Assembly: GCA_028282935.1 (NCBI GenBank)
Contig: JANQGU010000114.1
Span: forward strand, 1 to 58,576
Direction: 5' to 3'
DNA length: 58,576 nt
From: Kiloniellales bacterium
GTDB taxonomy: Bacteria; Pseudomonadota; Alphaproteobacteria; Kiloniellales; JAKSBE01
In this document: positions 1 through 58,576 of the stretch, piece after piece
Layout of the letters: the number at the start of each line of letters is the position of its first letter
How positions within the stretch are numbered: position 1 is the stretch's first letter
The notes under the pieces: model-generated
Told to the model about the DNA's origin: nothing
What the model saw: only the letters and a program-made list of their open reading frames with translations
Databases searched by the model: none
Translations under genes and position numbers: made by a program

Positions 1-1229
1 CCTATCGCGGCGCCGGCCGCCCCGAGGCCTCCTATGCGATGGAGCGCCTGGTCGAGCTCGCCGCGCTCGAACTCGGCGTCGATCCGCTGGAGCTGCGCCG
101 CCGGAACTTCATCAGGCCGGAGGCCATGCCCTACACCACCGGCGTCGGCAGCGTCCTCGACTGCGGCAAGTTCGAGCGGGTCCTGGACCGGCTGCTGGAG
201 ACATCCGACCACGCCGGCTTCGCGGCGCGCCGGCGGGACTCGGAGGGCAGGGGGCGCCTGCGCGGGCGGGGCTTCGCCTGCTACTTCGAGGCGACCCTGG
301 GCCAGCCCAGCGAGAAGACCGAGGTCCGCTTCGAGGAGGACGGCGGCGTCACCGTGCTGGCCGGCACCATGTCCAACGGCCAGGGCCACGAGACCACCTA
401 CGCCCAGATCCTGCACCAGCGGCTGGGCCTGGACTTCGGCAGCATCCGCTTCCTCCAGGGCGACACCGGCGAGATCGCGGTCGGCGGCGGCCACGGCGGC
501 TCGCGCTCGATGCAGCTCGGCGGCAACGCCCTGCTCGCCGCCGCCGAGATCGTCGAGGAGAAGGCCAAGCGCCTGGCGGGTCACCTCCTGGAGGCCGCGC
601 CGGCCGACATCGAGCTGGCCGAGGGCGCCTGCCGGGTGGTCGGCACCGACCTCAAGATAAGCCTGCCCGACTTGGCCCGGATCGCCCGGGACCCGGCGCG
701 CCTGCCGGAGGGCATGGAGCTCGGGCTGGACGCCGTCGGCGGCTACGAGCGCGAGGCCAACACCTTTCCCAACGGCGCCCACGTCGCCGAGGTCGAGGTC
801 GACCCCGAGACCGGCGCCGTGCGACTGGCGGCCTACCACGTGGTCGACGACTTCGGGACCCTGCTCAACCCCATGATCACCGCCGGCCAGGTCCACGGCG
901 GCGTGGCCCAGGGGGTCGGGCAGGCCCTGATGGAGCGGACGGTCTTCGACCGTGAGAGCGGACAGCTCCTTTCCGGGTCCTTCATGGACTACTGCCTGCC
1001 CCGGGCCGACGACCTGCCGGATATCGAGGTCGCCTTCGAGCCGGTGCCGACCGAGACCAATCCCCTCGGGGTCAAGGGCTGCGGAGAGGCGGGCTGCATC
1101 GGCGCCCTCCCTGCCGTTATGAATGCAGTGGTTGCCGCCCTCCGGCCCTACGGAATCCGGCACCTGGACATGCCGGCCACGCCGGAGCGGGTCTGGCAGG
1201 CGATCCAGGCGGGTCGGGTCGAGAACTAG
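1..1229 (+). CDS. Xanthine dehydrogenase family / form II CoxL-like molybdopterin-binding large subunit (5' truncated by window)
   Basis: Frame is open from the window start and reads (A)YRGAGRPEA, the form II CoxL-type motif. Also has GQGHETTYAQI, GQVHGGVAQGVGQAL and NPLGVKGCGEAG. Confidence 0.9.
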   Translation, partial: YRGAGRPEASYAMERLVELAALELGVDPLELRRRNFIRPEAMPYTTGVGSVLDCGKFERVLDRLLETSDHAGFAARRRDSEGRGRLRGRGFACYFEATLGQPSEKTEVRFEEDGGVTVLAGTMSNGQGHETTYAQILHQRLGLDFGSIRFLQGDTGEIAVGGGHGGSRSMQLGGNALLAAAEIVEEKAKRLAGHLLEAAPADIELAEGACRVVGTDLKISLPDLARIARDPARLPEGMELGLDAVGGYEREANTFPNGAHVAEVEVDPETGAVRLAAYHVVDDFGTLLNPMITAGQVHGGVAQGVGQALMERTVFDRESGQLLSGSFMDYCLPRADDLPDIEVAFEPVPTETNPLGVKGCGEAGCIGALPAVMNAVVAALRPYGIRHLDMPATPERVWQAIQAGRVEN

Positions 1230-1554
1230 GAAATCTGGCCTATTAGGCCTTACGTCCCGAGACCGGGCTTACCGGGGCTCGGTAACATTCCGAAGGGAGA
1301 CTCTTCCCATGGAAGGCGTTAGAGTGCTTGCGTTCTATTGCAACTTCCGGGTATTGGCTGGGCCCGACAGCAGCTCTGGGAGCACCTTGTCGCGGAAGAC
1401 CTTTTTTCCGATCCTGCGCGGCTCCGTCCCAATCCGGATGGAGGCCGAGCCCATGACTCCAGCGCGCGGCGGAGGGGAAGCCTGACGATGGTCGGCGTGC
1501 AGCGCGGGAGCCCGGGGGCGCAGGGGACACCGTCAACTCAAGGGGGGACCTGCT

Positions 1555-3509
1555 TTGGCTCAGACACCGGGCCATAGGCAGCCGACGACGGCAACGACGG
1601 ATCAAGCGCCGGTGCGGCGGCTGAAGGCGACCATCATTGGGGACCTGGTCGGCTACAGCCGGTTGATCGAGAAGGACGATCTCGGCACGCTCGACCGGAT
1701 CGCCGTGCTGAAGCGCGACGTGATCCAGCCACAGCTCGAGGGCTTTCGGGCCTGGACCCGCTGGTCGGCGGGCGACCGGCTCCTGGCGCTCTTCGACAGC
1801 GTCGTCGACGCCGTGGAGTGCGCCTGCCGGATTCAGAGCGCCCTTGCGGCCAAGAACCGGGAGCTGCCCGACAACGAGGCCGTCCACATGCGGATCGGCA
1901 TCAGCTTCGGCGACGTCATCATGGAAGAGGACGACGCCGCCGGGGAAAGCGTCAACATCGCCGCCCGGCTGGAGGGCCACTGCGAGCCCGGCGGCCTCGC
2001 GATCTCGGAATCCGCCTACCTGGAAGTGCATCACAAGGTCCCGCTGGCCTACGAGGACTATGGCGAGCGCCGGCTCAAGAACCTGGCCGAGCCGGTCCGG
2101 GTCTATCGGGTCCGGGCCAGGGACATCGGACTGCGCAGCAGCTCGGAGGACTACTTCCGGGTCCGCGCCCGTCAGCGCTGGCGCCGTATGTTCGTCGCAC
2201 CGAGGCTGGCCTTCGCTTCGCTCGCGCTGCTGCTGGTCGGGGCCCTGGTCCTGGCGACGCAGTCCGGCGACCTCGGCCGCTTCTGGGCCTCCGGCGGGCG
2301 CAGCAGGACAACGCCATCGCCGTGCTGCCCTTCGAGAACCTCAACAGGGATCCGGCGCAGGACCACATCGCCCGCGGCATCGCGACCGATCTGATCATCG
2401 ATCTCTCCGGCGTCGAGGCGGCCTCCGTCGTCGCGCGCAGCTCCTCCTTCCGCTACGAGGGGCGGCCGGTCGACCTGCAGGAGGTCGCCGATCTGCTGGG
2501 CGTCAAGTACGTGGTCGACGGGACGGTGCTGCGGGTCGCGGACAACATCCGGGTCAACGTGTCCCTGATCGACGCCCGGTCCGAGCGCCAGGTCTGGGCC
2601 TCCCGCTTCGACGGCAACACGGCGGAGCTCTTCCAGTTCCAGAACCAGATGGCGACCAAGGTGCTGGAGGCGTTGAAGATCAACATCGCTCAGGTCGAGC
2701 CGCCGGTGCAGCGGCCGCCGCCCGACTTCGCCGTCACCGACGTCTTCTACGAGGCGCGGGAATCGTATTTCCGGGACGATCCGGGCCAGCTCGCGACCGC
2801 AAGGCGTCTGCTGGAGCAGATCCTGCAGGCCGATCCGGGCTTCAAGGCCGCGCACGCCTATCTGGCGGCGATCTTCTGGGCCGGCTTCGACGAGGAGTGG
2901 TTCTCGCGGCTCGGCCTGGACTCGCAGCAGAGCCTGGAGCTGGCCTGGCGGCACCTCGAGGCCTCCCTCGAAGATCCGCTGCCGCTGACCTATCAGGTCC
3001 AGGCGCGCATGCTGGCCTGGGAAGGCGACTTCGGCGCGGCCTTGCAGGCGGCCGAGAACGCCCTGCGTCTCGGTCCCAACGACCCGGTCGGCCGTCTGAC
3101 CATGGGCATGATGCTGATCTACACGGGCAAGCCCGAGGAAGCCTTGCGCTTTGTCGAACGCGCCGCGGGATCCGACCCGCTCAACCTCGGCGACTATCTG
3201 TTCTGGGAGGGCATGGCGCGCTACCTTGCGGGCGATTTTTCGGGGGCGGAGCGGGTGCTGAGACAATCGGTGGAGATCAACAAGACCGACGACTGGGGCC
3301 ATCTGATCCTGGCTGCGGTGCTCGGGCAGCAGGGCAAGGGCAGCGACGCCCAGCAAGCCCTGGAGGTCGTGCAGAGCCTGCGGCAAGACGCCGGCGCCTC
3401 GGTCTACGGCTTGCGCGACGTGAAGTATTGGCCGTTCCAGCGCGAGGCGGACGGTCGACGGCTTTGCGACGGCTTGGCCAAGGCGGGCCTGCCGGGGAGC
3501 TGCGAATGA
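1555..3509 (+). pseudogene. Class III adenylate/guanylate cyclase + TM + TolB-like + TPR protein, split by a frameshift near 2295 (or sequencing error)
   Basis: ORF 1555-2394 has the cyclase core (GDLVGYSRL, RIGISFGDV, VNIAARLE, LKNLAEPV) and a TM helix. ORF 1818-3509 continues with IAVLPFENL and TPR helices. One extra base at tccggcgggcgcag would join them. Confidence 0.75.
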
Positions 3510-4354
3510 GGGCCCTGCGCGCACTTCTGTCGGCTCTGCTGCTGGCGGCGGCCCTGCCGGGCCTCGCCGCTCCGGCCGGCGCCGCGGGTGCTCTCGACCG
3601 GGTCTTCGAGCGTGGCAAGATCGTGGTCGCGGTCAACGATGACTACGCGCCGCAGTCCTTCCGGGACGGCAGTGGCCGCTGGCAGGGCTTCGACGTCGCG
3701 GTGGCCAGCGAGATCGCAAAGCGCCTCGGGGTCGGGATCGAGTTCGTGGCGCCGCCCTGGGAGCTGGTGGTCTCCGGCCGCTGGCGCGAGCGCTGGGAGA
3801 TCGCGGTCAACTCGATGGCGGCGACCAAGCCGCGCGCCAAGAACCTTGACTTCGTGGTGGCCTACTATTTCGCGCCGGTCCGCGCCGCGGTCTTCAAGGA
3901 GGACCAGCGTCTGCGCAGCGTCGAAGACCTCCACGGCAAGGTGATCGGGGTCTGCACCGGCTGCAGCTACGAGAACTACGTGCTCGGCCGTCTCGATATC
4001 GTCCAGAGCTTCGATCCGCAGCCGGCCTTGGCCCTGCGCCAGGTCGAGGCCCGTGCCTTCGCCGACGAATGGGCCGCCGCCGAAGCCCTCGGGCCGGCGG
4101 CGGGCAGCGGCATCGACGCGGTGATCGCGTCGGAGCCGGTCCTGACCTCGATGATGAAGGACGACTACCCGATCCGCCTTCTGGAGGGTCAGGTCTTCAA
4201 CGAGCCCCTTGCCATCGCCGCCGAGAAGGGCGAGTTTGCCATGGTCGCGCGTCTGAAGGAGATCCTTCGGGAGATGCGCGGCGACGGCACGCTGAAACGG
4301 CTGTCGATGGAATGGTTCGGCACTGACTACAGCCAGCCGGCTCCCCTCCAATAG
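3506..4354 (+). CDS. Polar amino-acid ABC transporter substrate-binding protein (family 3)
   Basis: ATG at 3506 overlaps the upstream stop (ATGA). Signal peptide MRALRALLSALLLAAALP; motifs DYAPQSF, GFDVAVA and DGTLKRLSMEWFG. Confidence 0.88.
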   Translation: MRALRALLSALLLAAALPGLAAPAGAAGALDRVFERGKIVVAVNDDYAPQSFRDGSGRWQGFDVAVASEIAKRLGVGIEFVAPPWELVVSGRWRERWEIAVNSMAATKPRAKNLDFVVAYYFAPVRAAVFKEDQRLRSVEDLHGKVIGVCTGCSYENYVLGRLDIVQSFDPQPALALRQVEARAFADEWAAAEALGPAAGSGIDAVIASEPVLTSMMKDDYPIRLLEGQVFNEPLAIAAEKGEFAMVARLKEILREMRGDGTLKRLSMEWFGTDYSQPAPLQ

Positions 4355-4370
4355 TCCTGTCCAGGCGGCA

Positions 4371-5660
4371 ATGATCTCCGAGAAAGAGGTTTCGATCCCG
4401 GCGGTTCCGCTCGACCGCGAGGCCTTCGGCCAAGTCGAGCGCAGCCTCCGGCCACTGCTGGCCAACGACGCTTGGCCGCTGCGCTTCGCCGTGGCGCGGA
4501 GCGACAGCCAGTCCTTCCATTGCGAGATCGGCAGCTTGTCGCTGTCCGAGCTCGCGGCCGGCCGCCGGCCCGCCTCGATCTTCGAGTTCCGGCCCCGGCG
4601 GGCGCGGCGCGAGGACCGCTTCGTCACCGTCTTCCTGGTGCCGACCGGGATCGGCGCCGAGGTCGGCGGCCACTCCGGCGACGCCACGCCCGCGGCGCAG
4701 CTCCTGGCCGCGGCCAGCGACGTCCTGGTGACCCATCCCAATGTCCTGAACGCCGCCGACATCAACGAGATGTCGCCGGACATGCTCTACGTCGAGGGCA
4801 GCGTGATATCGCGGATGATGATGGGCGGGATCGGGCTGGTCCAGCCACGGGCCAACCGAATCCTGGCGGTGATCGGTCCGCACGAGGACCAGGTCTTCGT
4901 CGAGAGCGCGATCAATGTCTGCAATGCCGCCAGGGCCTCGGCCGGTATCGACGTGGTCAAGGCGGTGCTGCTGAAGGAGCCGCTGGAAATGGTCGCGAGC
5001 TACAGCGCGGGGGGACGGGCGGTCGGCTCGATCACCGGCTTCGGCGCTCTCTGCGACGCCATCGACGCCGAGCTCGGCAGCTTCGATGCCCTGGCCATCT
5101 CATCCCGGGTCATGGTCTCGCGGGAGCTGCACGACCGCTACTTCCACGACCTTGCCGTGGTCAATCCCTACGGCGGGGTGGAGGCCATGCTGACCCACGC
5201 CGTCTCCAGCCTCTACGACCTGCCCTCGGCCCATGCGCCGATGTACGAGGACTGGGAGACCTGGGACCAGAGCGCGGGGATCATGGACCCGCGGGTCGCC
5301 GCCGAGGGCATCTCGGTGCCCTTCTTCTTCTCGGTGCTCAAGGGCCTCAGGCGCAGCCCGCGCATCGTCGCGCTCGACACGGCCGGCCAGGCCCAGAGCG
5401 ACGCCCTGACCGTGGCCGACGTCGACTGCCTGGTCCTGCCCGAGGGCTGCCTGGGGTTGCCGGTCATGGCTGCCATCGCCCAGGGCATACCGGTGATCTT
5501 CGTGCGCGACCGCGAGAACCTGGCGCGCAACCCGGTCGCCGAGCTCGCCGGTCCGGACGCGGCCGTTCACCTGGCCGAGAACTACCTCGAGGCTGCCGGC
5601 ATGATCTCCGCCCTACGCGGCGGGGTCAGCCTCGACCGGCGGCCGATGCCCCTGGTCTGA
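4371..5660 (+). CDS. DUF3326-like protein
   Basis: VPTGIGAEVGGHSGDA, LVTHPNVLNAAD, GGVEAMLTH and PRVAAE recall DUF3326. Confidence 0.75.
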   Translation: MISEKEVSIPAVPLDREAFGQVERSLRPLLANDAWPLRFAVARSDSQSFHCEIGSLSLSELAAGRRPASIFEFRPRRARREDRFVTVFLVPTGIGAEVGGHSGDATPAAQLLAAASDVLVTHPNVLNAADINEMSPDMLYVEGSVISRMMMGGIGLVQPRANRILAVIGPHEDQVFVESAINVCNAARASAGIDVVKAVLLKEPLEMVASYSAGGRAVGSITGFGALCDAIDAELGSFDALAISSRVMVSRELHDRYFHDLAVVNPYGGVEAMLTHAVSSLYDLPSAHAPMYEDWETWDQSAGIMDPRVAAEGISVPFFFSVLKGLRRSPRIVALDTAGQAQSDALTVADVDCLVLPEGCLGLPVMAAIAQGIPVIFVRDRENLARNPVAELAGPDAAVHLAENYLEAAGMISALRGGVSLDRRPMPLV

Positions 5661-5704
5661 AGCTTCCCTGGCCTGAAGCTTCCCGGGCCTGAAGATTCCC
5701 GCCG
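5657..5704. repeat. Three tandem 16-bp imperfect direct repeats
   Basis: ctgaagcttccctggc / ctgaagcttcccgggc / ctgaagattcccgccg; the first overlaps the DUF3326 stop codon. Confidence 0.8.
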
Positions 5705-5721
5705 CGACCCGTCCCCTGGGT

Positions 5722-6186
5722 TCAGGGTTTCAGGACCTCGATCACCTTGGTCATGGATGCCTTGGTCCGCTGCGCGTCCTTGACGTAGGCGTCCAGGATC
5801 TCCTTGGCAATCTCGCCCGTGGAATCGTCGGGCGCGTTCTTGAAGCCGAGGCGGGTGGTCTTGGAAAGCCCGATCATGCCGTCCAGCATGTCGCGCTCCA
5901 GCCGGGCTTCCTGAAGCACCGCCTGATCCTGGCCGCTGCTCAGCTTCTGTTGCCAGTCGGCCACCAGGTCCTGGAGCTCCTGGAGCCGGTCCTGCCAGGT
6001 GTCGAACCACTCCTTTACCGAGGCGGGGCCGGCCGCGGCCCCTGCATCGGCCGCCGCCTTGAGGCAGACGGCCAGGAACTCCCGTTCCATTTCCAACGCG
6101 GCGACGAACTCGTCCCGACTCGCGAAGGGCGCCTTGACCTGAGGTTCCACGTCGCTGGGTTCTGCAGTCACGGTCTCGCTGTTCAT
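5722..6186 (-). CDS. Hypothetical helical protein (154 aa)
   Basis: Start chosen at MNSETVT; acidic, helical composition with plausible codon use. Confidence 0.65.
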   Translation of the reverse strand: MNSETVTAEPSDVEPQVKAPFASRDEFVAALEMEREFLAVCLKAAADAGAAAGPASVKEWFDTWQDRLQELQDLVADWQQKLSSGQDQAVLQEARLERDMLDGMIGLSKTTRLGFKNAPDDSTGEIAKEILDAYVKDAQRTKASMTKVIEVLKP

Positions 6187-6424
6187 TTTCTTTACCCCCG
6201 TACCAGAAGGAAGACCTCGACGGAGACCATAACTTCCGAATCTCCAAAGTAAAATCGCAATTGTCTGCGCCAAGCCTTGTCTCCAGCCGATTGGGAAGAC
6301 TGTCTTCCGGTCGGTTTTCCTGGGAATCGCGGCCGAGCGGCGGCAAGTATTGCTGCCTTTCGACGACGAGGGGGCTCGCAGGAACCGGCGGAGGGACCTA
6401 GATAACCAGTGGGGAGGTCACGGG

Positions 6425-7354
6425 ATGACACGAGGTAAAGGCCGCTTCAGCCGTCGTTCCCTGCTCGTATCGCTGGCCGCGCTCGGGCTTGCCGCCGCCG
6501 GGTCGCGCCGCGTCCTTGCCGGCGCCGGGCCCCTGACCCGGGCGATCCCGAGCAGCGGCGAGGTCTTGCCGGTGATCGGGATGGGATCCTGGATCACCTT
6601 CGACGTCGGCGGGGACCAGGCCGCGCGCGCCCAGCGGGCCGAGGTGCTGCGCGCCTTCTTCGGCGCCGGCGGCGCGATGATCGACTCTTCTCCCATGTAC
6701 GGAACCTCCGAAGAGGTCATCGGCGATGCGCTGGCGCGCCTCGACGACAAGGCGGCCCTGTTCTCGGCGACCAAGGTCTGGACCCCCTCGGCCCGGCGGG
6801 GCCCCGAGCAGATGGAGGAGTCGCGCCGGCTCTGGGACGTAGAGCGCTTCGACCTGCTGCAGGTCCACAACCTGGTGGAGTGGGAGGGGCACCTGGAGAC
6901 CCTGAAGGCCTGGAAGACGGCGGGGCGGGTCCGCTACCTCGGCATCACCACCTCGCACGGCCGCCGCCACGCCGCGCTGGAGCGGCTGATGAAGACGGAG
7001 CCCCTCGACTTCGTGCAGTTCACCTACAACCTGGTCGACCGCGAGGCGGAGCGGCGCCTGCTGCCCCTGGCGGCCGAGCGCGGCCTGGCGGTGATCGTAA
7101 ACCGGCCGTTCCGGCGCGGCGCGCTCTTCGACGCCTTCGCCCGCAAGCCGCTGCCGGCCTGGGCCTCCGAGTTCGACTGCGGCAACTGGGCGCAGTTCTT
7201 CCTCAAGTTCGTGGTCTCGCACCCGGCGGTGACCTGCGCCATCCCGGCGACCTCGCGGGTCGACCACATGCGCGAGAACATGGGCGCCGCCTACGGCCGC
7301 CTGCCGGACCCCGAGCTGCGCCAGCGCATGCTCCGCTACGTCGAAGACCTGTGA
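6425..7354 (+). CDS. Aldo/keto reductase with Tat-like signal
   Basis: GGGGAGG SD; SRRSLL twin-arginine; IDSSPMYG, ATKVW, DLLQVHNL and IPATS motifs. Confidence 0.9.
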   Translation: MTRGKGRFSRRSLLVSLAALGLAAAGSRRVLAGAGPLTRAIPSSGEVLPVIGMGSWITFDVGGDQAARAQRAEVLRAFFGAGGAMIDSSPMYGTSEEVIGDALARLDDKAALFSATKVWTPSARRGPEQMEESRRLWDVERFDLLQVHNLVEWEGHLETLKAWKTAGRVRYLGITTSHGRRHAALERLMKTEPLDFVQFTYNLVDREAERRLLPLAAERGLAVIVNRPFRRGALFDAFARKPLPAWASEFDCGNWAQFFLKFVVSHPAVTCAIPATSRVDHMRENMGAAYGRLPDPELRQRMLRYVEDL

Positions 7355-7368
7355 GGCCGGAGGACAGG

Positions 7369-7854
7369 ATGACCGGCGCTTCGGATCGCCAAGGCCTGCA
7401 GCCCAGTTTCCTCTGGTACCGCTTTGCCGAGCTGGGCGTCGAGCGGCTCTACGATCTGCTGCGCTTGCGCTTCGAGGTCTTCGTCATCGAGCAGGCCTGC
7501 CTCTATCGCGAGCTGGACGGCTGCGACCAGCAGGCGCTCCATCTCCTGGCGGCCGCGCCCGGGGACGGGAGGTTGCTGGGCTACCTGCGGGTCCTGCCGC
7601 CCGCCGCCGGGCGCCCCGAGGCCTCGATCGGGCGGGTGGTGGTCGAGCCGGAGGCGCGAGGCCGGGGCCTCGGATCGGAGCTGCTGCGCCAGGCGCTGGC
7701 CGGGATCGAGGACCGTTTCGGCGCGGTCCCGGTCTCCCTCGCGGCGCAGAGCCACCTCGAGACCTACTACGAGGACTTCGGCTTCGAAGTGGTCTCGGAG
7801 GAGTACCTGGACGAGGGCGAGGTGCCGCACATCGACATGCGGCGCAGCCCTTAG
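7369..7854 (+). CDS. elaA: ElaA-family GNAT acetyltransferase
   Basis: LYDLLRLRFEVFVIEQACLYRELDG, IGRVVV, ARGRGLG, AQSHLETYY and PHIDM. Confidence 0.88.
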   Translation: MTGASDRQGLQPSFLWYRFAELGVERLYDLLRLRFEVFVIEQACLYRELDGCDQQALHLLAAAPGDGRLLGYLRVLPPAAGRPEASIGRVVVEPEARGRGLGSELLRQALAGIEDRFGAVPVSLAAQSHLETYYEDFGFEVVSEEYLDEGEVPHIDMRRSP

Positions 7855-7867
7855 TCGGCGCTATCGA

Positions 7868-8374
7868 TCACCCGGCTTCGGCCGTCACTTCGACCGGCGG
7901 GCCGGACTTCAAGGTCTGGTAGACGACGCAGTAACGCTCGGTCAGCTTCATCAGGGTCGCGAGCTGTTCCTCGCTCAGGTCGCCGTCGATGTCGAAGGCG
8001 AGGCGGATGGCACGGAAGCCGACCGGCGCTTCGCGGTCGACGCCCAGGGTGCCGCGGAAGTCGAGGTCGCCCTCGGCCTTCACGGTCGCGTCGCGCAACG
8101 GCAGCTCCAGCGCCGTCGCCACCGCATTGAGGGTGACGCCCGCGCAGGCGACCAGGGCCTCCAGCAGCATGTCGCCGGAGCAGGCGTGGACCCCGCTGCC
8201 GCCGGTCGCCGGATGCAGGCCGGCCTCGATCAGCGCCCGGCCGGTATCGACCTTGCAGGTGACGCCCTGGCCCATCCGGCCCTCGGCCTTGAGGGTGACC
8301 ACCGCGGCCTCGGGGTCGTCCCGGTACTTCGCCTTGATCGGGGCCTGGGTCTCTTTCAGCTCTGCGGCGTCCAT
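7868..8374 (-). CDS. OsmC/Ohr family protein
   Basis: AGLHPATGG, CSGDMLLEALVACAGVT, EGDLDFRGTLGV and TERYCVVYQTL; start at MDAAELK after GAGG. Confidence 0.9.
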   Translation of the reverse strand: MDAAELKETQAPIKAKYRDDPEAAVVTLKAEGRMGQGVTCKVDTGRALIEAGLHPATGGSGVHACSGDMLLEALVACAGVTLNAVATALELPLRDATVKAEGDLDFRGTLGVDREAPVGFRAIRLAFDIDGDLSEEQLATLMKLTERYCVVYQTLKSGPPVEVTAEAG

Positions 8375-8651
8375 GCCTGCCTCCTCTGCTTCGGGCGCCG
8401 GCGTCGTCCCGGCCTTGCCGGGGCCGATGATGTGGCGTGCCTGGCACCGAGGCAAGGACCGATGAGCCGGCCGGGCGCCGCCGCGAAGCGCAGCGACGCG
8501 GGTCCGGCAAGATCGGGAGGCGCGGCACGGCCACACCCGACAGCCTGCGGGCGGTCGGGTGCGGTGTCGAGCGTCAGATGACGGGGCGCTTGAGAGGCTC
8601 TCCAGGATCGGTGCCGCAGGGCGGTGGCCCCCCAAGGCCCTCACGCTGGCG

Positions 8652-9668
8652 TCACTTCCAGTTCTCCTCCACCCAGCCGCAAACCTCCCGCCAGGCCTCC
8701 GTCTTCATGTATTCGCTCGTCCGCTCTTCGAGTTCGGCGACGTGCTCGTAGTCGTCGAGCGGGTAGGGTGCGTCGAGCGACACGTTGCCCCGGCAGAATG
8801 CCTCGCCCAGCAGCTTCTCGGCCTCGGCGGTGGCGCTGGTGGCCGTCGCGTCGAACATCAGGCTGACCAGCGCCATGCTCGGCACGTGCTCGCCCCACTT
8901 GCTCGGCCAAAGCCAGTTCTTCGCGCCCCAGCTCAGCGGCTTGTACTTCTGGAAGAGGGCGGGCGGGACGCCCTGGGGGTCATGTCCGGTGCCCAGAGAC
9001 AGGACGCGGATGTCCGAAAGGCCGTCGGCGAGCCCGCCGCCGATCACCTCGCTGACCGCGGTCATGGTTGGGTTGTTGGCGAAGAGGCCGCCGTCGACGA
9101 AGTACCCCAGCTCGTCCGATACCTCGTGCGGTGGAAAGTAGGTCGGGGCCGCGGAGGTCGCGAGCGCCGCGTCGACCATGCTCACGTTTCGGAAGCGGTT
9201 GTCGGGGAGGCTGGAGAGGGTGCAGGATCGCCAGGACAGCGTGTAGCCGTCCCATAGCTGGGCGGCGTTCACGATGACGATCTTATCGGAGTCCCGGAGC
9301 CGGTCGTCTCCGAGAAGCTCCTCGGCCAGCTTCTTCAGGCCGTCGGCCTTGTACTGGCAGGACCAGATGCCCGGGCCGGCCAGCAGCTCTTCCTCTTCCT
9401 CGCTGGGCTCGACTTGATCCGCTGTCTCCGCGAACACGCCGTTCGGCGTGAAGATCTCCGCTCCCTTCGTCTTGTAGATTTCCACGATCTCGTCGATCGG
9501 CTTCTCTCGGGCGAGACCCAGGGCGATCAGCCCACCGGTGGAGGTGCCGGCGAAGCCCTTCGCCTTGCCGATGAAGCCCGGGAAGGTGTCGTGCAGGTTC
9601 TGGATCAGAAGGGCGGTGATCAGGCCGCGGATCCCGCCGCCGTCGCAGCACAAGATGTTATGGGTCAT
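8652..9668 (-). CDS. Patatin-like phospholipase
   Basis: DGGGIRG oxyanion loop, GTSTG nucleophile, ATSAAPTYF and DGG catalytic Asp; GGAG SD. Confidence 0.93.
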   Translation of the reverse strand: MTHNILCCDGGGIRGLITALLIQNLHDTFPGFIGKAKGFAGTSTGGLIALGLAREKPIDEIVEIYKTKGAEIFTPNGVFAETADQVEPSEEEEELLAGPGIWSCQYKADGLKKLAEELLGDDRLRDSDKIVIVNAAQLWDGYTLSWRSCTLSSLPDNRFRNVSMVDAALATSAAPTYFPPHEVSDELGYFVDGGLFANNPTMTAVSEVIGGGLADGLSDIRVLSLGTGHDPQGVPPALFQKYKPLSWGAKNWLWPSKWGEHVPSMALVSLMFDATATSATAEAEKLLGEAFCRGNVSLDAPYPLDDYEHVAELEERTSEYMKTEAWREVCGWVEENWK

Positions 9669-9737
9669 TTCTTTCTCCTCTGGAGCCTGATCGCTTCACA
9701 CCGGCTGGGCATGAAGGATGAGCCAGCCTCCTGTTCG

Positions 9738-9848
9738 TCAGGACAGGTCAGATTTCACGGCGCAGGCCGGCTCGACCTGCGCCGATCTTGATCCAGGCCA
9801 GCCGCGGTGGATCGGGCGCCGCGGCCGGCCAACCTCGATGTGTCGCAT
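9738..9848 (-). CDS. Possible small precursor-like peptide MRHIEVGRPRRPIHRGWPGSRSAQVEPACAVKSDLS (36 aa)
   Basis: Translated by hand. Contains RRPIHR and QVEPA, resembling neighbouring precursors, but the SD is poorly spaced. Confidence 0.3.
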   Translation of the reverse strand: MRHIEVGRPRRPIHRGWPGSRSAQVEPACAVKSDLS

Positions 9849-9886
9849 TCCTGGTTCGGTTCGTTCGCCCACCGGGACCGGCAAAC

Positions 9887-10141
9887 TCAGAGTCCCCAAA
9901 GCCGCCGCTGGCCGGAGTAGGGCTGAGAGAAGGTTTCCCGAGCGACCGGGTCCGCCAAGACCCTGACCGCTATGTTGGGCTTCACGTAGCGGGGCGGAGC
10001 GCCGAAGGCGAAGGGCTTGGGGTCGACGCCCGTCCCCTGCGGCGGCCTGCGCACGGGTTCGGCGCCCGATGGCGTTGCGTCCGAGGGCCTCGGCGGGGAG
10101 CCGGGCTGCGGGCCGTTCGTGTTTCCTGGTTGCTCTGGCAT
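9887..10141 (-). CDS. Small protein (84 aa), possibly PatC-like accessory
   Basis: Co-oriented in the protease locus. The C-terminus GQRRLWGL recalls the RRGRIWA end of PatC/TenC/TruC proteins. Confidence 0.5.
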   Translation of the reverse strand: MPEQPGNTNGPQPGSPPRPSDATPSGAEPVRRPPQGTGVDPKPFAFGAPPRYVKPNIAVRVLADPVARETFSQPYSGQRRLWGL

Positions 10142-10194
10142 GGTCCTGGGCCTTTCTTCTGAATGGCGGTTGTCAATGGCTCGCTTGCTGCGGG

Positions 10195-10386
10195 CTAGCC
10201 CGTCGAGCCTTCGGCGCGGCGCAGCAGCGCCTGCCGCACGATCGGGTTGCGCTCCGCGATCTCGCTCATAATCCGGTCGAAGCCGACCGGATTGCTGAGG
10301 AAGGGTTTGTTTCCGGCGGCGCTGGGCTCGACGCTGCCCGTGGCGGCCGCGTTCGGGCCGGCTCGGGGCGTGCCTGTAAGTTGCAT
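10195..10386 (-). CDS. Small peptide (63 aa) with GSVEPS motif
   Basis: AAGGAG SD before ATG at 10386; MQLTGTPRAGPNAAATGSVEPSAAGNKPFLSNPVGFDRIMSEIAERNPIVRQALLRRAEGSTG. Confidence 0.7.
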   Translation of the reverse strand: MQLTGTPRAGPNAAATGSVEPSAAGNKPFLSNPVGFDRIMSEIAERNPIVRQALLRRAEGSTG

Positions 10387-10466
10387 GACGACTCTCCTTG
10401 TGGTCCTCGCTTGGCGGCGGGCGCGGCGTCCGGAGGGGGCCGAACGCCGCTCCCTCACACCGGGTT

Positions 10467-10625
10467 TCAGCCGCTCAAGGCACCTTTCACGGCGCCGATG
10501 AGCGCAGGCACGGCGATGCCGGCCAGGGCGCCCAGGAACGCCGGCTGGACACTGCCGACGACGCCGACCTGAGCCGTTCTGGCAGGTCCACGTTCGACAC
10601 CTTGGCATTGGATCGGCTTACGCAT
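10467..10625 (-). CDS. Putative RiPP precursor peptide 2 (52 aa)
   Basis: AGGAGG SD; MRKPIQCQGVERGPARTAQVGVVGSVQPA-FLGALAGIAVPALIGAVKGALSG; paralog of 10712-10867. Confidence 0.85.
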   Translation of the reverse strand: MRKPIQCQGVERGPARTAQVGVVGSVQPAFLGALAGIAVPALIGAVKGALSG

Positions 10626-10711
10626 TGCAGACCTCCTGGTAGCTTGAGAGAAGGGCGGGCGGAGCGACCCGGAGCAGCGGAGGCTCCGCCCTTGCACTCA
10701 GCGAGAGAGGG

Positions 10712-10867
10712 TCAGCCGAGCGCACCCTGCAGAGCGCCGAGAGCGGCGTTCTTGAGGACCGGCATAATGCTGCCGAGGAACGCCGGGTTGGCACCGCCGG
10801 CTACGGCGATCTGCGCCGTCTTGGCCGGGCCGCGCTCGACGCCTTCGCACTGGATTGGCTTACGCAT
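10712..10867 (-). CDS. Putative RiPP precursor peptide 1 (51 aa; not in ORF track)
   Basis: AAGGAG SD; hand translation MRKPIQCEGVERGPAKTAQIAVAGGANPA-FLGSIMPVLKNAALGALQGALG, ending in TGA at 10712-10714. Confidence 0.85.
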   Translation of the reverse strand: MRKPIQCEGVERGPAKTAQIAVAGGANPAFLGSIMPVLKNAALGALQGALG

Positions 10868-10993
10868 TGCGAGTCTCCTTGCGGTTGGAGAGGGAAGGAT
10901 GGGCGGAACCGTCCCGATCTGCGGAAAGCCCGCCCGCTCAAGGCCGGCACCGGGGTGCCGGCTCCCCGCGGCTGCCGCCGCGTGGGTTCTGTC

Positions 10994-13399
10994 CTAGAAG
11001 ATCGACCAGTTGCGCAGCGGTCCGACGGTCACCGGGACCACGTCGCTGACGTCGACGGTGTACTGGAAGACGTGGCGCGCCGTGGTCAGCGTCTCCGTCG
11101 GATTGAAGAAGGTCCAGGTCGCGTCCCAGCAATCCGAATCGGGCCGGCAGATCGTGCTCCGGTCCACCGAGACGGTGTCCAGGAACATCCCGCTGTGGGC
11201 CATTTCCTCGAAGATCTTCTTGGTGTTGTAGGCGTTGAACGCCGAGTAGTTCATCGCCCGGTCCTGCGGCGAGACGCCGACGTTGCGGAACTGGTTGTAG
11301 ATCCTCTCCAGGAATTCCTTGAAGTTGTCCGGCGGATCCTCGCCGGCGATGTCGGTGATGTTCCAACCGAACATGCCCCGCCAGACCGGCAGCAGTTGCG
11401 GGACCACGGTCCCGTTCATCAGCCGGACTTCGCCGTCGACGTAACCGGCCTGGGACACGCGCTCGACCGGCGGCTTCTTCTTGTCCTTCTTGGACTTGTC
11501 CTTCGGGTCCGGGGCAATCTGGCGGACATCGTCGATGCCGCTGATCGGCTCGCTGCACTCCTGCTGCCACAGCAGGGTCGCCAGCTCCATGTACATCGGC
11601 AGGCCGAAGGAACTATGGGGCTTGATCGCATAGATCGGGGCCGTGTCGATGTTGACCGTCCAGATCAGCGCGTTGGAGTCGGGGAAGTTGATCAGCACCT
11701 TGGTCTTTGGGTCCTTGTACAGGAGGTACTTGATCATGATTTGCGGGTTCCACGGCGCGGCGTAGTCTCCGCTTGAATCGTAGTGATCGGGATCGACCCG
11801 TTTCCGCCACTCCGCGATCGCCTGCACGAAGTAGTCGAAGCGGGCCTCGCTCTCGAAGTCGTAGAACAGCCGTCCGATCACGAAGACCGAGGACTCGCCG
11901 ATCGCCTGCGAGGGCTGGATGCCGGCGCAGCCGCAGGACTGGTTCGGCGCGACCGCCGCCGGCATTGCCGGGCCCGGCATGCCGCTGGGCCAGCCCTCCG
12001 CCGCCTGCGGCGCCACGGGCTGAAGGACGGGTGCCTGGGGTGCCGTCGCCGGCAGGGCGAGGCCCTGGGGCATCACGGGCGGCGGGCCCTGCACCTGGGG
12101 CGCCGTCTGCGCCGGCACCATGGCGGTGGCCGGGGCGGGCAGGGCCGCGGTCGTGGCGGGCGCCGGGGCCTCGGCGGGGGATGCTGTGCCCGACGCGGGC
12201 GCGCTCGTCGCTTCTGCGGCGCCGGCGTCGGAGGGGGCGACCGGGGGGTGACCCGGGTCCGAGGGCAGGGCGGTCGAGGAGCCGACCCCGGACAGCGGAG
12301 CGCCGTCAGGGCCGAGGATCGACGCCGGAGCGTGACCAGGTGTCTGGTAATTCGCGGACATGGCGTTTGCCTCTCCTGTGAGCTGGTTGTGGGACAGGGA
12401 CGATTCGGACAGAGCGCCGCCTGCCGCGCTCGGCAGGGGCGACGTCGACGGCGTCGCAGTTGCGACGACACGCGGCGTTGGGTTTTCCCGTGGTTGCGAC
12501 GCGCCGCTCGGAGCGGTTCGCTGGAGCGCCGCCATCGCCGCCTCCACGTCGAGGACGCCGACGGGGCCGAGGTCCGGCGCGAACCGCGGATCGAGCGGCG
12601 CCGCCGTGTCGAGCAGCAGTCGGCGGATCGCAGGGGCGTCGGACTCGTCGCCGAGCTGGCGGCTCAGGCTGAGGAGCAGCGCGGCGACCGCGGTGACGAT
12701 GGGAGTCGCGAAGCTGGTGCCCGACCGCGGGCTGACGCTGCCACCGGGGCCGGCACCGGGAATGGCGTCGCCCGGCGCCAGGATGCCGTTTTCACGGTAG
12801 GCGTCGCCGTAGTTGCTGAACGCCATGGGCTTGCCGTCCCGGTCGCAGGCCCCGACGGCCAGGACGCTCGGCAGCGCGGCCGGCACATGGAGGCAACGGC
12901 AGCCGTCGTTTCCCGCCGCCGCGACGAGCAACGCGTCGCGCTGAACGCATTCTTGGACGGCCGCCTCCAGGAAGCGGTCGCCCTGTCCGGTCGGCGTGAA
13001 CTGGCCGCCGCTGATGTTGATGAGCGTCGCGCCGCTGTCGAGCGCGTGGTGAATGGCCCGCGCCAAGGTCGTCTGCGCGCAGCTCACCAGGTTCCCCTCG
13101 GAGTCTTCCCGGTAGACCGGGATGCAGAGGAGCGTGCAACGGGGCGCGATCCCGGCGACCGGCGACCCCGGCTGACCGGCAATGACGCTGGCGACATGGG
13201 TGCCGTGCGTCGAGCGGGTGAGATCGTACTGGCTCGGCTGGACGATCAGCGGCGCGCGGTCGCCGGGGGAGGTCCCGAGGAACGCGGGGTGGTTCGCATC
13301 CACGGGGCCGTCGATGACCGCGATCCGGATATCCGGCGAGCCGCCGGCGGTTTGCTCCATGAGCGCGCTCAGGCCCGGAATGTCGGTGACGGGAGTCAT
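10994..13399 (-). CDS. PatA/PatG-family (cyanobactin maturation-type) S8 subtilisin-like protease with C-terminal PatG-type DUF
   Basis: Triad motifs IAVIDGPVD, HGTHVAS and SGTSFATP; AAAGNDGCRCLHVPAA; Pro/Ala linker; C-terminal IGRLFYDF, WTVNIDTAPIYAIKP, RNVGVSPQDRAMNYSA, CRPDSDCWD and YTVDVSDVVPVTVG. Confidence 0.92.
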   Translation of the reverse strand: MTPVTDIPGLSALMEQTAGGSPDIRIAVIDGPVDANHPAFLGTSPGDRAPLIVQPSQYDLTRSTHGTHVASVIAGQPGSPVAGIAPRCTLLCIPVYREDSEGNLVSCAQTTLARAIHHALDSGATLINISGGQFTPTGQGDRFLEAAVQECVQRDALLVAAAGNDGCRCLHVPAALPSVLAVGACDRDGKPMAFSNYGDAYRENGILAPGDAIPGAGPGGSVSPRSGTSFATPIVTAVAALLLSLSRQLGDESDAPAIRRLLLDTAAPLDPRFAPDLGPVGVLDVEAAMAALQRTAPSGASQPRENPTPRVVATATPSTSPLPSAAGGALSESSLSHNQLTGEANAMSANYQTPGHAPASILGPDGAPLSGVGSSTALPSDPGHPPVAPSDAGAAEATSAPASGTASPAEAPAPATTAALPAPATAMVPAQTAPQVQGPPPVMPQGLALPATAPQAPVLQPVAPQAAEGWPSGMPGPAMPAAVAPNQSCGCAGIQPSQAIGESSVFVIGRLFYDFESEARFDYFVQAIAEWRKRVDPDHYDSSGDYAAPWNPQIMIKYLLYKDPKTKVLINFPDSNALIWTVNIDTAPIYAIKPHSSFGLPMYMELATLLWQQECSEPISGIDDVRQIAPDPKDKSKKDKKKPPVERVSQAGYVDGEVRLMNGTVVPQLLPVWRGMFGWNITDIAGEDPPDNFKEFLERIYNQFRNVGVSPQDRAMNYSAFNAYNTKKIFEEMAHSGMFLDTVSVDRSTICRPDSDCWDATWTFFNPTETLTTARHVFQYTVDVSDVVPVTVGPLRNWSIF

Positions 13400-13819
13400 C
13401 GGACCCGACCGTCCTGAGACAGTCGCGGCAGTTGAAACTGGTGCTTCAACCGAAAACGAACGGGCGGGACGGTGCCACTCAAGCTATCATACCTGAGGGT
13501 TTGTCGATGATATCTCGCGTCGAAAACGCTCAGATAGAGAGTCTTGGAGCGCAAGTAGTTCGTGCGCGCTTCCATATCTTCACTGCCCGCCAACATGGAA
13601 ATAACCTCTTCTTAAGTCACTTCTATTTTTAGATGTATGGATAATAAATACAACCTAAGCGTGTTGTGCTGGGCGCAAGCCGCCAGGCCTCGTCTTGCGC
13701 AGAGCGCAATCCGGCGGCGCGCCTGGGCGCAAGTCTGCGCGAATTCGGTAACGGCGAAGAGCCGCTTTCCGTCGCGGCGATCGGCGTTGCTCTTGGAAGA
13801 CCTTGGGAGAAAACTCGGA

Positions 13820-14176
13820 TCAGTCCGGCGCAATCGCCTCGATGGCACGATTGAAATGAAATACGAAACCCGACGGCAAAGACCTGGTAAGGCTTAAAAG
13901 CGTTCTTTCTTCGTGGTTCACCGTGAGTGAAATATGCTGATCCATATTGCCTCTGGCCAGAAGCAGCCAATCGGCCGAAATGTCGAGGGCTCTGCAGAGC
14001 TTGATCACGTTTTCGGTGGCGATCGGCGCGCCTCTTCTCCAGCGACTGATCGCGCTTTCGTTGACGCCGATTTCAATCGCGAGAGCGTACATTTTCTTGA
14101 TCTTGCGGATGCGGAGGGCCTCCTCCAGCCGTTGGCCCCGACCTGCATCCTGTTCGCTCGGTGAGGTTCCCCCCAT
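13820..14176 (-). CDS. XRE-family HTH transcriptional regulator
   Basis: LAIEIGVNESAISRWRRG...KLCRALDISADWLL; lies in an AT-richer segment. Confidence 0.85.
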   Translation of the reverse strand: MGGTSPSEQDAGRGQRLEEALRIRKIKKMYALAIEIGVNESAISRWRRGAPIATENVIKLCRALDISADWLLLARGNMDQHISLTVNHEERTLLSLTRSLPSGFVFHFNRAIEAIAPD

Positions 14177-14720
14177 GCTACCGCCTCTCACCAAACCGCT
14201 GCGACGTCCGCCCGAACTCCCGACAAGAAAAGACGTTCCCCAAGGCCCGCCGCCGCGGCTCCGGGTGCCTGGCCGGCCGCGTCCGTTTCTGCCGCCCGGA
14301 CGCGGCTTTTGCCGACAAGGCTCCTTCCGACGCCGCCATTCGGTCTCACGTTTCTATTATCCAAGTCGTAGTAGCAAAGACCTAAAGAAGAGCACGTTAT
14401 AGATATGAATTGCAATCTGAGGATGTATCTACCATTAACATTGTGAGAGGTTTTTCTTCTATAGATTGTAGTTCGACAGGCCTTTGTTGGGGGTCTTGCC
14501 TTCTTGGCCGGCCCCTTCGCGGCGAGAGGCACGCTCAAGGTGCGGAGCCGGATGCTAGCGCGGGCTCTGTTCTTAGCCGGAGGGACGGCGTCTTCCTCGA
14601 TCCTCGCGGCAAACCCGATTGGCGGCGAGCGACCTCGAAAGGGCGAGGGCCATCGCACAGCGCGCCAAAATCGGTTACCTCTTATGTATCGACCGAACGC
14701 GCGCCAAGGAACCGAGCCCG

Positions 14721-15155
14721 ATGCCCAGTGCCTGCATGAGACTCTTTGCCCTCGTTCTTGCGACCCCGATTCTCCTTTGCGGCGCAGGGACCCCTGTCCG
14801 CGCCGACAGCCACGCCGACGACTTGCTCGGCGCCGAGGACCTCACGCCGGAGGCCATCTTTGCGCTGATGGACAAGGACGGCAGCGGGACCGTGACCAGC
14901 GACGAGCTGCGCACCTACAAGATGGGGATCTTCTTCAAGCTCGATCGCGACCGCGACGGCTCGCTGTCGCGCGGCGAGCTCCCGGGCTTGAGCGACGCGG
15001 AGTTTCAGGCGATGGACCGGGACGGCGACGGCCAGGTCTCGGGTTTCGAGTTCAACCAGTCCAGGGTGACCGCGATCGAGGCGATGGACCTGGACGGCGA
15101 CGGCGTCGTCACCCTGGAGGAGTTCAAGAGCTATCGCAGCGAAGCGGCAAAGTGA
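14721..15155 (+). CDS. Secreted EF-hand protein
   Basis: Signal-like N-terminus; four DxDxDG-type loops (DKDGSG, DRDRDG, DRDGDG, DLDGDG). Confidence 0.85.
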   Translation: MPSACMRLFALVLATPILLCGAGTPVRADSHADDLLGAEDLTPEAIFALMDKDGSGTVTSDELRTYKMGIFFKLDRDRDGSLSRGELPGLSDAEFQAMDRDGDGQVSGFEFNQSRVTAIEAMDLDGDGVVTLEEFKSYRSEAAK

Positions 15156-15198
15156 CGGCGACCTTCGGGACCGCGCGGCCGGCGGCAAGACCGGTCAA

Positions 15199-16161
15199 AT
15201 GAGTCGCTATCAACGCTCCTCGGTTGAGCTGCCGAAACCGGATCGTCAGTGGCTCCAGGCCCCGGTCCTGACCGGGGTTGCCATCGCCTTGATCGCGCTG
15301 GCCAGCGGGGGCACCGAGTTCGTCTTCGGGCTGCTGATGCTGGCGGTCATACTCGGCGGTGTCGGGACCTTCTACCTGCTGTTTCCAGGCAGCCGTTTCT
15401 TCTCCATCTCGCTGGCCAACTTCCTGGCCGTCTACGCCTGCATCTACGTCTTCGTGCTCGAGACCAACTTCGTCGAGGCGTCCAAGCTTGCCGGCAGGAC
15501 CGGTTTCGTCCTGCCGATCTTCGCCTTCATCGCGGGCGCCCTGCTGCGCCGACGCCTGATCCGGGACATCATCGCGGCACAGCCTAGCCTGGCCGCCGAC
15601 GACGTAGCGAAGGGCCTGCTGTGGCTGCTGCCGCTCGCCGTCATCGGCCTGTTCAGCTTCGCCGTTCCGATGCTCGCCTGGGGCGGCGAGGAGGAGAGCC
15701 TGGGACTCCTGATCTCAATGGGCGCGGTCGCGCTGATCGTCTTCCTGCTCAGCCCCAGGGTCAGCGTCTTCTTGCTCCTCGCCGGGCTGATGTTCGAGCG
15801 CTTCTTCGACCGCGTCGTCGGACTCGTGGTGCCGGCCTTTGCCTTCCTGACCTTCTACTCCATGCTGGTGATCCTCTTCGCCTGCGTCTACCGCATCGTC
15901 GACCTCTACGTTCCGGGGGCGCACTTCAACTTCAACGGCACGCCCTATCAGATCGACTTCTCGGACGGCCTGTACTTCTCGATCGTCACCCTGTCGACCC
16001 TCGGCTACGGGGACATCGCACCGGCGAGCGACCTGGTCCGGGCCCTGACGGCGATCGAGATCGTCGGCGGCGTGCTGCTCCTGCTCTTCGGCTTCTCCGA
16101 GATCATGCGCTACGCGCATGACCGGGAAGGCCCGGCCGGCGACCGTCCGGCGGAGGATTAG
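15199..16161 (+). CDS. Potassium channel family protein
   Basis: Multiple TM helices; pore motif YFSIVTLSTLGYGDIAP. Confidence 0.88.
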   Translation: MSRYQRSSVELPKPDRQWLQAPVLTGVAIALIALASGGTEFVFGLLMLAVILGGVGTFYLLFPGSRFFSISLANFLAVYACIYVFVLETNFVEASKLAGRTGFVLPIFAFIAGALLRRRLIRDIIAAQPSLAADDVAKGLLWLLPLAVIGLFSFAVPMLAWGGEEESLGLLISMGAVALIVFLLSPRVSVFLLLAGLMFERFFDRVVGLVVPAFAFLTFYSMLVILFACVYRIVDLYVPGAHFNFNGTPYQIDFSDGLYFSIVTLSTLGYGDIAPASDLVRALTAIEIVGGVLLLLFGFSEIMRYAHDREGPAGDRPAED

Positions 16162-19100
16162 CCGCCGGCCTTGGCGGGTGTCTTGACCGCGAAGAAGATT
16201 GCGTAGAGCACCGGCACGAGCAGCAGGGTCAGCACCGTGCCCAGGGCCAGGCCGAAGGCGATCACGCAGGCCATCGAATAGAACAGCGGATCGACCAGGA
16301 TGATCAGCGGCAGCACGCCGAGGATCGTCGTGGTCGCCGACATCAAAATCGGCCGGAAGCGCGAGACCGCGGCGATCACGACGGCCTCGTGGTCGGAAAG
16401 CCCGGCCGCCCTCTGGCTGTCGATCCGGTCGATCAGGACGATCCCGTTGTTGATGATGACGCCGGCCAGGCTGAGCAGGCCCAGGATGCCGAAGAAGTCG
16501 AAGGGCGCGCGCATGATGATCAGGCCGACCAGGGCGCCGGCGAAGGCCATGGGAATGGTCAGCATGATGATGCTCGGCCGGCGGAAGGAATTGAACTGCC
16601 AGATCAGCAGGACCACGATGCCGATGATGCAGGCCGGCATGTAGCGGAACAGCTTTTCGTTGGTCTCCTCGGAGGTCTCGATCTCGCCGCCGACCTCCCA
16701 GCGGTGGCCGGGCTCGAGGCCCAGGGCCTCGATCGTGGGCGTCACGGCCGCCAGCAGCTCCGGTGCTTTCAGGTGCTGATGGCGGGCCTCCACGGTGACC
16801 GTGCGCTCCTGGTTGTAGCGGGCGATCCGGCTGTACTCCCATTCGCCTCCGAAGTCGGCGACCTGGGGCAGGGGGACCATCACCCCGCGGGCCGAGGAGT
16901 AGACGTTGACGTTCCAAAGGTCGCCGAGCGTCTGGCGTTCGTCCTCGACCGCGCGAAAGACGACGGGGATCGCGGTGTCGCCCTCCCGATAGTCCGTGAC
17001 CTGCTGACCGTCCATGAAGGCGTTCAAGGACATCGCGATCTCCCGCGACGTCACCTCCGCCCGTCGGGCGCGGGACTGGTCGACGACCACGTTGACCTTC
17101 AGGACCTTGTTCTCCCAGTCGATCAGGGCGTAGTCGATGCCCGGCATCTCCTGGAAGGCCCGCTCCAGTTCCTGCCCCTTTGTGTAGATGTGCTCGGCAT
17201 CGATGCCGGTCAGGCGGATCTCGAGCCAGCCCGGCTCGGAGGAGCCCATCCACATCCTCTTGACCTGGGATTCCACGTCGGGGAAGGACTCGGCCAGGTA
17301 GGTCTTGCTGCGCTTGATCACCTCGGGCACCTGATCGGCAGTCTCCGTGTTCACCACCAGGAAGCCGCGGTGGGGGTCCGGGTCCTTGGGCGAGAGCGAG
17401 AGGAAGAAGCGCGGTCCGCCGGTCCCGACATAGGCGATGCTGCTGGTCACCTCGGGGTTCGCCTCCGCGTCGCCGAGCCAGGCGGCATAAGCCTGCACCA
17501 CCTCGTCCGAGGCCTGGATGCGCGACCCGGCGGGAAGGTCGAGATAGACGAGGAACTGGTTGCGGTCGCTCGGCCCGAAGAACTCCCGGACCAGGGAGGT
17601 CGAGGCGTAGCCGGCCAAGGCCAGCAGCACCAGGGTCGCGGCGAGGGTGACGTAGCGCTGCTTGATCGCGGTCTCCAGGATGCCGCGGTAGCTGCGGTAG
17701 AAGCCGCTGTCGTAGGGGTCCTCCTCCGCCTTCGCGCCGCCCGCGGGCGCCTTGACGACGAGGTACCAGTTGCACATCGCCGGGGTCATGTACATCGACA
17801 GCAGCCAGGAGGCCAGGAGCAGGATGATGACGACCATCGGCAGCGCGAAGGCGTATTCGCCCGTCTGGCCGTCGATCATGAGCATCGGCAGGAAGGCCAG
17901 GATCGTGGTCAGCGAGGAGGTCAGCAGGGGCACCGCCAGGGTCCGGCCGGCGGCGAGGCAGGCCTCGCGCCGTTCCTGGCCGCGTTCCATCCGGGCCCGG
18001 ATGTCCTCGGTCACCACGATCGCGTTGTCGACCAGCATGCCCAGCGCCACGATGGCGGCGACGATCGACACCCGGTGCAGCTCGATCCCCATGAGCCACA
18101 TGACGATCAGGCCGAGCAGCATGGTGATCGGCACGAAGGAGCCGACGATCAGCCCGGCGCGCAGGCGCAGGAACAGGATCACCACCAGCAGCACCGTCGC
18201 CAGGGTCTGGTAGACGTTGCTGAGTGCGCCGTCGACCGCCACCTGGACCAGGTCCGGCTGGAAGGTCGCGTATTCCATCACGTAGCCGACCGGCAGCCCC
18301 GCCTCGAGCGCCTTGATCTTGGCGGTGAGCTTCTCGCCGAAATCCACGCTGTTGACCCCGGGCACGATCGAGAGGCTGATCACCACCGTCGGCCTGCCGT
18401 TGTAGTAGGCAAGGCTGGACGGCGGATCGACGTAGCCGCGCTCGACCGAAACGACCTCGGTCAGGTTGACCAACTGGTCGGAGTCGGGGATCGAGATCAG
18501 CACCGCCTCGATGTCTTCGATGCTGGTGAAGTTGCCGGAGGGCTGGATCACGATCTCCTTCTCTTCGACGTCGACGGTGCCGCCGGGCAGGATGACGTTC
18601 TGCCTCTGCAGGGTGGTGAGGACGTCGTAGATGCTGATCCCGAACTCGGCGAGCTTGGCGTTGGAGAACTTGAGGTAGACCTGCTCGTCCTGGACCCCGA
18701 AGAGCTCGACCTTGCGGATTCCCTTCAGCTCGTAGAGCCGGTCGCGCACGTCGCGGGCGACCAGGCGCATCTCGGCCATCGAGAAGCCGTCGCTCCAGAG
18801 CGCGATCGTGGCGACCGCCGTCAGGCCGAACTCGTCGTAGACCAGGGGACCGAGGGTGCCTTCCGGGAGCTGCGGCCGGACGTCGTCCATCTTGTTGCGC
18901 AGCCGCTTCCAGATCGCCTCCAGGTCCTCGTACTCGTCGCGCAGGACGGCGTGGATGATGGAGACGCCGGTCTTGCTGTCCGAGGTGATCTCGTCGATCT
19001 CGGGCATGGTCCGGATCTCCTCCTCGATCCGGCGGGTGATCAGGTCCTCGACCTGCGGCGGTTCCATGCCCGGGAAGGCCGCCGTGATCACCGCCTCGCG

Positions 19101-19229
19101 GATGACGATGGGCGGATCCTCCAGCCGCGGGAACTGGACGAAGAGGTAGATCCCCACCAGGACGATCCCGACGATCGCCGTGATCGTCAGCCGGCTGGTG
19201 TTGATGGCGAAGGACGTGATCCAGGACAT
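16158..19229 (-). CDS. RND efflux permease (AcrB/AcrD/AcrF family)
   Basis: 1023 aa; GMLVDNAIVV, GVIINNGIVLID and RFRPILMSATTT. Confidence 0.95.
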   Translation of the reverse strand: MSWITSFAINTSRLTITAIVGIVLVGIYLFVQFPRLEDPPIVIREAVITAAFPGMEPPQVEDLITRRIEEEIRTMPEIDEITSDSKTGVSIIHAVLRDEYEDLEAIWKRLRNKMDDVRPQLPEGTLGPLVYDEFGLTAVATIALWSDGFSMAEMRLVARDVRDRLYELKGIRKVELFGVQDEQVYLKFSNAKLAEFGISIYDVLTTLQRQNVILPGGTVDVEEKEIVIQPSGNFTSIEDIEAVLISIPDSDQLVNLTEVVSVERGYVDPPSSLAYYNGRPTVVISLSIVPGVNSVDFGEKLTAKIKALEAGLPVGYVMEYATFQPDLVQVAVDGALSNVYQTLATVLLVVILFLRLRAGLIVGSFVPITMLLGLIVMWLMGIELHRVSIVAAIVALGMLVDNAIVVTEDIRARMERGQERREACLAAGRTLAVPLLTSSLTTILAFLPMLMIDGQTGEYAFALPMVVIILLLASWLLSMYMTPAMCNWYLVVKAPAGGAKAEEDPYDSGFYRSYRGILETAIKQRYVTLAATLVLLALAGYASTSLVREFFGPSDRNQFLVYLDLPAGSRIQASDEVVQAYAAWLGDAEANPEVTSSIAYVGTGGPRFFLSLSPKDPDPHRGFLVVNTETADQVPEVIKRSKTYLAESFPDVESQVKRMWMGSSEPGWLEIRLTGIDAEHIYTKGQELERAFQEMPGIDYALIDWENKVLKVNVVVDQSRARRAEVTSREIAMSLNAFMDGQQVTDYREGDTAIPVVFRAVEDERQTLGDLWNVNVYSSARGVMVPLPQVADFGGEWEYSRIARYNQERTVTVEARHQHLKAPELLAAVTPTIEALGLEPGHRWEVGGEIETSEETNEKLFRYMPACIIGIVVLLIWQFNSFRRPSIIMLTIPMAFAGALVGLIIMRAPFDFFGILGLLSLAGVIINNGIVLIDRIDSQRAAGLSDHEAVVIAAVSRFRPILMSATTTILGVLPLIILVDPLFYSMACVIAFGLALGTVLTLLLVPVLYAIFFAVKTPAKAGG

Positions 19230-19265
19230 GTCGGGCTCCGGCCGCGGGGAGGGGGGCGTGGTCGG

Positions 19266-20417
19266 CTACTGCGCGAGCAGCTTCACCTCCTGGCCGTCCG
19301 CCAGGAAGGTGACCCCCGCGATCGCCACGACGTCGCCCGCGGTCACGCCCTCGGTGATCACCGCCATGTTGTCGCGCACGCCGGCCGCCTTGACCGGCGT
19401 CTTCTTGACCGCCGAGGTCTCGGGGTCGAAGACGAAGACGTAGCCTTCCCGCGCCGCCTCGGGGTTCGGGCCCGGGGCGATGGCGGAGATCGGCACCAAG
19501 TAGGCCTCGCTCGCGTCGTCCCCGCCCAGGATCAGGCTGACCTCGGTGGTCATGCCCGGCAGCGCGTTCTCGTTCTGCCCGAGGATCGCGACCTTGACCG
19601 GAAAGACGTTGCCGGTCTCGGCCTGCGTGCCGATCTCGGAGACCCTTCCCTCCAGGGTGCCGATCTGTCCGGTCAGGAAGCGGACCTCCGACGGCAGCCC
19701 GAGGTTGAGGTCGCGGACGGTGCCCTCCGGCACCGAGATCTTCACCTCCATGGCGCCCTCGACGTAAACGTCGAAGATGGTCTGGCCGCGCGAGACCTCG
19801 GCGAAGCTGTCGACGTAGCGCTTGGCGACCACCCCGTCGAGGGGGGCGAGCAACTCGGTCTTCTCCAGGTCGCGACGTGCCAGGTTCAGCTCTGAGATTC
19901 GGAACCTCACCTGGTTGCGGGCGCTCTCGTAGGCGGCCAGGGTTTGTTCCTGGACCGACTTGGCGACCCACTTCTTCTTGTAGAGGGCGTCCTGCCGCTC
20001 GAACTCGGTCTTCTTCTCGGCTTCGTCGGCGCGCGCGCGGCCCAGCGCGGCTTCCGCCGACTCCACGCTCAGCTCGAAGGTCTGGGTGTCGAGCAGGGCG
20101 AGGACGTCGCCCTTCTTGAAGCGGTCGCCGACGTCGACCTTGAGATCCTTGATGTTGCCGGAGACCTCGAAGCTCAGCGCGGAGGTGTCCACCGCCTCCA
20201 CCAGGCCCGGGAACTTCCGGAGCTGACCCGAGGCCCGTTCCGAGATCGTGATGGTCTTGATCGCCCGGACCTGCGTCAGAACTTCGGGCTGCTCTTCCTC
20301 GCAGGCCGCGAGGCCGAGGGCGGCCAGCAGCGTTGCCGCCGCCAAGGCGAGACCTCGCCCGTGGCGCCGCCGCCGAGGCGACTGGGTCGTGACCGATGCC
20401 GCGTTAGGAACCATCAC
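19266..20417 (-). CDS. RND membrane-fusion (periplasmic adaptor) lipoprotein
   Basis: LAAC lipobox, LSFEVSG, VDVGDRFKKGDVLA and LLAPLDGVV. Confidence 0.92.
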   Translation of the reverse strand: MMVPNAASVTTQSPRRRRHGRGLALAAATLLAALGLAACEEEQPEVLTQVRAIKTITISERASGQLRKFPGLVEAVDTSALSFEVSGNIKDLKVDVGDRFKKGDVLALLDTQTFELSVESAEAALGRARADEAEKKTEFERQDALYKKKWVAKSVQEQTLAAYESARNQVRFRISELNLARRDLEKTELLAPLDGVVAKRYVDSFAEVSRGQTIFDVYVEGAMEVKISVPEGTVRDLNLGLPSEVRFLTGQIGTLEGRVSEIGTQAETGNVFPVKVAILGQNENALPGMTTEVSLILGGDDASEAYLVPISAIAPGPNPEAAREGYVFVFDPETSAVKKTPVKAAGVRDNMAVITEGVTAGDVVAIAGVTFLADGQEVKLLAQ

Positions 20418-20418
20418 G

Positions 20419-21441
20419 CTAGTTCACCTTTTCCTGGACCGTCTGGAAGTACTTCGCCAGGTCGGCCTTCATGCGGTCCTGGCCGACCGATTGCGCGACC
20501 CCGCTGAAGAAGCCGGTGATCTGGTCGGTGAAGGCGCTGTTGACGAAGAAGACCGCGCTGCCGCCCTCGACCGGCAGCGCCACGGCGACCACCTGCAGGG
20601 ACTCGTAAGTGTGGCCGACGAAGTACTCGCGGCGCGTGAGCAGCACGTAGTCGTCGTCGCCGGCGACCATCTGGTGCATGAGCACGAGGCCGGGACGTCC
20701 CTCGACGTTACGCTTCAGCCAGAAGAAGCCCTGGGTGACCTCGGGGTGGCTGTCCTTGGGGAAGCCGAGGAAGACCTTCGCGAACTGGGGAAAGAAGGTC
20801 TGCAGGAAGTCGGTGGCCTGTCCGGCAACCGCTTCCAGCTCCTTCGCCGGCTCCAAGGTCGTGTCGCCCTGCTGATAGGGCGATATGCCCCTCAAGCCCC
20901 CCTGCAGGTAGGCCTGGTGACGGGCCATGAGGATTTCGCGATAGGCGGCGGACACCTTCTGGGGCAGCTCCTGGGAGTCCGCTGAAATGGCCTCCAGCTT
21001 GGCGTTGAGCGCCTCGATCTCCTGGGTGCTGAGGTTGTAGTCGCCGCCGCCGCGATAGCCGTGGAGCTTCTTGGCTTCCGAAAGCTCCGACGCCGTGAAC
21101 CCGACCGCCTGCCATTCCGCGGACTCGACGCTCGGACTCAGCGCGCCGAAGGCCAGGATGCCGGGGTCGTCCTTGAAACCTCGGCCTTCGATCGTTCCGG
21201 GGAGGAGTTCCCTGGGCGGCACGGGAAGGAACATGGCCGCGGCGGCGATCAACTGATCGTCGCGCGTCCGCTCGACGTCCGTGGTGACGATCTTGCCGGA
21301 CTTGAGGTCCGCGCGGTCCTGGTCGCTGTAGCCGAGCCGCGTCATAAGCTCGTCGACCGTCGGCGGCTTTGCCTCCTGTGCCGCGGCGCTGCCGAGCGTC
21401 ACGGCAAACACAAGCAGGGATATGACAATGTTCCTGGGCAT
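20419..21441 (-). CDS. Hypothetical secreted protein
   Basis: Signal peptide MPRNIVISLLVFAVTLGSAAAQ; abuts the adaptor gene. Confidence 0.75.
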   Translation of the reverse strand: MPRNIVISLLVFAVTLGSAAAQEAKPPTVDELMTRLGYSDQDRADLKSGKIVTTDVERTRDDQLIAAAAMFLPVPPRELLPGTIEGRGFKDDPGILAFGALSPSVESAEWQAVGFTASELSEAKKLHGYRGGGDYNLSTQEIEALNAKLEAISADSQELPQKVSAAYREILMARHQAYLQGGLRGISPYQQGDTTLEPAKELEAVAGQATDFLQTFFPQFAKVFLGFPKDSHPEVTQGFFWLKRNVEGRPGLVLMHQMVAGDDDYVLLTRREYFVGHTYESLQVVAVALPVEGGSAVFFVNSAFTDQITGFFSGVAQSVGQDRMKADLAKYFQTVQEKVN

Positions 21442-21688
21442 GCTACCCCCCAATCTCTAACGACCTAAGCTCTTGGACTAAACTAGCCTCTAGGTCAGGT
21501 GTCACCAACCGTCTTCGCGGGGCTTACGCAAACAAAATGACTCCAATGCATTGCGCAAAGTGGATAGTCCGGCCGCAGCAACCGCGATTAATTTGGGACT
21601 TTGATAGCTTTGCGCTCAGCTTCTAGAGCCAGCCGGGATATCATTTACGATGTACGGAAGATGGTATGCGAGCAAGAGGAGGAGCACG

Positions 21689-22156
21689 ATGATACGCGGA
21701 ACGACCCTCGCGCTGGCGGCCTGCGCGGCCATTGCGGTCGCGCAGCCGGTATCGGCCCAGGAGCTCTATTTCTATCCCAGCCAGGGACAAGGTCCGGACA
21801 AGCAGAATCAGGACTTCGGCGAATGCCACGCCTGGGCGATCCAGCAATCCGGCTTCAATCCCATGGTGCAGCAGGCGGGGCCGCCCAAGGAGGCCTCGCA
21901 AGGTGGCGTGGTGCGCGGCGGCGCGCGCGGTGCCGCGGCCGGTGCCGTCGTCGGCGCGATAACCGGGAATGCCGGCAGAGGCGCCGCGGCCGGTGCCGCC
22001 GGAGGCGCGCTGATCGGCGGTTTCCGCAGGGGCGACCAGAAGCGGCAGCAGGACCAGGCGCAACGCCAGTTCAACCAGCAGCAGGCCGCCGGGCGTGCGT
22101 CCTACAACCGCGCGGTCAGTGCCTGCATGCAAGGCCGCGGCTACGGCGTCAGCTAG
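21689..22156 (+). CDS. Glycine-zipper secreted protein
   Basis: GAGGAG SD, signal peptide, YPSQGQ..Q..D..EC..WA motif and GAAAGAVVGA zipper. Confidence 0.85.
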   Translation: MIRGTTLALAACAAIAVAQPVSAQELYFYPSQGQGPDKQNQDFGECHAWAIQQSGFNPMVQQAGPPKEASQGGVVRGGARGAAAGAVVGAITGNAGRGAAAGAAGGALIGGFRRGDQKRQQDQAQRQFNQQQAAGRASYNRAVSACMQGRGYGVS

Positions 22157-22170
22157 GGAAGGATCCGAGC

Positions 22171-22578
22171 ATGAGAGTCCTGCACAGTGTTGCCCTGGCC
22201 GCCTTCCTCCTGGCGCCCGGCCTTGCCTGGGCGGAGGGCTTCGACGGTTCGAAGCCGCTGATCTGCGCCTCGGTCGACAGCCTGTCCTGCGCGCCGGGCG
22301 AGAACTGCGTGGCCGCGACGACCGAAGCGCTGAACATCCCGCAGTTCCTGCGCATCAACTTCGCCGACAAGGAGGTCACCGCGGAGCGGCCCGATGGCGA
22401 GGCGCGGACATCGGAGATCCAGCGGCTGGAGGCGCTCGACAACGAGATCATCCTGCAGGGCAGCCAAGGCGGCCTGGGGTGGAGCCTGACGATCACCCGG
22501 GCGAGCGGCAAGATGTCGCTCTCGGCCGTCGGCGACCAGGTCGCCTTCGTGGTCTTCGGCGCCTGCACGCGGCTGTGA
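22171..22578 (+). CDS. Hypothetical secreted protein
   Basis: Signal peptide followed by FDGSKPLICA; ends FGACT. Confidence 0.8.
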   Translation: MRVLHSVALAAFLLAPGLAWAEGFDGSKPLICASVDSLSCAPGENCVAATTEALNIPQFLRINFADKEVTAERPDGEARTSEIQRLEALDNEIILQGSQGGLGWSLTITRASGKMSLSAVGDQVAFVVFGACTRL

Positions 22579-22631
22579 CCGCCTTCGAGGGCCGGCCGTT
22601 CGGGGAAGAACGACCGAGGGAGGCAAGAGGC

Positions 22632-23045
22632 ATGAGACGCATGGCATCGGGTCTTGCCGCCGCGGGCCTCGCCGCCGCGGTGGCGCTCGCGGCGAGCGGC
22701 CTGCGCGCGCAAGGGGGCGAGAAGATCCTCGGCCTGACGACCGACAACTTCCAGCTCGACTCCGCCCAGGAGCTGCTCGAGATCTGCACGCTGGAGTCGG
22801 CTCATCCGGACTACCAGACGGCCGTCGGCTTTTGCTACGGCTTCATCTCCGGCGGCGGGCACTTTCATCGGGCGCTCAGCCAGGGACCCGACTTCGACGC
22901 CATAACCTGCCCGCCCCGGGAGATCACGCACGACCAGGTGGTGAGGGTCTTCGCGGCCTACGCGCGCGACAACCCGCAGTACATGGAGGAGGCGCCGATG
23001 GACGTCCTGTTCCGTGCGGCGGCCGCGGAGTGGCCCTGCGAATAG
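22632..23045 (+). CDS. Rap1a/Tai-like immunity family protein
   Basis: Signal peptide; LLEIC..FCYGFISG..CPP..QVVRVF..Y...P....WPC Cys pattern. Confidence 0.78.
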   Translation: MRRMASGLAAAGLAAAVALAASGLRAQGGEKILGLTTDNFQLDSAQELLEICTLESAHPDYQTAVGFCYGFISGGGHFHRALSQGPDFDAITCPPREITHDQVVRVFAAYARDNPQYMEEAPMDVLFRAAAAEWPCE

Positions 23046-23078
23046 CGAAGTCAAGCGAGAGAATGGAGAGAGCCAGTC

Positions 23079-23489
23079 ATGCAAGATACCTTGGCAACGA
23101 CCGATAGCGGTCTTCGTGGCGGCGGCCTGCTGCGCCGTGCCGCGGTTCCCCTCCTGCTGGCGGTCGCGCTGGTGGTCGGCGGCTGCACCATGTCGGAGAC
23201 GCAGCAGCGTACGGTGAGCGGCGCCGGCATCGGTGCCGCCGCGGGCGCCGCAGGGGGCGCCCTGTTCGGGGCCATCGCGGGCGTGCCCGGCACCGGTGCC
23301 GCGATCGGAGCCGCGGCGGGCGCGGCCCTCGGCGGTGCCGGCGGCTACATCTACGACCAGCAGAAGAAGCGCGAGGCCTCCGACGCCGAAGCCGCGCGCC
23401 TGCGGGACGAGAACGAGCAGTTGCGGCTGCGGCAGGAGAACGAGGAACTGCGCCGGCAACTGCAACAACAGCAGCAGCAGTCGCAGTAG
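23079..23489 (+). CDS. Glycine-zipper lipoprotein with coiled-coil tail
   Basis: VGGC lipobox, GAGIGAAAGAAGG zipper and Q-rich coiled coil. Confidence 0.82.
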   Translation: MQDTLATTDSGLRGGGLLRRAAVPLLLAVALVVGGCTMSETQQRTVSGAGIGAAAGAAGGALFGAIAGVPGTGAAIGAAAGAALGGAGGYIYDQQKKREASDAEAARLRDENEQLRLRQENEELRRQLQQQQQQSQ

Positions 23490-23826
23490 CCGCCGCTCTT
23501 GCCTGGGGGCGGGCCTTGCTCGCTACGCGCCTTCGCGTCTCCGGCGCGGCCTTCCGGTCCTCGGCCGACGGCCGCAGTCCCGGCCTGGCGCGGGCGCCGA
23601 GGCGATCGGGGGCGCGCAAGGCGTTCTTCTCCGGTGCTGGCCAGAATCCCGCGGTGTCGTATGATGGAATCGGGACGGGCGCCCTGACGGGGGGACTTCG
23701 CCTCGAGGCGAGGCAAGACCCGATCGGCGCCTCGAAGATCTCGGGCACCCCGCCTTGGGGCGGGGACCGCGACCGGCAAGCGCCCAGGCGTTTCTTTGGC
23801 CAGGCGCTGCGTTGGGGGAAGCGGGG

Positions 23827-24975
23827 ATGACCGCTGAAACGACGGCGACGAAGGGGAGCGAGTTCGAGCTCGAGCCGACCCGGGACGCCCTGGTCCTGAA
23901 GCTGAAAGGTCCCTGGCGGCTGTCGGGCGGAATCAGCTCGATCGAGAGCCTGTTCGAGCGGCGCGAGCTGACGTCGATCCCCTCAAGGATCAGGCTGGAC
24001 TCCTCGGCGCTGACGGATTGGGACAGCGCCTTGATCTGCTTTCTCGTCGAGCTGAAGAAGCGCTGCCGGACCCTCGGCATCGCACTGGACGCCGACGGGC
24101 TGCCCGAAGGCGCGAGGCGCCTCGTGGCGCTCGCGCTCGCGGTGCCGGAGCGCGAGGGATCGCATCGCGCCGAGGAGTCGCTCGGCTTCACCACCGAGGT
24201 CGGGCGCGAGGTCATCGAGGCCATCAAGAGCGCCGGCGACATGGTCGAGTTCATGGGCGAGAGCTTCATCGCCCTGGGCCGCGCGATCCGGGGCAAGGCC
24301 CGCTTCCGCATGTCCGACACGATCCTCATCGTCCAGCAGTGCGGCCCCGACGCGCTGCCGATCGTGGCCCTCATCTCCTTCCTGGTCGGGATGATCCTGG
24401 GTTTCGTCGGCCTGGTGCAGCTGGAGCAGTTCGGCGCCGACCTCTACGTCGCCAACCTCGTGGCCGTCGCCGTCGTCCGCGAGCTGGGCGGCATGATGAC
24501 CGCCATCATCATGGCCGGGCGGACCGGCGCGGCCTTCGCCGCGCAGCTCGGCACGATGCAGGTCAACGACGAGATCGCCGCCTTCAGGACCATCGGCATT
24601 CCGCCGGTCGAGTTCCTGGTCCTGCCGCGCATGCTGGCGCTGATCTTCGCCGTGCCCCTGCTGACCATCTTTGCCAACGTGGTCGGGATGCTGGGCGGCT
24701 CGGCGGTCACCATGGCCCTTACCGAGGTGAGCCTGCTTCAGTACTACGTCCAGACCGCGGCCTCGGTCGACCTGGTCGACTGGGCGAGCGGCCTGTTCAA
24801 GGCCACGGTCTACGGCGTGATCATCGCCATCTCCGGCTGCCTGCGCGGCATGCAGTCCAGCAAGAGCGCCGCCGCGGTCGGCGATGCCGCGACCTCGGCC
24901 GTGGTCATGGCGATCGTGATGATCATCGTCGCCGAGGCGACCTTGACCGTGATGTATCAGATCCTGGGGATCTAG
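23827..24975 (+). CDS. mlaE: MlaE-family ABC permease with N-terminal STAS-like domain
   Basis: RELGGMMTAIIMAGRTGAAFAAQLGTMQVNDEI and LVLPRMLAL. Confidence 0.9.
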   Translation: MTAETTATKGSEFELEPTRDALVLKLKGPWRLSGGISSIESLFERRELTSIPSRIRLDSSALTDWDSALICFLVELKKRCRTLGIALDADGLPEGARRLVALALAVPEREGSHRAEESLGFTTEVGREVIEAIKSAGDMVEFMGESFIALGRAIRGKARFRMSDTILIVQQCGPDALPIVALISFLVGMILGFVGLVQLEQFGADLYVANLVAVAVVRELGGMMTAIIMAGRTGAAFAAQLGTMQVNDEIAAFRTIGIPPVEFLVLPRMLALIFAVPLLTIFANVVGMLGGSAVTMALTEVSLLQYYVQTAASVDLVDWASGLFKATVYGVIIAISGCLRGMQSSKSAAAVGDAATSAVVMAIVMIIVAEATLTVMYQILGI

Positions 24976-24978
24976 CCG

Positions 24979-25794
24979 ATGGCGGAGCAGCAGATCCCGG
25001 AAACCGCCGGAGCCGGCACGCCGGCCGCGGCGCCGCGCGGCAAGGGACGCGCGCCGATCGTGGTCGAGGACGTGACCATGGCCTACGGCAGCTTCGTGGT
25101 TCAGAAGAACCTCAACTTCACGGTCGAGCGCGGCGACGTCTTCATCATCATGGGCGGCAGCGGCTGCGGGAAGAGCACGGTCATGCGCGCCCTGATCTCG
25201 ATGCAGCCGCCGGCCGAGGGACGGGTCTGGTTCGAGGGGCAAAGCCTCTGGGAGATCGACGAGACCGCGCGCCAGGGCCTGATGCAGGAGACCGGCGTGG
25301 TGTTCCAGAGCGGCGGCCTCTGGAGCTCGATGACCCTGGCCGAGAACATCTGCCTGCCGCTCGGCGAGTACACCGACCTCTCGGCCAAGGACGCCCGGGA
25401 GGTCGCCAAGCTCAAGCTGGCGCTGGTCGGCCTGGCCGGCTTCGAGGACTTCTATCCTTCCGAGATCTCGGGCGGCATGCAGCGTCGCGCCGGCGTCGCG
25501 CGCGCCCTGGCCCTGGATCCGGAAATGCTGTTCTTTGACGAGCCCTCGGCCGGGCTCGACCCGATCAGCTCCCGTCGTCTGGACGACCTGATCCTGGAGC
25601 TGCGGGACAGCCTCGGGACGACCATCATCGTCGTCACCCACGAGCTCGCGAGCATCTTCGCCATCGGCAGCAACTCCGTGGTCCTCGACCCGGAGACCAA
25701 GACCCAGATCGCGACCGGAGATCCGAAGTGGCTGCGCGATCACAGCGACAACCCTGGCGTCCGCGCGTTCCTGAACCGCGGGGAGGGCGGCTGA
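24979..25794 (+). CDS. mlaF: MlaF-family ABC ATPase
   Basis: GGSGCGKS, ISGGM and FFDEPSAGLDP. Confidence 0.9.
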   Translation: MAEQQIPETAGAGTPAAAPRGKGRAPIVVEDVTMAYGSFVVQKNLNFTVERGDVFIIMGGSGCGKSTVMRALISMQPPAEGRVWFEGQSLWEIDETARQGLMQETGVVFQSGGLWSSMTLAENICLPLGEYTDLSAKDAREVAKLKLALVGLAGFEDFYPSEISGGMQRRAGVARALALDPEMLFFDEPSAGLDPISSRRLDDLILELRDSLGTTIIVVTHELASIFAIGSNSVVLDPETKTQIATGDPKWLRDHSDNPGVRAFLNRGEGG

Positions 25795-25836
25795 TGCCGG
25801 CCCGGCGCCGGACGGAGAGGGAGGTCTGACAAAGGC

Positions 25837-26787
25837 ATGAAAAAGGCCAATGCAAGGGCGGTCGGAGGCTTCGTCATCGGTGCCGTGCTGCTCGCCGTCG
25901 GGGCCGTCGGCGTCTTCGGCAGCGGCCGCTTCTTCGAGGAGAGGGGAACCGTGGTTGCCTTCTTCGAGGGATCGCTCATGGGCCTGCGCGTGGGGGCGCC
26001 GGTCGAGATGCGCGGGGTTCAGATCGGGACCGTCACGGAGTTCTGGGCCCAGGTCGATCCGGAGACGCTCGAGTTCACCTTTCCGGTCCTGATGGAGATC
26101 GAGCAATCGAGAATCCGCGGGATCTCGGATGCCGACGAGGATGACGACCGCCTGCCCGAGCTGATCGAGAACGGCCTGCGCGCGCAGCTTGTCACCCAAA
26201 GCCTGGTCACCGGCCAGCAATCGATCCAGATGCAATTCCTGCCCGAGACCGAGGTCAAGTTCGTCGAGACGGATCTCCCCTACAGGCAGGTGCCGACCGT
26301 ACCCTCCGCCTTCGAGGAGATCGCCGATGACGTCGGCGAGGTGATCAAGCGCGCGAACGTGCTGCTCGATCGCGTGAACGGCATCCTCTCCGATGACAAC
26401 CGGGCACAGGTCGACGAGATCCTGGCCAACGTCTCCAACACGACGGACGAGCTGCAAAAGGGCGTCAATTCCCTGAACGACCTGATCGTGGATGCGGGCG
26501 CGGTGATGGACAACATCAAGGACAGCAACCCGAAGCTCCAGGAGCTGCTGGACACGGGAGAGGCGACCCTCGAGTCCTACAAGGCCCTGGCCGAGCGGAG
26601 CACGGCCCTGGTCGAGGAGAACCGCAAGGGCATGAAGGACTTCACCACGACCGGGCTCTACGAGCTGACCAACCTGGCCATCGACGCCCAGGGCGCGATC
26701 GAGCAGTTTCGGCGGGTGATGGAGGAGATGGAGCGCGACCCGGCGCGCTTCTTCCTGGGCAAGCCCGGAGAAGTGGAGGTGCAATGA
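25837..26787 (+). CDS. mlaD: MCE/MlaD-family protein
   Basis: GLRVGAPVEMRGVQIGTV, GLRAQL and helical C-terminus. Confidence 0.88.
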   Translation: MKKANARAVGGFVIGAVLLAVGAVGVFGSGRFFEERGTVVAFFEGSLMGLRVGAPVEMRGVQIGTVTEFWAQVDPETLEFTFPVLMEIEQSRIRGISDADEDDDRLPELIENGLRAQLVTQSLVTGQQSIQMQFLPETEVKFVETDLPYRQVPTVPSAFEEIADDVGEVIKRANVLLDRVNGILSDDNRAQVDEILANVSNTTDELQKGVNSLNDLIVDAGAVMDNIKDSNPKLQELLDTGEATLESYKALAERSTALVEENRKGMKDFTTTGLYELTNLAIDAQGAIEQFRRVMEEMERDPARFFLGKPGEVEVQ

Positions 26788-27434
26788 TGGAACGGCGCAA
26801 GCATTCGGGGATCCCCACCACGAGGCGGGCCTTCGGTGGCCTGCTCCTGTCGCTGCCGCTGCTGGCCCTGGGCGGCTGCGGCGGCCTGCCCGGCTCGGGT
26901 CCGGCCGCGCGGCGGGTCAGGCTCACCGCGGCGGACGACTTCCCTCCGCGCATGCCGTCCGTGGCCTGGACGCTCCTGGTCAACGAGCCGACCGCGACCT
27001 TGTCCCTGAACTCGGCGAAGGTCGCCTACATCGGCGACAAGAAGCAGATCGAGTACCTCGCCACCGCCGAATGGGCGAGCCGGGCGCCCGAGATGGTCAT
27101 GGAGCTCTTGGTCGAGTCCTTCCAGAATTCGAACAAGATCCTGACGGTCGGCGACCGGCGAGCGCGGATCCGTCCCGACTTCGAGCTCGACACCCGGCTG
27201 TCGGACTTCCAGTACGAGGAGACGGCCGCGAACGCCGGGGTGGTCCGAGTCAAGCTGGAGACGACCCTCGTAAAGCGTCCGCAGCGTTCGCCTCTGGCAT
27301 CGCTGTCCTTCGAGTCCAGCGCCGAGGTCTCGCCGCGCTCTCTGGACAACATCCTCGCCGCCTTCGACGAGAGCTTGCGGGACGTCATGGAGCAGACGGT
27401 CGAGTGGACGCTCCAGACGGGCGCCAGCGCGTGA
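26784..27434 (+). CDS. PqiC-like ABC auxiliary lipoprotein
   Basis: LGGC lipobox, EWASRAPEM; last gene of the MCE operon. Confidence 0.82.
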   Translation: MMERRKHSGIPTTRRAFGGLLLSLPLLALGGCGGLPGSGPAARRVRLTAADDFPPRMPSVAWTLLVNEPTATLSLNSAKVAYIGDKKQIEYLATAEWASRAPEMVMELLVESFQNSNKILTVGDRRARIRPDFELDTRLSDFQYEETAANAGVVRVKLETTLVKRPQRSPLASLSFESSAEVSPRSLDNILAAFDESLRDVMEQTVEWTLQTGASA

Positions 27435-27460
27435 GCCGGCCGGGCTGGCGCTATCCTGTT

Positions 27461-28582
27461 CTAGCCTTTTTCGGCGGCTGATCTCGGCGCGGCGGTCTTG
27501 GGCGCGCGCGGCCCAAGGGAGCCAGATTTTCTCGCCGCCGGTGCCCGCTGAACCCGGAACAGCCGGGTTTGCTTCTGGCCCAGCGTCTGTGAGGGCAGTC
27601 TGCCGAAATGGCTGTCGTAGGCCCGGGAGAAGCGCCCGAGGTGATAGAAGCCCCAGTGGGTGGCGATGTCGGTCACGGAGGTCTGCGAAGGATCGGCCCG
27701 CTTCAGCTCGCTGTGGGCGCCCGCGAGGCGCCGCAGGGTGTGATAGCGGCCCGGCGAGACGCCGAAGTAGTCCTGGAAGGCGTACTGCAAGGTCCTGACG
27801 CTGACCCCCAGTGCGGCGCCGAGGTCGGTGAGCACCAGCGGCTCGTGCCGTCTCGCCTCCATGACGTCCCGCGCGCGGCGGGCGTGACGCGCCTTCTGCT
27901 CGATGGTCCTGGCCTGCGCCTCGGGCAGGTCCCGGTCGCTGGCGCAGACGGCGGTCACCAGCAGGCTCGTCAGGTAGCGGGAGAGGCCCTGGGCGCCCAG
28001 GCCGGACAGGGGCGACCCGGGATCCGATCGGAAAAGCTCGCTCACTCTGGTTTTCAGAAGCGCGACCCCGGGCCCCTTCATGAGGTGCAGCGCTTCGCCG
28101 CCCCTTGCCGCCAGGGCATGCGGGCCGAGCGCGCTGTGCAGGACCGCCTGCCGGGTTTCCTCGGACAGATAGATGACCGTCGCCTCGATGCCGCCCTCGA
28201 TCGTCAGATCGATGTCGCGCGCCCGGTCGACCAGGACCAGGTTGCGGTCGGTCACCCGCTGCCCCTGGCAGCGAAAGGACCGGCCGATCTTCATCGGCAG
28301 GACCATCGGAAGCAGAGTCTTGGGTGCGCTGCCGGCAACATGGAAGGAGCAGTCGCGATAGGTCTTTTGGGCTAAATACAGTCCCGGCAGGTCGAGGCCG
28401 GCGTACTGCCCGGAGAAATTGCGCGCATCCAAAGGAAGGAACCGGATATCCCATCCCTCGAGCCTCGAAAGCTCGTTCGCTTGATCGATGTTCTCGAGCC
28501 GAAGCCGAAAGATCGGGGGGGCAGGCCCTGTCCCCAAAAGTGTGCCTTTTTGCACCCCTGGTCCTCTCTCACGCGTACTCAA
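27461..28582 (-). CDS. AraC-family regulator (EutR-like); start uncertain
   Basis: C-terminal LGVSVRTLQYAF and VTDIATHWGFYHLGRFSRAY..FGRLPSQT. Confidence 0.88.
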   Translation of the reverse strand: MSTRERGPGVQKGTLLGTGPAPPIFRLRLENIDQANELSRLEGWDIRFLPLDARNFSGQYAGLDLPGLYLAQKTYRDCSFHVAGSAPKTLLPMVLPMKIGRSFRCQGQRVTDRNLVLVDRARDIDLTIEGGIEATVIYLSEETRQAVLHSALGPHALAARGGEALHLMKGPGVALLKTRVSELFRSDPGSPLSGLGAQGLSRYLTSLLVTAVCASDRDLPEAQARTIEQKARHARRARDVMEARRHEPLVLTDLGAALGVSVRTLQYAFQDYFGVSPGRYHTLRRLAGAHSELKRADPSQTSVTDIATHWGFYHLGRFSRAYDSHFGRLPSQTLGQKQTRLFRVQRAPAARKSGSLGPRAPKTAAPRSAAEKG

Positions 28583-28902
28583 TAGGTTTTAGATTGCTCC
28601 TCTTACGCCAGATTGTCATTTACGGATCAGAAACTCCGGAATCGGCGCGGCTCCCGCGCTGGCCCGCGGATTCCATGACGCTGCCGCCTTTCGGGCTCGG
28701 CCCGCTCCGCGCGCCCGGAGGGCGCCGTCGCATGGCGGTCGCAAGCGCCGCCGGCGAGCGCTTGTCTGCCGTCGGTCGAGCGCGGATAGGCGGCTCTATC
28801 TCTATGAAATAGATCAAATTACTTATGCCAATTGATTCCAATCGGGCAGAGTTTGATCTAGGCTCACCGAAGCGGTGTTTTTTTGGCGGAGCAGAGAAAG
28901 AG

Positions 28903-29343
28903 ATGGCGATGTACGCGCGGATGGCAGGCTTCCTTGCGCTGGCGTTCCTCCTGAGCCCGATGGCCGTCACCTCGGCGCGGGCGGAGGCGGGGTCGATGAC
29001 CGATCTCGTCGGCAATCCCACGGCCGACCTTTCGCCCGAGGGCGTCTTCGAGCGGATCGACCAGAGCGGCGACGGCAAGATCAACCGGGCGGAACTGACC
29101 ACCCGGAAGATGAACGTCTTCTTCGTCCGCGATCAGAACCAGGACACGCACCTTTCGCCCGAGGAGTTCGGCTCCCTCAGCAAGCCGGTCTTCGACGCGC
29201 TGGACAAGGACGGGGACGGCCGCATCTCCGGCTTCGAGTTCAATCAGGGCGAAGTGACCAAGTTCGAGACGATCGATGCCAACGGCGACGACACCATAAG
29301 CCTCGAAGAGTTCCAGTCCTTCCGGATCCAGATCAAGGAATAG
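28903..29343 (+). CDS. Secreted EF-hand protein, paralog of 14721-15155
   Basis: Signal peptide; four EF loops; shares SGFEFNQ and LEEF with the first copy. Confidence 0.85.
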   Translation: MAMYARMAGFLALAFLLSPMAVTSARAEAGSMTDLVGNPTADLSPEGVFERIDQSGDGKINRAELTTRKMNVFFVRDQNQDTHLSPEEFGSLSKPVFDALDKDGDGRISGFEFNQGEVTKFETIDANGDDTISLEEFQSFRIQIKE

Positions 29344-29820
29344 TCCGCGGCAGCAGGCCCCCTGGGGAGCCGGGGCCTTCGGGAAAGAGATCCCGAGGGC
29401 GCCGGGCTCCCGGCGATCCCTTCGGACGGCCCTCCGCCTTTCCCGTGGAAGGTTCTCGAGACCCTGTCACAGAACTTTAATGGCGCCGCCGCAGCGCACC
29501 GCAGGTGCCGGAAAAACACTCTTCACGAAGAAATACTTCGGCCTTGCTCAAGCATTGCGCGAATCGGATAGCGCCCACCCAACGCTAATCCTAGGCTTTT
29601 CCGTCAGTACGTTATCCGCTGCTCGACGACCGGATGACGAAGGGGAGAGAGGCTATCGGAACAACCGGCGCGGAATGACGCAGATCAGAGCGCCCGCACT
29701 TTCTCACCGTCATAGCCATACTCCTTAGCCGGCCGGTGGTCGCTGATCGTCCGCGAGAACGGGCTGGCGGCGATCCCGCATTCGACTGGCGGACGCGGGA
29801 AAACAGGGAGGGAGCGAGCG

Positions 29821-31173
29821 ATGCCGACCAGAACTTGGCTCAGTGCGTTTATTCTCGCGGTCTTGGTACCGACGGCCCTGTCGGTGCCGGCCGGGGCGCA
29901 GACGGTGGCGGTTGATGCCGAGCTGCTCCGACAATTGCAGGAACTCGTCCAGCAGCAGCAGCAGCAGCTCGGCGCCCAGGCCGAGACGATCGAGGCGCTC
30001 AAGTCCCGGGTCGACCAGCTCGAACAGAGGTCGACGGAGACCCAGAACATCGCGACCGAAGCCCAGTCGACCGCGGAAAAGGCCTTCGACACCGCGGAGA
30101 AGACCAGCGCCGGCCAGTTGCCGGACAAGGTCATCACCTCGGGCCAGGAGAAGATCAAGCTCGCCATCTCCGGCCAGCTCAACCGGGCGACGAACATCGC
30201 GGACGACGGCGACGAGACCAAGGCCTACTTCGTCGACAACGACGTCTCGAACTCGCGGGTCCGCTTCGTCGGCACGGGGCAGGTCACGCCTGAGACCACC
30301 TTGGGCACCACGGTCGAGATCGCCTTCAGCCCCAACAACTCCTTCGACGTCAGCCAGGACAACGAGCAGGCCGACGATTTCATCGACGTGCGCAAGGTGG
30401 AAGGCTCGGCCCGCAACGACAGCCTGGGCCGGCTGCTCTTCGGCAAGGGCGCGGCCGCGGCGGACGACACGGCGGAATACGATCTCTCGCTGGTCGCCGG
30501 GCCGATCATGTATTCGGGCGTGGCCGATATCGCCGGCGGCCTGGAGTTCCTCGACGATGGCGTCGGGAGCGGCGTCACGGTGGGCGACGCCTTCTTCAAC
30601 TTCGACGGCAACCGGCAGGATCGGGTTCGCTACGACTCCCCGGTCTTCGGCCCGGGCGTGCAGCTCGCGGTCTCGGCCGGCTCGGACCAGCGCTACGACG
30701 CGGCGCTGACCTGGGGCGGCGACTACGGCGACTGGACCGGCGTCGATATCGCCGACTTCTCCACCCTGGGCGCGATCTCGATCCGAGAGCCGAACGCCGA
30801 CAACGTCAGATGGCGCCTGGCAGGCTCCTACTCGGTCCTGCACAACCCGACCGGACTCAGCCTCACGGTCTCCGGCGGCATGGACTCGAAGAACCGCGGC
30901 GACGACCCCTACAACCTCTACGGCAAGCTGGGCTGGGACACCTCGTTCTTCCAGTTCGGCCCGACCGGCTTCGGCGTCGACTACACCTTCAGCCAGGACG
31001 TCTCCGCCGACGGGGACGAGGGCATGTCGGTGGGCCTCGCGGCGATCCAGCTGATCGAGGACTTCGGCACTGAGCTCTACGCCCAGGTCCGCATCTACGA
31101 TCTCGATCGCGACAACGCCGCCAGCGTCGACGACATCGTCGTCGGCACGGTCGGCACGCGGATCAAATTCTGA
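29821..31173 (+). CDS. Outer-membrane porin with N-terminal coiled coil
   Basis: Signal peptide, coiled coil, ISGQLNR, SNSRVRFVG, RVRYDSP; terminal Phe (GTRIKF). Confidence 0.85.
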   Translation: MPTRTWLSAFILAVLVPTALSVPAGAQTVAVDAELLRQLQELVQQQQQQLGAQAETIEALKSRVDQLEQRSTETQNIATEAQSTAEKAFDTAEKTSAGQLPDKVITSGQEKIKLAISGQLNRATNIADDGDETKAYFVDNDVSNSRVRFVGTGQVTPETTLGTTVEIAFSPNNSFDVSQDNEQADDFIDVRKVEGSARNDSLGRLLFGKGAAAADDTAEYDLSLVAGPIMYSGVADIAGGLEFLDDGVGSGVTVGDAFFNFDGNRQDRVRYDSPVFGPGVQLAVSAGSDQRYDAALTWGGDYGDWTGVDIADFSTLGAISIREPNADNVRWRLAGSYSVLHNPTGLSLTVSGGMDSKNRGDDPYNLYGKLGWDTSFFQFGPTGFGVDYTFSQDVSADGDEGMSVGLAAIQLIEDFGTELYAQVRIYDLDRDNAASVDDIVVGTVGTRIKF

Positions 31174-31421
31174 TGCGCGGCCTGGCCGCGGTCCTCGCCT
31201 GCGCCCTGCTGCTGGGCTGCGCCGGCGTCGAGATGAAGCCGGGCACGAAGTCCCATGCCCGCCGGGAGATCCCGCCGGGTCCGGGGATTCTGACCGGCGA
31301 GCAGGGCGAGTTCGTGCTGTTTCGCTTGGAAGGCGCGCCCAGCGAAGAAGAAGCGGCCGGCGCGGACGAAGCCGGCAAGGCAGGCAGGGAAGACGAGGCC
31401 GGGCCGGCAGCGAAACCCTAA
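31173..31421 (+). CDS. Small lipoprotein
   Basis: LLGC lipobox; GPGILTGEQGEFVL; start coupled to the porin stop. Confidence 0.7.
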   Translation: MRGLAAVLACALLLGCAGVEMKPGTKSHARREIPPGPGILTGEQGEFVLFRLEGAPSEEEAAGADEAGKAGREDEAGPAAKP

Positions 31422-31562
31422 TGTTCCGCTGCGGCCCTTAGAGGTGCCGGACATCCTTGCCCCGGAGCGGGGCAGGCGGAGTGACGGACGAGGGTCGTAT
31501 CGGATAGGCGACGATGACGACGGACCATGCGTGCGGGTCCAACGCAGGGGAAGCGTGACACC

Positions 31563-32969
31563 ATGAAACTGAAGTTCCCGAGTGCCTACACGATCCTGTT
31601 CGGCCTGATCATCGCGGTCGCGATCGCGACCTGGTTCGTTCCGGCCGGCGAATACGACCGGGAGACCAACGAGGCGCTGGGCCGGGAGGTGCCGGTCCCC
31701 GGCACCTACAAGGAGGTCGAGCCGAACCCGCAAGGCTTCGTCGACGTGGTCCTCGCGCCCATCGCCGGCTTCTACGACCCCGACAGCTACGAGGCGGCGG
31801 CGATCGACGTCGCGCTCTTCGTGCTGGTCATCGGCGGGTTCCTGGGGATCGTGACCAAGACCGGCGCGATCGACGCCGGCATCGGCGGCGCGATGCGCAG
31901 CCTCGAAGGCCGGGAGAAGTGGATGATCCCGATCCTCATGGCGCTCTTCGCGGCCGGCGGCACGATCTACGGCATGGCCGAGGAGTCCCTGGCCTTCTAC
32001 ACCCTGATCATCCCGGTCATGATCGCGGCGCGCTACGACGCCGTCACCGGGGTCGCCATCATCATGCTGGGCGCCGGCGTCGGCACCTTGGGCTCCACCA
32101 TCAACCCCTTCGCCACGGTGATCGCCGCCAACGCCGCCGGCGTGCCCTTCACCGACGGCATTGTGCTGCGCTTCGTCATTCTGATCCTCTGCTGGCTCGC
32201 CTGCGTCGCCTACGTGATGCGCTACGCGGAACGGGTCCGGCAGGACCCGGAGCGCTCCATCGTCGCGGACCGGCGGGCAGAGAACGAGGCGCACTTCCTC
32301 AAGGGGCGCGAGGAAGCCGACAACATGGAGCTGACGCTGACGCGCAAGATCGTCCTGGTGGTCTTCGCCGGCAGCTTCGCGGTCATGATCTGGGGCGTCT
32401 CCGCGGGGGGCTGGTGGATGGCGAAGATGTCGGCCCTCTTCATCGTGGCCTCGATCCTGGTCGGCGTGATCGCGCGCATGAGCGAGGAGGACTTCACCAA
32501 CACCTTCGTCGACGGCGCCCGCGACCTTCTGGGCGTCGCGCTGGTCATCGGCATCGCGCGCGGCATCGTGGTCGTGATGGACGCCGGCAAGATGACCGAC
32601 ACCATCCTGTTCTGGGCCGAGGGCGCGGTCAGCGGATTGCCGGCCGTCGCCTTCATCAACGCGATGTTCGGGCTCCAGGCGGCGCTCTCCTTCTTCGTGC
32701 CCTCGTCCTCGGGCCTGGCCGTGCTGACCATGCCGATCATGGCGCCGCTGTCCGACTTCGCCGCGGTCCAGCGCGACCTCGTGGTCACCGCCTATCAGTC
32801 GGCCAGCGGCCTGGTGAACCTGATCAACCCGACCTTCGCCGTGGTGATGGGCGGGCTGGCGCTGGGGCGGGTGCCCTACGAGCGTTGGCTGCGTTTCATG
32901 TTCCCTCTGCTGGTCATCCTGACCGTGATCATCATGGCCGTGATCAGCGTGGGCACACTGGTGCAATAG
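31563..32969 (+). CDS. YfcC/DcuC-like transporter, probable arginine/ornithine antiporter
   Basis: [36 protein letters not shown]; directly upstream of arcA. Confidence 0.88.
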
Positions 32970-33090
32970 GGGCATCCGGAGTGTTGCGGCAAGGCGCAGG
33001 GGCTGGAACCGGGTTCGACGGCGGCCGGAGCGAGGGCTTGGCGCTCCGCAGGCCGGGTCCGATAGCGAAAGCCATTCAAGGAGAAGCGAC

Positions 33091-34323
33091 ATGACGACCT
33101 TGGGAGTCCACTCGGAGATCGGCAAGCTGAGGAAGGTGATCATTCACCGCCCGGGTCTCGCGATCGCGCGGCTCACGCCGAGCAATTGCCACGACCTGCT
33201 TTTCGACGACGTCCTCTGGGTCAAGCAGGCCCGCCAGGAACACCTGGCCTTCGCCGACGAGATGCGCCATCGGGGTGTCGAGGTCTTCCTTTTCCGCGAG
33301 CTGCTGGAGGAGACGATCAAGGACCCGGCGGCGCGCGATTGGCTGCTAAAGCTGCGGATCTCCGAGAACACGGTCGGCATCGGCATGGCGCAGGACCTCC
33401 ACGATTGCCTGATGGAGATGGAGGCCTATCAGCTCTCGGTCCATCTGATCGGCGGGATCAACCGGGCGGAGCTGCCCTTCGAGCCCAAGGGCATGCTGGC
33501 GTCGCTGCTGGAGCCGCAGGACTTCGTCCTGGCGCCCTTGCCGAACCAGCTCTTCACCCGCGACCCCTCGGCCTGGATCTACGGCGGCGTGACGCTGCAC
33601 CCGATGTTCTGGCCGGCGCGCCGGGCCGAGACGCTCAACACCGCGGCGATCTACAAGTTCCATCCGATGTTCAAGGACGCGGACTTCCAGTTCTGGTGGG
33701 GCGACGACGTCGAGAACGACCACGGCATGGCGCACGTCGAGGGCGGCGACGTCATGCCGGTTGGCAAGGGGGTCGTGCTGATCGGCATGGGCGAGCGCAC
33801 GACGCCCCAGGCGGTCGGCCAGTTGGCGCGGAGCCTCTTCGCGAAAGGCGGTGCCGAGCGTGTCATCGCGGCCGCCATGCCCAAGGAGCGGGCGGCCATG
33901 CATCTGGACACGGTCTTCACCTTCTGCGACCGCGATGTCGTCAACATGTTCCCGGAGGTCGTCGACACAATCCGGTCCTTCTCCCTGCGACCGGGCGACA
34001 AGGAAGGCGAGATCTCGGTCGTCGAGGAGGCGAGCGACTTTCCGACCGTGGTCGCGGAGGCGCTCGGCATCAAGCAGCTCCGTCGCGTCCACACCGGCGG
34101 CGATGCCTACGAAGCCGAGCGCGAGCAGTGGGACGACGGCAACAACGTGGTCGCGCTGGAGCCGGGCGTGGTCGTGGCCTACGAGCGCAACACCTACACC
34201 AACACCCTGCTGCGCAAGGCGGGGATCGAGGTCGTCACCATCGCCGGCAACGAGCTGGGGCGCGGTCGGGGCGGCGGTCACTGCATGACCTGCCCGATCC
34301 TGCGCGACCCGGTCGACGACTAG
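33091..34323 (+). CDS. arcA: Arginine deiminase
   Basis: [31 protein letters not shown] and [11 protein letters not shown]. Confidence 0.97.
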
Positions 34324-34463
34324 GCCCGGCGGGCCGGGATCGGCGTTTAGCTTCGCGTTTACCCTTTCCTGAGATGGCTTGCCCGATTCGGATAGCGGGA
34401 ACCCGAAGCAGACCGTAGCGTTCAAGACTTGGCCGAGGGGCCGGAGAACGGAGGACAAGGACG

Positions 34464-35465
34464 ATGGCATTCAATCTGAAGGGACGCAATTTCCTCAAGG
34501 TGATGGACTTCGACCAGCGCGAGCTGCGCTATCTGCTCGATCTGTCCCGCGACCTGAAGCGCGCCAAGTACGCGGGGACCGAGCAGCAGCTCCTGAAGGG
34601 CAAGAACATCTGCCTGATCTTCGAGAAGACCTCGACCCGGACCATGTGCGCCTTCGAGGTGGCGGCCATGGATCAGGGTGCCGGCGTCACCTATCTCGGG
34701 CCCTCGGGTTCCCAGATCGGCCACAAGGAGTCCATGAAGGACACGGCGCGGGTCCTCGGCCGCATGTACGACGCCATCGAATACCGCGGCTTCGGGCAGG
34801 GGATCGTCGAGGAGCTGGGCCGCTACGCCGGGGTCCCGGTCTTCAATGGCCTGACCGACGAGTTCCATCCGACCCAGATGCTGGCCGACGTCCTGACCAT
34901 GCGCGAGCACAGCGACAAGCCGCTGCACGACATCGCCTATGCCTTCGTCGGCGATGCCCGCAGCAACATGGGCCACTCCCTGATGATCGTCGGCTGCATC
35001 CTGGGCATGGATGTCCGGCTCGCCGCGCCCAAGGCGAACTGGCCGAGCGACGAGTACCTGGGCCCGGCGCGCGAGCTCGCCGAGACCTACGGCGCGCGCC
35101 TGACCATCACCGAGGACCCGCACGAGGCGGTCCAGGGCGCCGACTTCATCCACACCGACGTCTGGGTCTCGATGGGCGAGCCGGCGGAGGTCTGGGAGGA
35201 GCGGATCAAGCTGCTGAAGCCTTATCAGGTCACCAGTGAGCTGATGGCCGCGACCGGCGTGCCCAGCACCAAGTTCATGCACTGCCTGCCGGCCTTCCAC
35301 AACCGCGAGACCAAGGTCGGCGAGGAGATGTTCGAGAAGTTCGGGATCTCCGAGATGGAGGTCACCGACGAGGTCTTCGAGTCGCCGGCCGGGATCCAGT
35401 TCGAGCAGGCCGAGAACCGCATGCACACGATCAAGGCGGTCCTCGTCGCGACCATCGGGAGCTGA
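34464..35465 (+). CDS. arcB: Ornithine carbamoyltransferase (catabolic by context)
   Basis: [27 protein letters not shown] and ENRMHTIKA. Confidence 0.96.
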
Positions 35466-35468
35466 GCC

Positions 35469-36407
35469 ATGCGTGTCGTCATCGCCCTCGGCGGCAACGC
35501 CTTGCTGCGCCGCGGCCAGGCCCTGACCGCAGAGAACCAGCGCGAGAACGTCCGGGTCGCCGCCGAGGCGATGGCGCCGATCGCCGAGAAGCACCAGCTC
35601 GTGATCTCCCACGGCAACGGCCCTCAGGTCGGCCTGCTCGCCCTGCAGGGGGCGGCCTACAAGCCGGAGGAGACCTATCCCCTCGACGTGCTGGGGGCCG
35701 AGACCGAGGGCATGATCGGCTACATGATCGAGCAGGAGATGGGCAACCTGCTGCCGGTCGAGGTGCCCTTCGCGACCATCCTGACGATGATCGAGGTCGA
35801 CCCCGCGGATCCGGCCTTCCAGAACCCGACCAAGTTCATCGGCCCCGTCTACGAGGAGGCGGACGCCCGCCGGCTGGCGGAAGAGAAGGGCTGGTCGATC
35901 AAGCCGGACGGCGACAAGTGGCGCCGTGTCGTGGCCTCGCCCTTGCCCAAGCGGATCTTCGAGATCCGCCCGATCAAGTGGCTGATGGAACAGAACACCA
36001 TCGTGATCTGCGCCGGCGGTGGCGGCATCCCGACGGTCTACGACGAGAACCGCAAGCTCCACGGTGTCGAGGCGGTGATCGACAAGGACCTCGCGAGCGA
36101 GCTTCTGGCCCGCGATCTGGATGCCGACCTCTTCATCATGGCGACCGACGCCGACGCGGTCTATCTCGACTGGGGCAAGCCCGGGGCCCGCGGCATCAGG
36201 CTTGCGGCACCGGCCGCCCTGCGGGAGCACGAGTTCGCGGCCGGGTCGATGGGACCCAAGGTCGCGGCGGCTTGCCAGTTCGCCGAGCGAACCGGCAAGG
36301 CAGCCGCGATCGGCGCCCTGGCCGACCTTCCTGCTATAGTGGAAGGCAGGGCGGGCACGACCGTGAGCGGTGCCGCCGAAGGGATGGCGTTTCACGGCTC
36401 GGCCTGA
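35469..36407 (+). CDS. arcC: Carbamate kinase
   Basis: [20 protein letters not shown] and GSMGPK. Confidence 0.96.
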
Positions 36408-36476
36408 GCCGGAGGACGAGCGGCCCCAGGGGGACGGCCCCGCAAAGGGGCGAAGGGCCGCTCGGGGAACAGGGAG

Positions 36477-37913
36477 ATGGCGGGCATGACGCGCGAGCTT
36501 GTGCGTTATTCGAGAATTCTGTCGATCGTCGGAGACATCCTGCAGGTCCAGGTGCCCGAGCCCGGCGAGGGCGAGGAAGCTGTCGTGCGCTTCAAGGACC
36601 TCGCCATCGTCGAGGAGGAGGACGGCCGCAAGTCCCTGGCCCAGGTCATCAACATCGTGCGCGACGCCGTGTCGCTGCAGATCTTCACCGGGACCAAGGG
36701 CGTCTCGACCAGCGCCACCGTGACCTTCCTCGGCCATCCGATGCAGACGACCTATTCGCCGAACATCCTCGGCCGGGTCTTCACGGGGGCGGGGGCGCCC
36801 CTGGACTCCGGCCCCGACCTCTCCATGGACCCGAAGGTCGATATCGGCGGGCCCTCGGTGAACCCGGTCGAGCGGATCGTGCCGACCAAGATGATCCGCA
36901 CCGACGTGCCGATGATCGACGTCTTCAACTGCCTGGTCGAAAGCCAGAAGATCCCGATCTTCTCGGTCTCGGGCGAGCCCTACAATCCCTTCCTGGCGCG
37001 GATCGGCATCCAGGCCGACGCCGACATCGTGGTCTTCGGCGGCCTGGGCCTGATCTTCGACGACTACTACACCTTCCGGAAGGCTTTCGAGGACGCCGGC
37101 GTCTTCTCGCGCACGGTGATGTTCGTCAACCAGGCCTCGGACCCGATCGTCGAGCGCCTGCTGGTACCGGACATGGCCCTGGCGGTCGCCGAGCGCTTCG
37201 CGGTCGAGGAGGGCAAGCGGGTCCTGGTCCTGCTGACCGACATGACCGCCTACGCGGACGCCCTGAAGGAGATCGGCATCTCCATGGAGCGGGTGCCCTC
37301 GAACCGGGGCTACATGGGCGACCTCTACTCGCAGCTCGCCCGCCGCTACGAGAAGGCCTGCGACTACGCCAAGGGCGGCTCGGTCACGATCCTGGCCGCG
37401 ACGACCATGCCCGGCAACGACGTGACCCATCCGGTGCCCGACAACACCGGCTACATCACCGAGGGCCAGTTCTACCTGCACAGCGGCGTCATCGATCCCT
37501 TCGGCTCGCTGTCCCGGCTCAAGCAGAACGTCATCGGCAAGGTGACCCGCGAGGACCACGGCCAGATCATGAACACCATGATCCGCTTCTATTCCGAGGG
37601 CCAGGACGCCGCCCAGAAGCAGGCCATGGCCTTCGACCTCTCGGACTACGACCACCAGCTCCTCAAGTTCAACCGGCTGTTCCGCGAGCGCTTCATGGAC
37701 ATCGAGGTGTCGATCCCGCTCGAGGAGGCGCTCGACCTGGGCTGGCGGACCCTGGCCGAGTGCTTCCGGCCCGAGCAGCTCCTGATGAAGCAGGACCTGA
37801 TAAGCAAGTACTTCCCGCAGGACGTCTCACCGCCGGTGGAACCCGTCGAGGCGGGGGGCGAGGTGGAGGCGGAAGGACCGGGAGGCGGCCATGGCGAAGC
37901 TGCAGCTCAGTAA
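36477..37913 (+). CDS. ntpB: V/A-type ATPase subunit B
   Basis: [19 protein letters not shown] and [14 protein letters not shown]. Confidence 0.95.
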
Positions 37914-38496
37914 GTCGGCGCTCGCCAAGGAGCAGAAGAGCCTCAGGACCTACCAGCGCTTCCTGCCCTCACTCGACCTCAAGCGCCAGCAGGTGATGGC
38001 CGAAAAGGCCAAGGCCGAACGGGCCCTGGCGGAGCGGCGACGCGAGATCGAGGCGCTCCGCAAGGAGGCCGGCGAGACGCTGCCCATGCTCGCCCTTTCC
38101 GAGGTGGAGCTGACCGGTCTGGTGAAGCTGACCGGCGTGAAGATCGGCAGCGAGAACGTCGTCGGCACGCACCTGCCGCGGCTCGAGGACATCGAGGTCG
38201 AGGTCCGGCCCTACGCCTACCTGGGCCGGCCGCCCTGGGTCGACCGCACGGTGGAGATGCTGCGCAAGATGCTCGAGCTGCGGGTTCGCGCCCAGGTCGA
38301 GGAGCGCCGCGTGGCGCTGCTGGCGCAGGCGGTCAAGACGGTGACCCAGCGGGTCAACCTCTTCGACAAGGTCCTGATCCCGGAGGCCCAGGGCAGCATC
38401 AAGCGGATCCAGATCTACCTCTCCGATATGGAAACGGCGGCCGTCGTCCGCTCCAAGATCGCCAAGAAGAAGCACGCCGCAGCGGGGGCCGCATGA
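37891..38496 (+). CDS. ntpD: V/A-type ATPase subunit D
   Basis: [10 protein letters not shown] and [13 protein letters not shown]. Confidence 0.93.
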
Positions 38497-40292
38497 GCAT
38501 CGCGCGGGTCAAGCGGGTCACCGTCTGCGGCCTTTCCAGCGAAAAGGACGGCCTCCTGGAGGGCCTGCAGGCGCTCGGCTGCCTGCACCTGCTGCCCCTG
38601 CGGCCGGCGCCGGCCGAGCCGGAGAAGGTGGCGAGCCCCCGGGCCGAATCGGCCTACAAGGCCCTGCGCTTCCTCACCGACATGCCCGAGAAGCGCAAGC
38701 AGGTCACCAAGGATCCGCGGTTCGACGTGGAGAGCGTCGTGCAGGAGGCGCTTGCCGTGAAGGACCGGCTGCGCGACGCCACCGATCGCCGGGACTTCCT
38801 CGAGCATCGCATCGCCCAGGTCGAGCCCTGGGGGGATATCGCCTTTCCGCCCCACGCGGAGCTCGCCGGCTACCGGCTGTGGTTCTACATCCTGCCCTCG
38901 GGCAAGGCCGGCGCGCTCAGGGAGGTCGAGCTGCCCTGGCAGATCGTCCGCAAGGACAACCACTTCACCTATGTCGTGGTGATCGCCCAGGAAGAGCCGC
39001 CGGGCGACCTCCTGCCGGTGCCGCGAACCCACACCGGCGCGCTGCCGCTGCTGGCGCTGAAGGACCGGCTCGAGGAGACCGAGGTCGAGATCGAGGACAT
39101 CGTCGCCCAGCGGCTGGCGCTGACGCGCTACATCTATCTGCTGAGCGTCAATCTCGCCGAGGCCGAGAACCGGGCTTCGCTCGCCTATGCCGATCAGCAG
39201 GTCCGGGAGGAGGACGGGATCGTCGCGGTCCAGGGCTGGGTCCCCGAGGACGCCATACCGGAGGTCGAGGCCTTCGCGGAGGAGCGGGGGCTCGCCTGCC
39301 TGCTGGAGGATCCCAAGCCGGAGGAGGAGCCGCCGACCTTGATCGAGGAGACGCCCGAGATGGTCGCCGGCGTCGATCTGGCCATGTTCTACACGGTGCC
39401 GCCCTACCGCATGTGGGACCCCAGCGTGGTCCTGTTCTTCTCCTTCTCCGTCTTCTTCGCCATGATCGTGGCCGACGCTGGCTATGCCGCGGTCCTGCTG
39501 GCCGGCCTCTTCGTCTTCTGGAAGCGGCTGGGGCGGGGCGCGAGGGGCCGCTCCTATCGCCTGCTCGGCCTGTCGATGCTGGGCTGCACCCTGGTCTACG
39601 GCGTCCTGACCGGCAGCTACTTCGGCGTGGCGCCCGCGGCGGACTCGCTACCCGGCGCCCTGCAGGTGCTCGACTTGAACGACTACGACGCGATGATGCG
39701 GCTCTCGATCATGATCGGCGTGCTGCACTTGGCGATGGGCAATGCCGTGGTCGCTTACACGAAGCGCGGAAGCCGGACCGCGATCGCGAACCTCGGCTGG
39801 ATCGTGGGACTCTTCGGCGCGACGGCCCTGGTCTTCGCCACGCCCGGCGGCACCCTGGCGGAGGCCGCCCCCTACGTTCTCGGAGCCGGCGTGGCCGCGA
39901 TCTTCCTGTTCTCCAGCGAGCGCCCGATCGTCGACCGGCCGATGGACTACCTCTGGCGCGCGCTCGACGGCCTCAAGGCCCTGATGGGCATCATGGGCGC
40001 CTTCGGCGACGTGCTCAGCTACATGCGCCTCTTCGCGCTGGGCCTGGCGAGCGCCTCGCTCGCCCTGACCTTCAACAGCCTGGCGATGCAGGCCAAGGAC
40101 GCGGCGCCGGGCCTCGGCCTGCTCTTCGCCATCCTGATCCTGATCGGCGGACACGTCGTCAACCTGGGCCTGGCGATCATGAGCGGCGTGGTCCACGGCC
40201 TCAGGCTCAACTTCATCGAATTCTACAAGTGGGGAATGCCGGGAGAGGGGAGTCCCTTCCGGAGGTTTGCCCGCAAGGAGGTGCAACCGTGA
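38493..40292 (+). CDS. ntpI: V/A-type ATPase subunit I (a)
   Basis: FAMIVADAGY, DVLSYMRLFALGL and VHGLRLNFIEF. Confidence 0.94.
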   Translation: MSIARVKRVTVCGLSSEKDGLLEGLQALGCLHLLPLRPAPAEPEKVASPRAESAYKALRFLTDMPEKRKQVTKDPRFDVESVVQEALAVKDRLRDATDRRDFLEHRIAQVEPWGDIAFPPHAELAGYRLWFYILPSGKAGALREVELPWQIVRKDNHFTYVVVIAQEEPPGDLLPVPRTHTGALPLLALKDRLEETEVEIEDIVAQRLALTRYIYLLSVNLAEAENRASLAYADQQVREEDGIVAVQGWVPEDAIPEVEAFAEERGLACLLEDPKPEEEPPTLIEETPEMVAGVDLAMFYTVPPYRMWDPSVVLFFSFSVFFAMIVADAGYAAVLLAGLFVFWKRLGRGARGRSYRLLGLSMLGCTLVYGVLTGSYFGVAPAADSLPGALQVLDLNDYDAMMRLSIMIGVLHLAMGNAVVAYTKRGSRTAIANLGWIVGLFGATALVFATPGGTLAEAAPYVLGAGVAAIFLFSSERPIVDRPMDYLWRALDGLKALMGIMGAFGDVLSYMRLFALGLASASLALTFNSLAMQAKDAAPGLGLLFAILILIGGHVVNLGLAIMSGVVHGLRLNFIEFYKWGMPGEGSPFRRFARKEVQP

Positions 40293-40747
40293 ATGAACTC
40301 GTAGTGGCACTGGGCTGGGTCGGCATCTACTCGCCGATGGCCATTGGCGCGATCGGCAGCTCCATCGGCTGCGCCCTCGCGGGGGCGGCGGCCTGCGGGG
40401 CGATGCTCGAGACCGAGGGCGGCTACGGCCGCTTCATCGGGCTGACGGCGCTGCCGTCGTCCTTCGTGATCTACGGCATCGTCGTCATGTTCACGCTCAA
40501 CCGCGAGGTGACGCCGGAGAACGCCGGGGCCCTGTTCGGGATCGGCTTCTTCGCCGGTCTCGCCTTTCTCTATGCGGGGATCTATCAGGGCCGCTCCTGC
40601 GCCGATGCGATCAACGCCGCCAAGGAGAAGCCCGAGATCTTCGGCCTCTCGATCGCGCCGGCCGCGATCATCGAGGGCTTCGCGGTCTTCGCCTTCGTCT
40701 TCGCGCTGGTGGTCAGCGCGGGTATCCCGGCGGCGGGAGGCTCCTGA
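40289..40747 (+). CDS. ntpK: V/A-type ATPase subunit K (c), two-hairpin type
   Basis: GTG start after AAGGAGG; four TM helices; LPSSFVIYG, GIYQG and AIIEGFAVF. Confidence 0.9.
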   Translation: MNELVVALGWVGIYSPMAIGAIGSSIGCALAGAAACGAMLETEGGYGRFIGLTALPSSFVIYGIVVMFTLNREVTPENAGALFGIGFFAGLAFLYAGIYQGRSCADAINAAKEKPEIFGLSIAPAAIIEGFAVFAFVFALVVSAGIPAAGGS

Positions 40748-41442
40748 TGGCCAAGGCAGCGAAGGAGGCGCTGCCTCCCGCGAGCGGGGTCGACGCCCTG
40801 ATTGCCAAGCTTCGCGACGAGGGCGTCTCGGCGGGCCGCAGCGAGGCCGAGAAGATCGTCGCCGAGGCCCATGCCAGGGCCAAGCAGATCGTCGACAAGG
40901 CCAAGGCCGAGGCCAAGCAGCACCTCGCGGCCGCCCAGAAGGAGGGCGACGCCTACCAGTCGGCCGGTCAGGAGGCGGTGAAGACCGCCATGCGCGACAC
41001 CGTGCTCGACATGAAGGCCCAGCTCATGCAGCGCTTCAGCGCGGACGTCAAGCGGCTGGCCTCCGAGGAGCTCGGCAAGGACGAGACCCTCAAGCAGATG
41101 ATCCTCGAGCTGGTCGGCCGGGCGCGCGAGGACACCGGCCTGGCCAAGGCGGAGGAGATCGAGGTCATTCTGCCGGAGAAGGCCGCGGGGCTGGAGGAGC
41201 TGCGCAAGAACCCGGCGGAGCTGCAGAAGGGCAGGGCGACCAGGTACGTCCTGGGCCTGACCGACGAGATGCTGCGCGAAGGCGTGACTTTCTCGGCGTC
41301 CGAGGACATCGAGTCCGGCGTCCGGATCCGCGTCGTCGAGGGCAACATCACGATCGACCTCACCGACGAAGCGATCGCGGCCTTGCTGCTGCAGCACCTG
41401 CAACCGCGGTTTCGTGCGGTGCTCGAAGGCATCGTGAAGTAG
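40747..41442 (+). CDS. ntpE: V/A-type ATPase subunit E
   Basis: GVDALIAKLRDEGV coiled coil and HLQPRFRA; position within the operon. Confidence 0.85.
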   Translation: MAKAAKEALPPASGVDALIAKLRDEGVSAGRSEAEKIVAEAHARAKQIVDKAKAEAKQHLAAAQKEGDAYQSAGQEAVKTAMRDTVLDMKAQLMQRFSADVKRLASEELGKDETLKQMILELVGRAREDTGLAKAEEIEVILPEKAAGLEELRKNPAELQKGRATRYVLGLTDEMLREGVTFSASEDIESGVRIRVVEGNITIDLTDEAIAALLLQHLQPRFRAVLEGIVK

Positions 41443-41458
41443 CGCCGGGTTCGGGGCG

Positions 41459-42154
41459 ATGAAGGATCCCAACGTCTACATCATGCTGATGTCGAGCCTG
41501 CCCAGTCCCGAGGCGCTCTTCCTCGCGAAGCGGCCGCCGCTGTCCCGCCTGAAGCTCGACCGGCGCCTGCGCGTCCTCGCGCCCGAGCACGCGCGGGCGC
41601 TGCGCCTGACCGAGAAGGTCGTGCACTGGGGCGACATCCCGCTCGCGGCCACGGACGCCGAGCTCGTCGCCCGGGCGAAGATGGCGGCGCGGGAGATCGA
41701 GAACGAGACCGTCCGGCTGCTGATCCGCGATCGGCTCGAGATCCGCACCTGCATGGCGGCCCTGCGCCGGCGCCTGCGTGGCGAGCCGGCGCCGGCCTCC
41801 GGAACCGACTGGGGTTTCGGTCGCTGGACGCGCCACATCGCGCGCAACTGGACGGAAACGAGCTTCCGCCTGGACGCGGTCTTTCCCTGGCTGCGCGAGG
41901 CCGACAAGCTCCTGAAGGATGGCGAGAGCCTGCCGCTGCAACGCTTGATCCTGCAGCAGGCCTGGAAGAGCGCGAAGCGCCGCAAGGGCGCGCACCAATA
42001 CGACTTCGAAGCCGTCGTCGTCTACGTGCTCATGTGGAACATCGTCGACCGCTGGGGCCGCTACGACGGCGAGAAGGCGGTCGAGCGCTTCGATCGGCTG
42101 GCCGAGGCCGCGCTGGGCGACCACGCAAAGCTGTTCGGGGAAGGACGAGCCTGA
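41459..42154 (+). CDS. DUF2764-like V-ATPase-associated protein (subunit C-like)
   Basis: Y.LMSSLP N-terminus and FEAVVVYVL.W.I.DRW; lies between subunits E and A. Confidence 0.78.
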   Translation: MKDPNVYIMLMSSLPSPEALFLAKRPPLSRLKLDRRLRVLAPEHARALRLTEKVVHWGDIPLAATDAELVARAKMAAREIENETVRLLIRDRLEIRTCMAALRRRLRGEPAPASGTDWGFGRWTRHIARNWTETSFRLDAVFPWLREADKLLKDGESLPLQRLILQQAWKSAKRRKGAHQYDFEAVVVYVLMWNIVDRWGRYDGEKAVERFDRLAEAALGDHAKLFGEGRA

Positions 42155-44157
42155 TGGCCAGCGACGACAAGCCAAAAGACGCCGCCGGTGCTGGGAATGC
42201 GGCGAAGGCCCGCAAATCGGCCCGCAAGCCGGCGGCGGCCCTGCCCATCAAACCCAAGACCAGCAGGCCCAAGCCCAGCAGGCCCAAGACCAGTAGGGCT
42301 GAGATCGGCAAACCGCGGGAGCGCCAGATGGTGGAAGCAAACCTGCAGGCGACGGCGCGCGTGGTCGCCGTCCAGGACGACCTCGTCGAGATCGAGGCCC
42401 TGGACGACCTCGAGGGCAAGCCCGCCGACCTGGTCAAGAACGAGGTGGTCTTCATCTGCCCCAGGAAGGTCAACGAGCTGGGCGAGCAGGAGAAGCTGAA
42501 GGCGGAGGTTCTGAGGGTTCGCGGGCGGACCGCCGATGCGCAGGTCTACGAGGACACCGCGGGCGTGGCCATTGGCGACGCGGTGGAGCAGAGCGGCGAG
42601 ATGCTTGCCGTCGAGTTGGGGCCCGGGCTCCTCGGCCAGGTCTACGACGGGCTGCAGAGCCCTCTGCACGATCTCGCCACGCGCTACGGCATCTTCCTGC
42701 CGCGCGGGGTGGCCACGGCGCCCCTGGACCCCAAGGCCAAATGGTCCTTCGTACCAAAGGTGAAGGTGGGCGCCACGGTCGCCGCCGGCGACACGATCGG
42801 GACCGTCCAGGAAGGCCGCTACACGCACAAGATCATGGTGCCTTTCGGCTGGCCGGGCGAATACAAGGTCTCCTGGATTCAGGAAGGGAACTTCACGGTC
42901 AGCGACACGGTCGCCCAGGTCGAGGACAAGGCGGGCCGCGCGCAGGACATCCGGCTGGCGCAGAAGTGGCCGGTGCGCCGCGCGGTCGACTCCAACCTGA
43001 CGCAGAGCCGGAGGTCGGAGCGGCTCTATCCCGACGAGCCGCTGGTGACGACCCAGCGCATCATCGACACCTTCTTCCCGGTGGCGCGGGGCGGGACGGC
43101 CTGCATTCCCGGGCCCTTTGGCGCCGGCAAGACGGTGCTGCAGAACATGATCTCGCGCTATTCCGCGGTCGACGTGGTCATCGTCGTGGCCTGCGGCGAG
43201 CGCGCCGGCGAGGTGGTGGAGACGATCAACGAGTTCCCCCAGATGAAGGACCCGCGCACGGGCGGCTCCCTGATGGACCGCACCATCATCGTCTGCAACA
43301 CCTCCTCGATGCCGGTGGCGGCCCGGGAAGCCTCGATCTACACCGGCCTGACGCTCGGCGAGTATTACCGGCAGATGGGCTTCGACGTCCTGATGATCGC
43401 CGACTCCACCTCCCGCTGGGCCCAGGCCATGCGCGAGACCTCGGGCCGGCTGGAGGAGATTCCCGGCGAGGAGGGCTTCCCGGCCTACCTCGAATCCTCG
43501 ATCAAGAGCGTCTACGAGCGCGCCGGCGTGATCAGGACCAACGACGCGTCGGTCGGCAGCCTGACCATGATCGGCACCGTGTCGCCGGCGGGCGGCAACT
43601 TCGACGAGCCGGTGACCCAGGCGACCCTGTCGACGGTCAAGGACTTCCTCGGCCTGTCCTACGATCGCGCCTACAAGCGCTTCTATCCGGCGGTCGACCC
43701 CCTGATCTCCTGGTCGCGCTACTCGGCGCAACTGGAGAGCTGGTTCGACAAGAACATCGAGGCCGGCTGGACCAAGCGGGTCTCGGAGATGCAGGACCTC
43801 CTGCACAAGGGCGAAGGCGTGTCGCAGATGATGCAGGTGACCGGGGAGGAGGGCATCACCACCGAGGACTTCGTGGTGCAGCAGAAGGCGCTCTTCCTCG
43901 ACATGGTCTACCTGCAGCAGGACGCCTTCGATTCGGTCGACGCCTCGGCATCCCTGGAACGCCAGAAGCTGACCTTCAACAAGGTCTACGACCTGGTGAC
44001 GCGCAGCTACGGCTTCGCCGACAAGGAGGCGGTCCGGGATTACTTCACCAAGCTCACAGGCTTGTTCAAGAACTTCAACTATGCCGCGGAGGACTCGCCG
44101 GACTACGACGGCCTCTTGAAGCAGATCGACGACCTCGCCGCCACGGCGCCCCACTAG
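42154..44157 (+). CDS. ntpA: V/A-type ATPase subunit A
   Basis: [38 protein letters not shown] and [10 protein letters not shown]; basic N-terminal extension. Confidence 0.96.
42253..42297 (+). repeat. 3 x 15-bp tandem repeat encoding [15 protein letters not shown]
   Basis: cccaagaccagcagg / cccaagcccagcagg / cccaagaccagtagg. Confidence 0.85.
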
Positions 44158-44286
44158 CGCAGCTCGCGCTCACGTGAACGCGGATGAGCTGCTCCCTCGC
44201 ACTCCTGTATGTCTGCAGATCTTAGTGCAAGAGTTGTGCGTTAGGAGGAAGAACAGGCTGCCGCCGCAGGCCTCTCTCTTACCCGT

Positions 44287-45543
44287 CTACTTGGCTGCAA
44301 TCACCGCCTTGGTCTCGTTTCGCTCCCAGTCCGTGATGTAGTCGCGGACCAATGGCACCGCATCCTGGTGTTTGGCCATCTGGATCTGAAACACCATGAG
44401 GCCGCTTCGGCGGAAGGCGAGTTCGCACCCTGTGAGATAGAAGTCCCACATGCGGCAGAAACGCTCATCATAGAGTGCTGCGATCTTTGCACGATTCTTG
44501 GCGAAGCGCTGCCGCCACGCGCGGAGTGTTTCAGCATAGTGGAGCCGCAAGATTTCAATGTCCGTGATCCACAGCTCCTGCCCTTCGATCACCGGCAACA
44601 CTTCGGACAAAGCGGGTGGGTAGGATCCCGGAAAAATGTACTTCCGAATCCAGGGGTTGGTGGCAGCCGGACCGTCCATTCGGCCAATGGAATGGAGAAG
44701 CGCCACGCCGTCTTCGGTCAATAGCTCCTTTACCTTCGCAAAGAAATCCCTGTAGTGGTTCACGCCGACGTGCTCGAACATGCCGACGGAGACGATCCGG
44801 TCGAACCGGCCTTTCAGCTCGCGATAGTCGCAGAGCTCGAAACGCACGCGATCTGCAAGCCCTTCTGCTTTGGCGCGTGCCCGGCTGACCTCAAGCTGTC
44901 GTTCCGATAGCGTGATCCCCAGAACCTCATCGGCCCCCGCCTTGGCGAGACCAAGTGCGAGCCCGCCCCAACCTGAGCCGATGTCAAGCACCCGGACACC
45001 TGGCTTCAAAAGCAGCTTGGCAGCGAGATGGCGCTTCTTCGCTTGCTGCGCCTCTTCGAGGCCATCAGTCTTCTTGGAGAAATAGGCACAAGAATACTGA
45101 CGATCCTCGTCGAGGAACAAATCGTACAGCTCTTCGGAAAGATCATAGTGGTGGGCCACTCGAGACTTGGCCAGCCAAGCTGGATTCCACTGGTACAGAC
45201 CTCGCACTAGCCGTTTGAAAATATAAGCTGTTTGGCCGGATGGTTGGCGGTACCAATCCGCCTCGGCTCGGGTCGCAATATCGAGAAGATCGTAGAGGCT
45301 GCCGCGTTCTATCGTCAGGTCGCCATTCGTGTAGGCCTCACCGAGAACCAGCCGTGCATTGACGATCAATCGGTGGTGGAGCGAGCGCTTGTGAAGCCTG
45401 ACTCTCACCCTCGGCCCATCTCCATTGTCTATTGCATATTGACGGCCCTGCGTGTCAATGATCTCTAAGTTTCCCCACTTAACGAGGCGGCTTGCTAATT
45501 TTGCGAGTAGCATAAGATCACTAAACTCCGAAATAGGAATCAT
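44287..45543 (-). CDS. cfa: Cyclopropane-fatty-acyl-phospholipid synthase family methyltransferase
   Basis: HHYDLS, QYSCAYF, VLDIGSGWGG, SVGMFEHVG, YIFPG and HYAETL; visibly lower GC than neighbours. Confidence 0.92.
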   Translation of the reverse strand: MIPISEFSDLMLLAKLASRLVKWGNLEIIDTQGRQYAIDNGDGPRVRVRLHKRSLHHRLIVNARLVLGEAYTNGDLTIERGSLYDLLDIATRAEADWYRQPSGQTAYIFKRLVRGLYQWNPAWLAKSRVAHHYDLSEELYDLFLDEDRQYSCAYFSKKTDGLEEAQQAKKRHLAAKLLLKPGVRVLDIGSGWGGLALGLAKAGADEVLGITLSERQLEVSRARAKAEGLADRVRFELCDYRELKGRFDRIVSVGMFEHVGVNHYRDFFAKVKELLTEDGVALLHSIGRMDGPAATNPWIRKYIFPGSYPPALSEVLPVIEGQELWITDIEILRLHYAETLRAWRQRFAKNRAKIAALYDERFCRMWDFYLTGCELAFRRSGLMVFQIQMAKHQDAVPLVRDYITDWERNETKAVIAAK

Positions 45544-46086
45544 TCAAATGTCGGTTTACGGATGAGAAAACTATGCCCTTAATGTTGAAAGTCACGGCGG
45601 ATGGAAGTTTCCTCTGGCACTGCAGGCCATGGTAAAAATGGATGCTTTTCAGCAAGTCATATATGAGGCGACTCTTCGGTGCCTTTGCCTTGTCGTCGAT
45701 GAATCAGGGGCCTTGGGCTCATCATCCTGGCCAGCGGCCAAACGCTGCGCATAACAGACCGTGGGGATGTTTGAACCTGGTCCGATCAGCAAAGAGCTGC
45801 CGAATTCAGTTGCTTGATGGGAGGCGCCCACACACGAATTGCGATCGCCCGAAAAGGGGGAAGTCCTAAAAGCGCTGAATCTTCACTATGGCCTGGTTCG
45901 TTCTTGACCTACGTCCTTAGTGCAGACAACAACGCGTGCGATGGCAGCCATCACCGAAGCAACCCCTTACTCCTTTCCAGATTGCTGTTCCTTGTAGCCG
46001 GTCCGCCAGCAGATGCTGGACGGGGCAACTACAAGTAGGTGTCGCCACTAGGTGATTCGGTTCACTTCGTCTGATTTTTTTTTTAG

Positions 46087-46275
46087 ATCGGCGGTCTCGA
46101 CGCCTTGGTCTTCACCACCGGCGTCGGCGAGAACGCACCGAAGGCGTGTAAGGGCATCTGCGATGGCCTGCCTTGGCTCGGCGTCGCGTTCGACGAGCAG
46201 GCCGATGCGCGAAACGCCGAGCGGATCAGCCGAGACGGCCGGGCGCCGCGGGTTACGTCGTCCCGCCCGAAAAGG
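46087..46275 (+). pseudogene. ackA: Acetate kinase C-terminal remnant
   Basis: Reads IGGLDALVFTTGVGENA...ICDGLPWLGVAFDEQADARNAERIS, then YVVP in a shifted frame; the 5' part is absent. Confidence 0.75.
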
Positions 46276-46489
46276 GGCGGGTTCATGCTTTGCGGCTCGT
46301 CGGCGACGGCGCTCAGCCGGTCCCCAGACGCGCCTATGGGCCACTTTAGGCCACTTCTCCCGATGACTCTGGAGCGGTGACCATAGCGTGGCAACGTGCT
46401 GTCCACACTTGGCAGCGAGAACCGAGGCCTCAATAATCCCGCCGAACCGAATCGGCGGCCTCCCGTCGTTTCGGCCGAGGTAGCAGAGG

Positions 46490-46921
46490 GTGCAACGCAC
46501 GATGACCTTCTTCGATCGTTTCTGCCGGGCCCTGGCGATGCCCTTGGCCCTGGTCGTTCTCTTCGTCTCCCTGCCGATCAACGTCTCCCAGGCTGCGCTG
46601 GTCACGACCGACCAGGTCCTGGCCGAGACCCAGTCCGAGGCGGATCGGGAGCGCGTGCTCGCCTTCCTCGCCCGGGAGGACGTGCGCCAGCAGATCTCGA
46701 GCCTCGGGGTCGACCCGGACGAGGCGGCGCGGCGCGTCCAGAGCCTTTCCGATGCCGAGATCGCGCAGATCGTCGATCAGATGGACCAGGATCCGGCGGG
46801 GCAGGGAGTCGTGGTGTTCCTGGTTGCGACGATCCTGATCATCTTCCTGATCCTGATCATCACCGACCTGATCGGCGTGACCGACGTCTTTCCCTTCATC
46901 AATCCGATCGGCGGCCGCTGA
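46490..46921 (+). CDS. PA2779-family protein
   Basis: Signal peptide; DRERVLAFLAREDVRQQ..LGVDP.EA..RV.SLSDAEI; ends ILIITDLIGVTDVFPF. Confidence 0.85.
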   Translation: MQRTMTFFDRFCRALAMPLALVVLFVSLPINVSQAALVTTDQVLAETQSEADRERVLAFLAREDVRQQISSLGVDPDEAARRVQSLSDAEIAQIVDQMDQDPAGQGVVVFLVATILIIFLILIITDLIGVTDVFPFINPIGGR

Positions 46922-47012
46922 GGCCTCGGCGCCGCCGTCCGGGCGCGCGGAGACCGGCGATCCCTCCGCGCGCTGTCCTTCACGCCCAGGGCGGATCGCG
47001 CGGCTGGCTCCG

Positions 47013-48020
47013 ATGCACTTCGATCAGGCTCAAATACCAAGTCCCCCCTGGCCCCTCCGCCCCGGGGCAGCATGCGCCGTCCGGCTTCTCCGGCTGGCGT
47101 CGCGCCTGGCCGGCTTGATCCTGGCCTTCGGGCTCACCGCCTGCGCGGCGACCCAGACCGAACGGCTGCTCGAGCAGCCGGACGGGCTTCCGCCGCGGGC
47201 CGAGATCGCGGAGGTGCCCTTCTTCCCTCAGGAGCGCTACTACTGCGGCCCGGCGGCCCTGGCCATGGTGCTGGCCTGGTCCGGCCTGCCGGTGACGGCG
47301 GAGGATCTGGTGCCGCAGGTCTATACGCCCGGTCGCGAGGGCAGCCTGCGCAGCGACATCCTCGGCGGGTCGCGCCGCAACGGCCGCCTGGCGGTGGAGG
47401 TCGGGCGGCTGGATGCGCTGCTGGCCGAACTGGCGGCGGGACACCCGGTCCTGGTCTTTCAGAACCTCGGACTCGATCTGCTGCCCCAGTGGCACTTCGC
47501 CGTCGCGGTCGGTTACGACCTCTCCGCCGGCACGATCATCCTGCATTCGGGAACGGAGGCCAGGCGCGAGCTTCCCCTGGCGACCTTCGAGCGGACCTGG
47601 CGGCGCGGGGACTTCTGGGCGCTGACCGTTCTGGCGCCCGACCGGCTGCCGGTGACGGCGGGCCAAAGGGATGTCGTCGAGGCCGCCGCCGGGCTCGAGC
47701 GGGCCGGGCGCCTCTCCGAGGCCGAGACCGCCTACGCGACGGCTCTGGGCCGATGGCCCGAAAGCCACACCGCGGTCATGGGGCTGGGGAACACACGCTA
47801 TGCTGCGGAGGATGCCTTGGGCGCGGAAGCCGCCTATCGGCGAGCCATCGAGCTACGCCCCGATTCGCCCTCGGCCTGGAACAACCTGGCCTACGCTCTC
47901 AAGGCACTGGGCCGTCGTTCGGAAGCCGTCTCGGCGGCGCAACGGGCGGTTGCGTTCGGAGGCGCTCAGACGACGCGGTATCGGGACAGCCTGCGGGAGA
48001 TCATGGACGACGGGCCGTGA
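47013..48020 (+). CDS. PA2778-family C39-like cysteine peptidase with TPRs (lipoprotein); start uncertain
   Basis: LTAC lipobox, VPFFPQERYYCGPAALA, PVLVFQNLG, WHFAVAVGYD and C-terminal TPRs. Confidence 0.88.
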   Translation: MHFDQAQIPSPPWPLRPGAACAVRLLRLASRLAGLILAFGLTACAATQTERLLEQPDGLPPRAEIAEVPFFPQERYYCGPAALAMVLAWSGLPVTAEDLVPQVYTPGREGSLRSDILGGSRRNGRLAVEVGRLDALLAELAAGHPVLVFQNLGLDLLPQWHFAVAVGYDLSAGTIILHSGTEARRELPLATFERTWRRGDFWALTVLAPDRLPVTAGQRDVVEAAAGLERAGRLSEAETAYATALGRWPESHTAVMGLGNTRYAAEDALGAEAAYRRAIELRPDSPSAWNNLAYALKALGRRSEAVSAAQRAVAFGGAQTTRYRDSLREIMDDGP

Positions 48021-48071
48021 GGCGCCGCTGCGGTCGGGACATCGACAAGCGTCGATATCCGGCTTTTTGGG

Positions 48072-48419
48072 TCAGATGGCCTCGCTCATCTGACGTGCGC
48101 TCGGGGCCGGGGGCCACTCTGGCAGCGCTTCGATCACCTCGGGAAAGCTCGGTGCCTCGGCCAAGAGGCTCTGGCCGTAGAGGCGGCAGCAATAGGAAAG
48201 AACGTAGGTCCCCTCCGAGCGCTTCAGCTTGAACACCGCTTCTCCCTCGGGCTCGCTCAATATCTCGGCATAAGCATCACCGCCATCGCCCCGAAGGTAG
48301 GAGAGGTAACCTGCGATGCCGCGGCTCAGGCGCCGGCGGCAGATCGTCTTCAGAGCGTCGATGTCCTCTCGCGAAAGGCCGTTCGCCTCCAGGACTGTCA
48401 GGACCGTTACCCCGGTCAT
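48072..48419 (-). CDS. Hypothetical protein (115 aa)
   Basis: GGAGGTG SD upstream of the ATG; globular-looking composition. Confidence 0.6.
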   Translation of the reverse strand: MTGVTVLTVLEANGLSREDIDALKTICRRRLSRGIAGYLSYLRGDGGDAYAEILSEPEGEAVFKLKRSEGTYVLSYCCRLYGQSLLAEAPSFPEVIEALPEWPPAPSARQMSEAI

Positions 48420-48836
48420 GTCACCTCCGTCGTGAATCCAGTAAGCATGAAAGCTTTGTGACAGGCACCATTATAGGTTGCAAATTCTGTCTTAGGAAGG
48501 TGTTAAAGCTGTGTCGTCGCCTATCGGCTTGAACACCGCGGCGACACGAAATGCTCGCCAGGGAGGAGTCCGCTTGCTGGTCTGCCCTAATCACCATGCA
48601 AGGAATCTGCAACAGCCACTAATGATAGTAAATTAGTAATTCCCCTAGGGGTGGTAACCTTTCGTTAACGGCCGGTCTGCGGCCCTTTTTGTCGTTTCAG
48701 CGACACCCGGTGACCCAAAACAGACTCCACCTTTTGCCTAGGCTCACGTAGCATCCGCGCCGGGGTCGGCCCTGTCGAAAGTTCTGCTGCGGGCGGGCCC
48801 TCCGGACAGCCGGCTCAGATCGGCCGAGAAAGAAGC

Positions 48837-49982
48837 GTGGGCAAAGACTCCACGCGCCAAACGGGGACGGATTTGGACGCCAAAGCCACGTCATACGGCG
48901 GCGATGCCATCGTGCGTTTCGAGCGGGTGCAAAAGAGCTACGATGGCGTTCTGCTGGTGGTCAAGGATTTGGACCTCGAGGTCCAGCGGGGCGAGTTCCT
49001 GACCCTTCTGGGGCCTTCTGGCTCGGGCAAGACCACGGTCCTGATGATGCTGGCGGGCTTCGAGACGGCGACCCACGGCGGCATCTTCCTGAAAGGCGAG
49101 CCGATCAACAACGTGCCGCCCCACAAGCGGGGGATCGGCATGGTGTTCCAGAACTACGCCCTCTTCCCCCACATGACCGTCTTCGAGAACCTGGCCTTTC
49201 CGCTGGAGGTGAGGCGGCTGGCCAAGGGCGAGATCCAGGAGAAGGTCCGGCGCGCGCTGGAGATGGTGCGCCTGGGCGGCTTCGAGAACCGCAGGCCGGG
49301 CCAGCTTTCCGGCGGTCAGCAGCAGCGCGTCGCGGTCGCCCGGGCCCTGGTCTTCGAGCCCGACCTGGTGCTGATGGACGAGCCCCTCGGGGCCCTGGAC
49401 AAGAACCTCCGCGAGGAGATGCAGTACGAGATCAAGCACATCCACGAGAACCTGGGCGTCAGCATGGTCTACGTGACTCATGACCAGTCCGAGGCGCTGA
49501 CCATGTCGAACCGGATCGCCGTGTTCAACGACGGCCGGATCCAGCAGCTGGCGGCGCCGGACGACCTCTACGAGCGCCCCGAGAACGCCTTCGTGGCCCA
49601 GTTCATCGGCGAGAACAACAGGTTGAGCGGACGGGTCAGCCATCTCGACGGCACCTCCTGCGCCGTCGACCTCGACGACGGCGGCGGTCGGGTCCAGGCC
49701 CTGGCCGTCAAGGTCGCCGGCGACCGGGCGCGCACGACCCTGTCCCTGCGCCCGGAGCGGGTCGCCATCAATCCGGAGGAGGGGGCCTTTCCGAACGTCT
49801 TCGAGGCCCGCGTCCAGGAGCTGATCTACCTGGGCGACCACATCCGGACCCGGGTGAGCCTCTGCGGCAAGGACGACTTCATCATCAAGGTACCCAACGC
49901 CCAGGGCCATGCCATGCTGCGCGAAGGCGAGCAGGTGCGCGTCGGCTGGGCGCTTGAGGACTGCCGGGCCCTGGATGCCTAG
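48837..49982 (+). CDS. PotA-like polyamine ABC ATPase
   Basis: GPSGSGKT, VFQNYALFPHM, LSGGQQQR and DEPLGALD; TOBE-like tail. Confidence 0.93.
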   Translation: MGKDSTRQTGTDLDAKATSYGGDAIVRFERVQKSYDGVLLVVKDLDLEVQRGEFLTLLGPSGSGKTTVLMMLAGFETATHGGIFLKGEPINNVPPHKRGIGMVFQNYALFPHMTVFENLAFPLEVRRLAKGEIQEKVRRALEMVRLGGFENRRPGQLSGGQQQRVAVARALVFEPDLVLMDEPLGALDKNLREEMQYEIKHIHENLGVSMVYVTHDQSEALTMSNRIAVFNDGRIQQLAAPDDLYERPENAFVAQFIGENNRLSGRVSHLDGTSCAVDLDDGGGRVQALAVKVAGDRARTTLSLRPERVAINPEEGAFPNVFEARVQELIYLGDHIRTRVSLCGKDDFIIKVPNAQGHAMLREGEQVRVGWALEDCRALDA

Positions 49983-50132
49983 GGGCATGAGCAGGCCCGC
50001 GTCAAGGCAGGCCCCGGGACCGGGGGCAAGGGAGCGCCAAGACTCCCTGCGGGAAAGGAAGACTCTGTTTGGGGAAGAGCGTGGGGGGCCGGACCGACGC
50101 GGCCCCGGTATCACATAGGGAGTTTGCGACAG

Positions 50133-51233
50133 ATGAAACGTGACCTGATGAAATCCTGCTTGGCCCTCGCCGGCGCGTCGGCCCTGGGGCTCTGGGCCGT
50201 GACGCCGGCGCTGGCCGCGGACAGCCTGACCGTGGTGTCCTGGGGCGGCGCCTACACCAAGAGCCAGGTCGAGGCCTATCACAAGCCCTTCACCGCCAAG
50301 ACCGGCACCAAGATCCTGTCGGAGAACTACAACGGGGGCTTGGCCGAGATCAAAGCCCAGGTCGAGGCCGGCAACGTCAACTGGGACCTGGTCGATCTGG
50401 AACTGGCGGACGTGGTCCGCGGCTGCGACGAGGGCCTGCTGGAGCCTCTGAACCTGGAGGCCTTGCCGGCATCGCCGGACGGCAAGCCGGCGCGGGACGA
50501 CTTCATCGCCGGGACCCTGCACGAATGCGGCGTCGCGACCATCATCTGGTCGACGATCTATGCCTACGATGACACCAAGTTCTCGGGCGCCAAGCCGACC
50601 GGCATCGCGGACTTCTTCGACACCGGGACCTTCCCGGGCAAGCGCGGCATGCGCAAGTCGCCCAAGGTCAACCTGGAGTTCGCCCTGATGGCCGACGGCG
50701 TGCCCTCGAACAAGGTCTACGAGGTGCTGGCCACGCCGGAAGGCGTCGACCGGGCCTTCGCCAAGCTCGACACGATCAAGGACCAGGTCGTCTGGTGGGA
50801 AGCCGGCGCCCAGCCGCCGCAGCTCCTGGCCGACGGCGAGGTCGCCATGACCACGGCCTACAACGGCCGGATCTTCAACGCCCAGGCGCAGGAGAACAAG
50901 CCCTTCGTGATCGTCTGGGACGGCCAGGTCTGGGACATCGACCTCTGGGGCATCCCCAAGGGCGCCAAGAACAAGGACGCGGCCATGGAGTTCATCAAGT
51001 TCTCCACGGACACCCAGCGCCTTGCCGACCAGGCGGCCTGGATCTCCTACGGCCCGGCGCGGCAGTCCTCGATCCCGCTGATCGGCAAGCACGCCGAAGC
51101 GGATGTGCCGATGGCGCCGCACATGCCGACGGCGCCGGAGAACTTCCGGACCGCGGTGCAGAACGACTTCGAGTTCTGGGCCGACTACCAGGACGAGTTG
51201 AACGAGCGCTTCAACGCCTGGCTGGCCAAGTAG
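50133..51233 (+). CDS. Polyamine-type ABC substrate-binding protein 1
   Basis: Signal peptide; LTVVSWGGAY, LEFALMADGV and QLLADGEV. Confidence 0.92.
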   Translation: MKRDLMKSCLALAGASALGLWAVTPALAADSLTVVSWGGAYTKSQVEAYHKPFTAKTGTKILSENYNGGLAEIKAQVEAGNVNWDLVDLELADVVRGCDEGLLEPLNLEALPASPDGKPARDDFIAGTLHECGVATIIWSTIYAYDDTKFSGAKPTGIADFFDTGTFPGKRGMRKSPKVNLEFALMADGVPSNKVYEVLATPEGVDRAFAKLDTIKDQVVWWEAGAQPPQLLADGEVAMTTAYNGRIFNAQAQENKPFVIVWDGQVWDIDLWGIPKGAKNKDAAMEFIKFSTDTQRLADQAAWISYGPARQSSIPLIGKHAEADVPMAPHMPTAPENFRTAVQNDFEFWADYQDELNERFNAWLAK

Positions 51234-51327
51234 AAGCCGAGCGGCGGGGCGGGTCGCCGGATCCGCCCCGTCGCTCCCTTTCCCGGGGCGCGGCTCCGGG
51301 ACGCCTGAGGGTGAGAGCGGAGCGGTA

Positions 51328-52596
51328 ATGGCGGAGATCGCAGGCAGCGCCCAGGGCATGGCGGCCATCACGACCGCCGACGGCCGGCCGCTGGCGGTGG
51401 CCCTGCGCCACGCCGAGCGCGTCAAGCGCTGGAAGGCCTTCTTCCTGGTTCTGCCCTTGCTGCTGTTCCTGGGCGTGACCTTCCTCTATCCCATCGCGCT
51501 GATGCTGTTCCGCTCGGTCGAGAACCCGGTGGTCGCGGACAACCTGCCGCGGACCCTGGCGGCGCTGGAGTCCTGGGACGGCGAGGACCTGCCGGACGAG
51601 GCCGTCTTCGCCGCCCTGGCCGCGGACCTCGGCGAGGCGCGAGAGAACAAGACCTTCGGCCGCCTGGCAACCCGGGTGAACCAGGAGCTGAGCGGCACGC
51701 GCACGATGATCATGCGTACCGCCCGGCGGGTCGCGCGCTTCGAGGCCCCCTTCAAGGAGGCCGTGACCGCCGCCCACCCGCGCTGGTCGCAGCTGGAGAC
51801 CTGGGCCGCGATCGCCCGTCTGGGAGATCGCTACACGCCGATCCAGTACCTGGCCGCCATGGACCTGGGCTACGACGTGCAAGGGAACATCGTGGCCCAG
51901 CCCGAGAGTCGGCAGATCTACCGCAACCTCTTCCTGCGGACCTTCTGGATGAGCCTGGTGGTCACCCTGGCCTGCCTGGTGCTGGGCTATCCGATCGCCT
52001 ACCTGCTGGCCTCGCTTCAGGCCCGCTATGCCAACCTGCTGATGATCCTGGTCCTGCTGCCGTTCTGGACCTCGCTGCTGGTCCGCACGACCTCCTGGAT
52101 CGTGCTGCTGCAGACCCAGGGCGTGCTCAACGACCTGCTGGTCTGGCTCGGCATCATCGGCGACGACCAGCGCTTTCAGATGATCTTCAATGCCCAGGGC
52201 ACCGTCGTCGCCATGACCCAGATCCTGCTGCCCTTCATGATCCTGCCGCTCTACAGCGTGATGAAGACCATTCCCCAGAGCTACATGCGCGCCGCGCAGT
52301 CGCTCGGGGCCCCGCGCTTCTACGCCTACTGGCGGGTCTACGTCCCGAACACCCTGCCGGGGATCGGTGCCGGGTGCCTGCTCGTCTTCATCCTGGCCAT
52401 CGGCTACTACATCACGCCGGCCCTGGTCGGCGGCGAGGACGGCCAGATGATCTCGAACCTCATCGCCTTCCACATGCAGAAGAGCCTGAACTGGAGCCTG
52501 GCGGCCGCCCTGGGCGGCATCCTGCTCGCCGGCGTGATCGCGCTCTACTGGCTCTACAACCGGCTGGTCGGCGTCGAGCGGCTCAAGCTGGGATAG
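51328..52596 (+). CDS. PotB-like ABC permease
   Basis: LGYPIAY, PFWTSLLVRT, LPFMILPLY and AAQSLGA. Confidence 0.92.
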   Translation: MAEIAGSAQGMAAITTADGRPLAVALRHAERVKRWKAFFLVLPLLLFLGVTFLYPIALMLFRSVENPVVADNLPRTLAALESWDGEDLPDEAVFAALAADLGEARENKTFGRLATRVNQELSGTRTMIMRTARRVARFEAPFKEAVTAAHPRWSQLETWAAIARLGDRYTPIQYLAAMDLGYDVQGNIVAQPESRQIYRNLFLRTFWMSLVVTLACLVLGYPIAYLLASLQARYANLLMILVLLPFWTSLLVRTTSWIVLLQTQGVLNDLLVWLGIIGDDQRFQMIFNAQGTVVAMTQILLPFMILPLYSVMKTIPQSYMRAAQSLGAPRFYAYWRVYVPNTLPGIGAGCLLVFILAIGYYITPALVGGEDGQMISNLIAFHMQKSLNWSLAAALGGILLAGVIALYWLYNRLVGVERLKLG

Positions 52597-52602
52597 CCGC
52601 GG

Positions 52603-53484
52603 ATGATCTCCCTGCCACCACACGCCGGCCCGCTGGAGCGCATCTGGCACTATGTCTTCCTGCTGATCTGCGTGCTGGTCTTCGGCTTCCTGATCGCGCC
52701 GCTGCTGGTCATCCTGCCGCTGTCCTTCAACGCCGAGCCCTACTTCACCTTCACCGAGGGCATGCTGTCGCTGGACCCCGAGGCCTACTCGCTGCGCTGG
52801 TACGAGGCCCTCTTCGACACCAACCCGAACCGGGAGAACAAGTGGCTGGAGGCGATTCCCAACTCGCTCTGGATCGCGGCCTGCTCGACCTTGCTGGCGA
52901 CGGCCCTCGGCACCCTGGCGGCGCTGGGCCTGAGCCGTTCGGAGATGCCCTTCCGCAACCTGATCATGGGCCTGCTGATCTCACCCATGATCGTGCCGCT
53001 GATCATCACCGCCGCCGGCATCTTCTTCTTCTATGCGCGTCTCAACGAGTACGCGGAACTCACTGGTTCCTTTATCGGAATCGTCCTGGCGCACACCGTC
53101 CTCGGCACCCCCTTCGTGGTCATCACCGTGACCGCGACCCTGATCGGCTTCGACCAGTCGCTGGTGCGGGCCGGCCTGATGTGCGGAGCGACGCCGACCC
53201 GGGTGTTCTTCAAGGTGGTGCTGCCGCTGATCCTGCCGGGCGTGATCTCGGGCGCGCTCTTCGCCTTCGTCACCTCCTTCGACGAGATCGTGGTGGTCCT
53301 TTTCGTCGGCAGCGTCGAATACCAGACCATCCCGCGGCAGATGTGGGCGGGCATCCGCGAGGAGATCAGCCCGATCATCCTGGCGGTGGCCACTCTGCTG
53401 ATCTGCGTCTCGACCCTGCTGATGATCGCGGTCGAGGTCCTGCGCCGCTATAACGAGCGGCAGCGCGGCGTCACCCCAGGTTGA
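52603..53484 (+). CDS. PotC-like ABC permease
   Basis: YSLRWY, SPMIVP and FVTSFDE. Confidence 0.92.
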   Translation: MISLPPHAGPLERIWHYVFLLICVLVFGFLIAPLLVILPLSFNAEPYFTFTEGMLSLDPEAYSLRWYEALFDTNPNRENKWLEAIPNSLWIAACSTLLATALGTLAALGLSRSEMPFRNLIMGLLISPMIVPLIITAAGIFFFYARLNEYAELTGSFIGIVLAHTVLGTPFVVITVTATLIGFDQSLVRAGLMCGATPTRVFFKVVLPLILPGVISGALFAFVTSFDEIVVVLFVGSVEYQTIPRQMWAGIREEISPIILAVATLLICVSTLLMIAVEVLRRYNERQRGVTPG

Positions 53485-53649
53485 CCGGCCGGGCTGAGCG
53501 GCCCCGTGGAGGCGCTGGCGCGAGCCCGGAACAAGAGTGGGTTGAACATCTTCTCAAGACCCGCTGTCATCCCATATTGCGGTGGGTGAGCAGCTCTGCG
53601 CGGCCCGCCGGTCCTGGGCCTCTTCAATTGAACAGGGAGTTCTTGGCGC

Positions 53650-54750
53650 ATGAAGGTCGACCCATACAGGCCCCACTTGGCCGTGCTCGGCATGGCGTTC
53701 CTCGGTCTTTGCGCGGCGCTGCCGGCTCAGGCCGCGGACAGCCTGACCGTGGTCTCCTGGGGCGGCGCCTACACCAGGAGCCAGGTCGAGGCCTACCACA
53801 AGCCCTTCACCGCCAGGACCGGCATCCCGGTCCGTTCCGAGAACCACGAGGGCGGCCTGGCCAGGATCAAGGCCCAGGTCGAGGCCGGCGAGGTGACCTG
53901 GGACGTCGTCGATCTGGTGCTCTCCGACATCGTGCGCGGCTGCGAGGAGGGGCTGCTGGAGCCCCTGGACCTCGACCTGCTGCCGCCGGCGCCGAACGGG
54001 AGGTCGGCGCGCGACGACTTCGTGGCGGGCACCCTGCACGAGTGCGGCGTCGGAAGCGTCGTCTGGTCGACGATCTTCGCCTACGACGACACCAAGTTCC
54101 CAGGGGCCAAGCCGGCCAGCATCGAGGACCTCTTCGACACCGGGACCTTCCCGGGCAAGCGCGGCCTGCGCCGAACGCCCAGGGTCAACCTGGAGTTCGC
54201 CCTGATGGCCGACGGCGTGCCGGCGGCCAAGGTCTACGAGCTCCTGGCCACCGAGGAAGGCATCGACCGGGCCTTCGCCAAGCTCGACAGCATCAAGGAC
54301 GACATCGTCTGGTGGATCGCCGGCGCCCAGCCGCCGCAGCTTCTGGCCGACGGCGAGGTGGTCATGACGACGGCCTACAACGGTCCGATCTTCAATGCCC
54401 AGGTGCAGGACCGGCAGCCCTTCGTGATCGTCTGGGACGGCCAGATCTGGGACATCGATCTCTGGGCCATTCCCAAGGGGGCCCGGAACCGGGACGCCGC
54501 CATGGCCTTCATCAGCTTCGCCACCAACACCCAGCGCCTGGCCGCCCAGGCCTCCTGGATCTCCTATGGTCCGGTTCGGCAGTCGTCGATCCCTCTGATC
54601 GGCAGCCACGCCGAAGCGGGCATTCCGATGCGGGCGCTGATACCCACGGCGCCGGAGAACTTCCAGACCGCCCTGCAGAGCGACTTCGAGTTCTGGACCG
54701 ACTACCAGGACGACCTGAAGGAGCGCTTCGACGCCTGGCTATCCGAGTGA
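53650..54750 (+). CDS. Polyamine-type ABC substrate-binding protein 2 (close paralog of protein 1)
   Basis: Colinear with 50133-51233, with long identical blocks. Confidence 0.92.
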   Translation: MKVDPYRPHLAVLGMAFLGLCAALPAQAADSLTVVSWGGAYTRSQVEAYHKPFTARTGIPVRSENHEGGLARIKAQVEAGEVTWDVVDLVLSDIVRGCEEGLLEPLDLDLLPPAPNGRSARDDFVAGTLHECGVGSVVWSTIFAYDDTKFPGAKPASIEDLFDTGTFPGKRGLRRTPRVNLEFALMADGVPAAKVYELLATEEGIDRAFAKLDSIKDDIVWWIAGAQPPQLLADGEVVMTTAYNGPIFNAQVQDRQPFVIVWDGQIWDIDLWAIPKGARNRDAAMAFISFATNTQRLAAQASWISYGPVRQSSIPLIGSHAEAGIPMRALIPTAPENFQTALQSDFEFWTDYQDDLKERFDAWLSE

Positions 54751-54771
54751 GGTCTGCGTGCCCGGCGGCCG

Positions 54772-57093
54772 TCAGCGCTGCTGCCGGCGCCAGCGGTCGA
54801 CCACGGCGTCGATGAAGGCGCTGTCGCCCGTGTCGGCCTTCCAGGTGTGCGAGAAGGGCGCGGTTCCGCTCAGGGGCCGGTACTCCCGCGGCAGCTCGTC
54901 GAAGCAGATGCGCACCGGCACCGGGACGCCTTCGCCGACCGCGATCGCCTCGGCGGTGCGCAACAGCGGCAGGAAGTACATCAGACCCTCGGCCGATTCC
55001 GACAGGGTGCTGCGCACGAACTCCTGGTCCTTGCTGTTGCTCATCCTCAGCGAGAAGATCGTGTTGCACTGGGACAGGATGTCGCTGTCCAGCTCGGAGG
55101 GTCGCTGGGTGATGACGCAGAGGGAGACGCCGTATTTGCGGCCCTCCTTGGCGATCCGCGACATGGCCCGCTTGGTCGGCTCGAAGCCGAGGCCGGGGTT
55201 CTGCGGCGCGTAGCGGTGCGCCTCCTCGCAGACGAAGAGGATCGGCAGGGCCCGGTCGCTCCAGATCGCGAAGTCGAAGGTCATGCGGCAGAGCACCGAG
55301 ACCACGACGTTCAGGATCTCCGAGGGCACGCCCGAGAGGTCGATGATGGTGATCGGCCGGCCCCGCACCGGGATCCGGAAGATCCGCGAGATGATCTGCG
55401 ACATGTTGTCGCGCAGGGCGACCGAGCCGAACATGAAGGAGAAGCGGGAGTCGGCCTGCAGCGCCTTCAGCCGGGCCTTCAGCCGCATGTAGGGCCCGAG
55501 GTCCTCGGGCTTCTCGAGCTTGCCGATGATCTCGTCGATGAGCTGGATCAGGTAGTTGAAGCGGTAGGGTACCGGCGTGTCCGCGGTGACGTAGCGGTGG
55601 TCCTCGGCGTCGCCCAGGAACTGCCGCTTGGCGATGGGGATCAGCTCGTTGAGGATCGAGGCCTCGATGGCGTCCGGGCTGGTCTTGCGGCCCAGGACGA
55701 CCTCGACGAACTCCTCGAAGTTGAACAGCCAGAAGGGCAGCTCCAGGGTGCCCGGGTCGATCAGCTCGGCCATCTCGCCGAAGGCGCGGTGGTACTCGTT
55801 GTGGGGGTCCAGCAGGACCACGTGGCCGCTCTGATGCTCCTGCAGGATCTGGCGCAGGATCAGCGCGACGGCGCAGGACTTGCCCGAGCCGGTGGTGCCA
55901 AGCAGGGCGAAGTGCTTGCCCAGCAGGTCGTCGACGGCGACGCAGGCCGGCAGGCGCCGGTCCTGATGGATGCTGCCGATCCGGACCTTGTTGGCATCCG
56001 GGCTGGCGAAGACGATCCCGAGGTCTTCCTGATCGGCATGAAAGACGCCGTCGCCGAGGGAGGGGAAGGAGGTGACGCCGCGCTGGAAGCCCAGCCGGCG
56101 GCCGCGCTCGTTGATCTGGGTCTCGCCCAGGAGCTCCAGCTCGACGACCCGGACCTCGGGCTGCGTGGGATCCTGGGAGGGCACCGGGATCGAGAGCCCG
56201 GCGACCAGGCCGAAGACCACGCTGGTCTCGGTGCGCATGGTGACCAGCTTGCCGATCTCCAGGCCGCAGGACTGGTTCCGGCCGCCGCTGACGTCGCCTT
56301 CAAGCAGGGCCACCGCCTGGGCGCCCGAGACCGAGACCACCCGGCCGACCCTGGCCTGCGGGACCGGGGACTGGCAGGGCTGGGCGCCGGACGGGCTCGC
56401 GGCCGGAGGCTGGGCGGCCGCCGGCGGAGTCGAGGCCGCAGCGGGGCCCGTGCCCGGGCTCGTCTCGGCGGGTGCTCCGGGGTCCGAGGCTGGGGGCTGC
56501 GGCCCGGTCTCGGCGCGCGCGAGCGAGGAGGCCATCTCGTTGGCCGCGGCCTGCAGCCTGGCGTAGCGCGCGTGCGGTTCGTTCCGTGCCGCGCCGCCGG
56601 CCGGGTCCGGCGGGGGGCTCGGCGGCACGGTTTCCATGGGCTCGGCCGAGGCCGCGGTTTCCATGGGTTCGGCCGGGGCAGCGGTTTCCATGGGTTCGGA
56701 CGGGGCCGCGGTCTCCAGGGGCTCGGCCGGGGCCGTGGTCTCCAGGGGCTCGACCGGGGCCGTGGTCTCCAGGGGCTCGGCCGGGGGCGTGGTCTCGGCG
56801 GGCGCCTGCGTGGCTGGCACCGCCGCCGCGGCCACGGTGGCGGGCGCCGCCGGGCGTGGCATCGGGGTGTTCGGGTAGGGACTCGGGACGGCGGAGGGCG
56901 CCGCCGTTGCGCCGGCGCCCGGGTCCGCTGCGGCGGCCGGCTTGGACTCCGTTGTCGGCGCGGGCGCCTGAGGCGGGCTCTGCGGCTCGACCGGCTCGGT
57001 CGCGTCCTCGGCTAGGGGAGGGGTGGGGGGCTGGGGGGCTGGCCGTCCATCCATGGCTTTTCTTCTTTCGCTTTCATTCTTGCTTGCGGCCAT
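54772..57093 (-). CDS. HerA-like (DUF87/DUF853) ATPase with long Pro/Ala-rich N-terminal extension
   Basis: HFALLGTTGSGKS, LLDPHNEY, CEEAHRY, IAKEGRKYG and TQRPSEL. Confidence 0.9.
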   Translation of the reverse strand: MAASKNESERRKAMDGRPAPQPPTPPLAEDATEPVEPQSPPQAPAPTTESKPAAAADPGAGATAAPSAVPSPYPNTPMPRPAAPATVAAAAVPATQAPAETTPPAEPLETTAPVEPLETTAPAEPLETAAPSEPMETAAPAEPMETAASAEPMETVPPSPPPDPAGGAARNEPHARYARLQAAANEMASSLARAETGPQPPASDPGAPAETSPGTGPAAASTPPAAAQPPAASPSGAQPCQSPVPQARVGRVVSVSGAQAVALLEGDVSGGRNQSCGLEIGKLVTMRTETSVVFGLVAGLSIPVPSQDPTQPEVRVVELELLGETQINERGRRLGFQRGVTSFPSLGDGVFHADQEDLGIVFASPDANKVRIGSIHQDRRLPACVAVDDLLGKHFALLGTTGSGKSCAVALILRQILQEHQSGHVVLLDPHNEYHRAFGEMAELIDPGTLELPFWLFNFEEFVEVVLGRKTSPDAIEASILNELIPIAKRQFLGDAEDHRYVTADTPVPYRFNYLIQLIDEIIGKLEKPEDLGPYMRLKARLKALQADSRFSFMFGSVALRDNMSQIISRIFRIPVRGRPITIIDLSGVPSEILNVVVSVLCRMTFDFAIWSDRALPILFVCEEAHRYAPQNPGLGFEPTKRAMSRIAKEGRKYGVSLCVITQRPSELDSDILSQCNTIFSLRMSNSKDQEFVRSTLSESAEGLMYFLPLLRTAEAIAVGEGVPVPVRICFDELPREYRPLSGTAPFSHTWKADTGDSAFIDAVVDRWRRQQR
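56629..56796 (-). repeat. About 6 x 27-bp tandem repeat encoding T(T/A)xxxEP(L/M)E nonapeptides
   Basis: Units such as ggtctccaggggctcggccggggccgt recur at 27-bp spacing. Confidence 0.9.
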
Positions 57094-57109
57094 GGCGCCC
57101 GGTCGAAGG

Positions 57110-57994
57110 TCAGGCGGCGATGGCCAGAACCCGCTCGCTCGGCAGACGGACCGTGACCTCGGTACCCCGGCCGAGCTCGCTGTCGATCGACAGTTCGCCG
57201 CCGTGCAGCTCGATCAGGCCCTTCGTCAGGGGCAGGCCGAGCCCCGTGCCTTCAACGGTCAGGCCGGCTTGGCTCCTGACCTGCTCGAAGGGCGCCAAGG
57301 CCCGCGGGATGTCCTGGACCGCGATCCCGATCCCGGTGTCGGAGATCCGGAACACCAAGGCGCCGTCCCCTTCGAGGAAGGTCTCGAGGCAGACCCTGCC
57401 GCCGTGCGGCGTGAACTTCACCGCATTGGACAGCAGGTTCGTGAGGATCTGCTTAAGCTTGCGTTCATCTGCACGCAGAGGTGGCAGGTCGCCGTCGAGG
57501 GCATGGGACAGCTCCAGGCCGCGCTCCAGGGCGCTGTCCCTCACGAAGGTAAGGCTGGCCTCGACCACGGCGGCGACCTCGACCAGCCGGTCCTCCAGAT
57601 CGAGCTTGCCGGCCTCGACCTTGGCCAGGTCCAGGACGTCGTTGATCAACTCAAGGAGGTGCCGGCCGGAGGCGCTGATGTCCCTGGCATACTCGCGATA
57701 CCTGGCGAGGCCGTCGTCGCCCAGCAGCACCATCATCTCGGAGAAGCCGATGATGGCGTTGAGCGGCGTCCGGAGCTCGTGGCTCATGCTGGCGAGGAAG
57801 GCGGTCTTGGCCTGATCGGCGGCCTGCGCCTGGTGCATGGCGTCGCGGGCCTGCTCCGCGGCGAGCTCCGCCTCCTTCTTGGCGGCCAGCAGGGCGGCCT
57901 GCGAGCGCCCGCGCTCGACAAGCAGACCGAGCTCCGTGCTGTAGCGTTGCAAGAGGGAGTTGCGTGCCGGGGTCCTGGAGCGGTGCTGGAGCAT
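57110..57994 (-). CDS. Cytoplasmic sensor histidine kinase (HisKA + HATPase_c, no evident input domain)
   Basis: FLASMSHELRTPLNAIIGFSE, NLLSNAVKFT, DTGIG and GTGLGL. Confidence 0.92.
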   Translation of the reverse strand: MLQHRSRTPARNSLLQRYSTELGLLVERGRSQAALLAAKKEAELAAEQARDAMHQAQAADQAKTAFLASMSHELRTPLNAIIGFSEMMVLLGDDGLARYREYARDISASGRHLLELINDVLDLAKVEAGKLDLEDRLVEVAAVVEASLTFVRDSALERGLELSHALDGDLPPLRADERKLKQILTNLLSNAVKFTPHGGRVCLETFLEGDGALVFRISDTGIGIAVQDIPRALAPFEQVRSQAGLTVEGTGLGLPLTKGLIELHGGELSIDSELGRGTEVTVRLPSERVLAIAA

Positions 57995-58142
57995 TTCTGT
58001 CCCGTGACGTTGCCGAGGCAATATCGCGGCCAGCGCCAAAAAAACTGTTAAAAGCAGAGATAGTTCTTTTGGAGTATAGCCTAAAACAAGGCCCGTTCTA
58101 TTTTTGAGAGATATTTCGGATATTTGCCCGAAGTTGGTTAAA

Positions 58143-58182
58143 CAAAAAAGAAGCCCCGCAAGTCGTGGCTGCGGGGCTTCTC
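58143..58182 (-). terminator. Rho-independent terminator
   Basis: Stem gaagccccgca/tgcggggcttc followed by a U-run on the minus strand. Confidence 0.75.
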
Positions 58183-58235
58183 GCTACGGCATAGAAGAAT
58201 GGGAGGGGAAGTGCTGTGAACTCCCGGAACCCAAC
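58143..58235 (-). ncRNA. Candidate small RNA
   Basis: Terminator with no convincing upstream CDS; anti-SD-like CUUCCCCUCCCA tract; 5' end approximate. Confidence 0.4.
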
Positions 58236-58302
58236 ATAGGCAAATTTTCTTGAGAAGCGGTTAAGCTTAACGCCGCCCGGTCCGCCGGCGTCCCAGCGCC
58301 TT

Positions 58303-58576
58303 ATACCAAGGAGCATTGATAATGACTCATTTGACCGGGTTTGCGTGCCCGCCCGCCAGGCGCGCTTCGCGCAGCGGTGCGTTGTACCGTAAGCGGAGCG
58401 CAACGCCGCGGGCGGGCTCGTAAACCCGGCCTGCGGTGGCGCGCGGCGGCCCGCCGGGTGCGTTGCGACCCCCGACCGCCCCTGGGCCCGATGCGATGGC
58501 ATCGCGCTGCGGGCCGCGCCTGCCCGGCGGGCCGCCGCGCGCCATCAAATGGGTCATTATCAATGCTCCTTGGTAT
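58303..58576. mobile_element. MITE-like element with 32-bp terminal inverted repeats
   Basis: 58303-58334 ataccaaggagcattgataatgactcatttga matches the reverse complement of 58545-58576 with 1 mismatch; no transposase inside. Confidence 0.75.

Follow-up and report, generated by a model that had tools for sequence, protein, structure and literature searches.

A probable leader-cutting site in two precursor peptides encoded beside a PatA-type protease of a Kiloniellales bacterium

Gene content of the locus

The window (the whole 58,576-nucleotide stretch of Kiloniellales DNA analysed here, contig JANQGU010000114.1) carries on its minus strand a gene for a PatA-type protease, followed by genes for two leader-plus-core precursors and by two small conserved ORFs, orf63 and orf84 (Table 1). 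The protease scores 502.1 bits against TIGR03895 (cut-off 421.05); this cut-off is passed only once in the genome (81% complete), and thus no second protease of this type was found. It comprises an S8 domain (approximately residues 1-300; Pfam Peptidase_S8 at 24-267), a Pro/Ala-rich disordered linker (301-500), for most of which the AF2 model has pLDDT below 50, and a C-terminal DUF (504-801) formed by PatG_D (505-614) and PatG_C (691-798). All 117 aligned family members have D30, H65, N164 and S229, and the nearest solved structures are PagA (4h6w, 276 bits) and PatA (4h6v, 247 bits), with PatG (4aks) at 151 bits; on its sequence the protein is a PatA-type enzyme. Upstream of it, also in one of two related loci (L003), lies an XRE-type helix-turn-helix protein, a possible regulator.

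No macrocyclase or other cyanobactin enzyme was found in the locus: a G-type macrocyclase and a C-terminal recognition sequence after the precursor cores are missing, as are a heterocyclase, oxidase or prenyltransferase near the protease gene. The cluster holds no exporter; the nearest efflux pump, about 2.8 kb upstream of the protease gene, is of the RND type and may be unrelated to it.

Table 1. Features of the locus in window coordinates
Feature	Coordinates	Strand	Remarks
Patatin-like phospholipase	8652..9668	-	338 aa; Pfam Patatin 1.1e-24
DQVEPS	9402-9419	-	patatin residues 84-89
36-aa ORF	9738..9848	-	AQVEPA; not conserved
orf84	9887..10141	-	no known family; ATPS at residues 22-25
orf63	10195..10386	-	no known family; GSVEPS at residues 17-22
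Stem-loop	10419-10454	-	GC-rich; inverted repeat I1; directly 3' of precursor 2
Precursor 2	10467..10625	-	52 aa; GSVQPA at residues 24-29; 23-residue core
Stem-loop	10651-10693	-	GC-rich; inverted repeats I4/I8; directly 3' of precursor 1
Precursor 1	10712..10867	-	51 aa; leader 1-29, with GGANPA at residues 24-29; 22-residue core from FLG
PatA-type S8 protease	10994..13399	-	801 aa
GIQPS	11909..11923	-	protease residues 493-497; candidate self-recognition site
VAPNQSCGC	11927..11953	-	protease residues 483-491
VAPSD	12227..12241	-	protease residues 387-391; linker
IVQPS	13232..13246	-	protease residues 52-56
XRE-type protein	13820..14194	-	Pfam HTH_3 1.2e-07

The precursor family and its leader/core boundary

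Each precursor gene is preceded by a Shine-Dalgarno-like sequence (AAGGAGA for precursor 1, AGGAGG for precursor 2), and a profile search of the genome recovers exactly these two copies, the second of which is conserved in both related loci, L003 and L001. The alignment of 29 family members was seeded with precursor 1, so part of the motif's conservation in it stems from the way its members were gathered. In all 29, A23, G24 and P28 are invariant; the last leader residue is Ala in 28 and Ser in one, and the core begins with Phe or Ile. The site, conserved in all 29, takes the general form A-G-S-V-(N/Q)-P-A, with Phe as the first core residue. Leader columns are better conserved than core columns (0.92 versus 0.70), and both the indels and the drop in conservation start immediately after the site. 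Similar to the leader box MRKPIQCEGVERG are the N-termini of small peptides encoded next to PatA-type proteases in unrelated genomes (G499, Gloeocapsa, Nostoc, Acaryochloris and three Streptomyces plasmids). The motif in the two precursors is well supported by this pattern of conservation as a probable cutting site, and is the best-supported part of our interpretation.

Motif matches against the background

The initial annotation had reported that a V/I/A-x-P-S/A motif recurs across nearly every product of the locus, and its eight strings are indeed present, in place, on the minus strand; orf84, which it did not list, adds one match (ATPS). The motif as written is too loose to mean much. In a stand-in proteome of 3776 long ORFs (1,305,055 aa, filtered by length and GC3, not an annotation) its frequency is 2.56 per 1000 aa and 1931 of the products contain it, and composition-preserving shuffles of locus products place only the Pro/Ala-rich linker above expectation (8 observed, shuffle mean 3.44, reached in 0.017 of shuffles). 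The other counts are 2 versus 1.57 for the S8 domain, 0 versus 0.52 for the DUF, 2 versus 0.54 for the patatin, and single matches versus 0.31 in orf63, 0.41 in orf84, 0.17 in the 36-aa ORF and 0.27 in precursor 1.

The sequence after which PatA-like enzymes cut is G(L/V)E(A/P)S (PMC10885120), which bears out the recognition sequences GVEPS and GLEAS cited by the initial annotation; the pentapeptide G[LV]E[AP]S itself has no match in the locus. The precursor-family pattern [VA][NQG]P[AS] matches, among locus products, only the two precursors and IVQPS. Of the ten loose matches in the protease, IVQPS sits between the catalytic Asp and the catalytic His, in a surface loop that differs among family members in both length and sequence. 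Only the window, L003 and one further relative (P0030) have retained the motif, which falls in two 10-residue blocks (residues 41-60) with mean pLDDT of 59 and 65; the match is probably due to chance. VAPSD, in the Pro/Ala/Ser-rich linker, where shuffles alone yield 3.4 matches, is not conserved, being VAPYD in L003 and VTPSD in L001.

The patatin had been read as a further substrate. Its orthologue in L003 (255 of 337 residues identical, 76%) has ADRDELTDEE where the window has DQVEPS, in L001 rlmN takes the patatin position, and no orthologue at E<=1e-40 was found in 60 relatives; we therefore regard the gene as a neighbour that does not belong to the conserved cluster. Against the CBASS lipase model its product reaches 175.6 bits, under the cut-off of 200. 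The 36-aa ORF, likewise proposed as a substrate, was rejected as a gene, since its region in L003 is intergenic DNA with indels that lacks the part encoding the motif, and L001 has no counterpart. Judged by conservation, the motif appears to be a chance match at four places: DQVEPS in the patatin, AQVEPA in the 36-aa ORF, IVQPS in its loop and VAPSD.

A recognition-like element ahead of the C-terminal DUF

GIQPS lies seven residues before the DUF, in a segment predicted by the AF2 model to be disordered and outside the DUF fold. Its counterparts are GVQPS in L003, GVRPS in L001 and GIRPA or AVYPS in the next relatives, and the PatA/PatG family as a whole bears a recognition-like [VI]-x-P-S just before the DUF: [VILAM]xPS occurs within the last 45 linker residues in 102 of 151 family representatives, and the 150 with a long enough linker hold 147 matches, whereas shuffles average 29.1 +/- 5.3 and never exceed 45 in 500 runs. 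VAPNQSCGC, shortly before GIQPS (VAPSQSCGC in L001, IAPSQSCSC in L003), is a degenerate copy of a family element [VI]-x-[PA]-S-x-C-G-C with the consensus VxPSxCGC. A profile anchored solely on the Cys pair recovers the same element (V/I in 60, P/A in 69 and S/A in 72 of 108), and the pair is tied to it in 74 of the 151 representatives.

The precursor of a Gloeothece cyanobactin cluster carries GVTPS, the linkers of the PatA-like and PatG-like proteases there carry SVTPS and YVTPS, and in G499 the precursor reads QSVAPS and the protease linker QSVMPS. Self-recognition by the protease is plausible, given the family-wide [VI]-x-P-S before the DUF and the VTPS common to the Gloeothece precursor and proteases. 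Linker and precursor of the same locus match weakly: cognate pairs agree on average at 3.0 of 7 positions versus 2.58 for non-cognate pairs, a score reached by 851 of 20000 permutations with nine loci and by 469 of 5040 with the seven independent ones. The degeneracy of the window's own element (VAPNQ instead of VAPSQ) counts against a self-site, and the AF2 model, with pLDDT below 50 at the linker site, places it nowhere with confidence, active site included. Thus, of the three places at which the protease was said to process itself, GIQPS alone stands as a candidate, and whether it is recognised by the enzyme, in self- or trans-cleavage or as a pseudo-substrate, seems to us almost evenly balanced with the scales tipped slightly against.

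NisP, the S8 protease that removes the nisin leader, also removes its own C-terminal part (PMC10885120); self-cleavage at the linker site would thus have a precedent. Unlike the window's protease, NisP is secreted, cell-wall anchored and from a different S8 branch; its activity is unimpaired when self-cleavage is blocked (PMC10885120).

Comparison with known systems

The locus shares with canonical cyanobactin systems, in which PatA acts on PatE, a PatA-type S8 protease with a C-terminal DUF and a conserved leader with a short hydrophobic-x-(P/A)-(S/A) sequence directly before the core, the known consensus being G(L/V)E(A/P)S (PMC10885120). It differs in lacking the macrocyclase and modifying enzymes, in its linear, Cys-free cores and in its alphaproteobacterial host, such clusters having been identified until a 2015 review only in cyanobacteria (PMC4663559). 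Also similar are orphan PatA modules on plasmids of Streptomyces (S. virginiae, NBC_00299 and HUAS 31), annotated merely as S8 peptidase and hypothetical proteins: there too a protease with linker and DUF precedes one to four tandem precursors with a similar leader box and short, linear, hydrophobic cores, rich in Phe, Leu and Gly and several beginning F-L, followed by a further small conserved protein. Their precursor site, G-V-E-A-(N/D), is nearer the textbook pentapeptide, their regulator is of the BTAD type whereas that of the window is of the XRE type, and the third of their small proteins has a Cys-containing segment at its end; short of a direct profile comparison, neither orf63 nor orf84 showed homology to that protein. 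In G499, G987 and plasmids of Gloeocapsa, Acaryochloris and Nostoc, orphan proteases of this family likewise adjoin peptide genes with the leader box and a [VI]-x-P-S site before the core, but the cores there are Cys-rich while those of the window have no Cys. Lastly, a genome survey of Acetobacteraceae flagged a lone 'cyanobactin peptidase' in Roseomonas oryzae, as a likely producer of a new cyanobactin-like peptide (PMC8776678); by that description it resembles the window's host as a high-GC alphaproteobacterium with a lone peptidase of this type, though the accessible part of the account gives no precursors, site or product.

Alternative explanations

The broadest alternative, close to the initial annotation, is that a small cascade runs through the locus, the protease cutting both precursors, orf63, the 36-aa ORF and the patatin as well as three sites of its own. 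In its favour the narrower pattern [VI][EQ]P[SA], with 122 matches in the stand-in proteome, occurs six times in locus products, where about 0.13 matches would be expected in sum, and three of the six are in the two large proteins (0.107 expected; Poisson P 0.00019). This pattern was defined after the matches had been seen and is a lead rather than a test, the loose form is at background outside the linker, and the conservation data above remove the patatin, the 36-aa ORF, IVQPS and VAPSD; nothing points to a cascade, and we regard the whole scheme as very improbable. A separate idea is that the protease also cuts orf63 and orf84, as additional substrates or as precursors that have diverged, in which case the operon would yield four processed products. 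The two genes accompany the cluster (orf63 in both related loci), several orf84 relatives sit on contigs as long as those of precursor matches, and each protein has a variable N-terminus, then the motif, then a conserved C-terminal part. The best precursor profile match to orf63 aligns site region with site region (P 0.043), and that to orf84 sets the precursor segment 1-14 against residues 30-43, which resemble the leader box (P 0.013). Against this, the match probabilities are very low (1.2% and 3.4%), composition alone yields 0.3-0.4 loose matches per protein, the site loses its last position in one of three orf63 members (GSVEPS, GAVEPS, EVATPG), and A-x-P-S falls at one column in only 11 of 19 aligned orf84 sequences, the C-terminal half of which is strongly conserved. 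Neither protein matches PatB or PatC models, and orf63 has no Pfam or NCBIfam match at E<=1. Support for these sites is weak; orf63 is possibly a further substrate, the motif in the two proteins is doubtful as a site, and a four-product module is correspondingly unlikely.

A narrower explanation is that only the two precursors are cut, the [VI]-x-P-S-x-C-G-C element being non-proteolytic (capping the DUF through a metal or disulfide, for example, or left over from a fused precursor) and GIQPS incidental. The link to the Cys pair points to metal or disulfide chemistry, locus-specific covariation falls short of significance with the seven independent loci, and the accessible text of the DUF paper reports no ligand and lacks the word 'linker' (PMC4259220). 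However, the element is shaped like the known recognition sequence, even to the alternation of P and A at the last position but one. Both Gloeothece proteases carry it without a Cys pair, as the same VTPS that the precursor has; in the window's clade a second copy after the Cys pair resembles the clade's own precursors; and the segment is predicted to be disordered and apart from the DUF fold. We consider this explanation rather unlikely, if the strongest of those weighed here. The strongly hydrophobic cores (mean 0.49 and 0.65) with low hydrophobic moment would also suit C-terminal transmembrane helices of small, uncut membrane proteins with conserved cytoplasmic heads, the protease acting elsewhere. 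Such proteins would scarcely be expected to adjoin a PatA-type protease in all three related loci, to bear a recognition-like site exactly at the conservation boundary, or to share a leader box that accompanies PatA-type proteases and quite different cores in distant phyla, and we give this idea hardly any weight.

Proposed function

We propose that the locus is likely a minimal orphan cyanobactin-type module made up of a cytoplasmic PatA-type subtilisin with its DUF, two tandem precursors and two small ORFs. The protease would recognise the leader end A-G-(S/G)-(V/A)-(N/Q)-P-A and cut after Ala29, and GIQPS before the DUF might serve it as a self-cleavage site, a trans-cleavage site or a pseudo-substrate. 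The products would be two linear, unmodified, hydrophobic peptides of 22 and 23 residues, rich in Gly, Ala and Leu and each with a net charge of +1.

The PatA-type protease and its gene neighborhood

The protease of the locus scores 502.1 bits against TIGR03895 (PatA/PatG family cyanobactin maturation protease; curated cut-off 421.05), which places it in this family, and its catalytic residues D30, H65 and S229 and oxyanion N164 occupy invariant columns of an alignment of 117 family members, itself included, indicating an intact active site. It combines an S8 domain with a 200-residue Pro/Ala-rich linker and a two-part C-terminal DUF, recovered as PF18047 (PatG_D; residues 505-614, 1.6e-07) and PF18065 (PatG_C; residues 691-798, 7.9e-35) and matched over residues 573-800 by the PatG DUF (PDB 4uvq). 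Among solved structures its protease domain matches PagA (4h6w) at 276 bits, PatA (4h6v) at 247 bits and PatG (4aks) at 151 bits, and the distance between its His and Ser falls into the 160-169 residue bin, which holds 141 of the 153 sequences aligned. These comparisons assign it to the A-type rather than the G-type macrocyclases, nearer to PatA/PagA and with no extra insert. In its genome, which is 81% complete, TIGR03895 rises above the cut-off once, the other two listed matches reaching 72.6 and 43.4 bits. Samples of 401 genomes each gave one genome with an above-cut-off match for the class, two for the phylum and one for the Planctomycetota, and neither of two genomes of the same genus had one. 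In a same-genus genome (G401:C535:12302-13009), the protease-domain part of TIGR03895 is matched in part, at 109 bits, by a stretch with two in-frame TAG stops, which may be a decayed relative.

Every gene of the locus is encoded on the minus strand. The protease, both candidate precursors (prec1 and prec2) and two small ORFs (orf63 and orf84) are conserved together in a syntenic metagenome contig (L003), whose protease is 90% identical, and in a locus from an alphaproteobacterial MAG (L001), whose protease is 65% identical; L001 is without the patatin gene and has rlmN in its place. A promoter scan of the locus returned 0 promoters, and terminator-like sites numbered 3 against 3.5 expected. 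Directly past each precursor stop codon lies a GC-rich inverted repeat with arms of 9-15 nt; these hairpins could stabilise or attenuate the transcript, raising the ratio of precursor to enzyme. Upstream of the cluster and divergent from it are genes for an EF-hand protein, which flanks the L003 locus too, and for an ion channel, and an RND efflux pump begins about 2.8 kb upstream of the protease gene.

Features of the locus and its surroundings (positions in the window)
Feature	Position	Strand	Remarks
Two-TM-type ion channel gene	15199-16161		divergent, upstream of cluster
EF-hand calcium-binding protein gene	14619-15155		divergent, upstream of cluster; signal-like N-terminus; weakly lanmodulin- or XopAW-like
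XRE-type HTH gene	13820-14194	-	
Protease	10994-13399	-	801 aa
prec1	10712-10867	-	51 codons; good ribosome-binding site
Inverted repeat after prec1	10651-10693		
prec2	10467-10625	-	52 codons; good ribosome-binding site
Inverted repeat after prec2	10419-10454		
orf63	10195-10386	-	63 codons
orf84	9887-10141	-	84 codons
Patatin-like phospholipase gene	8652-9668	-	beyond a 218-bp gap after orf84; then an OsmC-like gene

Precursors and predicted peptides

A search of the protein collection recovered 26 relatives of the precursors. In the resulting alignment (n=29) conservation is 0.92 over the first 29 columns vs 0.70 over the rest, and the boundary between the two reads A (29/29), G (29/29), S/G/T, V27/A2, N21/Q6/G2, P (29/29), A28/S1 and then F26/I3, with indels starting directly after this site. 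The alignment divides each sequence into leader, recognition site and core. In form the site matches the known sequence that PatA-like enzymes recognise and cut behind, as described in the available part of PMC10885120, and the proposal that the two precursors are substrates of the protease holds on this conserved architecture. By inspection, they also share the layout of precursors in orphan PatA modules, namely an N-terminal leader box, a [VI]-x-P-(S/A) site, a core and a gene adjoining that of the protease; these form an unnamed group for which there is no curated model to score against, and Pfam and NCBIfam gave no match for prec1 or prec2. At its start the leader carries MRKPIQCEGVERG, an instance of a box common to small peptide genes beside PatA-type proteases of distant phyla. 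A search of the genome itself found the two precursor copies only.

Both precursors have the N-terminal recognition-like site, and their cores run to the stop codon without a C-terminal recognition sequence. We infer that the protease, acting in the cytoplasm, would cut each precursor after Ala29, freeing two peptides that start with FLG and are 22 and 23 residues long (mean hydrophobicity 0.49 and 0.65, respectively; net charge +1 each). Because neither a macrocyclase nor a tailoring enzyme is present, these peptides would be expected to stay linear and unmodified.

The recurrent motif and candidate further substrates

The initial annotation had noticed a V/I/A-x-P-S/A motif in nearly every product of the locus and suggested that it may mark a small proteolytic cascade, in which one protease would process several substrates including itself. 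All the listed strings do exist in the locus products. To gauge the background we used a stand-in proteome of long ORFs filtered on length and GC3 (3776 ORFs, 1.305 million residues), an approximation rather than an annotation, in which [VIA]-x-P-[SA] has a density of 2.56 per 1000 residues and is present in 1931 of the 3776 products; as written, the motif is very permissive. Against composition-preserving shuffles most counts stay near expectation: the S8 domain has 2 matches vs 1.57 expected, the patatin 2 vs 0.54, the small ORFs 1 each vs 0.17-0.41 and the DUF 0 vs 0.52, and the sole part above its shuffles is the protease linker (8 vs 3.44, with 0.017 of shuffles reaching 8). One further loose match, AALPS at protease residues 175-179, sits in the conserved core HVPAALPSVLAVGA, which PagA and PatA have as well. 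The narrower pattern [VI][EQ]P[SA] is rare, with 122 matches across the stand-in proteome, and is met six times in locus products; it is treated as a lead only because it was defined after the matches had been seen. The locus products contain no match to the pentapeptide G[LV]E[AP]S of the literature. The strings are thus mostly not above chance, and since counting the motif does not by itself establish a cascade with several substrates, that central inference is set aside.

Several individual sites are lost in close relatives. The L003 patatin, 76% identical (255/337), reads ADRDELTDEE where the protein of the window has ADQVEPSEEEE, and the part of the spacer encoding the motif of the 36-residue ORF is missing from L003, whose spacer differs by indels; neither product is retained as a substrate. 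Patatin conservation was judged from L003 alone, as a search of 60 relatives, two same-genus genomes among them, gave no orthologue at E<=1e-40. Within the protease, VAPSD is VAPYD in L003, and IVQPS lies in the catalytic Asp-His loop, whose length and sequence differ among family members, and is kept in the nearest relatives only. The patatin-like lipase gene stands alone. Its product does not qualify as the CBASS cGAMP-activated phospholipase (CapV): it scores 175.6 bits against that model, just under the cut-off of 200, and no cyclase was seen among the cluster neighbours scanned (aldo-keto reductase, GNAT, OsmC, patatin, HTH protein, EF-hand protein, ion channel and RND pump).

Their conservation identifies orf63 and orf84 as real genes of no known family: neither is matched in NCBIfam or Pfam at E<=1, and Protein Atlas offered nothing usable for either. 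The site is present in two of the three orf63 family members, the third having EVATPG. In orf84 there is a local conservation peak at A-x-P-S inside an otherwise variable N-terminus, the motif occupying one column in 11 of 19 sequences, with 3 other matches in 664 N-terminal positions. Compared profile to profile with the precursor family, orf63 aligns best at the site region (P 0.043, probability 1.2%) and orf84 at the leader box (P 0.013, probability 3.4%). Motif and profile matches give hints of a link to the precursors, and the two proteins are weak candidates as substrates. A complex prediction of the S8 domain (residues 1-300) with the orf84 alignment scored 0.00 and carries no weight either way.

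A recognition-like site at the linker-DUF junction

Of the sites through which the protease had been proposed to act on itself, one is plausible, namely GIQPS, which lies 7 residues ahead of the first DUF strand and is GVQPS in L003 and GVRPS in L001. We examined the linkers of the 150 best family representatives aligned, all seemingly A-type by His-Ser spacing, the sole G-type linker examined being that of Gloeothece. In 102 of 151 proteins a [VILAM]-x-P-S match falls within the 45 linker residues nearest the DUF, at a rate of 21.6 per 1000 residues vs 2.6 elsewhere in the same proteins; shuffling these segments in the 150 proteins with a long enough linker gave 29.1 +/- 5.3 matches (maximum 45 in 500 shuffles) vs 147 observed. 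A profile anchored on the Cys-x-Cys pair alone (n=108) reads V/I 60, x, P/A 69, S/A 72, x-C-G-C, at a median of 14 residues ahead of the DUF, and the majority consensus of the 117-sequence alignment is VxPSxCGC. The positional excess, the shuffles, the Cys-anchored profile and the consensus therefore show that the family carries an element shaped like an A-type cut sequence at this junction. In the window this ancestral element is degenerate (VAPNQSCGC vs VAPSQSCGC in L001), and GIQPS is a second copy located after the Cys pair, as also found in the next relatives (GIRPA, AVYPS). The AF2 model has pLDDT <50 for protease residues 476-500, so that this segment is predicted to be flexible, exposed and outside the DUF fold.

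A tblastn search of plasmids yielded 11 records, and in these and other loci a protease linker can be set beside the precursors of the same locus.

Sites of precursors and protease linkers in other loci (a hyphen follows the site)
Locus	Precursor	Protease linker
G499 (genome)	QSVAPS-G	QSVMPS-DCGCGG
G987 (genome)	GIVPS-A, GLSPS-GECGCGG	LVMPS-DCGCGG
Gloeocapsa plasmid	GIKPS-E	AVTPS-EC
Acaryochloris plasmid	GVQPS-G	AISPS-ACSC
Three Streptomyces plasmids	SGVEA(N/D)	GV(C/R)PS-C
Gloeothece, canonical cluster	GGVTPS-F	SSVTPS (A-type), SYVTPS (G-type)

A permutation test on pairs of linker and precursor sites favours locus-specific matching only slightly. Cognate pairs are identical at a mean of 3.0 of 7 positions vs 2.58 for non-cognate pairs, a mean reached by 851/20000 permutations with 9 loci and by 469/5040 with the 7 independent loci, so that locus-specific covariation is not significant over the latter; read by eye, the third-last residue of the site is the same in linker and precursor in only 2 of these 7. 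Given this permutation result, we limit the claim to a family-wide recognition-like site rather than covariation.

The enzyme may bind or cleave its own linker site, for which NisP, another leader-removing subtilisin, offers a likeness, as it removes its own C-terminal part (available text of PMC10885120). We tentatively propose, as a possibility to which we give rather low odds, that PatA/PatG-family proteases carry at the end of the linker a built-in copy of the A-protease recognition sequence, followed in many members by a core-like Cys pair, and that the A protease cuts itself and any G protease there, freeing the DUF, or else holds the segment as a pseudo-substrate. Under the same tentative proposal, a second copy, AG-[IV]-[QR]-P-S, resembling the new precursors, would have arisen after the Cys pair in this alphaproteobacterial clade, in which the substrates changed, and the same enzyme might trim orf63 and orf84. 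A literature search found no description of PatA self-cleavage or of a recognition-like site in the PatA/PatG linker; the primary structural and enzymological papers were outside its reach, so this is not proof that such a site is unpublished.

Related modules and the canonical cyanobactin cluster

The Streptomyces plasmid modules resemble that of the window in having short linear hydrophobic cores, and in the literature within reach we found no description of PatA-like modules in Streptomyces or outside cyanobacteria. After their precursors these plasmids encode a protein of about 95-106 residues with a leader-box-like start and a conserved Cys-containing tail (L043:8295-8582, L044:8341-8661 and L045:6149-6448), which may be a third, longer precursor. 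Small Cys-rich peptide genes sharing the leader box lie beside PatA-type proteases at L040:6909-7220, L042:6487-6684 and L038:8950-9189 and 9489-9830; the PLSDB gene table lists no gene for the Cys-rich peptides on the Gloeocapsa and Acaryochloris plasmids. On a Nostoc plasmid, a gene with the annotation S8 peptidase (L046:4462-5838) encodes only 458 residues yet ends in the DUF C-terminus, and resembles a truncated or split member of the PatA/PatG family.

The Gloeothece cluster contains a heterocyclase, a dehydrogenase, A and G proteases, PatB and PatC; its NCBI annotation names PatB and PatC family proteins, implying that models for both exist. Set against the cluster definition in the available text of a 2015 review (PMC4663559), the genome of the window, at its 81% completeness, yielded no second, G-type protease/macrocyclase. 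There is no PatB/PatC-family protein, orf63 and orf84 being unmatched, and no heterocyclase, oxidase or prenyltransferase among the cluster neighbours. Lacking a G protease, PatB/PatC and a C-terminal recognition sequence, the module falls outside that definition; it is the A protease and leader logic of the cyanobactin kind in altered form. A lone 'cyanobactin peptidase' has been remarked upon in Roseomonas oryzae (available text of PMC8776678).

According to the available text of PMC4259220, no ligand turned up when the structure of the DUF was determined. What the linker and DUF do in PatA and PatG has been an open question from then on. A recognition-like site at the linker-DUF junction reduces this question to a simple experiment, namely whether the A protease cuts there. 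The locus itself is a cyanobactin-type module reduced to few parts, in a class that seldom carries the protease family, and its predicted products, plain, linear and hydrophobic, would widen the known uses of PatA-type proteases.
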